DNA of 64,000 nucleotides from the NCBI GenBank assembly GCA_963732385.1, contig CAVSZB010000007.1, forward strand, positions 928,001-992,000, in the 5' to 3' direction. The notes under the pieces are model-generated. The model ran no database searches. It was not told the DNA's origin and worked only from the letters and a program-made list of their open reading frames with translations. Shown here piece by piece: positions 1 through 64,000 of this stretch; within the stretch, counting starts at the first letter, position 1, and each line of letters starts with the position of its first letter. The position numbers and the translations under genes are program-made. The stretch is from an uncultured bacterium (GTDB lineage: Bacteria; Krumholzibacteriota; Krumholzibacteriia; LZORAL124-64-63).

Positions 1-20
1 CGAGACTACGGGACTGGAGG

Positions 21-54
21 GAGGGGGCGCTGCCGGCCACGGCGGCGCCCCCTC
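21..54. terminator. 15-bp GC-rich hairpin just downstream of the stop of the minus-strand OMP gene
   Basis: gagggggcgctgccg-gcca-cggcggcgccccctc, with one G-T position in the stem; no clear U-tract. Confidence 0.5.
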
Positions 55-59
55 TTGGC

Positions 60-866
60 TCAGCGCAGCACGCCGAACGAGACGCCAATGCGATACGGCC
101 CCATGACGTGGTTGCCGCCGACGTTGTCCCAGGTCCAGCCTTCGTGGAACAGGTTATCGATGAGCGGATTGGCCACCGGCGAGGCGAAGTCGCCGAACAC
201 GGTGATCATCGAGCCCTGCCCGACGAAGATGTCCACACCGAGCAGGAAGGTGGCGCCGGACGCCAGGCCGGTGTCGCTGCCCCAGGAACTGGCCCGGTCC
301 ACCGTGGCGTAGTCGACCGTCCATCTGTAGATGCCGAAACCGGCCCCGACCCACGGGCGGAAGCCGTTCTTCTGGAAGTCGTACTTGGCGCCCAGCCGCA
401 TCCCGGTCGTGTCCATGTAGAAGTAGGCATCGTCCGTGAACGGCCCGACGATGTGCGATTCGTAATCGGTCATCTCGTACACCCAGAAACTGGTGCTGTA
501 CTCGTCCTTGACCGCCACCTGCTTGCGGTACGTCGAGTAATTCCCGTCGAAGAACAGCCGCATGGCCGGGCTGACCCGGTAGTCGATCGACAAGCCGAAT
601 CCGTAGGGGCGCTCGATCGGGTTCATGTCGCCGTAGTCGTCGCCGTTCTGAGGCAACAGTGCGGTCGTGAGCCTGCCGCTCATGCCGAAGCCGCCGAAAC
701 TCAGACCCCACTTGGGGGGGGTGGGCGCGGTCTCCACTTCGTTGGCCAAGGGCTGCGGGTTTTCCTGCGCCCAGGGCACCCCGCAGGCCGCCAGGATGAA
801 GACGCTCACCAGCACAAACGTGCGCCAGGGCCGGGCGCAGACCGCGGACAGATTGGGCGAACTCAT
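60..866 (-). CDS. Outer-membrane beta-barrel protein (OmpW/OmpA-TM-like)
   Basis: N-terminal signal peptide; alternating beta-strands (PYGFGLSIDY, FRPWVGAGFGIY, terminal YRIGVSFG). Confidence 0.7.
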   Translation of the reverse strand: MSSPNLSAVCARPWRTFVLVSVFILAACGVPWAQENPQPLANEVETAPTPPKWGLSFGGFGMSGRLTTALLPQNGDDYGDMNPIERPYGFGLSIDYRVSPAMRLFFDGNYSTYRKQVAVKDEYSTSFWVYEMTDYESHIVGPFTDDAYFYMDTTGMRLGAKYDFQKNGFRPWVGAGFGIYRWTVDYATVDRASSWGSDTGLASGATFLLGVDIFVGQGSMITVFGDFASPVANPLIDNLFHEGWTWDNVGGNHVMGPYRIGVSFGVLR

Positions 867-1191
867 GGTGTCACCTTTCCGGACTGAAGTGGTCTGACGC
901 AGGAAAGATCGAGGGGCTCTCTGCTACTCGGTTTCGGCGGGACGCGCCCCGCGTGGGCACCTAGTGACCTGATCACAACGGAGACACATCACACCGTTAT
1001 CGGTGCGCGGCGCAGCCGACCTGAGCCGAAGGTGACGGGAATGAGGAGGTTGCGCAGCGGATTTCGACTCGCCGCCCTGCGCCGGCACGGTGGACCGCCC
1101 ATCGGGCGGGTGGTAGATTGACGAGCGGGACAGGCGCCGGTCCGCCGCCGCGGCAGGCCGCCACCGGCCGGCCCCCATCCCGGAGTCGACC

Positions 1192-2478
1192 ATGCCCTCC
1201 GCTCCGCTCTCCCGCCGCTGTTTCCTGAAAGCCGTCGCCGGCTGCGGCTTCGCCCTTGCCGCCTCACGCCTGCTGCCGGTCGCCGGGCCCATGCCCTGCG
1301 GGCGCCGCCTGGCCGGTGTGCCGGGCCTGCCGCCGCCGGCGCGCGCGGCCGGCGGCCCAGCCGACCCGTGGCGCCACGCTCCGGTCGCCCGCTGGTGGGC
1401 CGCCACGACGCAGGCCGGCGTCGCCTGCGCGACCTGTCACACGCCGTCCGAACTGCCCGAACCGTTTGGACCTTCCGCCGCGCCCGACCCGCACCGTCAC
1501 CAAGCTGAGCTCGTGAAGTGCCTGCTCTGCGCGCGCGGCTGCGCGCTGAAGGAAGGCGAGCGCGGCGAGTGCGGCGCCCGCCTGGTGCGCAGCGGCCGCC
1601 TGCTGAGCCTTACCTACGGCCGTCCGGTCGCCGTCCACGTCGATCCGATCGAGAAGAAACCGTTCTACCACTTCCTGCCCGGCGCGCTGGCGTACTCGTT
1701 CGGAACGGCGGGGTGCCCCCTGCACTGCGACTTCTGCCAGAACTGGGAATTGTCCCAGTCGCGACCCGAGGACTTTCCGGGCCCGTTCGTGCCGCCGGCG
1801 GAGCTGATCACGAGGGCCCGCCGGACGGAGGCGCCGATCATCGCCTTCACCTACGACGAACCGACCGTGTTCGCGGAGTACCTCATCGACGTGGCGCGCG
1901 CCGCGCGGCAGGCGGGACTGCGTCCGGTGCTGGTCAGCTGCGGCATCATGAACGAGGCGCCGCTGGCCGAGATGTGCGACGTCCTCGACGCGATCAAGAT
2001 CGACCTCAAAGGCTTCAGCGAGGAATTCTACCGCAAGGTATCGCACGCGGAACTCGCGCCGGTGTTGCGCAGCATCCGCCAGGTGGCGCAGCGCGGCGTG
2101 CACCTGGAGATCGTCAATCTCGTCGTGCCCACGCTCAACGACTCCGAGACGATGCTGCAGGGTCTCGCCGGCTGGCTCCTCGACGCCGTCGGGCCGGACG
2201 TACCGGTGCACTTCACGCGTTTCCACCCCGACTACCGGCTGCAGAACCTGCCGCCGACGCCGGTCGAGACGCTCGAGCGGGCGCGCGCGATCGCGCTGGC
2301 GAAGGGGCTGCGCTACGTCTACGTCGGCAACGTCCCGGGCCATCCCGGCAACGACACCGGCTGTCCGCGCTGCGGTGCGCTCGTCATCCGGCGCTCCGGT
2401 TTCCTGATCGAGGAGATGCACGTGAAGGACGGCAAATGCGCGCGCTGCGGCGCGCCGATCGCGGGGGTGTGGTCATGA
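1192..2478 (+). CDS. amrS: AmmeMemoRadiSam system radical SAM enzyme with Tat-like leader
   Basis: VDPIEKKPFYHF, GCPLHCDFCQNW (CxxxCxxC), FTYDEP, RFHPDY, YVYVGNVPG, C-terminal CPRCG..CARCG; SRRCFLK twin-arginine motif; GGAG SD. Confidence 0.92.
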   Translation: MPSAPLSRRCFLKAVAGCGFALAASRLLPVAGPMPCGRRLAGVPGLPPPARAAGGPADPWRHAPVARWWAATTQAGVACATCHTPSELPEPFGPSAAPDPHRHQAELVKCLLCARGCALKEGERGECGARLVRSGRLLSLTYGRPVAVHVDPIEKKPFYHFLPGALAYSFGTAGCPLHCDFCQNWELSQSRPEDFPGPFVPPAELITRARRTEAPIIAFTYDEPTVFAEYLIDVARAARQAGLRPVLVSCGIMNEAPLAEMCDVLDAIKIDLKGFSEEFYRKVSHAELAPVLRSIRQVAQRGVHLEIVNLVVPTLNDSETMLQGLAGWLLDAVGPDVPVHFTRFHPDYRLQNLPPTPVETLERARAIALAKGLRYVYVGNVPGHPGNDTGCPRCGALVIRRSGFLIEEMHVKDGKCARCGAPIAGVWS

Positions 2479-4031
2479 GGAGGAGCGCGCGTGGCGCGGC
2501 ACGGGCGATGATCCTGATGCTCGGCGCGGCGACGGTCGCGGCAGCGCTGGGCGCGGCCGCCTCGCCCGGCGGTCCGCAGCGGCCGCCGGCGGTGGCGGGC
2601 GGCTTCTACCCCGCCGACCGGTCGGAGCTGGCGGCGCAGGTGCGGGGGTTCCTGGCCCGGGCGCACGCGCCGATCGGCGGGCGTCCGGTGGCGATCGTGG
2701 CGCCGCACGCCGGCTACGTCTACTGCGGGCGCGTGCTCGGCGAGGCGTGGCGACAGGCGTCCGGGCAGGACTACGATCTCATCGTGATCCTCGGCGCGAA
2801 CCACCGTGTGGCCGGGCTGGATGCGTCGATCGTCTGGCCCGACGGCGCCTGGCGCACGCCGCTCGGCACGGTCTCCGTGGATGCGGCCGCGGCGCGCGCG
2901 CTGCTGGCGGCCGCCCCTGAATTGCGCGCGGCCACGGCGCCGCACGCCGACGAACATTCGCTCGAGGTGCAGGTGCCGTTCGCGCAGACCGTGTTTCCGC
3001 GCCTGCCGATCCTGCCGGTCCTGGTCGCGACCCAGGACCCGGGCCGCTGCGACCGGCTCGGTCGCGCGCTGGCCGCCGCGCTGCGCGATCGCCGCCCGCT
3101 GATCGTGGCCAGCAGCGACCTTTCGCATTACCCCGCCGCGCCCGCGGCGGAGCGTATCGATCGCGCCACGCTGGCGGCGATCGCCCGGTGCGATCCGGCG
3201 GCGCTGACACGGGCGATCGACACCGCGATGCGCAGCGATGTGCCTGGGTTGGCCACCTGCGCCTGCGGCGAAGCGCCGATCCGCGTCGCCCTGGCCGCTG
3301 CCGCGGCGCTTGGCGCGACGCGCGGCGTGGTCATCGACTACGCGAATTCGGCGCAGGCGCCGGCCGGCGACCCCCTGCGCGTCGTCGGGTACGGCGCGGT
3401 CGCCTTCTTCACCGGGCCGCCGCCCGCGCCAGGCACCGCGCCAGCTTCCGCGCCAGCTTCCGCGCCCGGCGCCGCGCGGTCTCTGTCGGCGGCCGATCGC
3501 GCCCTGCTCCTGCGTCTGGCGCGCGACACGATCCGCCGCCACTTCGACGGCGGCGGCGACCTCTCCGCTCCGGAGTGCGCCACAGCGGCCCTCGCCGAGT
3601 CGCGCGGCGCCTTCGTCACCCTCAAACGGGACGGCGCGCTGCGCGGCTGCATCGGACACCTCGGGCAGGACCTGCCGCTGTGCGAAGTGGTGCGGCAGAT
3701 GGCCGCGGCGGCCGCGTTCCAGGACTCGCGCTTCCCGCCCCTGACGCGCGGCGAACTCGACGGGGTGACCATCGAGATCTCCGCGCTCACCCGACCCCTC
3801 GCGATCGACAACGTCGCGGCGATCGCCATCGGCCGCGACGGCGTGATCCTGCGCAAGGGGCGACGCTCGGCGGTCTTTTTGCCGCAGGTCGCGGTCGAAC
3901 AGCGCTGGGACCGCGACACCCTGCTGACTCAGCTCGCGCTGAAGGCGGGACTGCCGGGCGACGCCTGGCGCGAAGGGGCGCAGTTCCAGACCTTCCAGGC
4001 CGAGGTGTTCGGCGAGACGGATCACCACTAA
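2475..4031 (+). CDS. amrB: AmmeMemoRadiSam protein B (Memo-like) fused to protein A (AMMECR1 domain)
   Basis: ATGA overlap with the amrS stop; RPPAVAGGFYP, APHAGYVYCG, EHSLEVQVPF, SSDLSHY, then GAFVTL..LRGCIG, DSRFPP, FLPQVA. Confidence 0.9.
   Translation: MRRSARGAARAMILMLGAATVAAALGAAASPGGPQRPPAVAGGFYPADRSELAAQVRGFLARAHAPIGGRPVAIVAPHAGYVYCGRVLGEAWRQASGQDYDLIVILGANHRVAGLDASIVWPDGAWRTPLGTVSVDAAAARALLAAAPELRAATAPHADEHSLEVQVPFAQTVFPRLPILPVLVATQDPGRCDRLGRALAAALRDRRPLIVASSDLSHYPAAPAAERIDRATLAAIARCDPAALTRAIDTAMRSDVPGLATCACGEAPIRVALAAAAALGATRGVVIDYANSAQAPAGDPLRVVGYGAVAFFTGPPPAPGTAPASAPASAPGAARSLSAADRALLLRLARDTIRRHFDGGGDLSAPECATAALAESRGAFVTLKRDGALRGCIGHLGQDLPLCEVVRQMAAAAAFQDSRFPPLTRGELDGVTIEISALTRPLAIDNVAAIAIGRDGVILRKGRRSAVFLPQVAVEQRWDRDTLLTQLALKAGLPGDAWREGAQFQTFQAEVFGETDHH
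3426..3477 (+). repeat. Imperfect 12-bp tandem repeat encoding the APGT-APAS-APAS-APGA interdomain linker
   Basis: gcgccaggcacc gcgccagcttcc gcgccagcttcc gcgcccggcgcc. Confidence 0.7.
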
Positions 4032-4034
4032 GCC

Positions 4035-6170
4035 ATGGGCGCACAACTGGTCGCGCTCGGTTTCCTCGCGCTGCTCGGGCAGGTCGTGCTGCTGCGCGAG
4101 GCGACGGTGGCGGCGTTCGGCAGCGAACTGGCGGTGGTGCTCGCGCTGGGGCTGTGGCTGCTCGGCGCCGCGGCCGGGGCTGCCGCCGGCGCGCGGCAGG
4201 CGAAACCGTCGCCGGCGCGCGTGGCCCGGCTGTTCGCCCTGGCCGGCGCGCTGGTCCCGTTCGCCCTCATCTGGTCGCGCGCGGCGCGGCCGCTGCTGGG
4301 CGGGGTGCGCGGCGGCGACCTCCCCTTCCCCCTGCAACTGGCGGCGATGGCGGTGACGCTCGTACCGGCGGCCGCGGCGGGCGGAGCCCTCTTCCCCGCG
4401 CTCGCCCGGCTCGCCGCCGCCCGCGGCCGCAGCGTCGCCAGCGCTTACGCCCTCGAGAGTGCCGGCGCGCTGCTGGGCGGGCTCGCCGCGGCGGCCGCGG
4501 CGCGTCTGGGGGTGCCGGGCCTGCTGCTCGCCCTCGCCTGCGCGGCTTTCGCCCCGCTCGCGCTGCTCGCCCGCGGCCGGCGGGCGGCGGCGGCCGGTTC
4601 AGCCGCGCTGCTCGCGCTGCTCGCCGCTCTCGCGCCGCGCCTCGACCTGGCCACCACCGGCTGGACCCACCCCGGCCTGGTCGAGACCCGCGACACCCCC
4701 TACGGCCGCCTCGCCCTCGAGGCGCACGCCGGACAGATCTCCGTCTTCGTCAACGACGCGCTCGCCTACGAGACGCAGGGCCAGTCGTCCGCCGAGTTCG
4801 CCTCGCTCGCGGCGCTGCAGACGGCCGATCCGCGCCGCGTCCTCGTGCTCGGCGGCGGCGCCTGCGGTCTGGTGCAGGAACTGCTGCGCCACGGCCCGCG
4901 CGAGGTGACCGCGGTCGACCTCGATCCCGCCCTGCAGCGCGCCCTCGCCCCCCGCCTCACGGCCGACCTGCGCGCCGCCCTGGCCGACCCGCGCGTGCGG
5001 ACCATCGCGGCCGACCCCCGCGCCTGGCTCGCGCGCGACATCGGCTTCTGGGACCTCATCCTGATCGGCCTGCCCGAGCCGGCCTCCGGCGCCACGAACC
5101 GTTTCTACACGCAGGAATTCTTCATGCTCTGCGCCGGACACCTGGCCCCCGGCGGCACCCTGGCGCTGCGCCTGCCGGCCGCGGAGAATCTCTGGGCCCC
5201 CGCCCAGGTGCGCCGCACCGCGAGCGTGGTCGCCGCGCTGCGCGCCGCCGGCACGGACGCGCTCGTGCTGCCCGGCGCCGCCGGCATCATCGTCGCGGCG
5301 AAGGGAACGCTGACGCGCGACCCCGCGCCGCTCTCCGCGCGCCTGATCGCGCGCGGCGCGTCCGGACCCCTCGTCACCCCGGCCTACCTGCGCTACCTCT
5401 TCACGAACGACCGCCTCGCCGGCGTCGCCGCGGCGCTGGCCACCGTCGACGCCCCCCCCAACCGCGACGCCCGCCCGGTCTGCTACCCCTACACGCTGGC
5501 CCTCTGGCTGGCGAAGTTCTACCCCGCGCTCGCGCGCCTCGACCCGCTCTCCGCCGCACGCCCGCTGCACTCCCTGTGGCCCGCCGCCGCGGCCGTCCTG
5601 GTGGCGCTGGTGTTCGTGACTCGCCGCCTGCGTCAACGCACGCTGCTCGCCGTCGCCGCCGCCGGGGCTGCCGGCATGCTGATCGAAGCGCTGGCCCTGC
5701 TCGCCTTCCAGACCCGCCACGGCGCCCTCTACCGCGACCTCGGCCTCCTGCTCGCCGCCTTCATGGCCGGCCTCGCCGTCGGCGCGCTGGTCATCGACCG
5801 CCTGCCGTTGGCCCCCGCGGGCAGCCGGCGCACAGCCGCCGCGCACGTGCGCGCCGCCGCTTTACCCGCCGTGCTCGCGCTCCTGGCCACCCTGCTCGCC
5901 CTGCGCCTGCGCGCCGGCGCGGCGCCCGGCCTGCCCGAGGCCTCGCTCTGGCTGGCGTCCGCAGGCGCGCTGACCGCCGCCGTCTTCGCCCTCGCCGCCC
6001 GCCGCCTGGAGTCGCCGGCCCGCGCGGCCGGCCCCCTCTACGCCGCGGACCTGATCGGCGGCTGCCTCGGCTCGCTCGCCGGCAGCCTGATCCTCGTGCC
6101 GCTCGCCGGCCTGCCGGCCACGGCAATGGCCGCGGCCGTCCTCGCGTTGATGGCTGCGGCATGGAGTTGA
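4035..6170 (+). CDS. Multi-pass membrane protein with a central spermidine-synthase-like SAM-binding domain
   Basis: N-terminal TM block with QVVLLRE and AYALESAGA; DTPYGRL, RVLVLGGG, VDLDP, NRFYTQEFF; C-terminal TM block with LYAADLIGG. Confidence 0.8.
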   Translation: MGAQLVALGFLALLGQVVLLREATVAAFGSELAVVLALGLWLLGAAAGAAAGARQAKPSPARVARLFALAGALVPFALIWSRAARPLLGGVRGGDLPFPLQLAAMAVTLVPAAAAGGALFPALARLAAARGRSVASAYALESAGALLGGLAAAAAARLGVPGLLLALACAAFAPLALLARGRRAAAAGSAALLALLAALAPRLDLATTGWTHPGLVETRDTPYGRLALEAHAGQISVFVNDALAYETQGQSSAEFASLAALQTADPRRVLVLGGGACGLVQELLRHGPREVTAVDLDPALQRALAPRLTADLRAALADPRVRTIAADPRAWLARDIGFWDLILIGLPEPASGATNRFYTQEFFMLCAGHLAPGGTLALRLPAAENLWAPAQVRRTASVVAALRAAGTDALVLPGAAGIIVAAKGTLTRDPAPLSARLIARGASGPLVTPAYLRYLFTNDRLAGVAAALATVDAPPNRDARPVCYPYTLALWLAKFYPALARLDPLSAARPLHSLWPAAAAVLVALVFVTRRLRQRTLLAVAAAGAAGMLIEALALLAFQTRHGALYRDLGLLLAAFMAGLAVGALVIDRLPLAPAGSRRTAAAHVRAAALPAVLALLATLLALRLRAGAAPGLPEASLWLASAGALTAAVFALAARRLESPARAAGPLYAADLIGGCLGSLAGSLILVPLAGLPATAMAAAVLALMAAAWS

Positions 6171-6199
6171 TCGGCGCCCGCCGCACCCTCACGCAGAGA

Positions 6200-6226
6200 G
6201 GCCCCGACCGCACGGCGGTCGGGGCC
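6200..6226. terminator. 12-bp hairpin between convergent genes
   Basis: ggccccgaccgc-acg-gcggtcggggcc. Confidence 0.55.
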
Positions 6227-6268
6227 AGAGCACCCAAGTCGGGCTATTGACGCCCGACCTCGCGCCGG

Positions 6269-6541
6269 TCAGGCCTTGACGTCGAGGACGGACTCGTCCG
6301 TGGCGCCGGGATGCTTCAGGTCGTAGGCGAGCTCCTCGAGCGCGCTCACCACTCCATCCTTGTTCGCATCCTTCTTGTCATAGCTCGTGCTCTCCGTCGT
6401 CGACCCGCTGCCGCCGGCCGCCGTCGCCTTGCCGGCCCCGCCCGCCGCCTGGCCTGCCCCGGCGCCCGACTTCGCCCCGGCAAGCTGCGCCGCCTGCACC
6501 AGGATCGACATGTGCGACCCGCTCGTTCCGGAAACTTCCAT
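6269..6541 (-). CDS. Small Gly/Ala-rich protein with a single EF-hand-like loop
   Basis: DANKDGVVSALEE fits the DxNxDGx[IV]SxxE loop; GGAGG SD upstream. Confidence 0.7.
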   Translation of the reverse strand: MEVSGTSGSHMSILVQAAQLAGAKSGAGAGQAAGGAGKATAAGGSGSTTESTSYDKKDANKDGVVSALEELAYDLKHPGATDESVLDVKA

Positions 6542-6680
6542 GCCCTCGCCTCCCTGTGACTGCGCCTGCCCTCATTACAGGAGCCATCGGCACGGAGGCA
6601 CGAGTTCGTAAGTAACAGATTGTAAACATATTGCGAAGGCTCCGGCGGGCGGCGGCCAGAGCACCTCGACATGCCCGCGG

Positions 6681-7649
6681 TCACTGCGCGATCACGCTCG
6701 CATAATCCGTGACCGTTACCCCGCCCGGCTCTCCGAGGAACTCGTCCACCCCCACGACCCGACGCTCCCGGCCCGCGATCGGTCCGAATTCCGGCGCAAA
6801 GAGCGTCGAACCGTAAAGGCACGGGCGGAACTCGCCGATGGTCCCGCCGCCTTCGTCGGTAAGCTGCACCAGACCCAGATCGATGGCATACATGCACTCG
6901 AGGACGTTGGGCCAGGCGACGCCACCTACGAACCTGTCGCCGATCGACCAGATCTGGCCGTACAGCCAGATGTCGTCCGTGAGGTCGGGAAGGAGTTGCA
7001 GGGAAAACCGGGATCCGACGGCAAGGTCACCTTCGAGATACACCCAGCTGTGAGAGGTGTTGAGGTCTCCGTATCCATAGTACCCGCTGTCCTCGCTGGC
7101 GAACGCATAGCCGCCCAGGAAATACGGGAGATCGACCCCGTCGAGACTCTTGAGAGCGTCCGCGTTGGCGCCGAGTCGGGCGAGGATCCGCGGCCGCAGA
7201 TCCGGCCGGACCCGCGCGATCAGCTGCAACAGCCGGCGTTCGCCGTCTGAGGCGCCAACGGTCCCGGTGCCGCTCTTTTCGGCCTCGTTGTACAGGGTGC
7301 CGACGATGTTCTGCGCCAGGACGCCGGAATCGGTGGTCACGATGCCGTCGAACCGCAGGCGATACAGGCCCAGGCCTTCGTTGATGACGACGCCGGTAAC
7401 CGGCACGTCCAACGCGTCGTGCAGCTCCTGCAGCGAAGGCAGGGGCGGCGCGGAGTCGGTCACGGCGGGACCTTCGTACTCCCCGTAAGCGAAGTCGTAG
7501 ATCCAGCCGGTGCCGTCGGCATGGGGCCACAGGTTCGCCATCGTCGGCTCGGGATCCGACCCGCCGTCGGGACAATCGATGCAGTTGTCGTCATTACAGC
7601 CGAGAAGAGCCACCAGGAGCAGGCACGACAGAATCAGGCGTTTCCACAT
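6681..7649 (-). CDS. Hypothetical lipoprotein
   Basis: MWKRLILSCLLLVALLG-C lipobox; GGAGG SD; own sigma70-like promoter. Confidence 0.8.
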   Translation of the reverse strand: MWKRLILSCLLLVALLGCNDDNCIDCPDGGSDPEPTMANLWPHADGTGWIYDFAYGEYEGPAVTDSAPPLPSLQELHDALDVPVTGVVINEGLGLYRLRFDGIVTTDSGVLAQNIVGTLYNEAEKSGTGTVGASDGERRLLQLIARVRPDLRPRILARLGANADALKSLDGVDLPYFLGGYAFASEDSGYYGYGDLNTSHSWVYLEGDLAVGSRFSLQLLPDLTDDIWLYGQIWSIGDRFVGGVAWPNVLECMYAIDLGLVQLTDEGGGTIGEFRPCLYGSTLFAPEFGPIAGRERRVVGVDEFLGEPGGVTVTDYASVIAQ

Positions 7650-7682
7650 GAGGAACCTCCTGCGGGTCTGGGAGAGGCCTCG

Positions 7683-7711
7683 AGCCTAGCCACCCACAAT
7701 CACGCTGTCAA
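7683..7711 (-). promoter_or_regulatory. sigma70-type promoter of the lipoprotein gene
   Basis: TTGACA-N17-TAGGCT on the minus strand. Confidence 0.65.
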
Positions 7712-8094
7712 CGATCTCGCAACCGACAGGGCCTCCAGCGCAATCCGGGCAAAGCCCACTTAGACCCACGCGCGGCGCCGGAAACATCTCGAACAGCGCC
7801 CCGCCTGATCATCCCGATCAGGTCATTTCTACCGTTGAATCGCTCCGCACGCCGACTTATACTCAAATCAGACGAGCCCCACGATCGCCGATCATTCGGC
7901 AAGACCGGTCCCCACAGGGGCGGACCGGATTAGTTGGCAGGGGCAGGCGCTCCCCTGCCAGAACCGACACTCCCGGCCATTTGTTACCTCGCCGTTACCC
8001 CAATCCTGCCGGCAAAGCCAAGGCCCGGCAACGGGGACAACCTTATTCAGACTTGGTAATGGCTTGGTAACGGGACGGGGGCGATCGTGTAAGT

Positions 8095-8170
8095 TGGTGC
8101 GCCGCCGGGGACTCGAACCCCAAACCTACTGATTAAGAGTCAGTTGCTCTACCAGTTGAGCTAGCGGCGC
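8095..8170 (-). tRNA. tRNA-Lys(CTT)
   Basis: GCGCCGCTAGCTCAACTGGTAGAGCAACTGACT-CTT-AATCAGTAGG...GTTCGAGTCCCCGGCGGCGCACCA; 76 nt with CCA. Confidence 0.97.
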
Positions 8171-8231
8171 TCCTGAAAGGGGCGGGTGTGGCCGGCGGGG
8201 ATGCGGACTGCCATCCTCGCGGGGACCACGG

Positions 8232-8260
8232 AATTAAGCACGGTGGGGCGGCGTTGTCAA
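8232..8260 (-). promoter_or_regulatory. sigma70-type promoter of tRNA-Lys
   Basis: TTGACA-N17-TTAATT. Confidence 0.55.
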
Positions 8261-8291
8261 GGCGGAGAGTCCCTGGTCCGCGGGAGGCAAA

Positions 8292-8963
8292 ATGGCGGCA
8301 GATGGCGTGACGACGCCCCGGGTTCTGGACCTGGCGGCGCGCAGGCGCCGTGCGAAAAAGGTCGTGCGGGTGCTGCGGAAGGAGTTTCCGGAGGCTGCCT
8401 GCTCGCTGGATCATCAGGACCCGTTCCAGCTGCTGGTGGCGACCATCCTCTCGGCGCAGTGCACGGATGCGCGGGTCAATCTGGTGACGCCGGAGCTGTT
8501 CCGGCGGTTTCCGTCGCCACGCGATTTCGCGGCGGCGCCTCTGGCCAGGATCCAGGAGACGATACGGTCGACCGGGTTCTTCCACAACAAGGCGAAGGCG
8601 TTGCAGGGGTGCGCTCGCGCCTTGATCGAGCGGCATGGCGGGGAGGTGCCGCGCACGATGGACGAGTTACGGGTGCTGCCGGGGGTGGGGCGCAAGACGG
8701 CCAACGTGGTGCTCGGGGACGCATATGGGGCGCCGGAAGGGGTCGTGGTCGACACGCATGTGGGGCGGATCACGCGGAAGCTCGGGCTGACCGGGGAGCA
8801 GGATCCGGAGAAGGTCGAGCGGGATCTCAGCGGCTGTATCCCCCGCGCCGACTGGGTGGCGGTCGGGCATCTGCTGATCGAACATGGGCGACGGACCTGC
8901 CGGGCGCGGGCGCCGCGCTGCGACGGATGTCAGCTTTATGCGGAGTGTGAGACGCGGGGCTGA
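8292..8963 (+). CDS. nth: Endonuclease III
   Basis: LLVATILSAQCTD, HhH LPGVGRKTANVV, VVDTHV, C-terminal CRARAPRCDGCQLYAEC 4Fe-4S motif. Confidence 0.97.
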   Translation: MAADGVTTPRVLDLAARRRRAKKVVRVLRKEFPEAACSLDHQDPFQLLVATILSAQCTDARVNLVTPELFRRFPSPRDFAAAPLARIQETIRSTGFFHNKAKALQGCARALIERHGGEVPRTMDELRVLPGVGRKTANVVLGDAYGAPEGVVVDTHVGRITRKLGLTGEQDPEKVERDLSGCIPRADWVAVGHLLIEHGRRTCRARAPRCDGCQLYAECETRG

Positions 8964-9037
8964 CCGGCGCCGGGGTGAAAAGCGGCGCCGGCCTCGGGGG
9001 AGGCCGGCGCGCGTGCGTGAGGCAGGATCCGCGGCGG

Positions 9038-9526
9038 TCAGAACGGCAGGTCGTCGTCGTCCGAGCCGGGCGGAGGGGCCTGCGGGAAATCGCCTTCGTC
9101 GTCGGGATGGGGGGACGGGCCGCCGGGGCGCGGGCCGCGCTGGCCGCCACCGCTGCGCTCGGAGCGGCCACCGCCGCCGCCGCCCTCGCCCTCACCGGGG
9201 CGGCCGAGCATCTGCATGATGTTGGCCACGATCTCGGTGGTGTAGCGCTTGCCGCCCTCCTTGTCCTCCCACTGGCGGGTCTGGATGCGGCCCTCGACGT
9301 AGATCTGCTTGCCCTTCTTCAGGTACTGCCCGCAGATCTCGCCGAGCTTGCCCCAGGCCACGATGTTGTGCCACTCGGTGCGTTCCTGCTTGTTCCCTTC
9401 ACGGTCGGTCCAGACGTCGGTGGTGGCGATACGGAAGTTCGCCACCGCCTGGCTGTTCTGGGTGTAGCGCACCTCGGGGTCGGCCCCGAGGTTGCCAATG
9501 AGGATGACCTTGTTGACACTCGCCAT
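9038..9526 (-). CDS. ssb: Single-stranded DNA-binding protein
   Basis: [20 protein letters not shown], Gly-rich linker, DDDLPF tail. Confidence 0.98.
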
Positions 9527-9692
9527 CCCAACCTCCTGCGGCTGGGCGGCCGCTGGCCGCCCTGGTTCTTGATGGCCCGGTTGACCGGGCGCTCCCGGCG
9601 CGCAGCCCTGACCGCCACCCGGGCAGGGGAGGACACGGCGGCTGGGAGGAACGCCCCGATCGCGCGCGGAGATCGGGACGGGAGAAAAGCGG

Positions 9693-9769
9693 TGGGGTGG
9701 ATGATGGGACTCGAACCCACAACAACCGGGACCACAACCCGGGGCTCTGCCAGTTGAGCTACATCCACC
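9693..9769 (-). tRNA. tRNA-His(GTG), including G-1
   Basis: GGTGGATGTAGCTCAACTGGCAGAGCCCCGGGTT-GTG-GTCCCGG...GTTCGAGTCCCATCATCCACCCCA. Confidence 0.96.
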
Positions 9770-9785
9770 ACCGAAGTTGCATGTC

Positions 9786-9862
9786 TGGCGCGCCTGGCAG
9801 GACTCGAACCTGCGACCGTCGGATTAGAAATCCGATGCTCTATCCGACTGAGCTACAGGCGC
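9786..9862 (-). tRNA. tRNA-Arg(TCT)
   Basis: GCGCCTGTAGCTCAGTCGGATAGAGCATCGGATT-TCT-AATCCGA...GTTCGAGTCCTGCCAGGCGCGCCA. Confidence 0.96.
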
Positions 9863-9948
9863 AAGCTTACCCCGCCACAGCACGCGGGGAGCGCTATGAT
9901 GGCCCCGGTCGCGCGGCGTGTCAAGGGGCCCGCCGTCAACGGCGGAGG

Positions 9949-10025
<77 letters not shown>

Positions 10026-10099
10026 ACCTTTCAGCAACCGGCGGGCCACTCCGCATTCCGGGCCGACGCAGGCCCGCCGTGGCTGCGCCACGCTGTCCA

Positions 10100-10128
10100 T
10101 GAATAGGGGCGCCCCCGGCAGGTGTCAA
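10100..10128 (-). promoter_or_regulatory. sigma70-type promoter of the tRNA-Pro/Arg/His cluster
   Basis: TTGACA-N17-TATTCA; a second TTGACA-N17-CATCAT lies upstream of tRNA-Arg (about 9896-9924). Confidence 0.55.
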
Positions 10129-10135
10129 TGCAGGT

Positions 10136-11164
10136 TCACGCCGCGGGCGCCGCGATGGCCACCGCGGCCGACAGCAGCCGACGCAGGGCGCGGCCACGAT
10201 GGCTGATGGCGTTCTTGGCCTCCGGCTCCAGTTCGGCCAGCGTGCGGTCGCTGCCGTGCGGCCGGAAAAGCGGGTCGTAGCCGAAACCGCCCCAGCCGAT
10301 CGGTTCGCGCGTCACCTCGCCGACCAGGCGGCCCGACGCGGAAATCTCCCGCCAGACCGGCTCGTTCACGCCCCGGCCCGGCGCCTCGGACGACAGGCCG
10401 GAGGGGGCGGTGAGGGTCGGCGGCGGCAGGGTGCCGTCGGGCCCGTTGGTCGTCCAGATCCGGGTGTCGGGCAGACGCAGCGCGGGCGGCGTCGCCCCGT
10501 CCGGACGCCAGGCCCCCGGCAGCGGCGCGAGCAGCCGGTCGAGCGTCTCGCGCAACCGCGCGGCGTCGCCGCCGTGAGTGACGAGGATGTCGCCCCAACG
10601 CGCCCGGTACGCCGCCCAGGCCTGCAGGCGGTCGCCCCAGTTGTCCCAGTAGGCGGCCTCGCGAGCCGGGTCCTTCACCTCGATGGCGCGGGCGAACGGA
10701 TTGTGCAGCCAGCGCGCGTCGCCCTCCGGGACCGCCGCCGGGGGCGGGCCGCCGCCGGCGCGCGGACGGGGATCGACCCAGACCGCGGCGGTGATGAAGC
10801 GGGCCTGCCGGTGACCATCGGGCACGTCGCGCAGCAGCGCGAGCAGCAGATCGACGTTGTCGGCGTAGGTGGCGTCCGGTCCGGCGAAGCGGGAAGCGAA
10901 AATGTCAGGCAGGTCGTTCAGCGCCGACACCTGGAAGGCGGTGTCGTCGGCGACCGCGATCTCGCCGGTCCAGGCTGCCGTGGCGATCGCCTTGCGGCTG
11001 GCATTGCCCAAAACGGTGGTGCCGTCCTCGACGACCTCCGGCAGGCCCGGATAGTCGAGTGCGGAGGCGATCTCGAACGGCAGGCCGACGCACAGCTCGC
11101 GCATTTCGCGCAGCTTGTCGGCGTTGCGGCTCGCCAGGACCACGCGGCGGCGGGCGGGGGTCAT
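10136..11164 (-). CDS. rdgB: RdgB/HAM1 non-canonical purine NTP pyrophosphatase with a ~140-aa internal insertion
   Basis: ATGA overlap with rph; [43 protein letters not shown]. Confidence 0.9.
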
Positions 11165-11904
11165 CGGCCGGTCCCGGCGCCGCCGACCGGCGCGACCGGC
11201 GCCAGCGCCGCCCGCTGCACCTCGCCGATCTTCCCGATCGCGGCGGCGGCGAGATCGAGCATCCGATCGAGTTCGGACCGGTCGAACGGCTTGTGCTCGG
11301 CGGTCCCCTGCACCTCCACCAGGCCGCCCCCCTCCACCATGACCACGTTCATGTCGGTGCCGGCGCGCGCGTCCTCGGCGTAGTCGAGGTCGAGCAGCAC
11401 CTCGCCCTCGAGCACGCCGAGACTGACCGCGCCGACCAGTTTCGGCATCGGGTGCTGCTTCAGGCGCAGGCGGGTGAGCGCGTCGTGCAGCGCCACCGCG
11501 GCGCCGTTGATCGCGGCGCAGCGGGTGCCGCCGTCGGCGCGCAGCACGTCGCAATCGACCGTGATCGTCAGCTCGCCCATGGCGTGCAGGTCGGTCACCG
11601 CCCGCAGCGAGCGACCGATCAGCCGCTGGATCTCCATCGTGCGGCCCCCCTGCCCCTTCGCCACCGCCTCGCGGGTCATCCTTTCATCGGTGGATCGGGG
11701 CAGCATGCCGTACTCCGCGGTGACCCACCCGCCGCCGTTGCCCTTGAGCCACTTCGGCACGCCGGCGGCGATGCTCGCGGTGCAGACCACCACGGTCCGC
11801 CCCATCGAGATGAGCGCCGAGCCCTCGGCGTGCGGCAGGTAGTCGCGGGTGATGCTGAGGGGACGCAACATGGTGGCCCGGCGGCCTTCGGCCCGTTCGG
11901 TCAC
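11161..11904 (-). CDS. rph: Ribonuclease PH
   Basis: [67 protein letters not shown]. Confidence 0.97.
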
Positions 11905-12776
11905 GCGCCGCTCCTTTGCTCACGGACGAGACGGGCGGCCTGCTCGACTTCGTCCAGGTTGACCTGGCGGACCGCCTCGATCGGTCGGCCCAGGAAGCGG
12001 GCGCCCGCCTCCGCGAATTTCCACGGCACGTCGCTCAGCCAGAATTCGAGCTGCAGCCGCGCCGGGGCGACTTCGCCGGCCGCGACCGTCGGTCCCACGG
12101 CCGGGCGGACCAGCCCGCGTTCGACCAGCGTGCGGGCGGCCGCCTCCGCGAGCGCCTCGGCCGAGTCCACCAGCGCCGTCTCCGGCTCCATGAAGCGACT
12201 GATGGCCGGTTTGAGCAGCGGGTAGTGCGTGCAACCGAGGATCAGCGTGTCGACCCGCGCCTCGCGCAGCGGCAGCAGGTACTCGGCCACCGCCATCTCC
12301 GTGATGGGATGCTCGGTCAGCCCCTCCTCGGCCAGCGGCACGAAGAGCGGGCACTCCCGCGCGCGGACCCGCGCCGACCCCACCACCCGCGCCAGCCCCT
12401 CCTGGTATTTGCCGCTGCGTATCGTACCGCTGGTGCCGATCACGCCGATCGGCCCGCCGCGCGTGCGCGCCAGCGCGGCCTCGATGCCGGGCTCGATCAC
12501 GCCGAGCACCGGGACCGGGAATTCCTGCTGCAGCTCGTCGAGTGCGAAGGCCGAGGCGGTGTTGCACGCCACCACGATCATCTTGACGCCCTGCGCGTGA
12601 AGGAAGGCGGCGTCCTGCCGCGCGAACGCGCGCACCGTGCGCGCCCCCTTGGTGCCGTACGGCACCCGCGCGGTGTCGCCGAAATAGATGAAGTCCTCGT
12701 CCGGCAGGCGCCGCAGCAGCGCCCGCAGGACCGTCAGCCCCCCCATCCCCGAGTCGAAGACGCCGATCGGACCCAC
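11901..12776 (-). CDS. murI: Glutamate racemase
   Basis: [37 protein letters not shown]. Confidence 0.97.
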
Positions 12777-12777
12777 G

Positions 12778-13377
12778 CTACCGCCACCTCCGCGGATCGA
12801 GCGGCTGGTCGAGCGCCAGGTGGCCGGCCAGCGTCTCGACCTGCTCGCCCGCCACCAGCAACGTGCAGGCGCGCACCTCCGGGAAGTCCAACGCGATCGT
12901 GCGCAGGATGGCGTCGACCGTGGCGCGCTCGGCGGCCGAACCGCCGGGGTGGTTGTCGCGCAACTCGCGGCTGAAATCGATCAGCACCGACGCCTGGCGC
13001 TCGTCGTAGAAAACCGCCAGCGGACGCGCGCCGCGCGGGATGGTGCCGATCGCGCCGCGGGTCTCCGGTCCGGCGCACAGCGCGTCGAGCACGGCGCGCA
13101 ACTCCTCTTCGATACGGTTGGTGGCCGGGAGCTGGCGCTGTTCGATGATCATGCTCATCGCGTCGGCGCTGACGAAGACCAGTTGCACGCTGCGCGTCCC
13201 GGGCGACACCGCCAGCGTGTCGGGCGCGGAAGCCTCGGAGGCCGGCGCGTTCGCCGCTTCGCGCCACCGCTGCACGAAGCGCAGCGCGACCACGCTCAGC
13301 ACCACCAGCGCCGCGAGGACAACCAGGGCGATCCAGAAGCGGGCGCCACGGCCGGAACCCCTGCCGGTCTCCGTCAT
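12778..13377 (-). CDS. GerMN domain membrane protein
   Basis: N-terminal TM; IDFS..HPGGSAAE, LLVAGEQVETLAGH; usual amidase-GerMN-murI-rph context. Confidence 0.85.
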   Translation of the reverse strand: MTETGRGSGRGARFWIALVVLAALVVLSVVALRFVQRWREAANAPASEASAPDTLAVSPGTRSVQLVFVSADAMSMIIEQRQLPATNRIEEELRAVLDALCAGPETRGAIGTIPRGARPLAVFYDERQASVLIDFSRELRDNHPGGSAAERATVDAILRTIALDFPEVRACTLLVAGEQVETLAGHLALDQPLDPRRWR

Positions 13378-15032
13378 GGCCGCTCCTCCCTCTCTGCGCG
13401 CCCGGCGCCGGCGTGGCGGTCGCGATACTCCAGGATCGCCTCGCCGATCGTCCGCGCCAGCAGCCGCTGGTGATCGGGATCGATCAACCGCTTCTCCTCG
13501 GCGCCATTGGAGAGGAACCCCATCTCGACCAGGACCGCAGGCATGTAGGCGCCCACCAGCACCCGGAAACCGGCCTGCTTGACGCCGCGGTTCTCGGCGC
13601 CCAGCGCGCGACAGAGACCGGCCTGCACCTCTTCCGCCAGATCGCTGCTGTCGGTGATGAAGCGGTTCTGCACGAGATCCCAGAGGATGAACTCGATGTC
13701 GGCCGTCTCTCCCTCCGCCGCCCAGTTCTCCGCGCGCGCCACCGAAGCGTCGCGGTCGGTCCTGGCCGGCGAGAGAAAATAGGTCTCCACTCCCGTGGCG
13801 CGCTCGCTGAACCAGCCGTTGCAGTGCAGCGACACGAACAGGTCGCCGCCGGCCTGGTTGGCGATCTCCGCGCGCCGGGCGAGCGGGACCGCGCTGTCGT
13901 CATCCCGCGTGAGGACGACCTCCAGTCCCCCCCGCCGCTCGAGCACGCGTTTCAATTCGCGGGCCACGGCCAGGTTGACATCCTTCTCCAGAGCGCCGCC
14001 CGACCCGATACGCCCGGTCTCGTCGCCACCGTGACCGGCATCGACGACCACGGTGCGCACGGTGATCACGCGGTCGGACGCGGGGGACTCGGCAACCGGC
14101 GCCGGCGTGAGGCGCCCGCGTGGCGTCGGCTCCGGCAGCGCCCCGAGTCGCTCCTCCTCGATCATCAGTACGATCTCGCCTCCGTCCTCGGCGGCGTAGG
14201 CGCGATAGCGCGTGACCAGGCCGCTCACGCGCACCCGGATCAGCGCGTCGGTACCGACCTGTTCGGCGTTCACCGCTTCGACGAGTCCCCGCGGCGCGTC
14301 CAGGACGACCTGCGCCGCATCCACCGTGCCGCCGTAGATCTTGAGCAGCAGCAGGCCCGGTTCGGGGCTCTCGGCGCGATAGGTCAGCGGCTTGCCGCAG
14401 GTGAAATGCAGGGCGATGGCGTTCGCGAGCTCCTCCACCCGCAGGCCGGTAATGTCGGCGCGCTCCCCGCCGACGCCTAGCGTCAGGCGCGAGGAATCCC
14501 AGCGCACCGGCTCGCGCAGCGCCGGCCCCACGACGCGGATCAGGAACTCGAGCGGCACCCACAGGTCGCCGGCGCGGGCGAACACCGGCGCGCGCAGGAG
14601 GGTCTCGCCGGCGTCACCGGCCACCAGGCGGCTGCCCGCGGTGAGATGGAAGTCACGACCGCCGGCGCGGAAGACGAGCCGGTGCCCCTCCTCCTGCCAG
14701 TCGCGGCGCGCCCCGAACAGCAACGCCGCCCCGCTCGTGGAGACGTACACTTCCAGACTGCCGGCCAACAGCCGGCGCCCCTCGATTTCCAGTCTGGAGC
14801 GGGTGGCGAACAACGTGGTCTGCACGACCAGCGCCGGCGCGTTGGGATCGAGCCGCGTGAAGGCGTCCGGATCGGTGGGCTCGGCCGCCGCGCTGGCCGG
14901 GCGAAGCGCCGCCGTCGCGATCAGCCCGGCCAGGACGATCAGCACGACCGCCGACACCCCGGTCGTAAGCCACCCCACGGACGCGAGCGGAGCGCGCGGG
15001 AGGCGAAGCACGCCGATCGGGGGGATCGTCAT
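13374..15032 (-). CDS. N-acetylmuramoyl-L-alanine amidase (Amidase_3) with N-terminal accessory domains
   Basis: VVVDAGHGG, EKDVNL, LTRDDD, FVSLHCN, ENRGVKQAGFRVL, PAVLVEMGFLSN. Confidence 0.93.
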   Translation of the reverse strand: MTIPPIGVLRLPRAPLASVGWLTTGVSAVVLIVLAGLIATAALRPASAAAEPTDPDAFTRLDPNAPALVVQTTLFATRSRLEIEGRRLLAGSLEVYVSTSGAALLFGARRDWQEEGHRLVFRAGGRDFHLTAGSRLVAGDAGETLLRAPVFARAGDLWVPLEFLIRVVGPALREPVRWDSSRLTLGVGGERADITGLRVEELANAIALHFTCGKPLTYRAESPEPGLLLLKIYGGTVDAAQVVLDAPRGLVEAVNAEQVGTDALIRVRVSGLVTRYRAYAAEDGGEIVLMIEEERLGALPEPTPRGRLTPAPVAESPASDRVITVRTVVVDAGHGGDETGRIGSGGALEKDVNLAVARELKRVLERRGGLEVVLTRDDDSAVPLARRAEIANQAGGDLFVSLHCNGWFSERATGVETYFLSPARTDRDASVARAENWAAEGETADIEFILWDLVQNRFITDSSDLAEEVQAGLCRALGAENRGVKQAGFRVLVGAYMPAVLVEMGFLSNGAEEKRLIDPDHQRLLARTIGEAILEYRDRHAGAGRAEREERP

Positions 15033-15532
15033 CAGTCGTCGCCCCTTCCGCTACCGGGTCCCCGACGCCCGAGCTGGCTGGCGATGCGGCGGTCGGTGTC
15101 GCGCCGGGCGGCCGCGTCGCGTTTGTCGTGCAGCTTCCTGCCCCGCCCGAGACCGAGCTCCACCTTCACCATCCCTTTCACGTTGAAATAGAGTCGCAGC
15201 GGCACGAGCGTCAGGCCCTGTTCGTCGATGCGCGGGCGCAGCCGACGCAGTTCGCGCCGGGTCAGCAGCAGCTTGCGGCGCCGGAACGGCTCGTGGTTCT
15301 CGCGGTTGGCCTGTTCGTAGGGGCCGATGTGCAGCTTGACGAGCCACCCCTCGCCGTCACGGATCTCGGCGAAGGAGTCGCCCAGATTGGCCTTGCCCTG
15401 CCGCAGTGCTTTCACTTCGGTGCCCAGCAGCACGAGGCCGGCCTCCCAGGTGTCGAGGATCTCATACTCATGCCGCGCCCGCCGATTGCCGGCGATGAGC
15501 CTGATCCCCTCGTCCTTGCGCTGCGCGCCCAT
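15032..15532 (-). CDS. smpB: SsrA-binding protein
   Basis: NRRARHEY, EAGLVLLGTEVKALR, HEPFRRRKLLL, GLTLVPLRLYF, GRKLHDKR. Confidence 0.98.
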   Translation of the reverse strand: MGAQRKDEGIRLIAGNRRARHEYEILDTWEAGLVLLGTEVKALRQGKANLGDSFAEIRDGEGWLVKLHIGPYEQANRENHEPFRRRKLLLTRRELRRLRPRIDEQGLTLVPLRLYFNVKGMVKVELGLGRGRKLHDKRDAAARRDTDRRIASQLGRRGPGSGRGDD

Positions 15533-15619
15533 GCCGGCCTTTCCGCGGGCCCGCGAAAACGGCCCGAACGGAGGAAACTAGCACCTCGTCGAAAGAGTGA
15601 CAAGGCGCGACAGACAGAG

Positions 15620-15648
15620 TTGACACCCCTGGGCGCGGGGGCTAGATT
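15620..15648 (+). promoter_or_regulatory. sigma70-type promoter of tRNA-Leu
   Basis: TTGACA-N17-TAGATT. Confidence 0.7.
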
Positions 15649-15699
15649 GAGCGGCCCGACGCGGTATCGTCCGCGTCGGATCGGCCTGCCGATCCGAGT

Positions 15700-15785
15700 G
15701 CCCGGATGGCGGAATTGGTAGACGCGCTACGTTCAGGTCGTAGTGAGGAATCCTCGTGGGAGTTCGAGTCTCCCTCCGGGCACCA
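15700..15785 (+). tRNA. tRNA-Leu(CAG)
   Basis: GCCCGGATGGCGGAATTGGTAGACGCGCTACGTT-CAG-GTCGTAG, long variable arm, GTTCGAGTCTCCCTCCGGGCACCA. Confidence 0.96.
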
Positions 15786-15805
15786 GGTCCCCCCCGCGTA
15801 ACCCG

Positions 15806-17170
15806 TCATTTGAGGTAGCCGAGCGAACGCAACTGCTGGCGGATCGCTTCGTCCACCTGCGGATCGACCCCCGCCGTGTCGGCGCGCGCCCGCGGCGCGA
15901 GCGCCTGGTAGCTCGGCACGCGGTGCCGCTCGATCCGCTTCAGGAACCGGCGTCCTTCGGCGTTCAGCTCCGCGGCGAACGGGCGGCCCGGCATCTCGGC
16001 GCTGGCGGGCAGGCCGAGCAGCATCAGGAACGTCGGCGCGGCATCGATAAGGTCCACCGTGCCGTCACGGGCGCCGGCCGCATGCCAGGGGCTGCGCACC
16101 ACGAAGATCCCTTCGCGACGGTGCTGCTCGGCGCCCATGGTCCAGCCGCGTTTGCGCTGCCGTCCGCCGTAGAAGCCGTGGTCCGACAGCACGACGAACG
16201 GCCGGTCCGGCGGGAACCACGACATCACCTCGCCCAGCATCTCATCGACGAACATGTAGTAGCGCGGCACCACCTGGCCGAACAGGGCCAGTTCGTCGGG
16301 AGTCGCCGGGGCGGGACTCCGGTCGGTCTGCCAGAAAGGCCAGAAATCGTGGCTGACCATGTCGAGGCCGCGCAGGTAGAGCACGAACAACGGCGCTTCG
16401 TCCCGTGCCGCGAGCCAGCGCCCGATCTCGAGGTACGAACGGTCCCCGGCGTACAGTTCGCGCAGCCTCTGCAGATGATATTCGATGGCCGGCGTGCGGG
16501 GGACTCGCGCCAGCACCTCCGGATCGATGAAGCGACCCAGCTCCGCTTCGGTAATGTCTTCGGGCGCAACGCGTAGCGCCGCCACCTGCGGCTGCAGCGA
16601 ATCGGGAGCGGTCAGGCCGCTCAGCGCGGTCCGTCCCGTCTCCAGCCACGGCAGATAGTCGCTCACCATCACTCCCTGGATCGCTCGCGCCGGGTGGGTG
16701 ACCCACCAGCCGATGACATCGCTGCGCAGGCCGGCCGCGTTGGCAATGTCCCAGAAGGCCGGCACCCGCCAGGCGTTGCTGCGGGTGGGGGTCTGCCTGC
16801 CGTCGCCCGCAGCCTCCTTGACGAACCCCCCCACGCCGTGATCGGCCGGCTGGAGCCCGGTGGCGATGCTCGCCCAGAGCACGGGCGATTTTTCGAGCGG
16901 CACGAAACTGAGCAGATCGGCGCGCGTCGACTGGGTCAGCAACTGCTGGAAGTGCGGCATCCGGCCGGCCGCCAACAGAGAGTCGAGCGGAATCCAGTCG
17001 GCCGCATCGATCCCGAGCACCACCAGCCGGCGCTCGGCCGGCGCCGGCGCGCGGCGGCCACAACCCCCCGCCACGGCCAGCAGCGCCAGCGCCGCCCCCC
17101 AAACCACCAGCGCCGTCCGACGCCCCGCGCGGTCGCGGTCCCGCACCGTCTTCAAATCACCCTCCCGCAT
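15806..17170 (-). CDS. Alkaline phosphatase superfamily protein (type I phosphodiesterase/NPP-like), probable lipoprotein
   Basis: VLGIDAADW, SPVLWASIATG..HG, LDMVSHDFW, LSDHGF, QLRSLGYL; lipobox AVAGG-C. Confidence 0.85.
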   Translation of the reverse strand: MREGDLKTVRDRDRAGRRTALVVWGAALALLAVAGGCGRRAPAPAERRLVVLGIDAADWIPLDSLLAAGRMPHFQQLLTQSTRADLLSFVPLEKSPVLWASIATGLQPADHGVGGFVKEAAGDGRQTPTRSNAWRVPAFWDIANAAGLRSDVIGWWVTHPARAIQGVMVSDYLPWLETGRTALSGLTAPDSLQPQVAALRVAPEDITEAELGRFIDPEVLARVPRTPAIEYHLQRLRELYAGDRSYLEIGRWLAARDEAPLFVLYLRGLDMVSHDFWPFWQTDRSPAPATPDELALFGQVVPRYYMFVDEMLGEVMSWFPPDRPFVVLSDHGFYGGRQRKRGWTMGAEQHRREGIFVVRSPWHAAGARDGTVDLIDAAPTFLMLLGLPASAEMPGRPFAAELNAEGRRFLKRIERHRVPSYQALAPRARADTAGVDPQVDEAIRQQLRSLGYLK

Positions 17171-17271
17171 ACCGTTACCTCCACTTCCGGGCCTGGCGCC
17201 CACAGCGTCCCCCTACAGCCGCCGCCGCCCTGGCCGATCCAAGATAGCGGACCGGACGCCACGGTGCCAAC

Positions 17272-17287
17272 CGGTCCACACCTTGCT
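17272..17287 (+). promoter_or_regulatory. Possible sigma54 (-24/-12) promoter of the CHAT-like gene
   Basis: CGGTCC-ACACC-TTGCT: GG-N10-GC spacing, imperfect -24 box. Confidence 0.3.
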
Positions 17288-17310
17288 AACAGGACCCGGG
17301 GGGATGGCCC

Positions 17311-18627
17311 ATGCGCTGGATCGACATCGACCTCGCAGACCCGCAACGCCGCCACGCGGCCGCGCCCCTGCTGGACCGGGCGGCGGCGCGCGCCGTCGCC
17401 GTGCCATCCCTGCAGGAAAAGGCCGGCGTGGACAGTCCGGCCGTCACCCGGGAGATCCTCGCCACCGGACAACTGCTGTGGAAGGCGGTGCTGGCGGTCG
17501 ATCCGTTCGCCTTCTCGCCGGCGCGGGACTGCGCCGGCGGCGTCGACCCGTGCGTCGGCGCGGCGGAGATCGACCACGGCCACGGCTACCATTTCGTGGT
17601 CGCGCCTCAGGATCTGACCCTCCCCTGGAGCTGGCTGCACAACGGCCCGGGCTTCCTGCTCGCGCACTACCCGCTGGCCGCCGGAACGACCGGCACCTGG
17701 CCCGCGCCCGGCGCTCCGACCCGCGCCTGGATGGGACGGCATCGCGACGCCCTGCTGGCCGAGTTGGTGCAGGGCCGCGTCCCGGCGTCGCTCCGGAGCG
17801 AGCGCGCCGGCGCCGCGGCCGCGCGCATCCTGTTTTTGGCGGGGCATTGCGAGCCGACCGTGCGCCCCCTGCTCTACCGCGAGGCCGAGGCGATCGACGA
17901 GGCGCTCGGCGCGGCCGCCCTGGCCCCCGCGCTGGCTGCGCTCTGGGTGCCGGAACAGGCGATCGCCCCCGGCGCACTCGCCCGCCCCGACGGCGGCTGG
18001 CAGGCGGTCCACTTCGCCGGACCGACCTCCCGTCCACCCGCGGCGGAGGCAGAAGAGCCCTGGGCAGCGCTGGCGCAGACAGGCTGGGCGGATGGCGTCG
18101 ATGCGTCGGAAAGCACCGACGAGCCCCTGTCGTTCGAGGAGGTCGGCGAGCTGGAACTGGTCGGCGTGGACCCGATCTCCGCCCTGCTCGACCAGGTTGC
18201 GGCACGCGCCGCGCACCGCTCGGGGCCGGCCGCGGACGGCGCGTGCCTGGCGACCCCGCCTGTCCACGCGGCGGATCGGCCGCGCTGGCTGCTCGAAGAC
18301 GGGCCGGTGCATCCGGAAAATCTCGGCCGCTCCGGTGGCGCTCCGCCGTTGGTCTTCTCGAACAGCTACCTGAGCCTGCCGGGTCTCGGACCGCGCTTTC
18401 TCGCTGCCGGCGCCTCGACGTTCGTGGGATCGGTGGCGGCGGTCCTCTCCGGGCCGGCGCGTGAGTTCGCGGCGCGGTTCTACGGCTGCCTCGGCGACGG
18501 ATGGAGCACCGCCGCCGCGCTGCACGGCGCCGCGCTGGCCTGTCGCGACCTCTACGGCGAGGAGCACCCGGCCTGGCTCAGCTACGGGCTGATCGGGCAC
18601 GGCGGCCTGGCGCTGCAGTATCTCTAG
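17311..18627 (+). CDS. CHAT (caspase-like) domain protein, catalytically degenerate
   Basis: LPWSWLHNG, EAEAI, VHFAGP, LVFSNSYLS, FLAAGASTFVGS, AREFAARFY, WLSYGLIG. Confidence 0.75.
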   Translation: MRWIDIDLADPQRRHAAAPLLDRAAARAVAVPSLQEKAGVDSPAVTREILATGQLLWKAVLAVDPFAFSPARDCAGGVDPCVGAAEIDHGHGYHFVVAPQDLTLPWSWLHNGPGFLLAHYPLAAGTTGTWPAPGAPTRAWMGRHRDALLAELVQGRVPASLRSERAGAAAARILFLAGHCEPTVRPLLYREAEAIDEALGAAALAPALAALWVPEQAIAPGALARPDGGWQAVHFAGPTSRPPAAEAEEPWAALAQTGWADGVDASESTDEPLSFEEVGELELVGVDPISALLDQVAARAAHRSGPAADGACLATPPVHAADRPRWLLEDGPVHPENLGRSGGAPPLVFSNSYLSLPGLGPRFLAAGASTFVGSVAAVLSGPAREFAARFYGCLGDGWSTAAALHGAALACRDLYGEEHPAWLSYGLIGHGGLALQYL

Positions 18628-18650
18628 GACGGCGCCACGGCCAGGCTCCC

Positions 18651-19475
18651 TCAGGCGTCGATGTCGTGCTGTCCGATGAGGGCGATCAGTTCTTCGTGGA
18701 CGAGCCCGTTCGTCGCCACCAGGTCGGTCGCGCCGGGGCTGTAGGGCACGCCCTTGTGGTCGGTCACCCGCCCCCCCGCCTCCCGCACCAGCAGGATGCC
18801 GGCCGCGACGTCGTAGAGCGGCTGCGGCTCCCCTTTCCCGGCCACCAGCGCATCGAAGCGGGCGTCGGCCAGATAGGCCATCTCCAGCGCGATGGTTCCG
18901 AGGCGCCGCATCTTCATCGTGCCCAGCAGCACCGCCTGCAACAGCGCGGCGTTGGCGATGAAACGCCCCTTCTTCTGCAACTGCGCGCTGACCACCGCCT
19001 CCGCCAGTTCCGTCCGCCCGCTGACCCGCATCTTCGCGCCGTTGAGGCGCGCCCCCTCCCCCGCGGACGCGGTGAAGCTCTCGTCGAGCAACGGGTTGTA
19101 GATGGCGGCGGTAAGGATCTCGTCGCCATCCATCAACGCCACGCTGGTGCAGAAGGCCGGCAGACCGAGCGCGAAATTCAGGGTGCCGTCGATCGGATCG
19201 AGGTGCCAGACCCGCCCCGACGGGGGGCCGTCGGGCTCCGCAGGCCGCCCCTCGCTCCGTCCGTACTCCTCCCCCCAGATCGCATCTTCGGGGAACCGCG
19301 TGCGGATACGCGCCGACAGCAGACGCTCGATTTCCCGGTCGGCCTCCGTGATCGCCTCCCGCCCGTGCTTGAAGCGAAGCGGTCCGGTGCGGCGGAAAAG
19401 GCCGAGCGCGATTTCGCCCGCCTCGCGGCACCAGGTCGTCAGCAGTCTTTCGGTTTCGGGCAGCTTGGGGGTCAT
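18651..19475 (-). CDS. suhB: Inositol monophosphatase family protein
   Basis: ITEADREIE, WGEE, WHLDPIDGTLNF, YDVAAGILLVREAGG. Confidence 0.9.
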   Translation of the reverse strand: MTPKLPETERLLTTWCREAGEIALGLFRRTGPLRFKHGREAITEADREIERLLSARIRTRFPEDAIWGEEYGRSEGRPAEPDGPPSGRVWHLDPIDGTLNFALGLPAFCTSVALMDGDEILTAAIYNPLLDESFTASAGEGARLNGAKMRVSGRTELAEAVVSAQLQKKGRFIANAALLQAVLLGTMKMRRLGTIALEMAYLADARFDALVAGKGEPQPLYDVAAGILLVREAGGRVTDHKGVPYSPGATDLVATNGLVHEELIALIGQHDIDA

Positions 19476-19900
19476 GCGGAGTCCTCTTTTCCGGCCAGGG
19501 GCGGCTCGGGACGCAGACGGGCGGCCAGGGCGGCGAAACCGGCCCGGGCGCTGGCAACGATGGCGGCGATCTCCTCCGGCGTGGCAGCGTCCTGGTGGAT
19601 CCCGGCCACCACGACACAACTCCGGCCGGCAGCGGACGCGAGCAGAGCGGCCCCCTCTTCGGCGAGCAGACCCTCACGGTGGCCAGGAACCGGGCAGAGC
19701 CCGGCATACGCCCCGCGACCGACCCCGTGGGCCGGCGCGCACACGGCCACCGCCCCCGCGTGCGCCTCCCCCCCGGTGACGAGAAGCACCAGATCGCGCC
19801 CCTGCCCCAGCAGCGTGAGCCGGACCGCCGTCCGCCCCTCGCCCAGCGTCAGGTCGGCGAGCGTCGTTCCGGCCGGCACTGTGGTGGGATCGAGGGTCAT
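19472..19900 (-). CDS. LpdD-like (prenylated-flavin chaperone-like) small protein
   Basis: GRDLVLLVTGGEAHAGAVA, VPGHRE, VVVAGIHQDAATPEEI; ATGA overlap with suhB. Confidence 0.7.
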   Translation of the reverse strand: MTLDPTTVPAGTTLADLTLGEGRTAVRLTLLGQGRDLVLLVTGGEAHAGAVAVCAPAHGVGRGAYAGLCPVPGHREGLLAEEGAALLASAAGRSCVVVAGIHQDAATPEEIAAIVASARAGFAALAARLRPEPPLAGKEDSA

Positions 19901-20099
19901 GCCGAACCGGCCTCCCGCCACAACGTCGTCTGGCTGCGGCGTGGCAAGATTGCCTTTGACGCCCGCGACGTCCGCTGGGTAATAAGGTATATTCCCGAGG
20001 GATGGGGGGGAACCAAAACCCGCGTCCGGCCGTTATGAGGCGGATCCCCCCGATCGTCAGCGATCCCGCGACCCGCGTCGCGCCGCCACACGGAGCGCC

Positions 20100-22700
20100 A
20101 TGTCCTCTGCGCGGCCACCTGGCCACCGCAGTTCGCCGCTCGGAAGCTTCCTCGCCTCGCAGGGTCTGCACCTGTTGCTGGGGATCGCGGCCGTGACGGT
20201 GTCGGTGTTTGCCGCGGTGGACGCCTTCCAGCAGCGACCGAACGACGGCACCGTCTGGCTGCTGGGACGGCCGGAGATCGTGGTGCTCGAGACGCCCGTC
20301 CGGCCAGGAGCCTCCCCCTCGCCTTTGCGACCGGACGACCGCATCCTCGGCATCGCCAACCGGCTGGTCGCCTCGCCCCAGGAAGCGGCCTCGCTGCTGC
20401 GCCGCCAGGAGGTCGGGTCCATCGTGCCGTACCTCGTCAGGCGCGACGGCCAGGACCTCATCGTGCCGGTGCGACTGACCCCCTTCCGCGTGGCCGACCG
20501 CCTCTATATTTACAACCTGGTGCTGGCGGTGATCTACATCGCCATCGGCTTCGTCATCTATCTCAAGAGCCTCAACGACCAGGCTGCACGACTCTTCTTT
20601 ACCCTCTGCCTGCTGTTCGGCATCTTTTTCGTGACCAACCTGAACCGCTCCAGCTACTTCTGGGGCGACATCATCACCCAGAACGCCGGCGCCTTCGCCC
20701 GCTTCTGCCTGCCGGCGATCTTCCTCCACTTCTTCCTGGTATTCCCCGAGAAGAAGGTCTTTTCCACGCGCTATCCGTTCGCCGAACCGCTGATCTACCT
20801 GCTGCCCGCGATGTTCTACGTGCGCTTCACGCTCGACCAGTTCTTCGGCTCGCACGCGCCACGCATCGGGGTGGAGCAGTGGCTGGCCCTGGGCATCTTC
20901 TTCTCGGCGGGACTGATCGCGCTGCTGCACAGCTACCACAGCTATCGCGATCCGTTGCAGAAACAGCGGGTGCGCATCCTGACCATCGGCACGGTGACCG
21001 CGGTGGTGCCGTTCCTGGTCTTCAAGGTGGCGCTGGACGAGATGACCGCCAATTCCAACCTGGCGTTCCTCGGCATCGTCCCGCTCGTGGCCATTCCGGC
21101 CTCGTTCGGCTACTGCATCGCGCGCTACCGCGTGATGCAGGTGGAGGTGATACTCAAGCGGAGCCTGATCTACACCGTGCTGACCAGCGGGGTCGTGGCG
21201 TTCTACTTCGTGCTCACGCTCGGCCTGGGCGTGCTGTTCGTGCGCCTCAGCCGGCAGACGAGCCAGATCGTGCTGGTCGGCGCCACCCTTGGCATCGCGG
21301 CGCTGCTCTGGCCGGCCCGCTCCCGCGTGCAGGACCTGCTCGACCGCCGCTTCTTCCGCACCCGCTCCCACCTCGCGAGCGTGCTGCAGGACTTCAGTCG
21401 CGAGATCCCGCGCCTGATCCAGCGCGAAGTGCTGCTGCAGAGGGTCGGCGCCCGGCTGTGCCGGGTGCTCGACCTGCCGGCGCTGGCCGTCTACCTGCGC
21501 GACGACTCCGGCCCGCAGGTCGTCTGGCGTATCGCCGGCTGCATCACGCCGGAGCCCGATCCGGCGGTGACGCCGGAGCGGGGCCGCCCCGCCCCCGCCT
21601 TTCCGTCGGAGCTGGCGCTGGCCACGAGCTCGCCCCGGCTGGAACGGTTCAACGAACCGCTCTGGGTCGAGGCGCCGGGCACGCGGCTCGACGAGTTGTC
21701 GCCGGCCATCACGCGCGAGCAGGAGGAACTGGCGCAGCGACTCGTCGAGCAGGAGATGCTGGCCCGCGCCGGGCTGGCCCTCCTGGTGCCGCTCGCCTCG
21801 CAGGGGCGCCTCGTGGGCCTGTTCGCGCTGCCGCACAAGCACAGCGACGATGTCTTCCAGGTGCAGGATCTCGACCTGCTCACGATCGTGGCCGGCCAGG
21901 TGGCGCTGCAGGTGGAGAACAGCCGCCTCTACGAGGAGGAAATCGAGAAGCAGAAGCTGGAGGAGCAACTCGCGCTGGCGCGCTCGATCCAGAGCCGCCT
22001 GCTGCCGGGCCGCATCCCCGCCGTGTCGGGCGTCGAGCTGTCCGCGGTCAATATCTCCAGCGCCCAGGTCAGCGGCGACTACTACGACCTTATCGAACGC
22101 CATGACGGCTGCCTCGGCCTCGTCGTCAGCGACGTCAGCGGCAAGGGCATCCCGGCCAGCCTGCTCGCCTCCAGCCTCCAGGCAGCGCTGCGGGCGCACT
22201 GCGACAGCAACGATCCCCCCGGCCTGATCCTGGAGCGGATGAACCGCAATCTGCACGCCAGCACCGATGCCCAGCACTTCGCCACCCTGTTTCTGGGTTT
22301 TTTCGACCCCCGGACCCGGTGCCTGCGCTACAGCTCGGGCGGCCACAATCCCCCGGTCCTGCGCCGTCGCGACGGCACGATCGTACTGCTCGAGGAAGGG
22401 GGGCTGCCGCTGGGCGCCTTCGGCTTCGGCAGCTACGCCGAGGGAGAGGTGGCTCTGGGGTCCGGGGATGTGCTGCTGCTCTACACCGACGGTCTGACGG
22501 AAAGCTGCAACGACGCGGGCGAGGAGTTCGGCGTGGAGCGCGTGACCGAGGCGCTGCACCTGCACCATGAGCTGCCGGCCGCCGAGTTCATCGACCGGCT
22601 CGGCGAGGCGCGCAAGCGCTTCAGCGGGCGAGCCGAAGCGGACGACGACGTTACGCTGGTGGCTCTCAAGATCAGGCCGGCACCGGCCGCCGTGGCGTGA
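20100..22700 (+). CDS. Membrane sensor: PDZ-like, multi-TM, GAF and PP2C/SpoIIE (RsbU-type) phosphatase domains
   Basis: LRPDDRILGI..YLVRRDG; YCIARYR; DLDLL..AGQVALQVENSRLYEE; VSGDYYD, SDVSGKG, GHNPP, LYTDGL, DDVT. Confidence 0.9.
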   Translation: MSSARPPGHRSSPLGSFLASQGLHLLLGIAAVTVSVFAAVDAFQQRPNDGTVWLLGRPEIVVLETPVRPGASPSPLRPDDRILGIANRLVASPQEAASLLRRQEVGSIVPYLVRRDGQDLIVPVRLTPFRVADRLYIYNLVLAVIYIAIGFVIYLKSLNDQAARLFFTLCLLFGIFFVTNLNRSSYFWGDIITQNAGAFARFCLPAIFLHFFLVFPEKKVFSTRYPFAEPLIYLLPAMFYVRFTLDQFFGSHAPRIGVEQWLALGIFFSAGLIALLHSYHSYRDPLQKQRVRILTIGTVTAVVPFLVFKVALDEMTANSNLAFLGIVPLVAIPASFGYCIARYRVMQVEVILKRSLIYTVLTSGVVAFYFVLTLGLGVLFVRLSRQTSQIVLVGATLGIAALLWPARSRVQDLLDRRFFRTRSHLASVLQDFSREIPRLIQREVLLQRVGARLCRVLDLPALAVYLRDDSGPQVVWRIAGCITPEPDPAVTPERGRPAPAFPSELALATSSPRLERFNEPLWVEAPGTRLDELSPAITREQEELAQRLVEQEMLARAGLALLVPLASQGRLVGLFALPHKHSDDVFQVQDLDLLTIVAGQVALQVENSRLYEEEIEKQKLEEQLALARSIQSRLLPGRIPAVSGVELSAVNISSAQVSGDYYDLIERHDGCLGLVVSDVSGKGIPASLLASSLQAALRAHCDSNDPPGLILERMNRNLHASTDAQHFATLFLGFFDPRTRCLRYSSGGHNPPVLRRRDGTIVLLEEGGLPLGAFGFGSYAEGEVALGSGDVLLLYTDGLTESCNDAGEEFGVERVTEALHLHHELPAAEFIDRLGEARKRFSGRAEADDDVTLVALKIRPAPAAVA

Positions 22701-22713
22701 AACGAGACGCATC

Positions 22714-24201
22714 ATGAGACGACCCAGGCTCTCGATGATCCTTACCGCCGTCGCATTGGCGGCCCTTTCCATCCTCTGGGCCCGCTGGAACCGGCCGCCC
22801 GAGGGGCTGACCACGACCTCCCGCGAGGCCGCCGACCGGTTCAGGTCGGGCGATGCCGACGCGCGCTCGTTCCGCTGGCAGGCCGCCGAACAGGCACTCA
22901 CCGACGCCGTGCGGATCGACCCCGGTTTCGCCATGGCCCGCGCCGCGCTCGCCGATGTGCAGCGCCGCCTCGGCCGCGCCAGGGCGGCCGACGCGGAAGC
23001 GGGGCGCGCGGACAGTCTGGCCCGCCTGCTCCCTGCCGGCCCCGAGCGCTGGACGGTCCAGCTGCGGCTGACCCTGGCCGACAAGCGTTTCGCCGCCGAC
23101 CGCGACTCGCTGCTGAGCCTGCTCGCCGCGGCGCAGCCGCACAGCCCGTTCGTGGCCAGAATGCGGGCGCTCGCCGCCGGCAGCCGACGCGATCCCGCCG
23201 TCGAGGAGGCGGCGTGGCGGGAGGTCCTGCGCCTCGAGCCGAACGACGCCAACGCCTGGAACCAGCTCGGCTACCTGGCAGCGCGCGGCGGACGCTACGA
23301 GGAGGCGCGTTCCCATCTCCGGCACTACGCGTTCCTCGCGCCCGAGCTGGCGAACCCTCACGATTCGCTCGGCGAGATCCTCACCTGGACGGGCGATTAT
23401 GAAACGGCAGAGCAGGAGCTGCTGCAGGCGTTGCGGCTGCAGCCGGACTTCTTCCCCTCCCTGCTCAATCTGGCCGTGGTGTATATCGAGGAGGGGCAGC
23501 TCACCCGGGGCATCGGCCTGCTTGAGCAGGTCCGCGCGCAGATCGCCGGCACCGACTGGGAGATGCGGGTCGACAGCCTGCTGCTGCAGACCTACTACGA
23601 CCAGGGCCTCGTGGCCCCGCTGCGCCGGCAGCTCGACCGCTGGATCGAACATTACCCGGATCAGCCGGAAACCGGATTCTACCGCGCCCTCTCCGCGGCG
23701 CTGGACGGCCGCTATGCGGCGGCGCAGGCCGCCTGCGACAGCTTCCTGGCGAGAGCCGAACGGGAGCCCCCCGCGAGCCGGGACGGTCGCTTCCGGGAAC
23801 GCCTCACCATGCTGCGCCACAACTTCGCCGCGATCACGGCGCGTCTGCAGGGGGACGGCGCCACGGCGGCGGCGCAGTATGCCCAGGCGCTCGCCGCCAC
23901 CGCCGCCTGGCCGCCGCACGAGGTGTGGCCGCTGCACCTGCGCTACGGCGAAACGCTGCGCCCCCTCGACCGCGGGGAAGAGGCGCTCGCGCAGGCCCGC
24001 CTCATCCTGGACATCAACCCGCGCCGCATCGGCGCGCTGGTGCTGGAGACGAAGGCGTTCGTCTCACTCGGCCGCCGGGACGAGGCCCGCGCCGCGCTGA
24101 TCCGGCTGCGCGCCGCCCTCGCGCACGCCGACCGCGATCTGCCGGCGATGGCCGTCACCGACAGCCTCGTCGCCCTGCTCGACGCGCATCCCCCGTCCTG
24201 A
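22714..24201 (+). CDS. Membrane-anchored TPR protein
   Basis: N-terminal TM; IDPGFAMA, LEPNDANAWNQLGY, ANPHDSLGE, LQPDF. Confidence 0.8.
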   Translation: MRRPRLSMILTAVALAALSILWARWNRPPEGLTTTSREAADRFRSGDADARSFRWQAAEQALTDAVRIDPGFAMARAALADVQRRLGRARAADAEAGRADSLARLLPAGPERWTVQLRLTLADKRFAADRDSLLSLLAAAQPHSPFVARMRALAAGSRRDPAVEEAAWREVLRLEPNDANAWNQLGYLAARGGRYEEARSHLRHYAFLAPELANPHDSLGEILTWTGDYETAEQELLQALRLQPDFFPSLLNLAVVYIEEGQLTRGIGLLEQVRAQIAGTDWEMRVDSLLLQTYYDQGLVAPLRRQLDRWIEHYPDQPETGFYRALSAALDGRYAAAQAACDSFLARAEREPPASRDGRFRERLTMLRHNFAAITARLQGDGATAAAQYAQALAATAAWPPHEVWPLHLRYGETLRPLDRGEEALAQARLILDINPRRIGALVLETKAFVSLGRRDEARAALIRLRAALAHADRDLPAMAVTDSLVALLDAHPPS

Positions 24202-24212
24202 GTCGCGCCGGC

Positions 24213-25283
24213 TCAGACCTCCGCGAAGAAGAACGGTTTGAGACACTGGATGATCTTCTCGTAGGTCTCCGGGTAGAGCGCCCAGGTCGTCGCCGCGACG
24301 GAACTGAGCAGGCTGTTGCCATCCTGCGGCGTGAAACAGAAACCGGTGATGTCCCGGCCGTCTTCGGACACGTGCAGCCCCTTGTAGGGAATCACCGTCT
24401 GGTTGAGGATTCGGCCATAGAAACCATGGTCGCGCCCGAAGGAGAAGATCGCGTTGGCGGACTTCTTGTGGGTCATGGCGATGCGATCGTTGGCGCGGAT
24501 GCGGGCCATCAACTCCGCGTGGGTGACGGGACGACGCACCTTGAGATGGAACTGGATGACGTGCATCAACTGGGAGTTCAGTTTCATCGCCGAGGAGAAC
24601 AGGTTCAGGTCCCAGTTTAGGGTCTTGAACAGATGCCAGGCGTCGCGGGCGTGGTGCGTGCCGAACTTGGCGTCGCCATGCGAGCCGATTTCCGGGCTGG
24701 GGCAGAACTTGTCATCCTGACTGATGTCATTGGCGCGGCGGATGCAGACGAAGCGTCCCTCGACCAGATTGTCGGGCCCCTCGTCGCCGATCCCCAGGGT
24801 ATGGATCAGCAGCGACAGGTTGTGCGTATTGCAGCTGACCACCTGCAGGTACTTGTCGCCGACGCGGTCGAGCGCCTGATCGTTGACGCCGCGCGCGTAC
24901 GGCTTCCCGAAACCGAACTCGCTGCCCTGGGCAATGAAGAGATCGGTGCCGGACTCGTACTGCCGATACCACTTCTCCTTCATGTCGTTGCCCGACGGCG
25001 TGCAGTCTATGACCACCCGGGCCGCGGTGAGCGCCTCCTCGGTCGTCAGCGCCACCGGCACGCCGATTTTCTCGAATTCCGCGATCTTGTCGGCGTCCGT
25101 GGCCAGCCGCGCGCCGCGGCGGGTCAGATCGAGCACCTTGCTGCGATCCGTCAGTAGCGGCGTGCGCTTGTGCACGACCACTTCATCGATGCCGAGTTGA
25201 TCCCTGAAGTGGCTCAGCAGGCCGACCAGCGGCTCACCGATGGTACCGGTACCCACGACCAGGACTGTCTTCGTGCCCAGCAT
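24213..25283 (-). CDS. Archaeal-type (class II) glyceraldehyde-3-phosphate dehydrogenase-like protein
   Basis: GTGTIG, VIDCTP, AQGSE, QVVSCNTHNL, RRAND, THHARDA, PQDGN. Confidence 0.7.
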   Translation of the reverse strand: MLGTKTVLVVGTGTIGEPLVGLLSHFRDQLGIDEVVVHKRTPLLTDRSKVLDLTRRGARLATDADKIAEFEKIGVPVALTTEEALTAARVVIDCTPSGNDMKEKWYRQYESGTDLFIAQGSEFGFGKPYARGVNDQALDRVGDKYLQVVSCNTHNLSLLIHTLGIGDEGPDNLVEGRFVCIRRANDISQDDKFCPSPEIGSHGDAKFGTHHARDAWHLFKTLNWDLNLFSSAMKLNSQLMHVIQFHLKVRRPVTHAELMARIRANDRIAMTHKKSANAIFSFGRDHGFYGRILNQTVIPYKGLHVSEDGRDITGFCFTPQDGNSLLSSVAATTWALYPETYEKIIQCLKPFFFAEV

Positions 25284-25335
25284 ATGTTCCTCCCCGGGCG
25301 ATGATCACGCCGGACGCCCGCCTCCGGCCCGGGCG

Positions 25336-25884
25336 TCAGCCGACGCCCGCCAGGTAAGGCCGCCAGGCGGCCACTTCGCCCTCAGCCCAGCGCCGGCGAT
25401 TGAGCCAGGCCAGGTTCCACTGGGGGGCGCGCGGTCTGGTCGTCAGGGTCAGGCCGGCCTCGACCGGCGTGCGGTCCCCCTTGCGTACGTTGCAGGCCAG
25501 GCAGGCGGCCACGCAGTTCTCCCAGGCGTCCGCCGCACCGGCGGGCAGCCTGGACCGGGGAATCACGTGATCGATCGTCAGCGGCCGGTCGTCAGCGCCG
25601 CAGTACTGACAACTCCAGCCGTCGCGGGCGAGGATGTTGCGCTTGCTGAGTTTCACGCGGAAATGACGCCACCCCTGGTGGGCCACCGCGATCAGGAGGC
25701 GGATCACCCGCGGCACCTGCAGCACCAGACGCTCCGAGCGCAGGCTCACCCCCTCGTCCGCCTGCAGCACGACGGCCTTGCCGGTGCAGACGAGCGATAC
25801 CGCCCGCTTCAGATTGATCACGTTGACCGGTTGGTACCCGGCGTCCAGGACCAGCACCGGCCGGGAAAGGGAAATCCCAGACAT
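25336..25884 (-). CDS. HNH endonuclease
   Basis: VLVLDAGYQP, NILARDGWSCQYCG, TIDHVIPRS, WENCVAACLACNVRKGDRTP. Confidence 0.92.
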   Translation of the reverse strand: MSGISLSRPVLVLDAGYQPVNVINLKRAVSLVCTGKAVVLQADEGVSLRSERLVLQVPRVIRLLIAVAHQGWRHFRVKLSKRNILARDGWSCQYCGADDRPLTIDHVIPRSRLPAGAADAWENCVAACLACNVRKGDRTPVEAGLTLTTRPRAPQWNLAWLNRRRWAEGEVAAWRPYLAGVG

Positions 25885-25966
25885 GGGTGCCAGCCTAGCA
25901 CGGCCGGGCCCCTCCGGCCAGCGGCAAGCCGGCGCGCCGGACGCCCCCATCCGCGGTCGGCCCGGC

Positions 25967-27358
25967 TCACGACTCGTGGGCCATCCGCTCGCCGGGGTTG
26001 ACGAAGAAACGGTCCGTGGGATACGCGCGGAAATTGCTTACCCGGCTCGTGTAGATGCAGGCGAAGTTCTTGACCTGCGCGCCGAAACGGCTGGCCGCGC
26101 GGCCCTCCTTGAACAGCGATCCCCAGTATGGGTTGAAGCCGGCCGAGATCCGCCGCTGCAGGGCGCCCCGCCGCTGCAGCGCCTCGGCGACCTCCGCCTC
26201 GAGCGCCGCCGGCACCGCCGCCGCCGGACCGCCGCCGTTGCGCAACCGGTCCCGCTCCAGTTCCAGATCCTCGAGCCGCGCCTCGAGCTCCTCGAGGACG
26301 TGGATCTCCCCGCGCAGACGCCGCAGGGCGAGGACCTCCCGCTCGAGCTCGGGCACGATCATGGCGGTGCGCCAGCCGACCGATTTCTTGCTGCGCAGGA
26401 TGTCGCCGAAGGTGTGGTCGCCGAAGTAGAGGATCGCGTCACCGAAGGCGCCAAGTTTGGACTCCAGGAAGAAAGCGTCGCCGCCCACGTGGCAGTTGCC
26501 ATGCCGGTTGGCCAGCCCCGGCACCTGGTCGCGTGGCACGCCCCGCCCCTTCCCCTGCGGCACGAAGAAGTCCGGTTTGCGCGCCGAGCAGATCACGAGG
26601 TCGAAAATTTCGTCGAGCGGGGCCCCTTCGTCCTGCAGGAGGTGCCCCATCACCGCCGCCGTGTACTCCACCTCGGAATTCGTGAGCAGGAACAGCTGCT
26701 TGCCGGCCGCCTTGAAACGGCGCAGCGTCTCGCCGAGCCCGGGGTCGCGCACGAAGAAGCGGTCGAGGTCGGCCATGATCATCCGCTTGAGGGTGCCGTC
26801 GCGGTGGATCGTGTCGATCGCTTCGCGGATGTCGTTGAACAGGACGCGGTAACTCTGGCCCACCAGTTCGGGCCGTTCGTCCTTGAGCTTCACGAGGCCG
26901 ATGTAGAGACACCCCTCGGGCAGGTCGAACAGCGTGTCGAAGATGCGATAGCGGTCGGCGCCCAGCCGCAGGCGGCCGCGCTTGTAGACCTCGCGCCGCT
27001 CCTCGCGCGCCAGCGAGCGCGCCCCGTGCCGGACCCGCGACACGTAACCATAAGCGTCGGTCTTGAGGATGTTGCCGAGCCGCTTGTCGACCAGCAGTCC
27101 GCGCTGCACCTGTTCCGGTTCGTATCCGAGCCCGCGGATCACCTCGGGATAGCCCTTGCGGGTGACCAGCAGGTCGAGCGCGAGATCGAAGCAGAGGCGT
27201 TCGAATGTCGCGGCGTTGTAGAGCGCGAGAGTGTGATCCATGTCGAAGCCGATCGCGGTGATCGAGCTCATGCGCAGGTTGCGATTGACGTAGATCCGCA
27301 ATTCGGAAGGCGGCACGGTCACGTCCGGAGCGATCGCCCCGGGGGAATCGTCTGGCAT
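25967..27358 (-). CDS. HAD-superfamily cytosolic 5'-nucleotidase II (cN-II-like)
   Basis: IYVNRNL, IGFDMDHTLALY, FLLTNS, ARKPDFF, LYFGDHTFGDI, GWRTAMIVPEL, FNPYWGSLF, YTSRVSN. Confidence 0.92.
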   Translation of the reverse strand: MPDDSPGAIAPDVTVPPSELRIYVNRNLRMSSITAIGFDMDHTLALYNAATFERLCFDLALDLLVTRKGYPEVIRGLGYEPEQVQRGLLVDKRLGNILKTDAYGYVSRVRHGARSLAREERREVYKRGRLRLGADRYRIFDTLFDLPEGCLYIGLVKLKDERPELVGQSYRVLFNDIREAIDTIHRDGTLKRMIMADLDRFFVRDPGLGETLRRFKAAGKQLFLLTNSEVEYTAAVMGHLLQDEGAPLDEIFDLVICSARKPDFFVPQGKGRGVPRDQVPGLANRHGNCHVGGDAFFLESKLGAFGDAILYFGDHTFGDILRSKKSVGWRTAMIVPELEREVLALRRLRGEIHVLEELEARLEDLELERDRLRNGGGPAAAVPAALEAEVAEALQRRGALQRRISAGFNPYWGSLFKEGRAASRFGAQVKNFACIYTSRVSNFRAYPTDRFFVNPGERMAHES

Positions 27359-27372
27359 GGGGGGAACCCTCC

Positions 27373-28779
27373 CTAGAGGGCCGGTTGCGGCTGCGGGAGC
27401 GCGGCGGGCGCCCCGCCCGCGGCACCGGCACACGCCGGGTGCTCGGGGAAGTGGACGGCGACCTGTCGCCGCCAGCTGGCGGCGTTGTCATGGAATCCTA
27501 ACTCATCCAGGACCACACTGCCACGCAACCATGCGCGATGATTCCACTCGCTGGTGGTCACGGCGCGCAGGTAGAGCTGGAGGGCCCGCTTGCGATCGCC
27601 GGCGCACCGCGCGCATTCGGCCAGTCCGAGCCAGGCCGACGAGTAGCCGCCGTCGATCGTGAGGGCCTTCTCGAACAGTTCCGACGCCTCGTCCACACGC
27701 CCTTCCAGCAGCGCCAGTTCCCCTTCGTAGCGCAGCGGATAGAGATTCCAGCCGCGCGGGTCTGCCGGCAGCCCGTCCGGCGGCAGATCGCCCTCGCGCA
27801 GGCGGACGATTTCGCGGCGCGTGTCGGCGGCCAGGCGACGCGCCTGCTCCGGCGGCAGGTCCGCGCCCGATTCGGAAAGCAGACGCGTGGCGGCCGCGAT
27901 CTCCACCAGCGTCACGGCCGGATGCGGTCCCCACTCCCGCAGCCCCGCCGCCACCGCCGCCAGGGCGCCGCCGGCGTCACCGGCCGCGAGCCGGCAGGAC
28001 GCCAGGCGGGCGATCAGATCGGCGCCATAGGACAGACCGCTCCGCTCGGCGGGCGGCAGGGCCAGCGCCTTCAGCCAGGCGCGCTCCAGCGCCGCCAGCG
28101 TGGCGGCGAGTCCGGCGACCGGCAGCACCTCGTCGTCGAGCGTGACCAGGCTTTCGCGCGCAAGCTGGTAATCGAAGTACGGTTCGGATGGATATTCCTG
28201 GATGGCGCGGCGCAGGATACGCTGATTGCGCTCGCGACGGTCGGCAACCCCCGCCCGGGCGGACCTCGTGTGCACGACGACGACCGGGGCGTCCAGGATC
28301 GCCTGGCCGCGTTCGGCGGCCCATCCGGCCAGCGCCGGCGCGATCTGCTCGTGGATCGGATACCGGAAGCGCACTTCTGGCTGATTGCGGAACAGCCGCA
28401 CCGGACGGGACGCGGCGAGGGCGTCGGTCGGGGCGTCGACCCGCTCGACACGGTACCCGGCGGCGGCCTCGTTGGCGAGCAGGCGCTGGAAATCGATCGG
28501 GCGCAGCGGCTCGAGCCGTTCATCGGCATCGAGGATCAGCACCCAGTCGCCGAACGCCTCGTCCAGGGCGGCGTTGCGGGCGGCGGCGAAATCGTCGCGC
28601 CACGCGAAATCGACAATGCGCGCCCCGTACCCCTCGGCGATGATCCGGGTGTTGTCCCGGGAGCCGGTATCGACGACGATCACTTCGTCGACCAGGGCCA
28701 GGGCCGACTTGATGGCCTGGCCGATCGCGCCCTCTTCGTCGCGGGCGATCAGACAGAGGCTGACGGTTCTGCGTTTCAT
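27373..28779 (-). CDS. Family 2 glycosyltransferase with C-terminal TPR repeats
   Basis: SLCLIARDEE, VVDTGSRD, DFAAARN, LILDADE, RLFRN..IHE; TPR-like C-terminus. Confidence 0.9.
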   Translation of the reverse strand: MKRRTVSLCLIARDEEGAIGQAIKSALALVDEVIVVDTGSRDNTRIIAEGYGARIVDFAWRDDFAAARNAALDEAFGDWVLILDADERLEPLRPIDFQRLLANEAAAGYRVERVDAPTDALAASRPVRLFRNQPEVRFRYPIHEQIAPALAGWAAERGQAILDAPVVVVHTRSARAGVADRRERNQRILRRAIQEYPSEPYFDYQLARESLVTLDDEVLPVAGLAATLAALERAWLKALALPPAERSGLSYGADLIARLASCRLAAGDAGGALAAVAAGLREWGPHPAVTLVEIAAATRLLSESGADLPPEQARRLAADTRREIVRLREGDLPPDGLPADPRGWNLYPLRYEGELALLEGRVDEASELFEKALTIDGGYSSAWLGLAECARCAGDRKRALQLYLRAVTTSEWNHRAWLRGSVVLDELGFHDNAASWRRQVAVHFPEHPACAGAAGGAPAALPQPQPAL

Positions 28780-28837
28780 GCGCTCCGCTTTGCAGACGCC
28801 ACCGCGGCGGGAAATATGCGATTCCGGTCCCGATGAG

Positions 28838-28864
28838 GTATCGTCCGGACCCCGGCCCGGTTTA
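28838..28864 (-). promoter_or_regulatory. sigma28 (FliA/SigD)-like promoter of the GT2-TPR gene
   Basis: TAAA-N15-GACGATAC against consensus TAAA-N15-GCCGATAA. Confidence 0.5.
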
Positions 28865-28965
28865 GCCCCGGCGACCCGGCTTGCCGAGGCGGCGCGGGGC
28901 GGGCATCATGGCGTGGCTACGCCCGCCGGCCGCGACGGCCGGGCCGGCCCGCCAGGAGGAGCCTG

Positions 28966-29544
28966 ATGACCGACCACGAACCGGCGCCGCCGCGCCGCCG
29001 GCTGGCGCCTCCCGAGGCCTCCGCACGCCGGCGCGCGCCGTTCTACGCGCTGCTCGACGACGTGCGCAGCGTCTGGAATGTCGGCTCGATGTTCCGCACC
29101 GCCGACGCGGTCGGCCTCGGGGGGCTCTACCTGTGCGGCCTCACCGCCACGCCGCCGCGCGCCGACATGGAGAAGACCGCCCTGGGCGCCACCCTCACCG
29201 TGCCGTGGGACTACTGGCCACGGGCCGAGGCGGCGGTGGCGGCGCTGCGGACGCGCCGGATCACGATCGTGGCGCTGGAGCAGTCCGCCGGCGCACGGCC
29301 GTTCGACGGGACCGTGTATCCCTTCCCGGTCTGCTTCGTGGTCGGGCACGAGGTGCGGGGCGTGGCGCCCGCCGTGCTGGCGCTCGCGGATGACTGTGTG
29401 GAAATCCCGATGGAAGGCGGCAAACAGTCGCTGAACGTCGCCGTCAGCTTCGGCGTCATGGCGTACGAACTGCGGCGCCAGTGGCTGGCGCTGCCGCCGG
29501 CCGCGCGCGACGCGGCCAGCGCCGCGCGGGAGGAATCGCCGTGA
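28966..29544 (+). CDS. TrmH/SpoU family RNA methyltransferase
   Basis: LDDVRSVWNVGSMFRTADA, KTALGA, VGHEVRGV, IPMEGGKQSLNVAVS. Confidence 0.92.
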   Translation: MTDHEPAPPRRRLAPPEASARRRAPFYALLDDVRSVWNVGSMFRTADAVGLGGLYLCGLTATPPRADMEKTALGATLTVPWDYWPRAEAAVAALRTRRITIVALEQSAGARPFDGTVYPFPVCFVVGHEVRGVAPAVLALADDCVEIPMEGGKQSLNVAVSFGVMAYELRRQWLALPPAARDAASAAREESP

Positions 29545-30119
29545 CCTTCCGCAGCCCCTGGGCATCGCCGTTCTACCGCGCCGGCGTGGGGATGGGCCGC
29601 CGCCTGTGCCGCCTCGCCGGGCGCGACGAGGGGCCGCTGATCCGCCGTCTCGTAACCATCCAGAACGCGCGGGTGCAGCGTCACATCGCGCGGCATCCGG
29701 TGCGCTCGGTGCTGTTGATCCTGCCCCGTTGTGTCCGCCAGCCCGGCTGTCCGGTCGACGTGCGGGGCGACCTGTCTATCTGCGCCGACTGCCGCCGTTG
29801 CCCGCTGGGCGAGGTGGCCCGCCTCACCGCGCGCCGCGGCGTCCGGGCGCTCGTGGCCTTCCGCAGCCGGCAGGCCTTCGCCTTGGCGCGAGAGGAAAGG
29901 CCCGACCTGATCGTGGCCTGCGCCTGCGAAGACCGGCTCGTGAAGGCGCTGCGCGCCTTGCCGGAGATCCCGGCGCTGCTGGCGCCGCTGACCGGCATGG
30001 CGCAGCCGTGCGTCGGCGCGGCGTTCGATCTGGTCTGGGTGACGGAACAGGTCCGCGTCGCGCTGGGTGAGAACGACGACGACCACGCCGCGCGGCCCGG
30101 CGCCGCGTCCGCGGACTGA
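29541..30119 (+). CDS. DUF116-like Cys-rich protein
   Basis: GTGA overlap with the upstream gene; LLILPRCVRQPGC, CADCRRC, IVACACE. Confidence 0.75.
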   Translation: MTFRSPWASPFYRAGVGMGRRLCRLAGRDEGPLIRRLVTIQNARVQRHIARHPVRSVLLILPRCVRQPGCPVDVRGDLSICADCRRCPLGEVARLTARRGVRALVAFRSRQAFALAREERPDLIVACACEDRLVKALRALPEIPALLAPLTGMAQPCVGAAFDLVWVTEQVRVALGENDDDHAARPGAASAD

Positions 30120-30142
30120 CCGCCCCGCGCTCCGGGAGGCCC

Positions 30143-31072
30143 ATGCACACCTGGCTGATCTTCCTGCGCCCGCGGCAGTGGCCGATCCTGACCTGCCAGC
30201 TGGCCGTGGGGGTGCTGGCGGCACCAGCGGCCGTGGCAGGCCTGCGCGCCGGGCGTGCGCCGGACGCGGCCGTGCTGGCCGTGGCCTGGGCCGCCTGGGT
30301 GGTGGCGCTCAACGGCGGCACCCTCGCCTTCAACAGCGCCTACGATCGCGACACCGACAGCGTGGCCTACCTGCGCCGGCCACCGCCTCCCCCCCCCGGC
30401 CTGGCGCGCCGCGCCCTGCTGCTGATGGCCGGCGGCGCGCTGCTGGGCGCGGTCGTGGCGCCCGGGTTCGCCGCCGTCACCGCCGTCTGCGTGCTGCTAT
30501 CCCTCATCTACTCCCATCCGGCCGTGCGGTTGAAGGGGGTGGCGGGAGCCGATCTCGCGGTGAACATGCTCGGGTACGGAGCCGGCACGACGCTGGCCGG
30601 CTTCTTTGCCGGACAGGCGGCGTGGGGGGCCGCCAACGCCACTCCCGACGGCGCCACCTGGCGCCTGGCGGCCGGCTTCGGGCTGCTGTTCGGCTCCTTC
30701 TACCCGCTCACACAGATCTACCAGATCGCTCCGGACCGCCTCCGCGGCGACCGCACCCTGGCGGTGAGGCTGGGACCGCAGCGCGCCCTGCTGCTGGCCC
30801 TGGCGCTCGGCGTGGCCGCGGCTCCCGGCTTCCTGGGCGCGGCGGCCCGCTGGCCCGACGCCGGCGCGACCGGCCGCCCGGTGCCCTGGCTCGCGTTCGG
30901 CATGGGGCTCTGGCTGTTCCACCTGGCCGTGTGGCTCGCGCGGGCGGATCGGCTCTCGGCGCGGCAGCAGGAGGCGGGAATGTACCGCGCCCTGGCGCTC
31001 TGGGCGCTCGTCGATGCGACGGTGCTGGCGCAGCGATTTCTCGTCGGCAGCGGCGACGGCGCGGCGCGCTAG
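30143..31072 (+). CDS. UbiA family prenyltransferase
   Basis: FLRP, NSAYDRDTD, YSHPAVRLK, YPLTQIYQ..DRLRGDRTLAVRLG; multiple TM helices. Confidence 0.85.
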   Translation: MHTWLIFLRPRQWPILTCQLAVGVLAAPAAVAGLRAGRAPDAAVLAVAWAAWVVALNGGTLAFNSAYDRDTDSVAYLRRPPPPPPGLARRALLLMAGGALLGAVVAPGFAAVTAVCVLLSLIYSHPAVRLKGVAGADLAVNMLGYGAGTTLAGFFAGQAAWGAANATPDGATWRLAAGFGLLFGSFYPLTQIYQIAPDRLRGDRTLAVRLGPQRALLLALALGVAAAPGFLGAAARWPDAGATGRPVPWLAFGMGLWLFHLAVWLARADRLSARQQEAGMYRALALWALVDATVLAQRFLVGSGDGAAR

Positions 31073-31075
31073 GCC

Positions 31076-32167
31076 CTAGATCGTCACGCGGCGGCGCCGG
31101 CTGATCTCGCCGTGGTAGCGGAGACCGAGCGCGTCCAGTTCGTCCAGGATGCGTTCGATGAGACGAACCCGCGCGGCGAGCGGGAGGAATGCGCTCTTGA
31201 AACCGTTCATCACCAGGTTGACGATCTGCTCCGCCGTCAGGTCGAAGTGCTCCACGGCAAGCGCCAGCTCGTTGGTGACGGTGGTGCCCGAGACGAGTCG
31301 ATTGTCGGTATTGAGCGTGATGCGCAGCCCCGCGTCCAGATAGCGACGGATGGGATGGCTGCGCAGGTCCGGCACGGCGCGTGTCTGCAGGTTGCTGGCC
31401 AGACAGACCTCCACGGCGATGCGCCGGTCGTTGACCCACGCCATCAGGTCGGGATCCTCGATCAGGCGGGTGCCGTGGCCGATACGGTGCGCGCCACAGT
31501 AGTGGATCGCCTGGTGGATCGAGGCCGGTCCGAAGGCCTCGCCGGCATGGATGGTGACGTTGATGTTGTGATTGAGGATGAGATAGAACGCCTGGATGTG
31601 GTGCTTCGCCGGATAATCCTTCTCGGCGCCGGCCAGGTCGAACCCGACCACGCCGCGTCCTTTCCACCGTACCGCCAGCTCGGCGAGCCGGAACGACGAC
31701 TCCGGCGAAATATGCCGGATGCCACAGATGATCTGGCCGGTCATGATGCCGAAGCGCTGGCGCGCCCGGTCGAGCCCCTCCTGGACCGCGGCCACCACAT
31801 CGTCGGGCTGCAGGCCGTCATCGACATGCAGCAACGGCGAGTAGCGCACCTCCATGTAGCGGACATTCTCGCGGTGCGCGTCCTCGGCCAGCTCGAAGGC
31901 GATCCGCACGAGTTCGTCCCCCTGCTGCATCATGCGCAGCGTGATGTCGAAGACGCGCAGGTACTCCTCGAGGCTGCCGCAGTTCTGGTCCACCTCGCAG
32001 ACCCGGCGCACGTCCTCATCGGTGGCGAAGTCGAACGGCAGGCTGTGGAGGGCGGCCAGTTCGCGCACCGTGGACAGGCGCAGGGAGCCGTCGAGATGGA
32101 CGTGGAGATCGGTCTTGGGCAGCGCCCTCAGGAAAGCGATCCCGGGGCGCCCGACGGAATCGGTCAT
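31076..32167 (-). CDS. add: Adenosine deaminase
   Basis: PKTDLHVHLDGS, YMEVRYSP, GFDLAGAE, TIHAGE, RIGHG, LNTDN; GGAGG SD. Confidence 0.95.
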   Translation of the reverse strand: MTDSVGRPGIAFLRALPKTDLHVHLDGSLRLSTVRELAALHSLPFDFATDEDVRRVCEVDQNCGSLEEYLRVFDITLRMMQQGDELVRIAFELAEDAHRENVRYMEVRYSPLLHVDDGLQPDDVVAAVQEGLDRARQRFGIMTGQIICGIRHISPESSFRLAELAVRWKGRGVVGFDLAGAEKDYPAKHHIQAFYLILNHNINVTIHAGEAFGPASIHQAIHYCGAHRIGHGTRLIEDPDLMAWVNDRRIAVEVCLASNLQTRAVPDLRSHPIRRYLDAGLRITLNTDNRLVSGTTVTNELALAVEHFDLTAEQIVNLVMNGFKSAFLPLAARVRLIERILDELDALGLRYHGEISRRRRVTI

Positions 32168-32345
32168 GCGTACCTCCCGAGGGGACAAGAGATTGTCGAT
32201 GCGGTCGGTCTGACCCGGCTGGAGTGCGACTCAGCTCCCAGCCGCGCCGCGCCCGGCATCCGACCCGCGCCGCAGGCCGGAACACCCCGCATCGACAAAT
32301 CGGAGAAAACAGTGGCAGACGGCGATCGGCCCGTCTCCAGTACTT
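32168..32345 (-). ncRNA. Candidate structured cis-regulatory 5' leader of add
   Basis: Perfect 12-bp inverted repeat (32193-32204 / 32287-32298) enclosing two hairpins; lies between a sigma70-like promoter and the add SD. Confidence 0.45.
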
Positions 32346-32348
32346 TAG

Positions 32349-32377
32349 AGGATACAGGCTGGCGGCCGTCCCGGCAA
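32349..32377 (-). promoter_or_regulatory. sigma70-type promoter of add
   Basis: TTGCCG-N17-TATCCT on the minus strand. Confidence 0.5.
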
Positions 32378-32454
32378 GAGCGAGCGGTATTGGACAAGCC
32401 CGCGGCAGCGCGATATATTCAAGCGTCTCTACCTCACGATTGCCCGAAAGGAGC

Positions 32455-33243
32455 ATGTCCATGCCGCGGGTCTGGAAGCTCTTTGCGGCGGCAGCCTCGC
32501 TGCCTGCCGTGCTGTTGATCTTCGCCGTGCTGGCCGCCGACCGGGCAGTCGCACAGGAGCAGGCCGGCATTACCGGCGCCGTCGAAGACACGACCGTCGC
32601 CGCCGGCCCGGTTTCCGCCGACGCTCCGCCGGCAACCACGCGCCACAAGCACACCCATCTGCTCGCGGTTTCCGCGCACGGCGGCTGGCGAGTGCCGGTG
32701 CGCATCCTCAAGGAGAACAAGCGCAACATCAACGACATCATGTCGTCCAGCACCGGCTTCGATGCCGGTCTGCGCTGCTATCTCCTCGATGGTCTGGCCC
32801 TGGGAGCGCGGTACGCGCGCGGCGGGCTCGACCTGACGGACAACACCCTGGACCTGGCCCGCTTCAGCCTCACCGGCGACGAATATCTGAAACTCGACTG
32901 CTATACCGTCTGGTTTTCGGCGTATCTCGGCAACGCCCTGATGCCGGATTCCCGGTTCAACCCCTACCTGACGCTGAGCGCCAGCAAGTACGATTGGGCT
33001 TTCAACCGGGGGGGCCGTGACGGCGAAACGTACATCATCCTCGAAACGCCGGTTATGGGCAAGGATATCGGGGTGGCCGGAGGAATCGGCTGCGAGTACG
33101 CGCTCGGCAGCCGGCTCTGGCTGGAGACCGAGTGGATCTGGAACTACGTCTTCACCGAACTGGACCGCTCGGACGACGTCTTCAGCGTTTGGACCAACAC
33201 GCACTACTGGAATCTGGGCCTCGGGCTGGTCCTCGGTTTCTGA
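32455..33243 (+). CDS. Outer-membrane beta-barrel protein
   Basis: Signal peptide; FNPYLTL, GGIGCEY, C-terminal WNLGLGLVLGF; AGGAG SD; upstream TGGACA-N17-TATATT. Confidence 0.8.
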   Translation: MSMPRVWKLFAAAASLPAVLLIFAVLAADRAVAQEQAGITGAVEDTTVAAGPVSADAPPATTRHKHTHLLAVSAHGGWRVPVRILKENKRNINDIMSSSTGFDAGLRCYLLDGLALGARYARGGLDLTDNTLDLARFSLTGDEYLKLDCYTVWFSAYLGNALMPDSRFNPYLTLSASKYDWAFNRGGRDGETYIILETPVMGKDIGVAGGIGCEYALGSRLWLETEWIWNYVFTELDRSDDVFSVWTNTHYWNLGLGLVLGF

Positions 33244-33269
33244 TCCCTTTTCCCGCGGCCCCGCGCGCA

Positions 33270-33297
33270 AAGGCGCCCCGGTCAACCGGGGCGCCTT
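33270..33297. terminator. Probable bidirectional terminator between the OMP gene and ahcY
   Basis: aaggcgccccgg-tcaa-ccggggcgcctt. Confidence 0.7.
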
Positions 33298-33327
33298 CTG
33301 CTTGCGTCAGGACGCCACTGTCCCCAC

Positions 33328-34596
33328 TCAGGTGCCCGACGCGTAATCGTCCTGGTACCGGATCTGCTCCGGGGTGAGGCTGTCGACCGCCACGCCGAGC
33401 GTGCGCAGCTTCAGGCCGGCCAGCATCTGGTCCTGGGAATCCGGGATGTCGTGCACGCTGGCGTCGAGGGTGCGCCCCTCCGCCGCCAGCCTGATCAGGC
33501 TGAGGAACTGGTTCGCGAAGGACATGTCCATGACCTCGCTGGGATGCCCCTCGGCGGCGGCGAGATTGACCAGGCGCCCCTTGGCCAGCACGTAGATACG
33601 GCGGCCGTCGGGCAGCGTGTACTCTTCGCAGTTGGCCCGGATCTCCCGCACCGATTTCGCCAGGCCGGCCAGGTCGGTGAGGTTGATCTCGCAATCGTAG
33701 TGACCTGTATTGCAGACGATCGCGCCGTCCTTCATGCTCTCGAAGTGACGCTTCACGATCACGTCCTTCATGCCGGTGGCCGTGATGAAGATATCGCCGA
33801 CGCGGGCCGCCTCGTCCATCGGCAGGACCCGGTGGCCGTGCAGGACCGCCTTGAGCGCCGCCGTCGGCTTGATCTCCGTGCAGATGACGCTGGCGCCCAG
33901 ACCGTGCGCGCGCATGGCGCAGCCCCAGCCGCAGTGCCCGAAGCCGGCCACGACGAAATTCTTCCCGGCCAGCAGCACGCTCGTGGCGCGCAGGATACCG
34001 TCGATACTCGACTGCCCGGTGCCGAAAACGTTGTCGAAGTCCCACTTCGTCTCGGCGTCGTTGACGGCAATGACCGGGTACTTCAGGGCGCCGGCGGCGG
34101 CCATGGCGCGCAGCCGATGCACACCGGTCGTCGTCTCCTCCGTGCCGCCGATGATCGTCTTCGCCAGTTCCGGATGCCGGTTATGGACCGAGAAGATAAG
34201 GTCGGCGCCGTCGTCGAGCGTCAGCGTGGGGCGGAAGTCGAGCGTGCGGTCGATGGCCCAGTAGAACTCCTCGGTGTTCATGCCGTGCCAGGCGAAGATC
34301 GGCACGCCCAGATCGGCCAGCGCGGCCGCCACCTCGTCCTGCGTCGAGAGCGGATTGCAGCCGGACCACGACACCTCGGCACCCGCGGCCACGAGCGTCT
34401 TCACCAGGACCGCGGTCTCCTTCGTCACGTGGAGACAGCCCGCCACGCGCATGCCGCGCAGACTCTGCTTGCGCGCATGCTCCTCGCGCAACGCCATGAG
34501 CACCGGCATGCGGGCCTCCGCCCAGTCGATCTTCAGGTGGCCCTGGGGCGCCAGGCCGGGGTCGGCCACCTTGCAGGCAAGCTTCTGGTCAGCCAT
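33328..34596 (-). CDS. ahcY: Adenosylhomocysteinase
   Basis: CLHVTKETAVL, GCNPLSTQD, LDDGAD, EETTTGV, KWDFDN..GTGQS, GRLVNL, GHPSEVMDMSFANQ. Confidence 0.97.
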   Translation of the reverse strand: MADQKLACKVADPGLAPQGHLKIDWAEARMPVLMALREEHARKQSLRGMRVAGCLHVTKETAVLVKTLVAAGAEVSWSGCNPLSTQDEVAAALADLGVPIFAWHGMNTEEFYWAIDRTLDFRPTLTLDDGADLIFSVHNRHPELAKTIIGGTEETTTGVHRLRAMAAAGALKYPVIAVNDAETKWDFDNVFGTGQSSIDGILRATSVLLAGKNFVVAGFGHCGWGCAMRAHGLGASVICTEIKPTAALKAVLHGHRVLPMDEAARVGDIFITATGMKDVIVKRHFESMKDGAIVCNTGHYDCEINLTDLAGLAKSVREIRANCEEYTLPDGRRIYVLAKGRLVNLAAAEGHPSEVMDMSFANQFLSLIRLAAEGRTLDASVHDIPDSQDQMLAGLKLRTLGVAVDSLTPEQIRYQDDYASGT

Positions 34597-34656
34597 TCGT
34601 TCTCCCGTCGGTTAGGGATCGGTTGCCGGACGATCGTGGGTCAGCCCCGCGCCCGG

Positions 34657-35700
34657 TCATGCGCTCACATCAGCCGGCGTGCCGGCGGCAGCGGGCCGGG
34701 CAGCCACCGCCAGGAACAGGTCCGGCCACCCGGCGCCGTCGCGACGCCGGCGCCCGCCGGCGGGCGGGGCGGCGGGCCGAGTCGCATAGGCCAGCGGCGC
34801 CAGCCCCGCCTGGCGCAGCAGCCGTTCCAGTTCATCCCGCGCGAAGCCGAGCCACTGGTGACCCCGCTCCTCCCGCATCCAGGCCTGCTCGTGCCGCGTG
34901 AAATCGAGCAGCACGACGCGTCCGCCCGGACGCACGACCCGCGCCAGCTCGGCCAGCGCCGTGGCCGGTCGCGCCACATGCCTCAGGACCATCGAGGCAA
35001 ACGCGGCATCGCACACTCCGTCGCGCAGGGGCAGCGCCTGCACGTCGGCACGCTCAAAGGTGATCCCCGTCAGCCGTTCCCGCGCGCACGCCTCGCGGGC
35101 ACGATCCAGCATGGCTGAGCTGCTGTCGACCGCGATCACCTGGCAGCCTGCCGCCGCCAGCAGCGGCAGCAGGGCCCCGGTGCCAGTGCCGACATCAAGC
35201 ACCCGCAGACCGGGCGGGACGAGAGCAGCCACCGCGGCCAGGTGGAGTTCTGAACTTTCGAAGTCCCGACGGATGTCGTCCCAGCGCCGGGCCGCCCCGG
35301 CGAAAAAGCGCCCGGCCCGCGCGTCCCGCTCGCGCAGGACCGCGGCCAGCGCGACGTCGTCGGCGACGACGCCGGGCAGCGTTCCCGCGGCCGCGAGCAC
35401 CCCGTCATGCAGCGCGACACCGCCCGCGAATTCGGCCGCTGCGACCGCGGCGTACCAGCTCCAGGTCCCTTCGCGCCGCTGCCGGATCCAGCCCGCCTCG
35501 CGCAGCAGGGCCAGATGCCGGGAAACCTGCGGCTGCCCCGCCCCCAGGACCCGCACGAGTTCCTGCACGTTCAGCTCTTCCCGCCGCAACAGCCACAGCA
35601 GACGCAGCCGGGTCGGATCGCTCACCGCCCGCAGGATCTCCTGGGGAGCGGGAGCCGACGCTCCTGGCTGGCTGGAGGCTATATATCCCTTCATACGCAT
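34657..35700 (-). CDS. ArsR HTH plus SAM-dependent methyltransferase fusion regulator (SahR-like)
   Basis: SDPTRLRLL..ELNVQEL..QPQVSRHL..RREG; FFAGAARRWD; VLDVGTGTG; MVLRHV..P; immediately upstream of ahcY; start at 35700 or 35694. Confidence 0.88.
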   Translation of the reverse strand: MRMKGYIASSQPGASAPAPQEILRAVSDPTRLRLLWLLRREELNVQELVRVLGAGQPQVSRHLALLREAGWIRQRREGTWSWYAAVAAAEFAGGVALHDGVLAAAGTLPGVVADDVALAAVLRERDARAGRFFAGAARRWDDIRRDFESSELHLAAVAALVPPGLRVLDVGTGTGALLPLLAAAGCQVIAVDSSSAMLDRAREACARERLTGITFERADVQALPLRDGVCDAAFASMVLRHVARPATALAELARVVRPGGRVVLLDFTRHEQAWMREERGHQWLGFARDELERLLRQAGLAPLAYATRPAAPPAGGRRRRDGAGWPDLFLAVAARPAAAGTPADVSA

Positions 35701-35732
35701 TAATGAATACCAAAGGCCCGGACAGCCGTCAA
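35690..35732 (-). promoter_or_regulatory. Promoter of sahR-like/ahcY with an overlapping palindromic operator
   Basis: TTGACG-N17-TATTCA; palindrome TTCAT-N8-ATGAA (35690-35707) over the -10 box and start codon. Confidence 0.6.
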
Positions 35733-35782
35733 GTGGTGGAATCCGCTCTGCCGTGTCTTGGCACCCGCCGCGGAGCGATGGG

Positions 35783-37099
35783 TCAGGTGGAAACGACCGG
35801 GGTCGCAACGCCGGTCGGGCCGAGGCAGGCGTACCACAGCAGGTCGGTCAACGGCAGCACCGGCAAAGCCGGCGAGCGTTTCCCCAGCGCGGCCTGGATC
35901 TGGCCTAGGCAGCCGGGATTGCCGGTCACCACGAGATCCGCTCCGGTCGCGGCCAGGTTGCCCGCCTTGCGCCGGCCCATCCGCGCCGACAGGTCAGGAT
36001 GCAGCAGCGCGTACGGTCCGCCGCTGCCGCAACAGACCTCCGCTTCCTCCGGATCGACGATCGTCAGGCCGGGGATGCGCGCCAGCAGCGCGCGCGGCTC
36101 GCGCACGATCCCCTGGCCGTGTCGCGCGTGGCAGGGATCGTGGTAGACGACGCGCAGCGGCATCGTTTGCGCCGGCGGCAGCGACCGCCCGGCCAGCAGC
36201 ACGGCGGCATCGCGCACCCGGTCCGCCAGCGCGGGCGGGGAATGCCGCAGTTCCAGACCGCAGCCGGCCGCCTCCACCACAACCACGTCCATCCCGTCGA
36301 CCGGCGCGAAGGCCGCCAGGTTCACCGCGCGCGACCGCGCTGCTGTCTCTGACTGGCCGGCGTGCGCCGCCAGCGCGCCACAGCAGGTCTGTCCCCCGAC
36401 CTCCACCAGTTCGCAGCCGGCCGCCACGAGCAGCGCGCGCAGGCGACGCTGCGACGCCGGCAGCAGGTCGGCGCTGGCGCAGCCGGCGAAAAGGGCGACG
36501 CGCAGCGGAGGGCCGGACGCGCCGGCCGGCGTCGTCAGCGGCGGCCTCTCCACCGCGGGCAAGGGCGTTCGCCCCGCGCCTGCCCGCGCGGTCAGGCGGT
36601 CCAGCAGCCGCACCAGGGCGGCGTCGCCGGGGGACCACGGCACGCTCGCCGCGAGATGCCGCAGCATCGCCGCCGGTCCGCGCCCGCCTGGCCCGGCGAA
36701 GGCGCGGACCGGCACCGTCGCGGCGCGCAGCCCCCGCAGGACGCCGCGCCGCGCCAGGAGGGAGGCCATGACCCGGGCGCCGGCGCCGCGTCGAGCCGCG
36801 TGCCCGAGCGCCTTGGCCGCCTCGAACAGATCGAGCGCCACGCCGCTCGGGCAGGCGGTGATGCAGGCCTGACAGCCGAGACACTGGTCGAAGGCGGTCA
36901 GGGCGGACGGCTCGGGCGGCCGTTCCGGAGCGGCCAGCAGTTCCCCGAGCAACAGCAGCCGCCCGCGCGGCGACTGCGCCTCGCTGCCGGTGGCGAGATA
37001 GGTGGCGCAGTGCGGCAGGCAGAGACCGCACTGGATGCAGGAGCGGAGCAGACGGTCGAGGCGCGCGCGCAGCGCGGGGTCATCGCTCGGGAGGCTCAC
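35783..37099 (-). CDS. glcF: GlcF-like Fe-S subunit (2x 4Fe-4S plus CCG domains)
   Basis: GTGA overlap; CIQCGLCLPHCATY, SPRGR, CLGCQACITACPSGV, CCGAL, YHDPCH..HGQ, CCGSGG, GNPGC. Confidence 0.85.
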   Translation of the reverse strand: MSLPSDDPALRARLDRLLRSCIQCGLCLPHCATYLATGSEAQSPRGRLLLLGELLAAPERPPEPSALTAFDQCLGCQACITACPSGVALDLFEAAKALGHAARRGAGARVMASLLARRGVLRGLRAATVPVRAFAGPGGRGPAAMLRHLAASVPWSPGDAALVRLLDRLTARAGAGRTPLPAVERPPLTTPAGASGPPLRVALFAGCASADLLPASQRRLRALLVAAGCELVEVGGQTCCGALAAHAGQSETAARSRAVNLAAFAPVDGMDVVVVEAAGCGLELRHSPPALADRVRDAAVLLAGRSLPPAQTMPLRVVYHDPCHARHGQGIVREPRALLARIPGLTIVDPEEAEVCCGSGGPYALLHPDLSARMGRRKAGNLAATGADLVVTGNPGCLGQIQAALGKRSPALPVLPLTDLLWYACLGPTGVATPVVST

Positions 37100-39615
37100 G
37101 GCGCCCCCACCGGCAATCGCGGCAGCCAAGACGGGCGCGGCAGCCGGTCGCCGGGATCGAACAGCGCCTTCAGCCCCGCGAGCAGCGGGAGAGTCTGCAG
37201 ATCGGCGGGCGGCGGCGGTTCCGTGAACGCGCCGTCGCGCACGATGGCGTCGAGCTGCCAGGCCTCCGCCATATCGTCGTGGAGCGGCTCCGGCGATCCC
37301 GCGCCTTGCGGGCACCGCGCGATCCAGACCAGGCGCGGCGCGGTCTGGAACACGACGCCCTCCCCCGCTCCGCCCGGCCAGCCGCGCGGCACGCCGCGCG
37401 GCGCCAGCAGGTCCCACGTCCGGCCCGCGCGCGCCCATGTCGGCCACCACGGATGCACGGCGAGTCTGGCCAGTTGCGCGAAGGGAAGCCGTATCTCGTC
37501 CAGGTCGCGCAGTCCAGCCGGGCCGAGAAGCGCCGTGAGCCGTTCCGCGCGCCGGTCCAGGTCCCAGGGACGATCGCGGCCCCCGGCGACGACCAGCAGC
37601 GACCAGCCGTCGACGGGTGTCCACCGGCCGGCGCACACCGCGCCGGCCAGGTCGGCGCCCCAGGTCGCCAGTTCGCGCGCCAAAGGAGCAAGGTCGGGTG
37701 GCGGCGCGCCGGGCCGGCTGACACCGCGCCAGGCGGCCACGGTCTCGGGCAGCGGCTTGAGTTGCAGCGTCGCCCCGGTCACGCGCGCCAGCGCCCCGCC
37801 CGCCCCGCAGAGCAGCCGCGCCAGATCGTACCCGGCGACATTCTTGAAGACCGGCGCGCCGGCGCGCAGCGCCCGGCCATTGCCGGTCACGGCCCACACC
37901 TCGAGCAGCGAATCGCGCAGGGGACCGGTGCCCAGCAGCGAGGGGCAGGGCAACCCGCGGTCGATCGCCTCGCGCAGCGCGGGGGCAGTTCCGAGCCCGA
38001 CCCCGCCCGCCTCGGCAACGACCGCGCCGCACGGGACCCAGAGGCCGCGCGCCAGCGCCAGCGCCTGGATCTCCGCCAGCGGCGCCTCGCCCGGCGCACG
38101 CACCGTGAGCGATTCCCAGGCGAAACTGATCTCCTGCGGCGCCAGCGCCAGCGCCCGCGCAGGCGCCGGTGCGCCAGGCGACGGCGGCGGCGGCAGCGCC
38201 TTGCCCGGGTTGACCAGCACGCGTGGATCGAACAGTTGTTTCACGCCCCGCATCAGGTCGGCCGCGACCGGGTCGAGCTGCCGCCCGATCACGTGCAGTT
38301 TCTCCAGGCCGACGCCATGTTCGCCGGTCACGCTGCCGTCGAGCGCCAGCGTGGCGGCCAGGATCTCGTCCGCCGCCAGGTGCGCGCGGCGGGTCAGATC
38401 GGCGTCGCGATCATCGTAGTGGACGCCGGGGTGCAGATTGCCATCGCCGGCGTGGAAGACGGTCGCCACCCGCACGCCATGGCTCCGACCGATCTCGCCG
38501 ACCAGGCGCACGATCTCCGGCAGCCGCGCCAGCGGGACCACGACATCCATGGTGACGTAGTTGGGCGCGAGGCGTCCCACGGCGCCAAACGCCTTCTTGC
38601 GGCAACGCCAGAGCGCCGCCCGCTCTTCGTCATCAACGGCCCGACGCACCTCGCGGGCGCCACGCTCGCCCAGCAGCCGCGCCGCGCGGTCCGCGTCCTC
38701 GGCCACGGCCTCGGCCAGCCCGCCGAACTCCACGATCATGGCCGCTTCGACGTCGGTCGGGAAACCGAAGTGGAACGCCTCCTCCACCGCCTCGAGCATC
38801 GCCTGGTCGACCATCTCCACCGCTTCGGGCAGCAATCCGGTGCCCATCAGGGCCACCACGGCAGCCGTAGCGTCGTCGAGCCTGGGGAACAGCGCCAGCA
38901 GGGTGATCAGCGTTGGCGGTTCCGGTGTCAGCCGCACGCGCGCGGAAGTGACGAGGCCAAGCGTGCCCTCGCTGCCGGTCAGCAACGCGCGCAGGTCGAA
39001 GCCGCGTTCGTACGGGAGGCCGGCGCCGGTGACGCACAGCTGCCCCTGTGCGTCCACCCACTCCAGCGCGAGGACGTGATTGAGCGTAACACCAACCTTC
39101 AGCGTATGTGGCCCGCCGGCGTTCTCGGCGACATTGCCCCCCAGCGTGGCGGCGCTCTGGCTGCTCGGATCGGGCGCGAAACAGAGGCTGTACGGGCGCG
39201 CCGCCCGGGAGAGACGCTCGTTCACCACGCCGGCCCCGGCATCGGCGCGACCGGCCTCCGCCGCGATGATGCAGCGGTCGAGCCGCGCCAGTCCGATCAC
39301 CAAAGCACCCGCGGGCGGCACCGCCCCGCCCGACAGACCGGTGCCCGCGCCCCGCGCCACCCACGGCACCCCGTGGCGCGCACAGGCCGCCACCACGGCG
39401 GCAGCCTGCGCGGCGTCGCGCGGCAGAGCCACCCCCAGCGGCGATCCCCCCGCAAGGTGCGAGGCATCGCGGGCATAGACCGCGCGGGCGGCCGGATCGA
39501 CCAGCAGTTCCCGCGGACCGAGCAGACGACGCAGGTCGCGCAGCAGCGCCAGGCCGGCCGACGCGGCGACGGGAACGGCGGAACCGCAGGCGGTGATGAC
39601 GGGCGACAGCGGCAA
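37096..39615 (-). CDS. glcD: FAD-linked oxidase: GlcD domain fused to a GlcE-like domain
   Basis: RGAGTGLSGGA, APDPSSQ, GGNVAENAGG, GSEGTLG, FHAGDGNLHP, GEHGVG, NPGK; then KNVAGYDLARLL..LQLKPLPE. Confidence 0.88.
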   Translation of the reverse strand: MPLSPVITACGSAVPVAASAGLALLRDLRRLLGPRELLVDPAARAVYARDASHLAGGSPLGVALPRDAAQAAAVVAACARHGVPWVARGAGTGLSGGAVPPAGALVIGLARLDRCIIAAEAGRADAGAGVVNERLSRAARPYSLCFAPDPSSQSAATLGGNVAENAGGPHTLKVGVTLNHVLALEWVDAQGQLCVTGAGLPYERGFDLRALLTGSEGTLGLVTSARVRLTPEPPTLITLLALFPRLDDATAAVVALMGTGLLPEAVEMVDQAMLEAVEEAFHFGFPTDVEAAMIVEFGGLAEAVAEDADRAARLLGERGAREVRRAVDDEERAALWRCRKKAFGAVGRLAPNYVTMDVVVPLARLPEIVRLVGEIGRSHGVRVATVFHAGDGNLHPGVHYDDRDADLTRRAHLAADEILAATLALDGSVTGEHGVGLEKLHVIGRQLDPVAADLMRGVKQLFDPRVLVNPGKALPPPPSPGAPAPARALALAPQEISFAWESLTVRAPGEAPLAEIQALALARGLWVPCGAVVAEAGGVGLGTAPALREAIDRGLPCPSLLGTGPLRDSLLEVWAVTGNGRALRAGAPVFKNVAGYDLARLLCGAGGALARVTGATLQLKPLPETVAAWRGVSRPGAPPPDLAPLARELATWGADLAGAVCAGRWTPVDGWSLLVVAGGRDRPWDLDRRAERLTALLGPAGLRDLDEIRLPFAQLARLAVHPWWPTWARAGRTWDLLAPRGVPRGWPGGAGEGVVFQTAPRLVWIARCPQGAGSPEPLHDDMAEAWQLDAIVRDGAFTEPPPPADLQTLPLLAGLKALFDPGDRLPRPSWLPRLPVGAP

Positions 39616-39659
39616 GGTCTCTCCGCACGATCAGGTCGAAGGGCGCCAGGGATCCTGTT

Positions 39660-40214
39660 TCAGATCAGGTCGCGCACGATTTCGGGGCGGGGGTTGGCGA
39701 TGATCGCGGTCTGGACGAGCATCCCCTTGCCCCGCGCGACCGCCGCGGCGCTCTCCACGGCGGCCGTGACCGCCGCGAGCTGCCCCGTGAAGGTGAGAAA
39801 CGCCTTGCCGCCGAGCGCCATGGCGAGACGCATCTCCATGAATTCCACCGACGCGGTCTTCGCGGCGGCGTCGGCCGCCTCGAGCATCGTGGAGACGCTG
39901 AAGGTCTCGACCAGGCCGAGGGCGTCGAGCGAGCCGGGCTGGCAGACGTTGCCCAGGGCCGGCAGCAGCGCCGGGTGGGCATGCGGCAGGATCATCTCGT
40001 CGACCAGCGACTCCGCCGCCGTGGCCGCTCCCGCGGCAACGCTCGCGCGGACCGCGCCGACATCCCCTTCGATCAGCACGACGTACTTGCCGGAGCAGAC
40101 GGAGCGGTTCATCAGCAGCCGTACGTCGGCCGCCTTGAGCATGGCGTCGGCCGACTCGATGCCACGCACGACATTACTGGTTTCGACCATGCCGAGTGAC
40201 GGATTGCTGCTCAT
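39660..40214 (-). CDS. pduT: Tandem BMC-domain shell protein, PduT-like (BMC-T)
   Basis: LGMVET..GIESADAMLKAA, RSVCSGKY (pore Cys), second domain ALGLVETFS..AADAAAKTA, LGGKA, IIANP. Confidence 0.88.
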   Translation of the reverse strand: MSSNPSLGMVETSNVVRGIESADAMLKAADVRLLMNRSVCSGKYVVLIEGDVGAVRASVAAGAATAAESLVDEMILPHAHPALLPALGNVCQPGSLDALGLVETFSVSTMLEAADAAAKTASVEFMEMRLAMALGGKAFLTFTGQLAAVTAAVESAAAVARGKGMLVQTAIIANPRPEIVRDLI

Positions 40215-40244
40215 GCCTGCTCCTTCGCGGCCCGACCGGCGACC

Positions 40245-41603
40245 TCAGCCGCGCACGATCACGGTGGCCGCCTCGCCGACGCCGGCCACGCGCCCGTCGC
40301 ACGGCGCGTGCACCGGGACTCCCATCTCCCCCTCGGCCACGTCGGCCACCAGCTGCCCCCGCGCCACCCGCTCGCCCGGACGCAGCCGCGGCCGTCCTAC
40401 CGCCCCGGCGTGCTGCCGGTGCGCCACGGTGAGGGTGTCGGGCAACGGGGCCAGGTCGCGATACGGCGCCGGCGCGTCGAAACGACGCAGGTCGAGCCGC
40501 AGTTTCAACATCGCCAGCGGCACGAGGCGGCCGTCGCGCAGCGGGTGAGCCTGGCCACGGTCGGGCGGCGGCTGCGGAAGCGGCCGGCCCGCGGCGGCGG
40601 CCGCGCGCAGCGCGCGTTTCGTCCAGCGGCAGGCGTCGCGCGGGGAGAGATCCTCGGGACAGGCGTACAGATCGCAGAGGCCGCACTCGCAGCAGAGGTT
40701 GCCCCACCCATCGAAATCGTCGGCGCGGTCGGGGCCGAAGCCGAGCCCCCGCATGACGCGATGCGGTTCGACGGCGTAACCGAGCAGATAGCGCGGGCAG
40801 AACTGCGTGCAATAGCTGCACTGGTCGCACGCCGAGCGACCGACGGCGCGCTTGACGCTCTCCGGCTCGGTAACGAAGCGGACCAGACGGTGCGTCGGCG
40901 GCAAAAACAGCAGGGCGGCGGTGGTCTTGGTGACGGCGTGGGCCGGGTCGCGCACCGGCCGGCCCATCATGGCGCCCCCCTCGAGGGCGATCCACGGCTC
41001 GACGCCGCCGGTGTAACCGCCGGCCTGGGCCAGCAGATCCCCGACCGGAGCGCCGAGCGGCACGACCGCCGTGTATGGCCGGCGCACGGCGCCGCAGACG
41101 GTCAGCCAGGTCCCGGTGACCGGCTCGCCGTCGAGCGCCGCAGCCAGATTGACCAACGTCTCCACATTCTGCACCAGCACGCCCACCTCGGTGGGGAATC
41201 CCCCCGCCGGAGGGCGCCGGCCGGTCAGCGCGTGCACGAGCAGGAACTCGTCGCCCGAAGGGTAGGTGTCGTCGAGCCCGGCCACCTCGAACCCGCGCCG
41301 TCGTCCGCAGGCCTGGCGCAACCGATCCAGCAACTCACCGCGTTTTTTCTTCACGGCGATGATCCGCCGTTTCGCCCCCACCAGTTCCGCCGCCCGCGCC
41401 ACCCCGTCGAGCAGCCGCGCCGTGCGTTGCTCCATCAGGTGGAGATCCTTCTCCAGCAACGGCTCGCACTCGGCGCCATTGGCGATGATCGTGTCCGCGA
41501 CGGCGCTCAGCTTGAGATGCGTGGGGTAACCGGACCCGCCGGCGCCAACCACGCCGGCGGCGCGGATCCGCGCCAGCGACTCATCCTTGTGTGCGCGACT
41601 CAC
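40245..41603 (-). CDS. pduS: PduS-like (RnfC-type) flavin/Fe-S oxidoreductase
   Basis: IRAAGVVGAGGSGYPTHLK, ANGAECEPLL, YPSGDE, NVETL, GGAMMG..VTKTT, CDQCSYCTQFCP, CCECGLCDLYACP, PVHAP; GTG start at 41603 or 41612. Confidence 0.88.
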   Translation of the reverse strand: MSRAHKDESLARIRAAGVVGAGGSGYPTHLKLSAVADTIIANGAECEPLLEKDLHLMEQRTARLLDGVARAAELVGAKRRIIAVKKKRGELLDRLRQACGRRRGFEVAGLDDTYPSGDEFLLVHALTGRRPPAGGFPTEVGVLVQNVETLVNLAAALDGEPVTGTWLTVCGAVRRPYTAVVPLGAPVGDLLAQAGGYTGGVEPWIALEGGAMMGRPVRDPAHAVTKTTAALLFLPPTHRLVRFVTEPESVKRAVGRSACDQCSYCTQFCPRYLLGYAVEPHRVMRGLGFGPDRADDFDGWGNLCCECGLCDLYACPEDLSPRDACRWTKRALRAAAAAGRPLPQPPPDRGQAHPLRDGRLVPLAMLKLRLDLRRFDAPAPYRDLAPLPDTLTVAHRQHAGAVGRPRLRPGERVARGQLVADVAEGEMGVPVHAPCDGRVAGVGEAATVIVRG

Positions 41604-41721
41604 CAAGCTCACAGCCGCCCGGATCGGGGTTGCGCGGGAACCGGCGCCGTACGGGCCGGCGGCGAACAGGCCGGCAGTATAGGCCAGGCCGGGGGTCCCC
41701 CACAAGCCCGGCTCCACCGAC

Positions 41722-41754
41722 GACATTGACGCTGCAATGTCACCTGCCTATAAT
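41722..41754 (+). promoter_or_regulatory. Strong sigma70 promoter of etfBA with a palindromic operator over -35
   Basis: TTGACG(41726)-N17-TATAAT(41749); GACATTG-N6-CAATGTC (41722-41741). Confidence 0.75.
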
Positions 41755-41809
41755 CCAGCCCGCGCTCGCGCCAATTGCCCGGCGCCGCCGACGGTCACGA
41801 GGAGGAACG

Positions 41810-42592
41810 ATGAAGATCGCCGTGCTGGTGAAACAGACTCCCGACTCCGAGACCCGGATCGGCCTGACCGGGCCGGCGTCGAAAATCGACGACACTAAAT
41901 TCACTCGCGTGCTGAGCCCCTACGACGCCTACGCCGTCGAGGAGGCCATCCGCATCCGGGAACGCACTCCCGGGACCGAGGTCACCGCCATCACCGTGGG
42001 ACCGCTCGACCGGGTGCGCGAAACGATCAAGAAGGACTGCCTCGCGGTCGGCTGCGACAAGGCGATCGTGGTCAGCGATCCGGCCCTCGCCGACGCGGAC
42101 GAAGCAGGCGTGGCGGCGGTCCTGGCGGCCGTCCTGCGGCAGGACGCCTACGACCTGATCCTCTGCGGCAAGCAGGCCATCGATGACGACGCCGCGCAGG
42201 TCGGCGTGCGCGTGGCGGAAATCCTGGGCCTGGCGCACGTCAGCGTGGTGACGAAACTGGAGCTTGCCGACGGCGCCCTGACCGCCCGGCGCGAAATCGA
42301 GGGGGGCCTCGAGATCGTCACCGCGCAGCTGCCGGCGCTCATCACCTGTCAGAAGGGGCTCAACGAACCGCGGCTGCCGAGCCTGCCGAACATCATGAAG
42401 GCCGGCGCGAAGCCGCTGCAGGTGATCACGTGCGCGGACCTCGGCCTGACGCCGCCCGCGCGCACCTACGAGATCCGCCAGTACGCGCCGCCGCCCGCCC
42501 GCGCGGCGTGCCGGCTGGTCCAGAACGACGATCCCGCCGCGGCGGCGGCCGAGCTGGCCAGACTGCTGCGCGAGGAAGCCAAAGTCATCTGA
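41810..42592 (+). CDS. etfB: Electron transfer flavoprotein beta subunit
   Basis: MKIAVLVKQTPD, PYDAYAVEEA, LCGKQAIDDD, REIEGG, NEPRLPSL. Confidence 0.96.
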   Translation: MKIAVLVKQTPDSETRIGLTGPASKIDDTKFTRVLSPYDAYAVEEAIRIRERTPGTEVTAITVGPLDRVRETIKKDCLAVGCDKAIVVSDPALADADEAGVAAVLAAVLRQDAYDLILCGKQAIDDDAAQVGVRVAEILGLAHVSVVTKLELADGALTARREIEGGLEIVTAQLPALITCQKGLNEPRLPSLPNIMKAGAKPLQVITCADLGLTPPARTYEIRQYAPPPARAACRLVQNDDPAAAAAELARLLREEAKVI

Positions 42593-42611
42593 GGAAGAGG
42601 GAGCCAGGACG

Positions 42612-43589
42612 ATGCCGAACATCGCCGTCTTCATTGAGCAGCGCGATGGCCAGGTCAGGAAAGTGGCCTGGCAGATGATCGCCGAAGCCCGCCGTCTCAC
42701 CGACCAGGCCGGCGGCGAGGTGTGGGGCGTGCACCTGCACGCCGCCGGTTGCGACACGGCGCAGCAGGCCGGCGCGCAGGGCGCACACCGGCTGTTCACC
42801 GCGCAGCACGACCAGTTCAGGCTCTACAACAGCGAGGCCTGGACCGCCGCGATCGTGACGTTCGCGCGCGAGCACAAGCCCGACCTCATCCTGATCGGCG
42901 CCACCGCCCTCGGCAAGGACCTCGCGCCGAAGGTGGCGCAGCGTCTCGGCGCCGCCTGCATCAGCGACAGCATCGCGATCCGGTACGACGGCGCCGCCTT
43001 CGCGGTGCGCCGCCCCATCTATGCCGGCAAGTGCTATGTGGACGTCGTGCCGAAGACCAGCCCCGCCGTGGTGGTCGCGCGCCCGAACGCCTTCGCCCTC
43101 GGCGCGGGCGACGGCGGCGCCGCCGCCGAGACCCCCTTCGCGCCCGGCGTGGACGGTATCGATCTGAAGGCGCGCGTGATCGAAGTGCAGGCGGCGGAAG
43201 GCCGGAAGGTCGAATTGACCGAGGCGGAGGTCATCGTCTCGGGCGGCCGCGGCATCAAGGGCCCCGAGCACTATCACCTGATCGAGGAACTGGCCGCCAG
43301 CCTCGGCGCCGCCGCCGGCGCCAGCCGCGCCATCGTCGATGCCGGCTGGGTCCCCCACGCCAACCAGGTCGGACAGACCGGCAAGACGGTCAGCCCCAAC
43401 CTCTACATCGCCTGCGGCATCAGCGGCGCCATCCAGCATCTGGCCGGCATGTCGTCGAGCAAGTGCATCGTCGCGATCAACAAGGATCCCAACGCCCCCA
43501 TCTTCAAGGTCGCCGACTACGGCATCGTGGGCGACCTCTTCCAGGTCGTGCCGGCGCTGCAGGCGGAAATCGGGAAATTGAAGGGGTAG
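42612..43589 (+). CDS. etfA: Electron transfer flavoprotein alpha subunit
   Basis: [48 protein letters not shown]. Confidence 0.97.
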
Positions 43590-43617
43590 AAGCCGGCAAG
43601 ACCGCTCCGTACGCGAG

Positions 43618-43639
43618 GAAGCCGCCGCGGGGCGGCTTC
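43618..43639. terminator. Hairpin after etfA
   Basis: gaagccgcc-gcgg-ggcggcttc. Confidence 0.55.
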
Positions 43640-43692
43640 TGCGCAGGAACCGCCGACACGACCGGCCCGGCCGACGCTCCGGCGCCAGCCGC

Positions 43693-44073
43693 TCAACCCG
43701 CTGGCTCCTCGTCGTCGTCGTCATCCGGCAACTCGCGCCGCTCCGCGCTGATCCCCATGTAGTTCAGGTCGAGATCCTGCAGCAACTCGCGCACCCGCTC
43801 GGCCCAGGCGGGAGGAACCAGCAGGCGGGCCGGCTGGATCAGGGGGTCGATGACAGCGAAGGTCTCCCCGTGGAGAAGGTACGGGATGCCGTTCGCGTCG
43901 AGCAGACTCTTGATCATGAGGATGTCGCCGACGTTATAGGTCGCCAGGATCTCCTCGGCCTCGATCAGCTCGTCGGCGGCCGCGGCCGGGCGTTCCGGCA
44001 CCAGCGGCACATTGCAGTCGACGCAGGCCGCCACGCCGGCCTGGTATTCGGTCGTACATTTCGGACAGAACAT
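43693..44073 (-). CDS. Zinc-ribbon plus DUF2007-like small protein
   Basis: MFCPKC..CVDC; IKSLLDANGIP; LLVP..ERVRELL. Confidence 0.8.
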   Translation of the reverse strand: MFCPKCTTEYQAGVAACVDCNVPLVPERPAAAADELIEAEEILATYNVGDILMIKSLLDANGIPYLLHGETFAVIDPLIQPARLLVPPAWAERVRELLQDLDLNYMGISAERRELPDDDDDEEPAG

Positions 44074-44175
44074 GGACGTCGCCTTTCGCCAGGGTGCCGG
44101 TCGCCATGGTCGTACAGATCCCCGCCTGCCGACAGTCTCCGTTCACTTCCTGTTCAAAGCTCTGGCAGTCCGGTT

Positions 44176-45267
44176 TCAGGCGCGAGCCTGGCCCGGCCTG
44201 CCCGCCGCCGCGTTCGCCACGTGCCCTCCGCGCAGGCGTGTCTCGACCGCAGCCAGGGCGTCGTCCGCCTCGGCAACGAGTTCCGCGAGGATCTCGCGCA
44301 GCGGCTGCACGCGGTTGACGAGCCCGACGGACTGGCCGGCCATCAGGGACCCGGCCTCCACTTCGCCGTCGACCGCGGCGCGGCGCAGGCTGCCCACCCA
44401 GAAGTGCTCGACTTCGTACTGCGCTTCGGGGCGGGTGATCTCGCCCGCGCGGAGCCTTTCCAGCAGCGTCAGCTGCAGGCGTCCGAACTCCTCCATGGCC
44501 TCGTTTTGCAGCGCGCGCACCGCCACCACGGGCAGCTTGCTGCTGTACTGCGGCGTGGAGATCGCTTCGCGCGAGCGGGCTTTCATGAAGACCTGCTTGA
44601 AGCGCGCGTGGGCGCCGCACTCCTCGGCCACCACGAAGCGCGTGCCGAGCTGGGCGCCGGCCGCTCCCATCAGGCAGAGATGGCCGATCATGCGGCCGTC
44701 GGCGATTCCGCCGGCGATGAAGATCGGCACCTCGTCGAACCTGAACAGGATCTCCTGCAGCAGCACGGTCGTCGAGACATGCCCGATGTGCCCGCCCGCC
44801 TCGCTCCCCTCGAGCACGAGCGCGTCGGCACCGTAGTCGATCATGCGCCGGGCGATGGAATCGGTGCTGGCGAAGCAAATCACCTTCGCGCCGGAATCCT
44901 TCGCCTTCTGCACCTCACTCTGGCGCGGGATCGAGCCGGCGAAAAACATGTGGCTGAGCCGTTTCTCGCAGATGATGTCGAGGTGCGCCTGGTAGTTGGG
45001 CGCGATGACGATGATGTTCGCGCCGAACGGCCGGTCCGTCAGGGCGCGCGTCTCGTCGATGGAAGCGGCGAACTGCGACGGCGGCAGATTGCCCGCGGCC
45101 AGCACGCCGAAGGCGCCCAGGTCGCTCATCTGCGAGACCAGCTTCGGCTCGCTGATCCAGGTCATCGCGCCGCACATGATCGGCAGTTCGACACCGAGAA
45201 AATCCTGGCCGGCCTGCCAGAGCCGGTTCAGGCGCGGAGTCGACCGTACGCTCTCCTGCTTCGCCAT
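44176..45267 (-). CDS. Nitronate monooxygenase / FabK-like enoyl reductase (FMN TIM barrel)
   Basis: PIMCGAMTWIS, PFGANI, EGSEAGGHIG, AGGIADG, GAQLGTRF, MAGQSVG. Confidence 0.88.
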   Translation of the reverse strand: MAKQESVRSTPRLNRLWQAGQDFLGVELPIMCGAMTWISEPKLVSQMSDLGAFGVLAAGNLPPSQFAASIDETRALTDRPFGANIIVIAPNYQAHLDIICEKRLSHMFFAGSIPRQSEVQKAKDSGAKVICFASTDSIARRMIDYGADALVLEGSEAGGHIGHVSTTVLLQEILFRFDEVPIFIAGGIADGRMIGHLCLMGAAGAQLGTRFVVAEECGAHARFKQVFMKARSREAISTPQYSSKLPVVAVRALQNEAMEEFGRLQLTLLERLRAGEITRPEAQYEVEHFWVGSLRRAAVDGEVEAGSLMAGQSVGLVNRVQPLREILAELVAEADDALAAVETRLRGGHVANAAAGRPGQARA

Positions 45268-45383
45268 CGTCTCTCCTTCGCTCGCGCGGCGCACGAACCG
45301 ATACCGGGATCGCCCGGGCCGGACAGCCGGACGGCGCGGTTATCATACTTCAGCGGTCCTGAATCGCAAGATCGGTCGGGCGC

Positions 45384-47399
45384 TCAGCCGTCCGCCAGCC
45401 GGTCCCGGAGCGTCTCGGCAAGGTCGCGCACGACCAGCGTGTCATCGCGGCCGGTCTCCTTGACACCGTCGCCGAGCATCGTCAGGCAGAAGGGGCAGGC
45501 GCTGGCCACTTCCCGCGCGCCGGTGCCGGCCGCCTCGGCGATGCGGTGGTGGTTGATGCGGGTGCCGAGTTTCTCCTCGAGGAACATGCGGCCGCCGCCG
45601 GCGCCGCAGCAGAAGCCCTCGCGGCGGTGGCTCGGCATCTCGACCAGTTCGAGGTCCGGCACGGACCTGAGCACATCGCGCGGGGCATCATAGATGCCGT
45701 TGTGGCGGCCGAGATAGCAGGAGTCGTGGTAGGTCAGCTTCAGCGGCTCGCCGCCGCGCAGCTTCAGCCTCCCCTCGGCGAGGAGGCGAAAGAGCAGTTC
45801 GGAATGGTGGCGAACCTCGACGCCCTCCAGGCCGAACTGCGGGTACTCGTTGCGGAGCGTGTTGAAGCAGTGCGGACAGGCCGTGACGAACTTCCGCGCG
45901 CCGTAACGCCTGAAGGTGTCGATGTTCAGCTGCGCCTGCATCTGGAACAGGTATTCGTGGCCAAGCCGGCGCGACGGATCGCCGCAGCACCCCTCCTCAA
46001 GACCAAGCACGGCGTAGTCGAGACCGGCGCGATCGAACAGTTCGCAGGTGGCGCGCACGACGGCGCGGTTACGCTCGTCGAACGAGCCGGCGCAGCCGAC
46101 GAAGAAGAGCCACTCCGCGCTACCCTTCGCGCCCAGGACCGGCACCGGGGCGTCGCCGATCCAGTCGGCGCGCGCCGCCGCCGGCGCGTTCCACGGGTTG
46201 CTGTTGTTCTCCAGACCCCGCAGCGCGTTCTGCATCTCGGACGGGACACGCGCCTCGGTCATCGTCAGGTACCGACGCTGGTCGATGAGGTGCGGCACGT
46301 GCTCGATCACTACCGGACACGCCGTCTGACACCAGCCGCAGGTCGTGCACGACCAGAGCGTGTCGTCGGTATTGACGTCGCCCGCCAGACGCGGGCGCTC
46401 CAGCGACGCGGCCAGCGCCGCCGCCTCGGCGGGCCGACCCCGCGCCTTCAGTTTGCCGACCTCCTCCAGCCGCGCGCCCAGGCTGAACAGATGGTCGCGC
46501 TCGTCGCAGATCAACGACTTCGGCCGCAACGGCTTGCCGGTCACGGCGGTAGGACAGTGCTCATTGCAGCGTCCGCATTCCGTGCAGGTGAACATGTCCA
46601 GCAGCCGCCGCCATGAGAATTCCTCCACCCGGCCCACGCCGAACGATTCGCGCCCCTCGAACTGCAGCGGATCGGACGCCAGCGGCGGCGTGAGACGCCT
46701 GAGCCAGACGGCCGGCAGCGAGGTCAGGACGTGGAAGTGCTTGCCATACGGCAGGTAATTGAGGAAGCCGAGGACCAGCGCGCAGTGCGCCCAGTACATG
46801 GTCTGCCACCAGTTGCGCGCGGCGGCGGAGTCGAGGCCGACGAACAGCCCTGCCAGCGCGCGCGAGACGAACGCGTAGCCGGCCTCCGGGTGGTCGGGGC
46901 GCAGCCGCAGCAGCGCCGCATCGCCCAGCAGGTCGGTCAGCATGAGCACCGCGATCCAGAGCAGGATGAGCACCCCCTCCACCGACAACGGCAGACGCTC
47001 CGGCCGCGTGACCAGCCGCCGCCAAAGGCCGAAGAGCACCGCGACGATCACGACGACGGCGAAGATGTCCTTCAGCGTGGCGTAGATCAGGCCGGGGCCA
47101 TCACCGAGCAGCGGCAGGTGGAAGTCGGGGGCAAAACCGCGGCCGATGAGGGTCAGCGTGCGCAGCGACACGACGAGGAAGCCGGCGAAGATACCCAGGT
47201 GCATCAGCCCGGCGCCCCGCTCCTGCAGCAGGCGTTGCTGTCCGAAGCCGATCACCAGCAGCGCCCTCAGACGCGCCCAGGGCCGGTCGGTGCGGCGGTC
47301 CGGCTCGGCGGCGCGCAGCAGCCACCAGCGGGCGGCGACCGTGTTGGCGAAGAAGGCGAGGGCCAGCAGCAGCAGCAGGGTCATCGCGACGGGATTCAT
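45384..47399 (-). CDS. Membrane Fe-S/CCG oxidoreductase, FadF/EMO-like (probable ETF:quinone link)
   Basis: TM block with GLMH..IFAGF, YWAH, KHFH; CTECGRCNEHCP, CTTCGWCQTACP, GCAG, CCGD, YHDSCYLGR, CCGAGG, ACPFC. Confidence 0.88.
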   Translation of the reverse strand: MNPVAMTLLLLLALAFFANTVAARWWLLRAAEPDRRTDRPWARLRALLVIGFGQQRLLQERGAGLMHLGIFAGFLVVSLRTLTLIGRGFAPDFHLPLLGDGPGLIYATLKDIFAVVVIVAVLFGLWRRLVTRPERLPLSVEGVLILLWIAVLMLTDLLGDAALLRLRPDHPEAGYAFVSRALAGLFVGLDSAAARNWWQTMYWAHCALVLGFLNYLPYGKHFHVLTSLPAVWLRRLTPPLASDPLQFEGRESFGVGRVEEFSWRRLLDMFTCTECGRCNEHCPTAVTGKPLRPKSLICDERDHLFSLGARLEEVGKLKARGRPAEAAALAASLERPRLAGDVNTDDTLWSCTTCGWCQTACPVVIEHVPHLIDQRRYLTMTEARVPSEMQNALRGLENNSNPWNAPAAARADWIGDAPVPVLGAKGSAEWLFFVGCAGSFDERNRAVVRATCELFDRAGLDYAVLGLEEGCCGDPSRRLGHEYLFQMQAQLNIDTFRRYGARKFVTACPHCFNTLRNEYPQFGLEGVEVRHHSELLFRLLAEGRLKLRGGEPLKLTYHDSCYLGRHNGIYDAPRDVLRSVPDLELVEMPSHRREGFCCGAGGGRMFLEEKLGTRINHHRIAEAAGTGAREVASACPFCLTMLGDGVKETGRDDTLVVRDLAETLRDRLADG

Positions 47400-47540
47400 T
47401 GATATTCCTTCCGAAGCCGCGCCCGGCGCACTTCGAGGCGAAGATAGCTGCGACGCGGCATCCGCGGAAGCGGAACCTCGTGCGGTCGGGATCGTGGTTG
47501 GGCCAGGCCGGTATCGCCGGCAGGTGCTTTGACCCGCCGC

Positions 47541-48239
47541 TCAGACCGCGGCGGCGGCGGCGGCAATCGGCGCCCGGACATGCTCGAGCAGGGCCCGGCA
47601 GACCGCGAGTCCGGCCGGATCGTCGGCGCGCACAGACTCGGTCCAATCCATATCGAGCGTGGTGATGCGACCGAACAGCCGCTGCCGGTGGCGCGCCAGA
47701 CCGGAGCTCAGCGCCAGGTAGAGCGAGCCGTTCTCGCGCAGCCACGGCTCGCCCGGAGCCCGCGGCCGACCGCGCTGGTGGTCGTAGAGAGGAATCAGGC
47801 CGCCCGGCGAGGGGCACCAGAAGCACGGAGCCTCCTCGCAGACCGACAGCAGGGACTCGGCGCGGGCGCGGCGGAAAGCAACGCACGCCTCCTCGACCCG
47901 GCCCGGCCGCCGCAGCGGCAGCGCTGCCGAGAGCAGGGCCACGGTGTCGGGTACGGCTCCCCGCGACTCGAGAAGCTGCAGCGCGTGGAGCGCGATCTCC
48001 GCGGCTCCGGTCGAAGCGACTGACAATGGCGACTCCACCGCCCGCGCTCCCCAGTTTCTCGCCCACGCGAGCGCCTCGGGATCGGCGCCGGCGACGACTA
48101 GATCGTCCAGCGCCGCGACCTCGGCGGCGGAGGCAAGAGTCCAGGCGAGCAGCGGTCGTCCCCCGAGTTCGGTGAGCACGCCCTGCGGAAGGGCCGGCCC
48201 CGGGCGGTCAAGAGGAACGATGGCGATGAGGTTCGACAA
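47541..48239 (-). CDS. NeuA/CMP-sialic-acid synthetase-like protein with a degenerate CTP-binding loop
   Basis: LGGRPLLAW, PLRR, SLLSV, ENGSLY; N-terminal VPLDRPGPALPQG in place of IPARxGSKG..KN; TTG start with GGAG SD. Confidence 0.7.
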   Translation of the reverse strand: MSNLIAIVPLDRPGPALPQGVLTELGGRPLLAWTLASAAEVAALDDLVVAGADPEALAWARNWGARAVESPLSVASTGAAEIALHALQLLESRGAVPDTVALLSAALPLRRPGRVEEACVAFRRARAESLLSVCEEAPCFWCPSPGGLIPLYDHQRGRPRAPGEPWLRENGSLYLALSSGLARHRQRLFGRITTLDMDWTESVRADDPAGLAVCRALLEHVRAPIAAAAAAV

Positions 48240-48576
48240 GCTGCGTCTCCCGTCTGTCCGGACGAATCCGGACTCGTCACCGGCGCGGCGGCCGGGGCTC
48301 CTGCGCTGGACAAGGCCCCGGCAACCGGGTAGATTCTCCGGGTCCCGCACCGGTTGGCGCGGGCAAGTTCTGCCGTCGTTTGCGGCGCCCCGCGAGCGGC
48401 ACCGCGCGGCGCCGGAGATTTCCTGGTCGTCCAACCGTCATGGCTGCAACGGATTGGACATCTCCAGGATCCGGTTCACGCGGCCGCCGCCGGCCGGCCG
48501 CTCCGGCCCGCGGGCCCGACCTTGCAAGATCGATCCCAGATGCCCCGGCTGCAGGGGACGGTGGAGGAAAAACCGC

Positions 48577-49017
48577 ATGAGTGACCCGAATCCCGGCGGG
48601 GAATTCGCCAACCCGCCAGACGACCAGATTGCCGCCTTCCTGCGCGCGATGCGGCACGTGGTGGTGGTCGGCATTTCTGACCGCAGCGACCGACCGAGCC
48701 ACGGCATCACGAAATTCCTGCTCGGCGCCGGCTACGATGTCTGCGGCGTGAATCCCCTCCTGACGAACGTGCTCGGACGCCCCGTCTTCCCCACGCTGGC
48801 CGAGGTGCCCGGTCCGCTCGATCTCGTGGACATCTTCAGGCGCAGCGAGGCCGTGCCGGAGGTCGTCGAGTCGGCGATCGCCGGCGGCGCGCGCGGGATC
48901 TGGATGCAGGAGGATGTCGTCCACCCCGGGGCGGCCGCCCGGGCCCGCGCCGCCGGACTGTTCGTCGTCATGGACCGCTGTATCTACAAAGAGTGGCTGC
49001 GGCTGCTGAACGGCTGA
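48577..49017 (+). CDS. CoA-binding protein (YccU-like)
   Basis: VVGISDRSDRPS, VNP, VDIFRRSE, IWMQ, VVMDRC. Confidence 0.92.
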   Translation: MSDPNPGGEFANPPDDQIAAFLRAMRHVVVVGISDRSDRPSHGITKFLLGAGYDVCGVNPLLTNVLGRPVFPTLAEVPGPLDLVDIFRRSEAVPEVVESAIAGGARGIWMQEDVVHPGAAARARAAGLFVVMDRCIYKEWLRLLNG

Positions 49018-49050
49018 GCGCCGCACCGCGCAGGGGACAGAGGAGATCTC

Positions 49051-50364
49051 ATGATCAGGATCTGCATGATCGGCACCGGTTACGTTGGACTCGTCTCAGG
49101 CGCCTGCATGGCGGACTTCGGCCACGACGTATGGTGCGTGGACATCAACGCCGAGCGGATCGCCGACCTCAAGAATGGGGTCATCCCGTTCTACGAGCCG
49201 GGACTCGACATCCTGGTCACCAGGAATGTCCAGGCGGACCGCCTGCATTTCACGACCTCGCTCGCCGAGGGGATGGCAGCCGCCGATGTGGTCTTCATCG
49301 CCGTGCAGACGCCGCAGTCGGAATCGGGCGAGGCGGACCTGCAGTATGTCATGCAGGTGGGCGCCGAGATCGGCCGGCTCATGACCGGCTACAAGGTGAT
49401 CGTCACCAAGAGCACGGTGCCGGTCGGCACGGCCCGCCATCTCGAACAGGTCATCCGGCAGGCGCAGCCGCAGCCGGTGCCGTTCGATCTCGCCAGCAAC
49501 CCTGAATTCCTGCGCGAGGGATCGAGCATCGAGGATTTCATGCGGCCTGACCGCGTCGTCATCGGCGCTGGGACCGAGCAGGCCGCCAACCTGGTCCGCG
49601 AGATCTACCGTCCACTCTACCTGCTCGAGACCCCGATCGTGATGTGCGGGATCGAGACGGCGGAGTTGATCAAGTATGCCTCGAATTCGTTTTTGGCGGT
49701 GAAGATCTCGTTCATCAACGAGATCGCGGCGCTGGCCGAGAGCGTCGGCGCCGACGTTTCGAAGATCGCCAGGTCGATGGGTCTGGACAAGCGCATCGGC
49801 GCCAAGTTCCTGCACGCGGGGCTCGGCTTCGGGGGCTCCTGCCTGCCCAAGGACACGCACGCGCTCGTGCACATCGGCCAGGAGGCGGGCGTCGACATGG
49901 CGATCGTGCGCGCGGCGATCGCGCGCAACGAGGAATTGCCGCGCCGCGCTTTCGCCAAGGCGCAGCGGCTGCTGCCCGCGGGGGCCGACACGGTCGCGCT
50001 GCTTGGCATCGCCTTCAAGCCCAACACCGATGACATCCGGGCCGCGGCGAGCCGGCCCCTGACCCGGCTGCTGCTCGACGCCGGCCTCAGGGTGCGCATC
50101 ACCGACCCCGTGGCGATGTCCATGTTCCACGGGATCTTCCCGGAAATCGTGCCGTGCGAATCGGCCTACGAGGCGGCGAGCGGCGCCCACCTCTGCATCC
50201 TGGTCACCGAGTGGAACGAGTTCCGCCAACTCGACCTGGACCGGCTGGGCACGGCGATGAAGCACCGGGCGTTCCTCGACTGCCGTAACGTCTACGACCA
50301 CGCGCGCCTGACCGCACACGGCTTCACCTACGACTGCTTCGGCCGACCGGCGCCCCGCGGCTGA
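49051..50364 (+). CDS. ugd: UDP-glucose 6-dehydrogenase family
   Basis: IGTGYVGL, YEPGL, KSTVPVG, SNPEFLREG, KISFINE, GFGGSCLPKD, FKPNTDD. Confidence 0.95.
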   Translation: MIRICMIGTGYVGLVSGACMADFGHDVWCVDINAERIADLKNGVIPFYEPGLDILVTRNVQADRLHFTTSLAEGMAAADVVFIAVQTPQSESGEADLQYVMQVGAEIGRLMTGYKVIVTKSTVPVGTARHLEQVIRQAQPQPVPFDLASNPEFLREGSSIEDFMRPDRVVIGAGTEQAANLVREIYRPLYLLETPIVMCGIETAELIKYASNSFLAVKISFINEIAALAESVGADVSKIARSMGLDKRIGAKFLHAGLGFGGSCLPKDTHALVHIGQEAGVDMAIVRAAIARNEELPRRAFAKAQRLLPAGADTVALLGIAFKPNTDDIRAAASRPLTRLLLDAGLRVRITDPVAMSMFHGIFPEIVPCESAYEAASGAHLCILVTEWNEFRQLDLDRLGTAMKHRAFLDCRNVYDHARLTAHGFTYDCFGRPAPRG

Positions 50365-50395
50365 CCGCCCGGTCCGCGGTCAGGGAAGGACAGGC

Positions 50396-50851
50396 ATGAT
50401 CAACGGCGTCATCGTCAAGCCGCTCAAGGCGATTCCCGACGAACGTGGCTGGCTCATGGAGATGCTGCGCGCCGACGACCCGTTTTTCCAGGGATTCGGC
50501 CAGTGCTATCTGACTGCCGTCTACCCAGGCGTCGTCAAAGGGTGGCACTGGCATCGGCTGCAGACGGACCACTTCGTCTGCGTGCACGGCATGGCCAAAG
50601 TGGCCCTCTACGACCGCCGCGAAGATTCGCCCACTCACGGCGAAGTGAATGAGTTCTTCATGGGGGACCGCAACAACATCCTGCTCGTCATCCCAGCCGG
50701 AGTGCTGCACGGCATGAAGGGCATCGGCACGGAGACCGCCCGGATCCTGAACGTGCCGACCCATCCCTACAACCATGCCGAACCCGACGAATGCCGGGTC
50801 GATCCGCATGACAATGACATCCCCTACGATTGGTCCCGACGCGACTTCTGA
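50396..50851 (+). CDS. dTDP-4-dehydrorhamnose 3,5-epimerase-like cupin
   Basis: DERGWLME, GVVKGWHWH, QTD, D.REDSPT, IPAGVLHG. Confidence 0.85.
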   Translation: MINGVIVKPLKAIPDERGWLMEMLRADDPFFQGFGQCYLTAVYPGVVKGWHWHRLQTDHFVCVHGMAKVALYDRREDSPTHGEVNEFFMGDRNNILLVIPAGVLHGMKGIGTETARILNVPTHPYNHAEPDECRVDPHDNDIPYDWSRRDF

Positions 50852-50879
50852 TCCAAGCTACCAGGGCGAAAGGCCACGC

Positions 50880-52034
50880 ATGTCCGAAGCAGTGACAAAT
50901 AGCGTCCGCCGCTACGATCTCGTCACGCCCATGATCCCGTGCCGGGACGAGATCATGGCCGGGTTCGAGCGGATCCTGATGTCCGGCCAGTATGTTTTGG
51001 GCGAAGAGGTGCACGCGCTCGAGCGCGAGATGGCGGTCGCCTGCGGCACCGCCGACGCGGTGGGCGTCGACTCCGGCTCCTCCGCCCTGCACATGGCGCT
51101 GGAACTGGCTGGCGTTGGACCGGGCGTGGAGGTCATCACGACCCCCTACACGTTCCTCGCCACCGTCGAGGCGATCGTGCGCCTTGGCGGCACACCGGTG
51201 CTGGTGGACATCCGACCGCACGACCTGAACTTCGATCCGGCGCTCGTCGAGGCGGCGATCACGCCGCGTACGCGGGTCATCCTGCCGGTGCACATCTTCG
51301 GAGCGCCATGCGACATGGAACCGCTCCTGGCCATCGCGGCCCGTCACGGCCTCGACCTGATCGAGGACATGGCCCAGGCCTTCGGCTCCTTCCATCACGG
51401 CCGGCCGTGCGGTTCGTTCGGGCGGATGGCCTGCCTGAGCTTCTATCCGACCAAGAACCTCCCCGCGATGGGCGATGCCGGCATGGTCTTCTGCCACAAC
51501 GCCGACGACGCGGCGGCGTTGCGCCAGCTCCGCGGACACGAGGCCATCAGTGTGAACGGCCGGCTGCATCCCGGCTGGAACTACCGCATCGACGAAGTGC
51601 AGTCGATGGTCATCCGGGTGCGTCTGGCGCGCTTCAGCGACGAGCAGCGCGACCGTGACCGCGCGGCCGATATCTACAACGGGCTCATCCCCGACTCCAA
51701 CCGCCTGGCGGCCGCTGACGCCTCCCGCGGCGACCGGGTGACGCACCACCAGTACTGGGTGCGCTCCCGCCGTCGCGACGAACTGCAACGGATGCTCGCC
51801 GGGGAGGGGATCGACACCGGTCTCTACTATCATCCCCCCATCCACCGTCACCCGCTCGGCCAGCACTGCCGCGCGTCCGGTCCGCTCGTCGAGGCGGAAC
51901 GGGCAGGAGCGGAGGTCCTCACCCTGCCGATCCACCCCGCGCTGCCCGACGCGGCGGCACGCCGGATCGGCGGACTCGTCCGCGATTTCCTCCGCGCCGA
52001 GCAGACCGCGGCGCCTGTGAGCCCGGGAGGCTGA
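50880..52034 (+). CDS. DegT/DnrJ/EryC1/StrS sugar aminotransferase
   Basis: SGSSAL, TFLAT, PVHIFG, IEDMAQAFG, SFYPTKNL, NYRIDE, LTLPIHP. Confidence 0.92.
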   Translation: MSEAVTNSVRRYDLVTPMIPCRDEIMAGFERILMSGQYVLGEEVHALEREMAVACGTADAVGVDSGSSALHMALELAGVGPGVEVITTPYTFLATVEAIVRLGGTPVLVDIRPHDLNFDPALVEAAITPRTRVILPVHIFGAPCDMEPLLAIAARHGLDLIEDMAQAFGSFHHGRPCGSFGRMACLSFYPTKNLPAMGDAGMVFCHNADDAAALRQLRGHEAISVNGRLHPGWNYRIDEVQSMVIRVRLARFSDEQRDRDRAADIYNGLIPDSNRLAAADASRGDRVTHHQYWVRSRRRDELQRMLAGEGIDTGLYYHPPIHRHPLGQHCRASGPLVEAERAGAEVLTLPIHPALPDAAARRIGGLVRDFLRAEQTAAPVSPGG

Positions 52035-52036
52035 TT

Positions 52037-53143
52037 TTGAAAACGCGCGCTCCGCTGACCCTCGGGTCCGCCCCCTCGCCACTGGCCCGCAATCAGGCGG
52101 CGGCCGTGTTGCGCAGCCTCCTGGAGGCTCATCCCCGGCTCGCCTGCGAGCAGGTGATCGTGCAGATCGCCTCCGGAGATACCGACGCAGCCGGCCCTTT
52201 CCTGGCGGAATCGCGTACGACCGCCCTGGCGCTCCACGCCAAACTGCTGGCGGGTGAATTCCGTCTGGCTGCGCACTACGCCGCCGACCTGGCCCTGCCA
52301 CTGCCCGACGGCCTCGTCCGCGCCGCGGTGCTGGAGCGCGAGACCCCCTTCGACGCCTTCCTCAACCGCCAGGGCCATATCACCGACGAGATGCCCGACG
52401 GCGCGCTGATCGGCGTGCTGAACCTGCGCGCGCGCGCCCAGATGCAGGCGCTATGGCCGCAGCTAGAGGTCCGGGTGCTGCGCGGCGGCGCCGAACGCGC
52501 CCTCGAATCGATGATGCGGCACGGTCTCGTGGACGGGCTGGTGCTGCCGGCCGTCGTCGCCGAGCACCTCGGAATCCAGGCTCTGGTTTCCGAATTGTAT
52601 TATCCCGAGATGATGCTGCCGGGCGGCGGGCAGGGGGTGGTGGTCGTCCTCGCGCGCGAGGACGACGAAGAAGCCCGCGAGGTGGCGCACTCCCTCCACT
52701 CGCAGGCCACGGCCTGGGAACTCGACGCCGAAATCGCCTTCGTGGAGCGGATCGCCTCCGATCTGGATCTGGCGGTGGGCGTCCTGGCGCGCGTGGACGG
52801 TAAGCGCATCCTGGTCACCGGCGCGATCGCTTCGCCCAGCGGCGACTCGGTGAATCGCGCCTCCCGCGACGGGCTGGCCGCGCAGGCCGTCAGCGTCGGC
52901 GCGGGTCTGGCCGAGCAATTGCTGCTCAGCGGCGATTCGCTGCTCGACCTGCTGGAAGCGGATTTCCCGGATGGATTGCCGACGTCGGACTCCGACGAGG
53001 AACTGGCGGACTCCGACGAGCACGGCGCCGCTCGCGGCAACCGCGGCGCCGCCGCCCGCCTGGCCGACACCGAGATACCGGAAGAGATGGATCTCGGCAC
53101 CGAGGAAGAGGACAACGACACCCAGGAAGACGAAGAGGACTAG
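52037..53143 (+). CDS. Hydroxymethylbilane synthase (HemC)-like protein, degenerate, with an acidic tail
   Basis: LGSAPSPLARNQA, SGD, LERETPFDAF, IGVLNLRARAQ, LRGG, MLPGGGQG, AEIAF; no cofactor Cys. Confidence 0.75.
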   Translation: MKTRAPLTLGSAPSPLARNQAAAVLRSLLEAHPRLACEQVIVQIASGDTDAAGPFLAESRTTALALHAKLLAGEFRLAAHYAADLALPLPDGLVRAAVLERETPFDAFLNRQGHITDEMPDGALIGVLNLRARAQMQALWPQLEVRVLRGGAERALESMMRHGLVDGLVLPAVVAEHLGIQALVSELYYPEMMLPGGGQGVVVVLAREDDEEAREVAHSLHSQATAWELDAEIAFVERIASDLDLAVGVLARVDGKRILVTGAIASPSGDSVNRASRDGLAAQAVSVGAGLAEQLLLSGDSLLDLLEADFPDGLPTSDSDEELADSDEHGAARGNRGAAARLADTEIPEEMDLGTEEEDNDTQEDEED

Positions 53144-54066
53144 CCGTCGGCGGGAGCGAGGCTTGCGGCGATGCCGGCCGCGGCGAACGGGTCGCGCATC
53201 TGGGCCGTCCCCACCTGAACCGCGACCGCGCCGAGCGCGAAAAACTTCAGGGCATCGTCCGCGGAGGCGACCCCCCCCACGGCCACGACCGGAATCCCCG
53301 TCTCCCGCACGATTTCGTCCACCTTCGCCAGCGCCACCGGCAGCACGCCCGGTCCGGTGTAACCGCCGAAGCGGCGGGGCAGGACCGGACGCCCCGAGCG
53401 CAGGTCCACCTCGATTCCGATGAGACTGTTGACCGCTGTCACTCCGTCGGCGCCGCCACGCCGCGCCGCCGCGGCGAGCAGGGCCACGCGCGCCACATTG
53501 GGGGTCAGCTTCGTCAGCAGCACGCGATCCGGGAGATGCGGACGTGCGGCCGCCGTGCATTCTTCGACCGTTGCCGGATCGGCGCCGAAGTCCACCCCGC
53601 CGTGCGCGACGTTGGGGCAACTGACGTTCAACTCCACCCCGTGCCAGCCCGGAACGTCGCGCGCCGCCACCGACAGCGCCGCGCACATCACACCGAAATC
53701 GCGTGGCGCAGTGCCGGCGAGGCTGACCACGAACGGCACGCGGCGCGCGGCCAGACCCGGCAGTTTCTCGGCCAGGAACGCGGCCAGGCCTACGTTTTCC
53801 AGGCCGATGGAGTTGAGCGCGCCGGTGGGCAGTTCGCACAGTCGGGGCTGGGGATTGCCGGTCCGCGGATCCGGGGTGACGGTCTTGGTCACGACCATGC
53901 CGACACCGGCGTAGGCCGAGTCGAACCCCTCGGCCGTGATGTCGTGAGCGTCCAGACCGTAGCCGAAGCAGCCGGAGGCAGTCCAGATCCGGCCCGGGAG
54001 TTCACGCGGGCCGAGCTGGAAGGGGGCGCGCACATCGAGACGCCACCAGTCCGGACGCGGGCTCAC
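53140..54066 (-). CDS. pyrD: Dihydroorotate dehydrogenase (class 1B), catalytic subunit
   Basis: TASGCFG, TKTVT..RTGNP, LNSIGLEN, ELNVSCPNV, KLTPN; GTGA overlap with pyrK. Confidence 0.93.
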   Translation of the reverse strand: MSPRPDWWRLDVRAPFQLGPRELPGRIWTASGCFGYGLDAHDITAEGFDSAYAGVGMVVTKTVTPDPRTGNPQPRLCELPTGALNSIGLENVGLAAFLAEKLPGLAARRVPFVVSLAGTAPRDFGVMCAALSVAARDVPGWHGVELNVSCPNVAHGGVDFGADPATVEECTAAARPHLPDRVLLTKLTPNVARVALLAAAARRGGADGVTAVNSLIGIEVDLRSGRPVLPRRFGGYTGPGVLPVALAKVDEIVRETGIPVVAVGGVASADDALKFFALGAVAVQVGTAQMRDPFAAAGIAASLAPADG

Positions 54067-54953
54067 GACCGCGTCTCCGACGAGACGCAACCACAGCCGC
54101 CGGGGGCGCCCGAGACGCCGAGGCTCCCCTCCCGGTGAACGAAGCGATCCCAATCCAGTTCGCGGGCCTCCAGCACCGGGCCGTCCTGGCAGGCCGTCAG
54201 CCACCCGCCACCGTGAGCCGGCACGACGCAGCCGCGGCAGGCGCCGTACCCGCAACCCATGCGCTCCTCCACCGAAACCAGGCACGGCCATCCGCGCGCA
54301 ACAGCGAGTGCGGCGGCGGCGCGCAACATCGGCAGCGGGCCACACGCCAACAACCGACGCGCCCCGGCGGACGCCCCCCCTCCGGCCGCGAGCACCGCCT
54401 CCGCCCGCGCCACGACCGTACCGTGCGCGACAGTCCGGCCGGTCGGCGCCGCTCCGGGGTTGTCCACCGCCACCTGCCAGTCCGGGCCGAGCAGTTCCCA
54501 GGGAACATCCCCGACGTCGCGCGCGCCGAAGCAGGCCAGATCGTCCGGACTCCCGTACCGCTCGCGCCAGGCCAGCAGCGGCGGCAGGCCGACCCCGCCG
54601 GCCAGCAGCAGGTGCGGCTCCGGCCCCGCCGGCGCCGGGAACGGTCGCCCGAGCGGCCCCAGCCAGGTCACCGTGGCCCCCGCGGACGCGACGGCAAAAG
54701 CGCCGGTCCCGCCACCCACCACGCGGTAGAGCAGCGATACGACCGGCCCTTCGCTCGCAAGGATCGAGAACGGCCGGGCGAAGACGCGCGCCCCGGGGCC
54801 GGTGAGGTTGACCATGGCGAACTGCCCCGGCGCGAACCTGAGCGGCTGCGGCAGCTCCAGTTCGAGCAGACGCAACCCACTCGCCGAGACCGGGCGCTGG
54901 CCGCCCAGGCGGGCCAGACAGCGCAACACCGGGGCGCCGGAAGCGTCGTTCAC
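54063..54953 (-). CDS. pyrK: Dihydroorotate dehydrogenase electron transfer subunit
   Basis: PGQF, RPFSI, GPLGRPF, AGGVGLPP, ACGP, EERMGCGYGACRGC, CQDGPV. Confidence 0.92.
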   Translation of the reverse strand: MNDASGAPVLRCLARLGGQRPVSASGLRLLELELPQPLRFAPGQFAMVNLTGPGARVFARPFSILASEGPVVSLLYRVVGGGTGAFAVASAGATVTWLGPLGRPFPAPAGPEPHLLLAGGVGLPPLLAWRERYGSPDDLACFGARDVGDVPWELLGPDWQVAVDNPGAAPTGRTVAHGTVVARAEAVLAAGGGASAGARRLLACGPLPMLRAAAALAVARGWPCLVSVEERMGCGYGACRGCVVPAHGGGWLTACQDGPVLEARELDWDRFVHREGSLGVSGAPGGCGCVSSETRS

Positions 54954-56653
54954 GGACGCCGCCCTCCCGAAGACGGGACGCTGTCGACCGGCGCCGGCGC
55001 GGCGGGTGCCACGCCGATCGAATCGGGCATCGCCGGCGCAGCAGTTGCTGCGTCGACCGAATCGGACGGCGCCACAATCAGGACCGCCGACCCGGCTGGC
55101 GGGACCCACGCGGCCACGGTGTCGGCGACATCTGACTCCGGCGACTCCGGCCTGCCGCTTGCGTCGTCATCCGTCGCCACGAGCGCCCGCCGCGTCCGCT
55201 CGGCAAGCAGGAAACCGAGCAGGTCACCCTCCGCTCCGGCACGGACCGTGAAGGCCTGGGGTGTGCGCGGGAACTCCTGCTGCAGTCGCGCGAGCAACGT
55301 CGCCGCGGAGTCAGCCTGGGCGAGGCTGTCGCGATACACAAGGGCGGCCCCGTAAAGGGCGCGCGCGGCGACCGAGCTGTCCCGGGCCGCCAGACCGGCC
55401 ACCTCGAGGTACAGCGCGAGCGCCTGTCGCGGCCGACCGAGCCCGAGCAGGAGCGCATTGGCCTGGTTGAGCTTGAGTGTCGGCTGCCTGTCCTCTTTTG
55501 CCGATGTCAGGGCCAGCTCGGCGGCCTGATAGTCGCGCACGGCCTCCGCCAGACGGCGGGTTTCCAGCGGCTCGTAGAGGACGCCGGAGTTGCGCATCGC
55601 ATCACGGAGCTGCATGGCGGCCTCATCGAGCTTCCACTGCCGCAGATAGATACGCCCCAGCAGGTCGGCCGCGCGCGCGGCGACGATCGGCGTGCGCCAG
55701 TCCTTCGGCATGTTCTCGAGCAGGGGCGTCACCTCCTCCACGCGCCCCTGCGTAATCAGTCCCTCTGCCTCCACGAGCGCCACGTCACCGCGCGACTTGT
55801 AGACCTCGGCCTCTCCGCGCAGCACCGCCATCTCGCGCTCAGCGTCGTCGTGCCGGCCCAGTCGAGTCAGAACCCTCGCCAGCAGCAGTCGCGCGTCGAA
55901 GGCAAGTTCCCGCCGGGTCGTGGCGGCCAGCACGGCCTCGAGGCGTTGTCCGGCCCCCGCGTAGTCCTTCAGTTCGTACAATGTCACGCCCAGCTGGTAA
56001 CCCATGCGGTCCGCATCCGCTCCTTTGGGAAAGTTCTCCAGCCAGTCGCTGAAACCGGTGCGGGCCCCCTCCCAGTCCTTCAGCGCGAACTTGTTCTCGG
56101 CGCTGACCCGCAACGCCTCCGCCCGGAAGCGGCTCTCGGGGAAGCGTGTGCTCAGCCGCTCGATGGCCATGGTGGAGTTCGCGAGATCCCCTACGCCGAG
56201 GTAGTCCAGCGCCTGGATATAGATCGCCTCCTCCTCGTACGGCGTGCGGGGGTAGTTCGCGAACAGGAGATCGATTTTGGCGATCGACATGCGGTAGGCC
56301 GTCAGGCGGTAGTGCGCCTTCGCCATCAGAAACAGCGCGTCATCCATGAGATCGGATCCGGGATATTCGTCCAGAATCTTCTGGGTCTTCTGCAGCGCCA
56401 TCTCGTACTTCGACTTCTGGGAGGCGGTGGCCTGCTCGGCATCGACCCCCGCCTTCAGCTTGTCCTCGCGCTCCTGTTCGGCCTCCCGGAACGTCCTGTT
56501 CGCATTGAAGTAGGTGTTCCAGTGCGCGCAGCCGGCGGCCAGGACAGCGGCCAGAAGCGCAGCCGCGAGGGCCAGGCGCCGGCCACCAGGGAGCCGGTCA
56601 CGTCGTCGCGGGCCACCTTGCGGCATCGCGACCCGCAGCGGATCGAGGCACAT
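54950..56653 (-). CDS. TPR lipoprotein
   Basis: LAAG-C lipobox followed by AHWNTYFNA; YPGSDLMDDALF; repeated TPR helices; start uncertain. Confidence 0.8.
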   Translation of the reverse strand: MCLDPLRVAMPQGGPRRRDRLPGGRRLALAAALLAAVLAAGCAHWNTYFNANRTFREAEQEREDKLKAGVDAEQATASQKSKYEMALQKTQKILDEYPGSDLMDDALFLMAKAHYRLTAYRMSIAKIDLLFANYPRTPYEEEAIYIQALDYLGVGDLANSTMAIERLSTRFPESRFRAEALRVSAENKFALKDWEGARTGFSDWLENFPKGADADRMGYQLGVTLYELKDYAGAGQRLEAVLAATTRRELAFDARLLLARVLTRLGRHDDAEREMAVLRGEAEVYKSRGDVALVEAEGLITQGRVEEVTPLLENMPKDWRTPIVAARAADLLGRIYLRQWKLDEAAMQLRDAMRNSGVLYEPLETRRLAEAVRDYQAAELALTSAKEDRQPTLKLNQANALLLGLGRPRQALALYLEVAGLAARDSSVAARALYGAALVYRDSLAQADSAATLLARLQQEFPRTPQAFTVRAGAEGDLLGFLLAERTRRALVATDDDASGRPESPESDVADTVAAWVPPAGSAVLIVAPSDSVDAATAAPAMPDSIGVAPAAPAPVDSVPSSGGRRP

Positions 56654-56687
56654 GACGTGGACTCTCCGTCCCAGGGGGATGTCGTCT

Positions 56688-58034
56688 TCAGGAACCTTTC
56701 CGCGGCCCCTGGACCATCAGACTACCGTTGGCGTCGTGCCAGGTCAATCGGCCGCGCAGGAAGGTGGCCTTGACCCGCCCGTGGAGACTCTGCCCGGCAA
56801 ACGCCGTATTCCTGCTCTTGGCCAGCAGCGCGCGCGGCTCGACGACCCAGACCTCGTCGGGATCGAACAGCACGAAGTCGGCTTCGTTCCCCTCTTCCAG
56901 GCGCCCCACGGGCAGGTTCATGAGCTGCGCCGGCCGCTCGCTCATCAGGTACACGAGCTGGCCGAGATCGAGCCGGCCCTCCCGCACCAGATAGGTGATC
57001 CCGACCGCCAAAGATGTCTCCAGCCCGATGACACCGAACGGCGCCTGATCGAACTGCAACTCCTTCTCGGTGGCCGTGTGGGGCGCGTGGTCGGTCGAAA
57101 TGCAGTCGAGCACACCGTCGGCCAAAGCCTGCGCCACGGCGGCGACATCCTCGGACTCGCGCAACGGCGGGCTCATCTTGAACAGCGGCGAGTAGCCGCG
57201 GCAGCAGGAATGATCGAGCGCGAAGTGATGCGGCGTCGCCTCGGCGGACACCCGCACGCCCTCCTCCTTCGCCCGCCGCACCAGTTCCACCGAGCCGCGG
57301 GTCGAGACGTGGGCCACATGCAGACGGCTGCCCGTGGCGCGGGCGAGCTCGATGTCACGGCAGGTGCCGGCGTCCTCGGCGGCGCGCGGCAGCCCTTCGA
57401 GGCCGAGGCGCGTGGACCAGTAGCCCTCGTGCATGACGCCGGAGCCGGCCAGGGTGCGGTCTTCCGCATGGGCGATGATCGGCACGTCGAACATCAGGGC
57501 GTACTCGAGGGCGTTGCGCATCAGCGCCCCGTTCGCCACCGCGGCCCCGTCGTCCGTGAAGCCGACCGCCCCCGCATTCACCATCTCGCCGAACTCGGTC
57601 AGGACCTCCCCGGCGCGGCCCACGGTGATGGCGCCGGTGGGATAGACCCGGCAGAGGCCTGTCTCGTTGCCGCGGTCGATGAGGTAACGGACGAGCCCCT
57701 GGTTGTCTATCGCCGGCTGGGTGTTCGGCATCGTCACGACGGCGGTGAATCCGCCGGCGGCGGCCGCACGGCTGCCGGTGGCGACCGTCTCCTTCTCCTC
57801 CTGCCCCGGCTCCCGGAAATGCACGTGCAGATCGACCAGGCCGGGCGCGCAGACGAGCCCCCCGGCGTCGAGCGCAGGCAGCCCCTCGACCGTCGGCGTC
57901 CCCACGCCGGTCGCCTCCACGCGCCCCTTGCGCACGTGCAGAAAGCCCCGCCGTCCGGCCAGCTTGCCGCCGCGGCACAGGCGCGTGTTCGTCACCAGGT
58001 ACTCGGCGGGGATATTATTCCAGTTCCAGTCCAT
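56688..58034 (-). CDS. pyrC: Dihydroorotase
   Basis: PGLVDLHVHFREPG, MPNT, FTDDG, HAED, HVAHVST, EATPHH, KMSPPLR, STDHAPH. Confidence 0.96.
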   Translation of the reverse strand: MDWNWNNIPAEYLVTNTRLCRGGKLAGRRGFLHVRKGRVEATGVGTPTVEGLPALDAGGLVCAPGLVDLHVHFREPGQEEKETVATGSRAAAAGGFTAVVTMPNTQPAIDNQGLVRYLIDRGNETGLCRVYPTGAITVGRAGEVLTEFGEMVNAGAVGFTDDGAAVANGALMRNALEYALMFDVPIIAHAEDRTLAGSGVMHEGYWSTRLGLEGLPRAAEDAGTCRDIELARATGSRLHVAHVSTRGSVELVRRAKEEGVRVSAEATPHHFALDHSCCRGYSPLFKMSPPLRESEDVAAVAQALADGVLDCISTDHAPHTATEKELQFDQAPFGVIGLETSLAVGITYLVREGRLDLGQLVYLMSERPAQLMNLPVGRLEEGNEADFVLFDPDEVWVVEPRALLAKSRNTAFAGQSLHGRVKATFLRGRLTWHDANGSLMVQGPRKGS

Positions 58035-58077
58035 CGTCGGCTCCCTTATTCCCGGACCGGGACACGCCCGGCTGGCG

Positions 58078-59028
58078 CTAGTCCGTTTCGCCACCGCGCA
58101 GCGACCCGGGGTCGCCGCCGGAAAGCAGGTAGATGATCGCCATGCGCACCGCCACGCCATTGGTGACCTGATCGAGGATCACCTGGCGCGGCCCGTCGGC
58201 GACCTCGGAGCTGATCTCCACATCACGGTTCATCGGTCCCGGATGCATGATGAAGCAGTCCGGCTTGAGCAACTGGACGATCTCCTCGGTGATCCCGAAC
58301 ATGCGGTGATATTCCCGGTTGCTGGGGAACACGGCGCGGCTCTGGCGCTCGAGCTGGACACGCAGCACGTTCAGGACGTCCGCGTCGGCCACGGCGCGCC
58401 GAAGGTCGTACTCCATCCGGACCCCGAGCCGCTCCACCTCCGGCGGCATCATCGTCGGCGGCCCGCACACCGTCACGTGAGCGCCCAGCTTGGTCAGGCC
58501 CCAGATGTTCGACCGCGCCACGCGGCTGTGCGCGATGTCGCCGATGATCGTGACCCGGCGCCCGGCCAGATCGCCAAGGCGCTGGCGCATCGTCATGAGA
58601 TCGAGCAGGCCCTGGGTCGGGTGCTCGTGCGCGCCGTCGCCGGCGTTGACGACCGAGCTCCTGAGCACGCGCGCCAGGTAGACCGCCGCCCCCGGCGAGG
58701 CGTGGCGCATGATGATCATGTCGATCTTCATCGCCTCGATGTTCTCGGCGGTATCGCGCAGCGTCTCCCCCTTCTTGAGACTGCTGGTGGAGGCGCTGAA
58801 ATTGACGATGTCCGCAGAGAGCCGCTTCTCGGCCAGCTCGAAGCTGATCCGCGTGCGGGTGCTCGGCTCAAAGAACAGGTTCACCACCGTCCGACCGCGC
58901 ATGATCGGCACCTTGCGCACCGGGCGGTCGAAGATGGCCCGGAACTGCCCCGCCACGTCGAGGATGCCGAGGATCTCTTCGGCCGACAACTCCTCCAGCC
59001 CCAGCAGGTCCTTGCGCTTGAGGATCAT
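58078..59028 (-). CDS. pyrB: Aspartate carbamoyltransferase catalytic subunit
   Basis: FFEPSTRTRISF, KGETL, NAGDG.HEHPTQ, HSRVARS, RVQLER, HPGPMNR. Confidence 0.97.
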   Translation of the reverse strand: MILKRKDLLGLEELSAEEILGILDVAGQFRAIFDRPVRKVPIMRGRTVVNLFFEPSTRTRISFELAEKRLSADIVNFSASTSSLKKGETLRDTAENIEAMKIDMIIMRHASPGAAVYLARVLRSSVVNAGDGAHEHPTQGLLDLMTMRQRLGDLAGRRVTIIGDIAHSRVARSNIWGLTKLGAHVTVCGPPTMMPPEVERLGVRMEYDLRRAVADADVLNVLRVQLERQSRAVFPSNREYHRMFGITEEIVQLLKPDCFIMHPGPMNRDVEISSEVADGPRQVILDQVTNGVAVRMAIIYLLSGGDPGSLRGGETD

Positions 59029-59576
59029 TTCGACTGCACCTCCCCGACCACGACCTCCTGCTTCCCGTCGAAGTCGAGCACCTTGACCTTGATGACTTCG
59101 CGCCCGGCGGTGGGGACATTCTTGCCCACGAAATCGGGGCGGATCGGCAACTCGCGGTGGCCGCGGTCCACCAGGACCGCGAGGCGGATGGCGCGCGGCC
59201 GTCCCCAGTCCATGATCTCGTCGAGGGCTGCGCGCACCGTGCGGCCAGTGTAGAGCACGTCGTCGACCAGGATGACGATCTTGTCCGAGACGTCGAACGG
59301 CACCTCCGTGTGCGCCACCCGCGGGGCCGGCCCCAGGGTCGAGAGGTCGTCGCGGTAGAACGTGATGTCGAGGGCGCCGATCGGCAGCTTGACCCCCTCC
59401 ACCTTGGCGATGACGTCGGCGACCTGCCGCGCCAGCGGCACCCCCCGTCGCTGGATGCCGAGGAAGACAAGCTGGTCCGTCCCCTTGTTGGCCTCGATGA
59501 TTTCATGCGCGATCCGCGTGATCGCCCGCTGCATTTCGCTGCCGTCCATGATGACGGCCTTTTCCACGAAGGTCAT
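59025..59576 (-). CDS. pyrR: Pyrimidine operon attenuator / uracil phosphoribosyltransferase
   Basis: RIAHEI, GIQRRG, LDITFYRDD, LVDDVLYTGRT, VDRGHRELPIRPDFVGKN. Confidence 0.97.
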   Translation of the reverse strand: MTFVEKAVIMDGSEMQRAITRIAHEIIEANKGTDQLVFLGIQRRGVPLARQVADVIAKVEGVKLPIGALDITFYRDDLSTLGPAPRVAHTEVPFDVSDKIVILVDDVLYTGRTVRAALDEIMDWGRPRAIRLAVLVDRGHRELPIRPDFVGKNVPTAGREVIKVKVLDFDGKQEVVVGEVQSK

Positions 59577-59610
59577 GACGCCGCCTCTGCGCTGTGGCCG
59601 CCGCCGGGCA

Positions 59611-59695
59611 ACAAAAAAGGCATGGGCCTGCCATGCCTGAGCCTTGCGTCGACCGTCCCTCCCCTTTTGGGCCTCGCGGGGCCTCATTAAAAGGA
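59611..59695 (-). promoter_or_regulatory. PyrR-binding RNA loop plus intrinsic terminator (attenuator)
   Basis: Minus strand CCTTTTAATGAGGCCCCGCGAGGCCCAAAAGG (cf. CUUUAA..ARUCCNGNGAGGYU..AAAGG), then AGGCATGG-CAGGC-CCATGCCT-TTTTTGTT. Confidence 0.85.
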
Positions 59696-59718
59696 ATGCC
59701 GGGTTCCGGACCGGGGGC

Positions 59719-59747
59719 AAGATAGCAGGCGGCAGGATAGCGGGCAA
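59719..59747 (-). promoter_or_regulatory. sigma70-type promoter of the pyr operon
   Basis: TTGCCC-N17-TATCTT, directly upstream of the PyrR loop. Confidence 0.6.
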
Positions 59748-59781
59748 GGGGGAGATTCCCGGGACAGTACGTTCGTCCCGG

Positions 59782-61128
59782 TCAGGCGCGGGCCTGAAGA
59801 CCTGCCGGGCCGAGCTCGAAGATGGAGCAACCGCAGGCGGCCAGGAACGCGGCGTCGTGCGAGGCGACGACAACCACCGCGTCCGCCGGCGCCGCCCGCA
59901 GCATGCGCGCCACACCGCGGGCTCCCCCTCGATCCAGACCGGCGGTCGGCTCATCGAACAGCAGCAACGGCCGACCGCTGAGCCCGACGAGGGCCACGGC
60001 GAGACGCCGTCGCTCCCCGCTGCTCAGGTCGTGGGGATTGCGCCCGGCCAGCGCCGGCGCCAGGCCGGCGGCCGCCAGCACGCCGTCCACACCGGACGCG
60101 GCGAGCGCCGGATCGAGCGCGATTTCCGCCGCCACGCTCGTCCGCGTGAAGAGATGCTCGGGAAACTGCGGCGCCAGCAGCGCCAGACCGTGTTCGAGAT
60201 CGGGCGCGCCGCGCGCGCAGAGGGCCCGGCCGGCCAGCCGGCAGCACCCCTTGACCGGCGCCCGCAGACCGGCCGCGCACGCCAGCAGGGTGCTCTTGCC
60301 GGCGCCGCTGGCGCCGGTGATGCCGATCCGGTCCCCGGCGCACAGTTGCAGGGAGACGCCGGCGAAACCGCGCGCCCCCTCCGGCCAGCGGCAGGACACG
60401 TTTTCCCAGGCGGCCACAACGGTCGCCACCCCCACCCGGCCGCGTGGAGGCATGCCGGTCGCCTCCGGGTCCGGGAACGGTGGCGCCAGCAGATCCCGCG
60501 CCGGCGCCCGGTCCACCAGGGAAGCCGGAGCGCCGTCGGCCACGATCCGCCCCCCTGCGAGCACTATGAGCCGATCGGCCAGCAGCGCCTCGTCCCGCCG
60601 TTGCGTCGCGAACACGCCCGCCCCGCCGGTGCGGGCGCGCCAGGCGCGCAGCCGCTCCCAGAGCCACCGCGCGTGCGCCTCGTCCTGGAGCGCCGCCGGT
60701 TCGTCGCACAGCAGCAATTCCGGCCCGCCCGCCTCAGCCACCGCGAGCCCGAGGCGCTGCTGCTCGCCGGCCGAAAGCACGCGCGGATCCAGCCCGGCGG
60801 CGCCATCGAGTCCGAACTCCCTCAGCAGCAACGCCGGGTCCAGCCCGGGACGTCCGAGCACGAGTTCCTCGGCAACGGAGGCGCCGACGAGCGGCTCGCC
60901 GGGATCCTGGAACACCAGGCCGCAGCGGGCGCGCAGAGGCGAGCCTTCGCCCGCAAGCCAGCGCAGCAGCGAAGTCTTGCCCGAGCCGTTGGCGCCGGCG
61001 AGCGCGATCCACTCGCCACGCCTGAGGGTCAGGTCGAGATCCCGCAGAAGAGTAACCGGGCCGGCAGCGGTTTCGCGCGTAAGTGACCAGCCGCGCAGCG
61101 CGAGGAGAAGGTCCGGCCGCTCACTCAC
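59782..61128 (-). CDS. Double-domain ABC ATPase (ECF/CbiO-type)
   Basis: GANGSGKT, VFQDP, LSAGEQQR, LCDEP; GASGAGKS, PQFPE, LSSGERRR, FDEPTAGLD, ASHD. Confidence 0.85.
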   Translation of the reverse strand: MSERPDLLLALRGWSLTRETAAGPVTLLRDLDLTLRRGEWIALAGANGSGKTSLLRWLAGEGSPLRARCGLVFQDPGEPLVGASVAEELVLGRPGLDPALLLREFGLDGAAGLDPRVLSAGEQQRLGLAVAEAGGPELLLCDEPAALQDEAHARWLWERLRAWRARTGGAGVFATQRRDEALLADRLIVLAGGRIVADGAPASLVDRAPARDLLAPPFPDPEATGMPPRGRVGVATVVAAWENVSCRWPEGARGFAGVSLQLCAGDRIGITGASGAGKSTLLACAAGLRAPVKGCCRLAGRALCARGAPDLEHGLALLAPQFPEHLFTRTSVAAEIALDPALAASGVDGVLAAAGLAPALAGRNPHDLSSGERRRLAVALVGLSGRPLLLFDEPTAGLDRGGARGVARMLRAAPADAVVVVASHDAAFLAACGCSIFELGPAGLQARA

Positions 61129-61825
61129 CCCGCAACTCGCCCAGGGCCCGGCGTGCCTTGTCCGCCCAGCCCGAGGTGGTGTCCAGACGGAGATAGGCCT
61201 CCCACGCGGCGATCGCCTCCGTCCGCCGCCCGGCCTCCTGCAGGCTGAGCGCGAGACTGTACGTTCCTTCGCGATGGCCGGGCACGACCCCCACGAGATT
61301 CCGGAAGACGACGGCGGCCGCCGCGAAACGGGCCTGGTGGAAAAGGCAGTTGCCGTGAGCGAAGAGGAGGTCGGCGTCGCGCGGGCTCGCCCCAGCCAGC
61401 GCGCGCAGCTGCGGCTCCGCACGATCGTACAGGCCGCGTTTCAGCCAGACCAGCGCGAGGTTATAACGCGCCTCCCCGAAGTCGGGTGCGACTGAGAGCG
61501 CATTCGTGAAGGCGGTCTCCGCCTCCTCGAGACGGCCCCGATCGAACGCGGCCACTCCACGGTTGTAGGCGTCGATAGCCGGTCCGCTCCGCGGCACGGG
61601 AGTGATGTTGCCGTCGCGCGCCATTTCCCGCGTCACCGGGGACGGCGCAGACGTTACGATCCGCGGGTCGCGGCGAGCGCAACCGCCGGCAAGCAGCGCC
61701 GCCGCCACGCAGCCGGCCACCAGCCGCCGCGCCAGCGCGCCGTCGCCAACAAGGCGGCTCCCCGACCGGAGTCGGGGAGCCGCGGAGATGCGTCTGAACC
61801 GCCGCACGCGCGCCTCCGTGGCCAC
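61121..61825 (-). CDS. TPR lipoprotein
   Basis: LLAGG-C lipobox; AYNRG, EARYNLAL, LFAHGNCL, YSLALSL; start uncertain. Confidence 0.75.
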   Translation of the reverse strand: MATEARVRRFRRISAAPRLRSGSRLVGDGALARRLVAGCVAAALLAGGCARRDPRIVTSAPSPVTREMARDGNITPVPRSGPAIDAYNRGVAAFDRGRLEEAETAFTNALSVAPDFGEARYNLALVWLKRGLYDRAEPQLRALAGASPRDADLLFAHGNCLFHQARFAAAAVVFRNLVGVVPGHREGTYSLALSLQEAGRRTEAIAAWEAYLRLDTTSGWADKARRALGELRGE

Positions 61826-61854
61826 GCGCCCGCCCGGGGCGGGCCGCGCCCCCG

Positions 61855-62703
61855 CTACCTGAAGTGGTCGAACAGTTCGTTCAGATCCCGGTAATGACCG
61901 GCGCGCTGTTCGAGATCCACGAGCCGGTCCTGCATGGACGGCCGGCCGGTCTCGTAGAATATCCCGGTCCAAAGAGCCTGGTCGTCGAGCGCGAACCGCA
62001 TCGCCTCGAGACGGTTCGACGTGTCGTGTTCGGGCGGGATCTCCTTCACCAGGTCGTTGAACGTCTTGAAGGTGACATCCTTGTTGAAGGTCACGCAGGG
62101 CGAGAAGATGTGCACCATCGAGAAGCCCTTGTGACGGATCGCCTTCGTGAACAACTCCTTCAACTGCTTCGGCTTGCCCGAGAACCCGCGCGCCACGAAG
62201 GAGGCGTTGTACGCGAGATACATGGCCATCGGGTTGAGCGGCTCCTCGACATAGCCGTACGGGGCGGTCTTGCTGGACATCGGCAACGGTGATGTCGGCG
62301 ACGACTGTCCCTTCGTCAGGCCGTAGATGGAGTTGTCGAGCAGGATGTAGGTCAGGTCGACGTTCTTGCGCGCGACGTGCGCGATGTGGCCTCCGCCGAT
62401 GCCCAATCCGTCGCCATCGCCTCCGACCGCGAAAATGTTCAGGTGGGGGCTGGCCATCTTCATGCCGGCCGCCGTGGGGAGCGCGCGCCCGTGCACGCCG
62501 TGAAACCCGTACGTCTTGCAGAAATACGGGAAGCGGCCCGAGCAGCCGATGCCCGAAACGATGACCGTGTTCTTCGGTTCGATGCCGCACTCCACGAGCG
62601 CCTGATAGAACGGATTGAGCGCGCCGTAGTCTCCGCAGCCGGGACACCAGATCGGCTTGAGATCGGCCTTATAGCTGGCGACGGTCAATTCCGTCGTGCT
62701 CAT
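61855..62703 (-). CDS. korB: 2-oxoacid:ferredoxin oxidoreductase beta subunit
   Basis: WCPGCGDY, VSGIGCS, HGRALP, GGDGD, DNSIYGLTKGQ, SPCVTFN. Confidence 0.95.
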   Translation of the reverse strand: MSTTELTVASYKADLKPIWCPGCGDYGALNPFYQALVECGIEPKNTVIVSGIGCSGRFPYFCKTYGFHGVHGRALPTAAGMKMASPHLNIFAVGGDGDGLGIGGGHIAHVARKNVDLTYILLDNSIYGLTKGQSSPTSPLPMSSKTAPYGYVEEPLNPMAMYLAYNASFVARGFSGKPKQLKELFTKAIRHKGFSMVHIFSPCVTFNKDVTFKTFNDLVKEIPPEHDTSNRLEAMRFALDDQALWTGIFYETGRPSMQDRLVDLEQRAGHYRDLNELFDHFR

Positions 62704-64000
62704 ATCGCCTCCTTGAGGGACGCATAAAGTTCTTCAGACGTGAACGGAATGCCATCGTACTTGTGAATCTCGATCGGATGGATGCCGAACTTCCCCTTCA
62801 GGAAATGGGCGTACTGGCCGGTGAAGTTCTCCTCGGCCACGATGATCTTCTTGAGGGGGCCGAGGAAGCGACGGATACCCCATTCGCGCAGCGGCGAGAG
62901 CACGCGGGGGTGCAGATGCGCGATATGGATGCCGTCTTTGCGGGCCAGCATCTCCACCGCCTCTTGCAGGGCGCCAAACGTGCTGCCCCACCCGATGACC
63001 CCGATCTCGGCACCCTCGGGCATGTGCTCCTCCACCGGCAGCTGCATCACCGCGTCGCCCAGAGTCTTCAGCTTGAGAAAGCGCTTCTCGGTCATTTTCA
63101 TGTGCATCTCGGGGGTATAGTTGGGGTCCCCCTTCTCGTTGTGCTCGAGACCGGTGCCCATATAGATGAGATCGTCCTCGCCCGGCACCGGCATCGGCGA
63201 CACGCCGTTGGGCGTGAAGGCGTAGCGCCGGAAGGTTTCGCTGGTGGCCCCCGGCTCGGGGCGCTTGCGGCGCGCCTGCTCGAATTGAGCCAGGTCGGGA
63301 CGGTCGATGTTATTGGTGCTGTAGGCCAGGCACATGTCGGTCAGCACGATCACCGGCATCTGGTAGCGCTCCGCGATGCGGAAGGCGCGCATCGTCTGGT
63401 AGAAGGCGTCCTCCACCGAGAGCGGCGCGATGATGCAGCGCGGCGACTCGCCGCTGGTGCCGTAGATCGCGAACTTCAGGTCCGACTGCTCGGTCTTGGT
63501 CGGCATGCCGGTGGACGGACCGGCGCGCTGCACGTTGATGATCACGACCGGCGTTTCGGCCATCGCGGCCAGATTGAGCGTCTCGCTCATAAGCGAGAGG
63601 CCGGGACCGGAGGTCGCCGTCATCGCGCGCTTGCCGGTGAAGGAGGCGCCGATCACCGAGGCTAGCGACGCGATCTCGTCCTCCATCTGCACCGCCACGC
63701 CGCCGAACTTCGGCAGCTCCTTGCAGAGCATTTCGAACACCGGCGTGGCCGGCGTGATGGGATAGCCGCCGATGAACTCGCAGCCCGCGGCGATGGCTCC
63801 CAGGGCCACGGCTTCGTTGCCGTTGATCAGGATCTGGTCGCGATCCGGCTGGAGACGGAAGTGCCTCTGCCACTTCTGGAGGTGCTGCGCCGCGTACGCC
63901 AGGCCGGCATCGACCGCGCGGATGTTCTTGACGACGACCTCGTCGCCCTTGCGGGCGAAGAACGCCTTGGTGAGCGTGTGGGCGTAGGAAACCGGCACGT
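62700..64000 (-). CDS. korA: 2-oxoacid:ferredoxin oxidoreductase alpha subunit (5' end beyond the window)
   Basis: NGNEA, GYPITPA, QMEDEI, TATSGPG, QRAGPSTGMPTKTEQSD, GWGST. Confidence 0.95.
   Translation of the reverse strand, partial: VPVSYAHTLTKAFFARKGDEVVVKNIRAVDAGLAYAAQHLQKWQRHFRLQPDRDQILINGNEAVALGAIAAGCEFIGGYPITPATPVFEMLCKELPKFGGVAVQMEDEIASLASVIGASFTGKRAMTATSGPGLSLMSETLNLAAMAETPVVIINVQRAGPSTGMPTKTEQSDLKFAIYGTSGESPRCIIAPLSVEDAFYQTMRAFRIAERYQMPVIVLTDMCLAYSTNNIDRPDLAQFEQARRKRPEPGATSETFRRYAFTPNGVSPMPVPGEDDLIYMGTGLEHNEKGDPNYTPEMHMKMTEKRFLKLKTLGDAVMQLPVEEHMPEGAEIGVIGWGSTFGALQEAVEMLARKDGIHIAHLHPRVLSPLREWGIRRFLGPLKKIIVAEENFTGQYAHFLKGKFGIHPIEIHKYDGIPFTSEELYASLKEAI

Follow-up and report, generated by a model that had tools for sequence, protein, structure and literature searches.

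A second AmmeMemoRadiSam set with a predicted site of action outside the cytoplasmic membrane

The need for SAM and a strong reductant is taken to confine radical-SAM enzymes to the cytoplasm. Memo and AMMECR1, the proteins that accompany one such enzyme in the AmmeMemoRadiSam system, have counterparts in organisms as distant as humans, but to our knowledge no substrate is known for them in that system. The stretch of DNA analysed here, 64,000 nucleotides in length and called the window below, holds an AmmeMemoRadiSam operon whose proteins begin with what look like export signals. Does this set work outside the cytoplasmic membrane, where we know of no established presence of SAM and a low-potential reductant, and what would the membrane protein encoded with it contribute? 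A sequence-only reading had proposed an envelope-localised variant, and the leaders, the clade, the co-occurrence of the genes, the outward SAM-type domain and the extracytoplasmic electron-transfer fusions described below all agree with that proposal. To judge from their sequences, AmrS and the Memo-AMMECR1 fusion are very probably exported. The features of the operon are the following.

1192..2478, + strand: AmrS of the export-type clade, the radical-SAM subunit of the AmmeMemoRadiSam system (428 aa; TIGR04337)
1192..1347, + strand: twin-arginine leader of AmrS, SRRCFLK (aa 1-52), with an inferred cleavage site predicted near A52
1426..1500, + strand: inserted mini-domain C79-x2-C82-H83...H103 of AmrS, candidate c-type haem site by conservation (rival ligand: zinc)
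1714..1737, + strand: radical-SAM CxxxCxxC of AmrS, C175/C179/C182, invariant in two alignments
2475..4031, + strand: Memo-AMMECR1 fusion with Sec-type leader at aa 1-29 (518 aa; TIGR04336, TIGR04335, PF01875, PF01871)
4035..6170, + strand: predicted MFS-fold membrane protein of 14 helices with an inserted spermidine-synthase-fold domain (711 aa; AlphaFold and fold matches)
4632..5534, + strand: SAM-type domain within the membrane protein, with a predicted outward orientation (about aa 200-500; PF01564, 38.6 bits)

The three genes are as tightly coupled as had been claimed: reading frames and junctions agree, with an ATGA overlap at 2475-2478 between AmrS and the fusion and a gap of 3 nt between the fusion and the membrane gene. 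Neither a sigma-70 promoter nor an intrinsic terminator was found at 860-6400. An 837-aa frame at 1518-4031 and other overlapping frames were dropped, being unsupported beyond the ATG at 2475. The window's genome also encodes TatC (PF00902, 220 bits), three cytochrome-c assembly genes and 23 reading frames with at least three CxxCH motifs, together with leaderless second copies of AmrS and Memo-AMMECR1.

The window set passes the cut-offs of all three canonical AmmeMemoRadiSam models. AmrS scores 363 bits against TIGR04337 (cut-off 220), and the fusion scores 234 bits against TIGR04336 (cut-off 26) and 175.6 against TIGR04335 (cut-off 99). In the fusion, whose Memo and AMMECR1 domains span aa 36-311 and aa 344-512, the catalytic-type motifs PHAG, GANH, EHS, SSDLSHY, CACG, LRGCIG and FLPQV are intact. 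The set differs from the canonical one in the leaders on both proteins, in the CxxCH...H insert, in having a clade of its own and in a fourth component, the MFS/SAM-domain protein; it also coexists with a leaderless set.

The LSRRCFLK twin-arginine motif seen earlier at the start of AmrS is present and is kept in orthologues. Among 120 close AmrS orthologues, which were chosen with a profile containing the motifs counted, R8R9 occurs in 117 (the remaining 3 start downstream of the RR in their database records), the F of the motif in 105, the L in 94 and A at position 52 in 98, and 106 pass a Tat-finder-like rule of our own. The window's AmrS fails this rule by one residue because Arg26 interrupts its hydrophobic stretch, and its leader reaches 13.3 bits where TIGR01409 requires 16.7; when orthologue N-termini were tried as 60-aa pieces, 4 of 6 exceeded the TIGR01409 cut-off. 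The ATG at 1192 pairs with the ribosome site best of the starts compared (-6.1 vs -2.4 and -2.1 kcal/mol), and a true start downstream of the leader was rejected on this basis.

The Sec-like leader claimed for the fusion was likewise found in the sequence and is conserved across the genes of the clade. A hydrophobic leader was seen on all 28 clade Memo-AMMECR1 genes examined, with an 11-residue hydropathy of 1.5-3.8, the lowest value being that of a leader with masked bases (L116); in 7 canonical Memo-AMMECR1 genes, the hydropathy is -0.5 to 0.6 or the leader is absent. Some orthologue fusions have a lipobox-like Cys in the leader. A downstream start was rejected for the window's fusion too, since its ATG at 2475 has the strongest ribosome-site pairing of the starts compared (-9.9 vs -2.5 and -2.9 kcal/mol) and no ATG follows the hydrophobic stretch. 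The earlier reading had named unconserved leaders as a reason to abandon the export proposal; they are kept in homologs on AmrS and on the fusion alike.

In the sister lineage the arrangement is different. All 17 genomes have a single AMMECR1 gene, with a hydrophobic leader, and in 16 of the 17 this gene has an internal ATG just ahead of the Memo core; 15 of these 16 ATGs pair with the ribosome site at -5.5 kcal/mol or stronger, compared to 11 of 117 other internal ATGs. Two AMMECR1 genes are found in 18 of 21 CxxCH-type genomes. One gene with two candidate starts against two genes is the pattern expected of a system needed in two compartments, and it suggests, at the level of sequence, that the single Memo-AMMECR1 gene of the sister lineage may serve both.

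Leaders of this kind could instead be membrane anchors or degenerate signals that leave the enzymes on the cytoplasmic face, with the CxxCH...H insert binding zinc. We hold this to be improbable. It is where SAM and reductant are generally known to be, and both the weak Tat score of the window's AmrS and the internal starts of the sister lineage, from which a leaderless product is possible there, would suit it; but RR-x-FL is conserved in the AmrS orthologues, the window's fusion has no internal start, and separate leaderless paralogues are retained in the same genomes.

The sequence-only reading had also suggested placing AmrS with and without a leader on one tree, and leader-bearing AmrS proved to be one clade, apart from the same genome's leaderless paralogue. 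Of 166 sequences (FastTree), all 63 that were labelled as leader-bearing fall in one clade of 70 with support of 0.91, and none is found among the 96 sequences outside it; four apparently leaderless members, one of them archaeal, are nested within the clade. Leader-bearing AmrS tracks the membrane gene as well, another expectation of that reading. In 61 related genomes, which are kin and not independent of each other, 24 have both export-type AmrS and the membrane gene, 1 has only this AmrS, 1 has only the membrane gene and 35 have neither. Of 40 loci retrieved around the membrane gene, 34 have AmrS: with a leader in 33, cut by the contig end in 1 and leaderless in none. There are exceptions. 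AmrS adjoins the membrane gene without a fusion gene at two loci (L013, L208), AmrS and the fusion are found with the membrane gene missing from the 4.9-6.4 kb downstream at three (L007, L010, L015), Memo-AMMECR1 accompanies the membrane gene without AmrS at two (L109, L120), and one genome has the membrane gene with leaderless AmrS only (G027).

The AlphaFold model of AmrS (pLDDT 91) has pyruvate formate-lyase activase as its closest match, and the nearest solved fold is that of the activating enzyme 8fo0 (E 6e-15; TM 0.81 on the target, 18% identity). Identity as a glycyl-radical activase was rejected, AmrS being well under the family cut-offs (46 vs 232 bits for TIGR02493, 44 vs 174 for TIGR02494); unlike the pyruvate formate-lyase activases, it has extra N- and C-terminal cysteine sites and is predicted to be exported, and no glycyl-radical enzyme was found among the conserved neighbours when 37 loci were clustered. 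The further cysteine sites are C110/C113/C117/C127 and C-terminal CxxC pairs, and the residues that follow these pairs vary between orthologues. Such extra metal sites, together with the CxxCH motif and the electron-transfer fusions described below, are what one would look for if AmrS were exported without radical chemistry and served the membrane protein as a redox carrier or sensor with iron-sulfur and haem centres. That role seems to us quite unlikely, given that the activase-like core and the CxxxCxxC of export-type AmrS are conserved to the same degree as in cytoplasmic members and that the SAM-type domain of the constant partner is predicted to lie on this side too.

It is the CxxCH...H insert, a feature that the earlier reading had overlooked, that bears on the reductant. 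C79, C82 and H83 are present in all 120 of the profile-chosen orthologues, as is the later His, and the insert is missing from leaderless AmrS and from the sister Tat AmrS. The distal half of the insert (residues 91-100) is the weakest part of the mature AmrS model, with pLDDT 61. The accessible part of PMC13645880 states that cytochrome c maturation in prokaryotes is strictly tied to Sec and not to Tat. A haem c site is at odds with this on a protein whose leader is of the twin-arginine type: AmrS departs from Sec export as an unfolded apoprotein, a criterion of c-type cytochromes. This stated incompatibility also favours the improbable reading of a cytoplasmic AmrS that binds zinc. The haem-assembly family PF01578 was found in 33 of 33 CxxCH-type genomes and in 21 of the 22 that lack the insert; it is near-universal in both sets, and so the presence of haem machinery does not discriminate. 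On conservation, we would give a c-type haem at this site even chances.

A second feature that had been overlooked is the fusion of related AmrS to electron-delivery domains. Clade AmrS proteins are fused to FMN-binding flavinylation domains (P0013, P0026), to FMN-binding and NapH-like domains (P0014, P0025, P0032) and to DsbD-like domains (P0012, P0017, P0032). In P0013 and P0026, there is a single N-terminal helix and none further before AmrS; flavinylation domains joined to AmrS with no helix between them are hard to reconcile with enzymes on the cytoplasmic face. FMN-binding, NapH-like and DsbD modules are presented as extracytosolic electron-transfer systems in the accessible part of PMC8238504, and export-clade AmrS has these modules as fusion partners or as neighbours. 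That part of the source names respiratory reductases and thioredoxin-like acceptors but no radical-SAM enzyme, and the window's lineage differs in having the CxxCH insert in place of those modules. With one query each, NapH-like, DsbD-like and DUF362 neighbours gave no tblastn match in the window's genome.

The third protein had been described as a membrane spermidine-synthase-like protein. The inserted spermidine-synthase fold stands, but the catalytic residues are altered and the MFS transporter fold of the membrane part had been overlooked. The AlphaFold model (pLDDT 94.5) has 7+7 helices, and its membrane part matches VMAT2 (Z 27.7, rmsd 3.5, 322 aligned) and SotB (Z 24.7, rmsd 3.8, 330 aligned). 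With the whole protein as query, all matches listed by Foldseek were spermidine synthases; the likeness to MFS emerged in a wider structure search, in which most of the matches are MFS. An internal two-fold repeat (probability 95%) is found in the membrane part, and the acidic residues E22, E31, E141 and D672 within the membrane are conserved. The likeness to MFS transporters (VMAT2, SotB, MdfA) thus comprises the repeat and Z of 21-28 over 320-340 residues; identity to them is 10-15%, no Pfam MFS match was found at E 0.1, and the window protein has two extra central helices bearing a 300-residue enzyme-fold domain. This domain is predicted to have the full spermidine-synthase fold, N-terminal strand domain included (1uir: Z 29.4, rmsd 2.5, 271 aligned). 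A bias in K+R of 19.6 vs 7.9 predicts an outward position for it, and the bias has the same direction in all 127 membrane proteins, a further point against enzymes on the cytoplasmic face.

Spermidine synthases and the membrane polyamine aminopropyltransferases (PRK03612, NF002956) share with this domain the fold, the PF01564 match, the GGG and the nucleoside-binding acidic residues; the domain differs in sitting between two MFS halves, predicted outward. Its SAM-type nucleoside site is conserved (G273/G274 of the GGG, acidic 295, D327), as are the pocket residues E253, P349, N355, R356, E384 and N385. The residues that would handle the amine were compared on one HMMER alignment only. A276 aligns with the Glu of 3anx, an acidic residue after GGG which we take to bind the aminopropyl amine in aminopropyltransferases; A, V, I, L and P are the five commonest residues there, and Glu or Asp follows directly in only 53 of 127. 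G345 aligns with the Asp of D-x-x-D-P, presumably the catalytic one in those enzymes, and is G, A, N or S in 127 of 127. Spermidine synthase activity was rejected, both acidic catalytic positions being replaced and the family cut-offs missed (NF002956 105.7/472, TIGR00417 46.7/249.55). We describe the protein as a predicted transporter of the MFS fold, with 14 helices and a SAM-type domain, predicted outward, whose catalytic positions are altered.

The MFS fold and the lost aminopropyltransferase residues fit the earlier suggestion that this protein supplies or handles SAM, and that it transports SAM outward is, in our estimate, a balanced question. A less probable but serious alternative is that the system is exported while the membrane protein acts on an envelope substrate: its outward domain would use SAM as donor of a methyl or an aminocarboxypropyl group to that substrate, or its MFS part would flip the substrate or take back SAM cleavage products, and AmrS and Memo-AMMECR1 would perform further steps. 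The retained SAM-side residues and distinct invariant pocket residues could mean catalysis, not hand-over; the complete fold with its strand domain and the two loci without AmrS (L109, L120) speak the same way. Both acidic amine-chemistry positions (A276, G345) are lost, though, clustering of 37 loci brought out no fourth gene, conserved with the CxxCH-type operons, as a possible substrate or source of one, and SAM would still have to cross the membrane, for which the membrane protein is the operon's only transporter.

The best explanation that we can offer, at somewhat under even chances as a whole, is an envelope-side second AmmeMemoRadiSam copy with SAM export by the membrane protein and an electron feed through haem. 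AmrS would leave folded by Tat, its iron-sulfur clusters in place, and the Memo-AMMECR1 fusion would leave by Sec, both acting at the outer surface of the cytoplasmic membrane. SAM exported by the MFS-fold protein would reach that protein's own outward SAM-type domain and pass from there to AmrS, and haem on the CxxCH...H insert would pass electrons to the radical-SAM cluster. The reaction may be of the same kind as in the cytoplasmic system, on an envelope molecule, with hydrogen abstraction by AmrS, after which the metal-site Memo and AMMECR1 domains would carry the chemistry further. On a bolder reading, electron modules would vary by lineage, with c-type haem on Tat-exported AmrS here and flavinylated, NapH-like, DsbD-like or DUF362 partners elsewhere. 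That a periplasmic radical-SAM enzyme, a SAM-exporting MFS fusion, interchangeable electron modules and a dual-start sister Memo-AMMECR1 should all hold together is a tentative proposal, and we consider it rather doubtful.

If true, the export reading would extend radical-SAM chemistry to the cell envelope by a widespread clade and imply a route for SAM export. A version working outside would argue against nucleic acid as the substrate class, and assays of it would meet few competing reactions in that compartment, a handle on Memo/AMMECR1 function. The joint proposal would break two working rules, that radical-SAM enzymes are cytoplasmic and that haem c attachment is Sec-only; a Tat substrate with haem c would depart from the rule as stated in the accessible part of PMC13645880.

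The survey by Burroughs and colleagues is said to be the main one of Memo/AMMECR1 contexts, and it may already mention secreted forms. It is cited in the accessible part of PMC7159879 (Burroughs et al. 2019, J Biol Chem 294:10211). Among the papers listed in a literature search, none describes this system; the gene-cluster table of PMC8238504 may include such loci.

Two other fusions of clade AmrS are worth recording, one to a carbohydrate-binding module (P0022) and one to a Sec-leader Memo-AMMECR1 (P0050). For the membrane protein, the closest Atlas cluster with a name (score 0.89) has PF07690 in 16% of its members, which we take as a lead only, and a metagenome scan returned one partial locus.

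The operon was recovered in the three reading frames of the sequence-only reading, and the tight coupling claimed there (an ATGA overlap, then a 3-nt gap) was found unchanged:

1192-2478, + strand: AmrS
2475-4031, + strand: Memo-AMMECR1 fusion
4035-6170, + strand: membrane protein, 711 aa

AmrS, as an AmmeMemoRadiSam radical-SAM enzyme, and the fusion both exceed the curated family cut-offs, and the third protein contains a spermidine-synthase-like domain. By every testable feature the system is AmmeMemoRadiSam; its predicted location and its fourth component make it a new variant. A literature search that reached neither the 2019 Memo survey nor the bulk of the subscription literature returned no description of an exported AmmeMemoRadiSam system.

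The evidence for export begins with the leaders. A Tat leader had been proposed for AmrS, and the proposal fares better in the family than in the window copy, which taken alone is marginal (13.3 bits against the TIGR01409 cut-off of 16.7) and misses by one residue the Tat-finder-like rule devised for this analysis. Among 120 close orthologues 117 have RR, 105 have F and 106 pass our own rule, although these counts are biased upward because the search profile contained the leader, a small part of its 416 positions. A search of the genome collection for AmrS gave 80 loci, 16 of them in a close group, where 14 have an SRR leader and the other two are cut by contig ends. The source genome encodes TatC. 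The Sec-like leader read on the fusion was borne out, with a hydrophobic leader in 28 of 28 clade fusion genes examined versus none of seven canonical genes. Nor do the true starts appear to lie downstream of the leaders: the annotated starts have the strongest ribosome-site pairing among the candidates compared, and the window fusion has no ATG past its hydrophobic stretch.

The AmrS phylogeny, suggested earlier as a check, separates sequences with and without a leader. The tree was built from 166 cores, with leaders excluded, sequences lacking a full core dropped, midpoint rooting, and automatic plus manual leader labels. All 63 labelled sequences fall in one clade of 70 (support 0.91), against 0 of 96 outside it; the seven unlabelled members comprise two with leaders that the rule missed, one truncated sequence and four apparently leaderless ones. 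The source genome also has a second AmrS and a second Memo-AMMECR1, both leaderless. This leaderless Memo-AMMECR1 stands first in a run of genes (L004:2775-8646, contig G000:C8) whose other products include a PAP2 protein, a class I/II aminotransferase and an NAD-dependent epimerase, a combination that suggests lipid metabolism. An archaeal locus (L020, Methanosarcinales) has a leaderless AmrS nested within the export clade; representative P0135, a neighbor of P0151 in the tree, has a transit-peptide-like N-terminal stretch and may be eukaryotic. The AmrS proteins P0068 and P0116 are split by inteins with LAGLIDADG domains. The CxxCxxxC-x9-C site of the window AmrS (C110, C113, C117, C127; 1519-1572), invariant across all aligned AmrS, may bind an auxiliary iron-sulfur cluster instead of zinc.

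The membrane protein is predicted (pLDDT 94.5) to carry a 300-residue domain between two sets of seven helices. In structure comparisons of this model, the membrane part, whose halves are repeats of each other, resembles MFS transporters (322 residues aligned to VMAT2, Z 27.7, rmsd 3.5); the inserted domain resembles spermidine synthase (271 residues aligned, Z 29.4, rmsd 2.5). The label “spermidine-synthase-like” describes the fold and does not class the domain as a spermidine synthase: the glycine loop and the acidic residues 295 and 327 are retained, while both acidic positions that aminopropyltransferases use are missing. The domain likely binds SAM or a close relative. That the protein is itself a transferase, or a carrier of the substrate, is a reading less likely than the scheme proposed below. 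The distribution of positive charge (19.6 vs 7.9) favors an outward-facing domain, in the same direction in 127 of 127 sequences.

Homologues of this gene travel with export-type AmrS, as the sequence-only reading had proposed to check. In 61 related genomes both occur in 24, AmrS alone in one, the membrane gene alone in one and neither in 35 (contig ends truncate two membrane-gene matches and one AmrS); no statistic is given because related genomes are not independent. The sole genome with AmrS alone is 82% complete, and its contig terminates inside the fusion gene. Of 40 loci fetched for the membrane gene (the best 20 matches outside G000 and G001, and 20 hand-picked from 37 new genomes), AmrS occurs in 34, with the leader visible in 33 and cut off in one, and the fusion in 35. 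The coupling is not strict: the membrane gene is absent from the 4.9-6.4 kb downstream of AmrS/fusion at L007, L010 and L015, and the components are scattered over separate loci in genomes G012, G022 and G134. Conserved leaders, a single export clade, leaderless paralogues, this co-occurrence and the charge bias together sustain the envelope-localized variant put forward earlier. Export of the system, considered by itself and judged from sequence, is very probable; a system anchored yet cytoplasmic is improbable. In genus g10 (L155:6342-9412, L156:6458-10408) a leaderless AmrS immediately precedes another, larger membrane protein, which has a spermidine-synthase-like domain and is 28-29% identical to the window protein; the adjacency may reflect chance or an older link. 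All three genes are frameshifted at L106, in a 62%-complete assembly (G002), probably through sequencing errors.

How an exported AmrS might receive electrons is suggested by an insert that the sequence-only reading had not reported. It lies in the N-terminal hairpin (C79-x2-C82-H83 and H103) and is present in 120 of 120 orthologues; in the C-terminal CxxC pairs of the same protein the next residue varies. Haem c and zinc are about equally plausible ligands. The haem reading agrees with the electron-module pattern described below and with a source genome in which 23 reading frames have at least three CxxCH motifs each, one of them 42. Against haem stands the statement in PMC13645880 that haem c attachment is Sec-only, with which a haem on a Tat substrate would clash. 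Haem machinery does not follow the insert across the genomes compared. As for the modules, a domain scan (28 of 150 representatives) showed several kinds of domain joined to export-clade AmrS (FMN-binding, NapH-like, DsbD-like, carbohydrate-binding and propeller), the first three in P0012, P0013, P0014, P0017, P0025, P0026 and P0032; NapH-like and DsbD-like genes also adjoin the membrane gene at L046:13512-15271. FMN-binding, NapH-like and DsbD modules are treated as extracytosolic in PMC8238504. In P0013 and P0026 a single N-terminal helix leads into an FMN-binding domain, which has its SGAT motif, and then into AmrS; no further helix intervenes, which places AmrS on the flavinylation side. 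That AmrS is a redox carrier only seems to us improbable. Sister Tat AmrS lack the insert. A DUF362 gene lies directly upstream of insert-less Tat AmrS at L122:12140-13108, L166, L167:4367-5491 (with a twin-arginine-like start), L169, L205, L208, L211 and L214, and its product may be the electron donor. Export-clade AmrS is also fused behind a two-component-regulator propeller (P0020) or a family 11 carbohydrate-binding module (P0022), and the second of these fusions may point to a glycan substrate.

In the scheme that we tentatively propose, Tat would export AmrS already loaded with its clusters, Sec would export the fusion, the MFS-fold protein would bring SAM to the outer face of the cytoplasmic membrane, the insert would pass electrons on, and the trio would together modify an envelope molecule. 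The chain as a whole falls somewhat short of an even chance, and the neighboring genes offer no pointer to the substrate.

Seventeen sister-lineage genomes with AmrS, the fusion and a convergent membrane gene have one AMMECR1 gene each; the six covered by the AmrS count have two AmrS each, the second copy leaderless in the three checked. Two AMMECR1 genes are found in 18 of 21 genomes of the CxxCH type.

L122-L125, L165, L173, L205-L207, L209, L211-L217: sister Memo-AMMECR1 genes, signal peptide and internal ATG

A hydrophobic leader opens these fusions, and 16 of 17 contain an internal ATG 2-5 codons ahead of the Memo core, with strong ribosome-site pairing in 15 of the 16 versus 11 of 117 control ATGs. 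At CxxCH-type loci an internal ATG occurs in 2 of 28, inside the leader. The simplest reading, and a likely one, though drawn from few related families, is that two starts yield a secreted and a cytoplasmic product.

Directly past the operon, between convergent genes, lies a G+C-rich inverted repeat (6199-6225) without a T run, which a terminator scan did not call. The flanking genes had no family match above cut-off and were labeled by eye; the tRNA genes complete the list:

60-866, - strand: likely outer-membrane beta-barrel
6269-6541, - strand: small low-complexity protein with an EF-hand-like loop
6681-7649, - strand: likely lipoprotein
8095-10025 and 15700-15785: tRNA-Lys, -His, -Arg, -Pro and -Leu
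G000:C7:836762-836859, same contig outside the window: selenocysteine tRNA

Follow-up and report, generated by a model that had tools for sequence, protein, structure and literature searches.

Directly upstream of an adenosine deaminase gene (add), the genome of an uncultured bacterium of the class Krumholzibacteriia encodes a real structured RNA element, which apparently belongs to an RNA family that has not been described before and that has strong comparative support. Covariation among homologous sequences shows it to be a three-way junction, in which a stem, P1, closes the two hairpins P2 and P3. A sequence-only reading of a 64,000-nucleotide stretch of this genome (the window, by which we mean that whole stretch) had proposed a riboswitch-like leader that senses a purine or nucleoside. 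The structural half of that proposal stands, as an undescribed, conserved and covarying three-way junction with a probable loop-loop contact, while purine- or nucleoside-riboswitch function is unsupported. We consider a stand-alone RNA more likely than an add riboswitch, and give a probability of roughly one in two to the following reading: a structured, trans-acting RNA about 150 nt in length, which likely works together with a protein and whose promoter also reads into add in the family of the window.

Parts of the element and its surroundings

The core of the element (32193-32298, minus strand) has a single copy in the window's genome (G000) by blastn, nhmmer and covariance model alike, so that a dispersed repeat or MITE is rejected. 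Much of what had been read from the letters is present (Table 1): the promoter is borne out as a sequence motif, the perfect 12-bp P1, a P3 hairpin at 32244-32216 and a 5' hairpin at 32336-32317 can all be found, and the gene that starts at 32167 is confirmed as an adenosine deaminase, likely co-transcribed with the element in this genome. Among relatives P0 varies in sequence and length, with hairpin-like leaders visible by eye 3' of the -10; we infer a likely role as stabilizer of the 5' end. One subgroup (L016, L022, L023, L028 and relatives) has a conserved P0, YUGWAAGGC...GCCUGWCAR, with apparent compensatory changes by eye.

Table 1. Features of the element and of the DNA next to it (window coordinates)
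Feature	Position	Strand	Basis or remark
Sigma-70-type promoter-like motif, TTGCCG-17-TATCCT	32349..32377	-	Sequence; predicted start near 32343
P0, 5' hairpin directly behind the predicted start	32313..32339	-	Core pair probabilities 0.76-0.85
P1, 5' strand	32287..32298	-	Sequence, model-fitted alignment; core CGAUGCGG almost invariant
P1, 3' strand	32193..32204	-	Sequence, model-fitted alignment
P2 hairpin, comparative register	32255..32286	-	Folding and comparison; L2 segment UGCGGC at 32274-32269
P3, long interrupted hairpin	32207..32254	-	Folding and covariation
L3 loop GAGUCGC, predicted partner of L2	32226..32232	-	Identical in 91/92 distinct homologs, a count conditioned by search patterns that required GAGYCGC
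Short hairpin over the Shine-Dalgarno sequence GGGAGG	32173..32192	-	U-run or long terminator-like hairpin there in relatives
add, adenosine deaminase, 363 aa	31076..32167	-	TIGR01430 302 bits (cut-off 216.55); PF00962
Divergent promoter-like motif TGGACA-17-TATATT, outside the RNA	32391..32419	+	Precedes outer-membrane beta-barrel ORF 32458-33243

The beta-barrel ORF behind the divergent motif matches PF13505 slightly below the cut-off, and the motif, in its reverse complement TTGTCCA...ATATA, is shared by many members of the family. In the deaminase, NTDN takes the place of the NTDD of the mouse and Vibrio enzymes, so that its substrate may be other than adenosine; three further paralog matches to it occur in the genome. 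About 4 kb downstream of add lies a nucleoside-pathway gene, an HAD-IG family 5'-nucleotidase (25967-27358, minus strand); an operon of an ArsR-methyltransferase fusion and ahcY is found near add both in the window (35700-33328, minus strand) and at locus L419. In one genome of a second family (G075), which has no element at this locus, glcF-like, arsR, ahcY, lat and add genes are contiguous on one strand, a gene order that suggests an older SAH/adenosine-recycling cluster. Five tRNA genes are encoded elsewhere in the window (8098-10025, minus strand; 15700-15782, plus strand).

Fold, covariation and loop contact

The 112-nt core folds with a z-score of -4.24, none of 200 shuffles being equally stable; the whole 201-nt region reaches only -1.55, and the median over 92 distinct homologs is -3.6. 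An alignment of 56 homologs, which is model-fitted and hence biased towards the model, has two-sided changes at 34 of 41 pairs and 90% of cells paired, as compared with 39-49% in slid controls. Without such fitting, a MAFFT alignment of 11 closer relatives shows two-sided changes at 10 of 46 pairs, 6 of them among the 13 pairs of P2. RNAalifold, given the raw alignment of all 27 sequences, recovers P1 alone because arm lengths vary. Compensatory changes in P1, P2 and P3 of homologs bear out the covariation that the earlier reading had left to comparison.

Conservation is concentrated in two places. Among 38 diverse members, the columns that are at least 90% identical lie in P1, in L3 and at one basal P3 position; no column of the junction strands reaches 90% identity, and these strands differ in length and letters between subgroups. 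The first nine pairs of P1 are unpaired in just 1 of 504 cells (56 homologs, model-fitted), and GAGUCGC is also present in homologs found by the covariance model alone. Changes in P1 are mostly G-U wobbles, with two-sided changes at 4 of 10 pairs; such G-U tolerance on the minus strand points to pairing at the RNA level in the sense of add rather than to DNA operator sites. In one subgroup a possible -10-like GATAAT occurs at the 3' end of P1, at variable spacing. A rival pairing, between L3 and the 5' strand of P1, was rejected, as it comprises just 4 bp and has no two-sided change, and so was a small ORF, since core lengths of homologs take 22 different values between 96 and 122 nt and no frame is kept.

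Comparison with the other two genomes of the same genus, G001 and G002, revises the arms. In both, just 3 of the 5 pairs of the P2 register first proposed, CCGGC/GCCGG, are retained, and the minimum-energy register (32286-32272 with 32268-32255) keeps 13 of 14 pairs in G002, with changes of G-U to A-U or G-C, and 11 of 14 in G001. The competing pairings that had been put forward as a possible switch turn out to be genus-specific, the GACAA/UUGUC hairpin being missing already in G001.

The proposed kissing contact UGCGGC/GUCGCA fares better, with 6 of 6 pairs in all three genus genomes, although three distal P2 pairs must open to form it. UGCGGC is the L2 register of the window's genus; across homologs, the L2 region can be paired with L3 in more than one register, namely UGACUCG (7 pairs), UGGCU (5), UGCGGC (6) and CUCG (4). 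An L2-L3 score of at least 4 is reached by 90% of 92 homologs against 39% of 608 control windows, counts in which the sequences are not independent and the search window reaches into the P2 stem in some rows. No two-sided change supports the kiss in the alignments, one pair is lost in the only L3 variant, and pairing is poor in three genera. Taken as a whole, complementarity makes an L2-L3 kiss probable.

Distribution, neighboring genes and predicted transcript boundaries

The element is present in 88 of the 91 genomes of the window's family, G000 included. An exact pattern finds it in 82 of the 90 other family genomes and the covariance model R2 adds 5 of the 8 negatives; 27 of 30 add-ortholog loci carry it. 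A second family (f6), which probably belongs to Ca. Krumholzibacteriia, has it in 8 of 10 genomes. Of the family genomes without it, G008 and G012 have kept both the promoter and add, with the promoter running straight into the gene, and in G022 the contig ends where add begins; G041 and G075, of the second family, lack it at the locus. In G008, G012, G041 and G075 (93-98% complete) it is absent at the add locus and was not found genome-wide, which indicates that it is dispensable in some lineages. Each genome has one copy except G173, which has two, both before add; these (L262, L263) comprise slightly different element and add sequences on separate contigs, and a mixed assembly is possible.

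Seven further families of the class yielded nothing credible, with 42-85 candidates scored per genome; 45 of their 107 genomes were covered by the exact-pattern search only, and pattern matches in G183, G186 and G200 were left out. A scan of genomes gave at least 118 matches; among the matches listed, 14 score at least 45 bits and none of the remaining 104 more than 28 bits, and 5 of the 14 strong matches are labelled Ca. Krumholzibacteriia or Krumholzibacteria, the others carrying mixed or vague labels. Restriction of the element to the class Krumholzibacteriia is thereby indicated, among the matches listed. Chance-like pattern matches were all that 101 genomes from the phylum of a Gemmatimonadota-labelled genome provided, none of the 20 loci scored exceeding 18 bits. 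A metagenome scan gave 111 matches, 8 of them genuine; nine pattern matches in viral contigs were all rejected as chance.

Gene context was surveyed for 96 elements from 95 genomes. The next gene is add behind 87 of the 96 (84 of 89 in the window's family), and 92 have a sense gene within about 300 nt downstream. Within the window's family add lies approximately 19-208 nt behind P1, and its start falls within about 60 nt of P1 in 28 of 84 cases, which leaves no room for a second promoter. The few other arrangements are the informative ones. In G046 and G072, and likewise at the metagenome loci L357 and L285, the ORF that follows the element is a convergent TrkA-domain potassium-channel gene, which ends within about 40 nt; these elements are widely divergent (in L285 with a changed P1) and retain P1, L2 CCUCGUAU and L3 GAGUCGC. 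The gene for L-lysine 6-transaminase (lat) is next in G051, G070 and G071, and a squalene/phytoene-synthase-like gene in G019 and G131, whose relatives have that same gene behind add; in G006 a peptidoglycan-binding ORF is inserted behind the element.

No add ortholog was found in G019 (96% complete, 8 contigs), G131 (94%) or G070 (99%), where the best match stands at 48-49% or less as against 61-98% for add orthologs; their elements are intact, at 79, 82 and 31 bits with R2. The add-independent cases amount to about six genera and three metagenome loci, kin among them not being independent. Two candidates for this set, G017 and G136, were rejected because the convergent ORF resembles, by eye, the end of an insertion-sequence transposase at a contig break; the same transposase-like ORF end lies shortly behind the element in both (L061, L092), which represent two genera. 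Comparison of the homologs thus shows a near-invariant P1 and L3, and retention of the element where the gene downstream is a different one, is missing or points towards it. In no genome searched does the element precede another purine gene.

Upstream, TTG-16/19-TAnnnT occurs within 130 nt of P1 in 88 of 96 elements versus 0.4% of 3000 random windows, a rate obtained with an expression fitted to the hexamers seen here. Promoter-like motifs also precede the neighboring genes, either downstream of the element or separate from it, as consensus matches only: TGnTAnnnT before add in the second-family genomes G046, G051, G072, G056, G073 and G074 and also in G006 and G133, with a comparable motif before lat in G070, G071 and L382. 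Neighbors in the second family therefore appear, from these motifs, to have promoters of their own. In the window's family, 17 scanned intervals of at least 100 nt contain few separate add promoter-like motifs, which makes read-through likely. Between the element and lat in L102, L410 and L382, a second conserved motif, GGATCACAG...CTTGTG, overlaps promoter-like sequence and looks like a transcription-factor operator for lat.

At the other end, at least four U in a row lie within 16 nt of P1 in 62 of 96 elements; in 24 more, P1 is directly followed by a hairpin of -23 to -35 kcal/mol with a short U tail. The remaining 10, which include the window's genus, have neither a U-run nor a strong hairpin, and no clear terminator follows P1 in the window's copy, G046, G072 or L357. 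In equilibrium folding, deletion of the post-P1 hairpin costs 15-25 kcal/mol (13 tested), and the Shine-Dalgarno sequence is not released when P1 is blocked, being mostly paired either way in all three genus genomes. The same approach, which does not capture kinetic switches, revealed no conserved, mutually exclusive expression platform. In four metatranscriptome runs (one study; contigs; a related strain), the genes and the promoter gap are covered alike, so that this coverage carries no information on transcription of the element.

A stand-alone RNA or a leader of add

Several lines of evidence favor the reading as a stand-alone RNA. The element has a convergent potassium-channel gene, lat, squalene-synthase-like or peptidoglycan-binding genes for neighbors, and is kept in three genomes in which add was not found; add and lat can have promoter-like motifs of their own, and a U-run or hairpin follows P1 in most relatives. 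Conservation in P1 and L3, covariation, one copy per genome and the precedent of the raiA RNA, discussed below, argue for the same reading. Against it stand the position of add as the next gene in 87 of 96 cases, the lack of a clear terminator in the window's copy and the absence of the element from four genomes. Under a stand-alone reading, the RNA would be transcribed from the conserved upstream promoter, with the P0 hairpin protecting its 5' end, and its 3' end would fall just after P1, either at the U-run or hairpin that most relatives have or by trimming back to P1. The L2-L3 kiss would compact the molecule, P2 and P3 would serve as spacers of free sequence, and the fixed P1 helix and L3 loop would be recognized by a partner, most likely a protein. 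In the window's family, add would have come to lie directly behind the RNA, with probable read-through from the same promoter, so that in the window's genome the RNA would double as the leader of add; a secondary role in cis is possible in this family. Going further, we tentatively suggest, at odds well short of even, an undescribed housekeeping-like RNA of an uncultured class, a minimal three-way junction in which two long arms, clasped by their loops, offer a core cellular machine or protein an invariant helix and heptamer, and which came secondarily to lie in the leader of add, perhaps doubling in cis.

A new class of add riboswitch, with adenosine, inosine or a similar nucleoside as its ligand, is in our judgment unlikely. 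The ligand would stabilize P1 and so cause termination at the U-run or hairpin or, in the window's genus, hide the Shine-Dalgarno sequence, and the loci without add would be relics. Such a switch would account for the place of add right behind 84 of the 89 elements in the window's family, for the terminator-like or Shine-Dalgarno-covering hairpins after P1, and for the location of the element between promoter and add, in that G008 and G012, which lack it, have the promoter straight before the gene. The nearby ahcY would fit as well, as the product of this gene releases adenosine. However, the invariant nucleotides lie in P1 and L3 rather than in the junction, which is not conserved; equilibrium folding predicts no switching and no conserved on/off alternative, and leaves the Shine-Dalgarno sequence mostly paired in all three genus genomes whether P1 forms or not; and the element is intact at loci where add does not come next and in genomes where add was not found, including diverged copies with no sense gene behind them at all. 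A purine- or nucleoside-sensing function is further disfavored by the lack of any other purine gene behind the element in the genomes searched and of any Rfam riboswitch match.

The proximity of a gene in the sense direction could instead mean a general leader in cis, a protein-binding attenuator or mRNA stabilizer for whichever gene follows, be it add, lat or squalene synthase. The promoter-like motif directly before the element in 88 of 96 cases and the sense gene within about 300 nt in 92 of 96 speak for such a leader, but a sense gene is missing behind four distinct copies, and lat and add have separate promoter-like motifs in the second family, so that we regard this as the least probable of the explanations considered. 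Only slightly less doubtful is a stand-alone RNA that acts by base pairing, with the invariant L3 as a seed for mRNAs, held by L2 until release. It shares the evidence for a stand-alone RNA given above, and a fixed L3 that L2 pairs with in at least four registers suggests a second L3 partner; a seed nonetheless leaves the fixed P1 sequence and the covarying, tertiary-type fold unexplained. The genome of the window has 58 sites for the 8-mer complement; its 16S-23S region contains no complement of L3, and there is no likeness to rRNA above shuffles. Mimicry of rRNA or antisense pairing with it was rejected, as 15 elements compared with the rRNA operon of G000 gave 2 of 60 comparisons with at most 1 of 40 shuffles as high, and a supposed likeness to 16S helix 42 came to nothing general above shuffles.

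Among known single-copy RNA genes, 6S, SRP, RNase P and tmRNA have ends paired in a closing stem and fixed gene neighborhoods; each is encoded elsewhere in G000, and none matches the element. Bacterial Y RNAs (YrlA-type) are of similar size, with paired ends and a U-rich 3' tail; they were rejected for want of an Rfam match, and the TROVE/Ro60 domain PF05731 was not found in G000 (95.8% complete). Searches with Rfam 15, at gathering thresholds and at E-values up to 10, placed no family on the element in the window, the locus or 16 homolog loci, in agreement with the novelty first proposed for it; the purine riboswitch model RF00167 has no match at E-values up to 10 in the locus, the 16 homolog loci or G000. 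The layout of the purine riboswitch, a three-way junction with an L2-L3 contact (PMC8191784), resembles that of the element, in which covariation supports the junction and the contact is probable; like the Vibrio vulnificus add adenine riboswitch, the element lies before add. This likeness counts in favor of an add riboswitch. In contrast to that riboswitch, the element has much longer and variable P2 and P3, a junction that is not conserved and no tie to purine genes, and its kiss is a predicted helix of 4-7 bp, compared with two G-C pairs plus trans pairs. Nor is it found always upstream of, and in sense with, related genes, as a riboswitch would be, in view of its lat, squalene-synthase-like, peptidoglycan-binding and convergent neighbors.

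The best functional analogy is raiA motif RNA (ModT, RF03072), which in the accounts cited here is, like the element, a single-copy structured RNA with a conserved closing P1, named after a neighboring gene. Potential 5' UTRs are where the raiA motif first came to notice, according to PMC5737381, and by the later accounts in PMC10861870 and PMC12968392 the RNA is a single-copy, abundant independent transcript that is reported to act, and to be rescued, in trans. The two differ in that raiA RNA, which belongs to Bacillota and Actinomycetota, comprises several junctions together with two pseudoknots, whereas the element has one junction; RF03072 has no match at the locus, and R2 none on the sense strand of a real raiA RNA. 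Literature searches brought up no description of the element. The lineage and an adenosine-deaminase motif go unmentioned in the main texts of PMC8632094, PMC11109978, PMC5737381 and two preprints (10.64898/2026.09.15.751765 and 10.64898/2026.10.21.760802), any of whose supplements could contain the motif.

Few highly structured bacterial RNAs of unknown function are known, and raiA, OLE and ROOL have become major structural and functional puzzles. With a small core of 96-122 nt, about 100 homologs and clear covariation, the present family is ready for in-vitro synthesis and probing, and either outcome would be useful, be it a new trans-acting RNA class of an uncultured lineage or a new nucleoside riboswitch. 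Our findings also demonstrate that a gene association as strong as 87 of 96 can mislead, and that the few rearranged genomes are the informative cases. If the housekeeping-like reading suggested above is true, the element would, in the window's family, be an RNA gene caught in transition between roles in trans and in cis.

Follow-up and report, generated by a model that had tools for sequence, protein, structure and literature searches.

A satellite MNdh/BMC-T^SE pair beside glc and etf genes, likely serving an SPU-like microcompartment encoded elsewhere on the contig

The locus at 35783..47399 of the window (the whole stretch of 64,000 nucleotides that was analysed) raises the question of why a microcompartment redox pair, PduS and PduT, stands in one run with genes resembling a 2-hydroxyacid dehydrogenase and opposite those of an electron-transfer flavoprotein (ETF), and where its electrons would go. 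The original prediction offered two answers, a satellite locus passing hydroxyacid electrons into a compartment encoded elsewhere, or a shell-free PduS-PduT complex acting as the NAD(H) module of the dehydrogenase, and recognised neither as a described system.

All genes were found at the positions first given, backed by curated-family matches. Open reading frames and curated-family profiles give a minus-strand run of pduS, a 30-nt gap, pduT, a 44-nt gap, a glcD/E fusion and, after a 4-nt overlap, glcF, just as claimed. The longest frame of pduS (MNdh; 40245..41606, minus strand) begins at 41726; its start is most likely TTG 41606, a position at which ATG stands in two congeners. The divergent etfB (41810..42592, plus strand) begins at an ATG at 41810, read from the sequence, and is followed by etfA (42612..43589, plus strand; family profiles). 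With the TTG start the pduS-etfB gap is 203 bp, in agreement with the ~200 bp proposed. A gene for a FabK/nitronate-monooxygenase-like flavoprotein (44176..45294, minus strand; family profiles; probable ATG near 45267) and a membrane Fe-S/CCG gene (45384..47399, minus strand) converge on etfA as predicted, but a DUF2007 gene between etfA and fabK (43693..44073, minus strand; family profiles), whose small product has a zinc-ribbon-like segment at its N-terminus, had been missed. PduT is the sole shell-domain match in the window, with no match to PF03319 or PF00171, which bears out the claim that other shell genes and an aldehyde dehydrogenase are absent from it. An arsR-methyltransferase gene and ahcY (33328..35808, minus strand) continue the gene block, which is shared family-wide, on its downstream side; they belong to the SAM cycle and have no functional tie to the pduST-glcDEF block.

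PduS contains an FMN-NADH domain (PF01512), an SLBB domain (PF10531), two 4Fe-4S motifs (Fer4_17, 4Fe-4S dicluster) and a C-terminal RnfC barrel-sandwich domain (PF13375) in Pfam. No variation was seen in the two Cys clusters or the FMN/NADH motifs across 5 family orthologues. PduT (BMC-T^SE; 39660..40214, minus strand) is a tandem BMC-domain shell protein with two PF00936 domains and the motif SVCSGK. The predicted pore cysteine was confirmed as Cys40, invariant in 29/29 aligned homologues and aligned with the CPGK of 3pac and 3nwg (PduT C38 position). The pore letters are CSGK, usual in its clade, and not the published CP(G/S)K. GC3 of pduST is 0.88-0.91, like the neighbours, and a foreign origin was not seen by composition. 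Read from its sequence, pduS/pduT is an ordinary pair of the published MNdh/BMC-T^SE NAD+-recycling type (PMC11626177). The available sections of that source likewise describe adjacent genes, a four-domain MNdh with PF13375 and a BMC-T pore Cys (in CPGK, here CSGK). They also give the role of MNdh as NAD+ recycling with electrons passed outward, and report the pair from satellite loci (PVM 18/20, ACI 5/7). A BMC-T^SE with the pore Cys against a main-locus BMC-T without it is, in the passages available, a published contrast.

The GlcD/GlcE-like fusion (37096..39615, minus strand) is one frame of 839 aa, with the GlcD match at residues 62-472 and the GlcE match at 504-627. Profile and structure-relative matches make it a predicted FAD 2-hydroxyacid dehydrogenase; the nearest solved structure of the GlcD-like protein is a glycolate oxidase, PDB 9qgz, and D-lactate dehydrogenases are also among the best. 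The GlcF-like Fe-S subunit (35783..37099, minus strand) has Fer4 and two CCG domains, and no transmembrane segment was found in it by hydropathy scan. The GlcD-, GlcE- and GlcF-like parts are in the usual order of glycolate oxidase GlcDEF/FAD D-lactate dehydrogenase. Unlike glycolate oxidase GlcDEF, in which GlcD and GlcE are separate (as in the outgroup loci), the two form one frame here, with scores below the NCBIfam equivalog cut-offs (GlcD 421 against 568 bits, GlcE 92 against 284, GlcF 159 against 333). The FabK-like protein is also under its equivalog cut-off. The names originally given to these four proteins therefore stand as likenesses only.

EtfB has Asp in the alignment column of Gly124 of CarD, as do 23/24 relatives. 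We infer that this column corresponds to Gly123 of A. fermentans EtfB, a Gly that, according to the available part of PMC12630350, all bifurcating ETFs keep. By this residue the ETF, with a predicted canonical (AMP-type) beta subunit (Pfam, alignment), looks non-bifurcating. A gene for a FAD hydroxyacid dehydrogenase near etfBA is also a feature of the Ldh-EtfAB systems, described in the excerpts available as confurcating in Acetobacterium woodii (PMC9232219) and canonical in Fusobacterium (PMC12630350). Unlike those excerpted systems, the dehydrogenase here has its own Fe-S subunit and etfBA is divergent, with an EMO-like gene; its seemingly canonical ETF also differs from the confurcating one of A. 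woodii.

The N-terminal region of the EMO-like protein is hydrophobic and contains His residues; the protein also has two CX2CX2CX3CP motifs and two CCG domains (Pfam, motifs), and its gene lies beside etfA in 13/20 fetched relative stretches, the remainder ending short of the EMO position. The FadF/EMO label refers to what we take to be its typical architecture, a membrane domain, two ferredoxin motifs and two CCG domains beside etfBA. The product of 45384..47399 has this architecture and is a predicted FadF/EMO-like membrane oxidoreductase, a label to which a passage of PMC10818641 also lends support. Unlike the EMO/FadF setting, no acyl-CoA dehydrogenase gene was identified in 35783..47399.

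A predicted sigma70-like promoter for pduS-pduT-glcDE-glcF (41676..41705, minus strand; weak -35, TATACT -10) was read by eye and was not called by the promoter scan. In G006, G008 and G025 the sequence shortly before pduS holds TTGAGC-17-TATA(A/C)T-like sites, and the promoter-like site stays beside pduS where other genes insert upstream. The scan called a predicted etfBA promoter (41726..41754, plus strand; TTGACG-17-TATAAT, 11/12), and similar sites occur in G001, G002, G004, G007, G008, G014, G023 and G036. Gaps from pduT to glcD, or to lpdA where it follows, are 30-55 nt, and co-transcription of pduST and glcDEF is likely from spacing and predicted promoter. In metatranscriptomes X1-X3, from one study in which DNA is possible, 1 of 24 listed pieces (of 526) bridges pduS-pduT and 0 bridge pduT-glcD, at a word share of 6-8% and with contigs of a ~90-95% alike relative covering all bins.

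A genome search for shell genes, as first proposed, located a full shell locus on the same contig about 465 kb away. A BMC-P triplet, BMC-H, a BMC-T without the pore Cys in the alignment and an aldehyde dehydrogenase that passes NF011927 lie there together. Comparison with published typologies matched its order, P-P-Ts-AldDH-P-H, and its BMC-P triplet to the SPU3/SPU5 rows of Dataset S1 (PMC11585597, PMC8217296, as available), a likeness judged by gene order and not by the SPU authors' subtype HMMs. DeoC and RpiB (N-terminal) and a class II aldolase (C-terminal), all encoded outside the shell locus, have encapsulation-peptide-like extensions, as described for SPU in the same excerpts. The extension of DeoC is present in 15/15 shell-bearing genomes checked against 0/3 without a shell match; in hydrophobic moment the DeoC, RpiB and AldDH extensions were equalled by controls. 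Judged from these termini only, DeoC, RpiB and the aldolase may be encapsulated. Relatives of this genome have an RpiB-DeoC fusion, as do 20 SPU3 loci in those sources.

These features point to a sugar-phosphate metabolosome. Because DeoC (PF01791) and RpiB (PF02502) are not in the shell locus of this genome, it is called SPU-like and not SPU; in 8/9 sampled family genomes without pduST both are in the shell locus. Unlike SPU in the excerpts available, the signature enzymes and MNdh are scattered among four further sites, an arrangement shared with FRAG/HO types. No match to Fe-alcohol dehydrogenase (PF00465), PduL (PF06130) or BMC-Tdp was found in the 96%-complete genome; PTAC-less SPU operons, by contrast, typically encode Tdp (PMC11585597, PMC8217296, same parts). 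A host compartment with aldehyde dehydrogenase and without alcohol dehydrogenase, served from a satellite position, agrees with MNdh/BMC-T^SE in the available text of PMC11626177.

Among the genomes compared, pduST occurs in 7/61. All 8 family-level PduS loci (the 7 genomes and L267) share one slot over two host clades, so the link is long-lasting. A tree of RpoB, used where FastTree of the block genes did not separate the pduST genomes, rejects a single clade for them (p-AU 6e-75; 26 rows, G001, G022 and G025 having no RpoB match and partial G034 dropped). This tree ruled out late insertion into a single subclade. The pduST genes of the seven genomes are attributed to one acquisition. Of the 24 family genomes that have a glcDE match, 20 keep the glcF-glcD/E <> etfBA-fabK-EMO block but no pduST; in the remaining 4 a contig end interrupts the stretch. 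The slot otherwise holds an RND pump (in the same orientation), MFS, Omp85, lipase, NmrA, peptidases, sulfatase or nothing. Gene order is sticky even for unrelated genes, with ahcY in 15/20 fetched relative stretches. The predicted pduST-glcDEF synteny does persist, yet it traces to a single event and is confined to one family.

Each of the 7 pduST genomes has a glcDE match, and sister genome G016 lacks both pduST and glcDEF. A match to fused GlcD/GlcE was obtained in 30/36 family relatives (contig ends truncate some of them), and the 6/6 co-occurrence with pduST is therefore unremarkable. The pair abuts glcD in G000, G002 and apparently G008, where relatives have lpdA; G006, G025 and G028 carry both pduST and lpdA, and 7/20 relatives have glcDEF with neither. 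A shell locus with aldehyde dehydrogenase is present in 7/7 pduST genomes, and all 7 have compartment version 1. BMC-Tdp was found in 0/7 of them against 38/42 other shell-bearing genomes (four have neither), and 8/9 sampled family genomes without pduST have the RpiB-DeoC fusion and Tdp. The presence of pduST thus appears to track the microcompartment version, not the dehydrogenase.

Among 156 distant MNdh loci the gene order was found in none. The 77 genome loci (3 of 80, L052-L054, were left out as repeats of family stretches already counted) hold 2 GlcD and 1 ETF, all on the opposite strand; the 79 metagenome loci hold 0 of either, and 88 ORFs downstream of distant MNdh are a miscellany. 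Dataset S1, which lists trimmed loci only, gave 0 hits for pf02913, pf01012 and pf00766. In the claim that no described system matches, the pair itself is already published (PMC11626177), and the operon context was indeed not found in the literature searched. Unlike the pairs in the available text of that paper, this one heads a likely operon, (lpdA)-glcDE-glcF, opposite etfBA, and as far as the searches reach it is this context, not the known pduS/pduT module, that is new. A single locus holds both MNdh and Tdp in 4/4 SPU3 and 4/7 SPU5 rows of Dataset S1 and in L303, which rules out a universal exclusion of one by the other. Tdp matches were 0/50 in distant MNdh genomes (50 of the 77 loci), a count with no positive control and confounded by compartment type; a statement of near-exclusion was not found in the literature searched.

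The best explanation, to which we give a probability of roughly 0.6, is that MNdh/BMC-T^SE serves the SPU-like compartment 465 kb away and delivers to a non-dedicated cytosolic carrier, with the neighbours likely independent. From published work, DeoC would split deoxyribose-5-phosphate inside the shell and aldehyde dehydrogenase would make acetyl-CoA and NADH. MNdh would then re-oxidise the lumenal NADH, its electrons travelling over FMN and 2x[4Fe-4S] until they reach the cluster in the PduT trimer pore, from which they are predicted to leave. Flow is most likely outward. The glc, etf, fabK and EMO genes would work on their own, likely as inherited company of pduST. In the history proposed here, a single entry of pduST into the slot took place close to the base of the family, the pair came under a common promoter with (lpdA)-glcDE-glcF, and it disappeared from each lineage whose compartment switched to a version bearing the gated-pore BMC-Tdp.

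Since co-transcription with glcDEF is likely, GlcF and ETF/EMO remain candidate acceptors, though it is doubtful that either is the actual one. The PduT pore cluster would give its electrons to GlcF, or else to the canonical ETF and then EMO, with menaquinone as the end point, and the operon would be kept for wiring the compartment to respiration. The shared slot in 8/8 loci over two host clades, the likely common promoter and the lack of any pduST genome without glcDE all suit such an outlet. It would run downhill, from published clusters at -0.35 to -0.15 V to menaquinone at -80 mV (PMC10818641, as excerpted), and the literature treats the question of what accepts BMC-T^SE electrons in vivo as open; in the available text of PMC11626177, Sutter et al. 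2024 found no specific co-occurring acceptor. One acquisition is, however, one independent observation, in a family whose gene order holds even for ahcY, whose RND pump genes take the same slot and orientation, and in which glcDE is widespread; the arrangement does not recur in the 156 distant loci, nor do the three Pfam families in the trimmed loci of Dataset S1. A link through substrate is less probable still: the class II aldolase and aldehyde dehydrogenase would yield lactyl- or glycolyl-CoA, and the freed 2-hydroxyacid would be oxidised outside by GlcDEF, with pduST co-regulated for that reason. The C-terminal extension of the aldolase and the best solved relatives of GlcD fit this, as does GlcD at >=40% identity in 13/14 genomes of three shell-bearing outgroup families against 0/10 of four families without a shell match. 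Kin are not independent, however; G009, G016 and G032 have shells and no glcDE match, G017 has glcDE and no shell match, and the loss of pduST alone is left unexplained.

The two readings offered originally are both very improbable. The satellite position held up, but not the idea that hydroxyacid electrons enter by way of PduT and PduS and generate NADH in the lumen. PduS resembles RnfC and NuoF, which can run either way, and GlcD resembles the confurcating LctD. Against this stand the published outward role of MNdh, the uphill step from lactate/pyruvate at -190 mV (PMC12630350, as excerpted) to NAD+, and the Asp of EtfB in place of the bifurcation Gly. The sole redox enzyme identified in the compartment makes NADH, and an encapsulated reductase was not found in the genome search. 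As for a PduS-PduT complex departed from its microcompartment, its premise is lost with the shell genes found on the same contig, and shell genes accompany pduST in 7/7 genomes. Likely co-transcription with glcDE-glcF speaks for it, as does the position of the pair in G000, G002 and apparently G008, a place taken in relatives by lpdA, which also encodes an NAD(H) flavoprotein. The genomes with both pduST and lpdA, the 7/20 relatives with neither, and the 20 that keep glcDEF and etfBA without pduST go against it, and the distribution of pduST goes with the compartment version rather than with the dehydrogenase.

Under the preferred reading of a pair serving the distant compartment, the locus still offers two concrete, expressible acceptor candidates, GlcF and ETF/EMO, on a genomic case of one event. 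It is possible, if unlikely, that the operon names the outside acceptor (GlcF, or ETF with EMO, leading to menaquinone), which would make the compartment a respiratory input, and that the electron port and BMC-Tdp can stand in for one another in cofactor recycling, having replaced each other at least 3 times in the family. MNdh/BMC-T^SE and BMC-Tdp are nearly mutually exclusive in this family (0/7 vs 38/42). Closely related MNdh- and Tdp-bearing shells form a natural pair, a setting in which to ask whether cofactor exchange can take the place of electron export.

On the minus strand of the window lie pduS, pduT, a GlcD/GlcE fusion (37096-39615) and glcF, spaced by 30 nt and 44 nt and then overlapping by 4 nt. 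etfB-etfA is divergent from pduS across ~203 bp, and etfA in turn meets convergent genes for a DUF2007 protein, a FabK-like protein and a membrane Fe-S/CCG protein. Apart from the added DUF2007 gene, this anatomy is that of the original prediction. All four MNdh domains were found in PduS, and the pore cysteine claimed for PduT was confirmed as Cys40, which aligns with the PduT pore cysteine and is kept in 29/29 homologues. Glc and FabK scores were under equivalog cut-offs, and at sequence level these names are likenesses. The GlcD-GlcE fusion occurs in 30/36 family relatives; outgroup families have a separate glcD frame. An ArsR-methyltransferase fusion (33328-35808), presumably similar to SahR-type regulators of the SAM cycle, stands immediately ahead of ahcY and is kept in most relatives.

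PduS/PduT has been renamed MNdh/BMC-T^SE (Sutter et al., 2024, PMC11626177). That paper describes 2,172 loci, satellite positions included, and shows both NADH oxidation and onward passage of electrons to the pore cluster; it leaves the in vivo acceptor open, with no specific protein co-occurring with the pair. The outward model is repeated in a commentary (PMC11725831), the SPU (sugar-phosphate utilisation metabolosome) paper (PMC11585597) and an archaeal preprint; "satellite" follows the usage of PMC4207490 and PMC8217296. The pair itself is thus a described system, contrary to what had been supposed. Its arrangement with glc or etf genes was not found in literature searches, and pf02913, pf01012 and pf00766 have 0 entries in Dataset S1, a weak negative because its rows are trimmed loci.

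The suggestion of a microcompartment encoded elsewhere was borne out in the same genome (G000), where BMC-H, BMC-P, aldehyde dehydrogenase, BMC-T and two further BMC-P genes lie at C7:499.4-502.9 kb (L009:9437-12852), on the contig of the window, which itself spans C7:928001-992000. The aldehyde dehydrogenase passes NF011927 and the BMC-T is without a pore Cys. Terminal extensions, which we take to resemble encapsulation peptides, were found on DeoC, one RpiB and a class II aldolase; that of DeoC was present in 15/15 shell-bearing genomes checked versus 0/3 without a shell match. Gene order equals that of published SPU3/SPU5 rows, and the compartment is termed SPU-like rather than SPU because signature genes sit outside the shell locus. 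Fe-alcohol dehydrogenase, PduL and BMC-Tdp (gated-pore BMC-T) gave no match in the 96%-complete genome, whereas PTAC-less SPU operons typically carry Tdp (PMC11585597).

The extended DeoC (L182:1492-2361) lies within a deoB-cdd-deoC-nucleoside phosphorylase operon, which would link the compartment with nucleoside salvage. One of two RpiB copies (L184:1225-1941) has an N-terminal helix and Pro/Ala linker and precedes genes that, judged by eye, resemble those for deoxynucleoside kinase and adenosine deaminase. The class II aldolase (L183:1456-2226) stands alone, its helix at the C-terminus. Pta-family genes are present outside the shell locus, adjoined by an RnfC-like paralogue (G000:C3:418913-419815); Rnf is possibly another sink or source of low-potential electrons.

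PduS orthologues (at least 62% identity) were found in 6/60 relatives, every one from the host's family; 17 further genomes gave RnfC-like partial matches and nothing more. Up to contig limits, all family pduST loci occupy the slot between glcDE (or lpdA-glcDE) and divergent etfB. Both sides are visible in G002, G006 and G025, the etf side alone in G001 and metagenome locus L267, and the lpdA side in G028; lpdA is directly downstream of pduT in G006, G025 and G028. G008 shows the etf side and, after pduT, an apparent glcD start that, close to where the contig stops, gives way to unrelated sequence (L047:11216-12236), the remainder opening at the end of a different contig, a probable misassembly. 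Many frame breaks in pduS, pduT, AldDH and neighbours of G002 (L050, L217) are probably assembly errors. Because a promoter-like site is kept directly upstream of pduS despite sulfatase or peptidase insertions on the etfB side, and downstream gaps are short, pduST and glcDEF are likely co-transcribed.

The locus is best read as a satellite MNdh/BMC-T^SE pair of the SPU-like compartment, likely co-transcribed with glcDEF and probably not dependent on it (probability about 0.6). Dedicated wiring of the pair to GlcF or to ETF and the FadF/EMO-like oxidoreductase (EMO) is unlikely. The predicted adjacency does hold in family loci as far as contigs reach, but it is absent on the same strand from distant MNdh loci: among 77 genome loci glcD occurred in 2 and etf in 1, all on the opposite strand, and 79 metagenome loci had 0 glcD and 0 etf, with a GlcF-like gene upstream in 1. 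At least 1.5 kb downstream was available in 62/77 genome and 40/80 metagenome loci, and 88 downstream ORFs were miscellaneous. Moreover, among the 30 family genomes that lack pduST, 24 gave a glcDE match, divergent from etfB within 10 kb in 20 (contigs end first in 4); fabK recurs in 15 of these 20, EMO in 13, ahcY in 15 and an lpdA-like gene in 13. Their slot holds RND pumps, MFS, Omp85, lipase, NmrA or peptidase genes, or is empty. G009 and G032 keep lpdA but not glcDEF, and G016 is without the whole unit. Elsewhere, metagenome locus L280 has two pduS copies within a single microcompartment cluster, and pduT precedes pduS, reversing the usual order, in L101, L073, L128, L276 and L345.

A substrate link between compartment and glcDEF is improbable. 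That hydroxyacid electrons run inward, as had been proposed, is very improbable: the identified redox enzyme of the compartment produces NADH, and lactate at -190 mV is insufficient for NAD+ reduction without bifurcation. At the position occupied by Gly in the bifurcating CarD, EtfB carries Asp, as do human ETF and 23/24 relatives (criterion and lactate potential from PMC12630350). Outward flow to menaquinone (-80 mV; PMC10818641) is downhill from the cluster potentials given in PMC11626177. The other proposal, a shell-free PduS-PduT complex, is likewise very improbable, as all 7 pduST genomes carry the main-locus shell version.

Family PduS and PduT form a single clade (100/100) whose split parallels that of host RpoB, and the RpoB tree rejects the pduST genomes as a single clade (p-AU 6e-75; three changes). 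One acquisition of pduST near the family base followed by several losses is the simplest reading; transfer between the two host clades may be an alternative. The losses follow compartment version. In 7/7 pduST genomes the main locus is the version beside a GlmU-like gene, common to two outgroup families; in 8/9 sampled family genomes without pduST it is headed by an RpiB-DeoC fusion and BMC-Tdp. BMC-Tdp occurs in 0/7 pduST genomes versus 38/42 other shell-bearing genomes (kin, so the counts are non-independent). Since, in addition, four shell-bearing genomes have neither, and the SPU3/SPU5 rows of Dataset S1 (PMC11626177) include loci with both, this exclusion is a family pattern and no general rule. 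In L222-L229, L232 and L234 the fusion, with an internal extension, is followed by a CcmP-like BMC-Tdp at the head of the shell locus. This version is found in most relatives, and its span across both RpoB clades and one outgroup family suggests that the compartment version has been replaced repeatedly.
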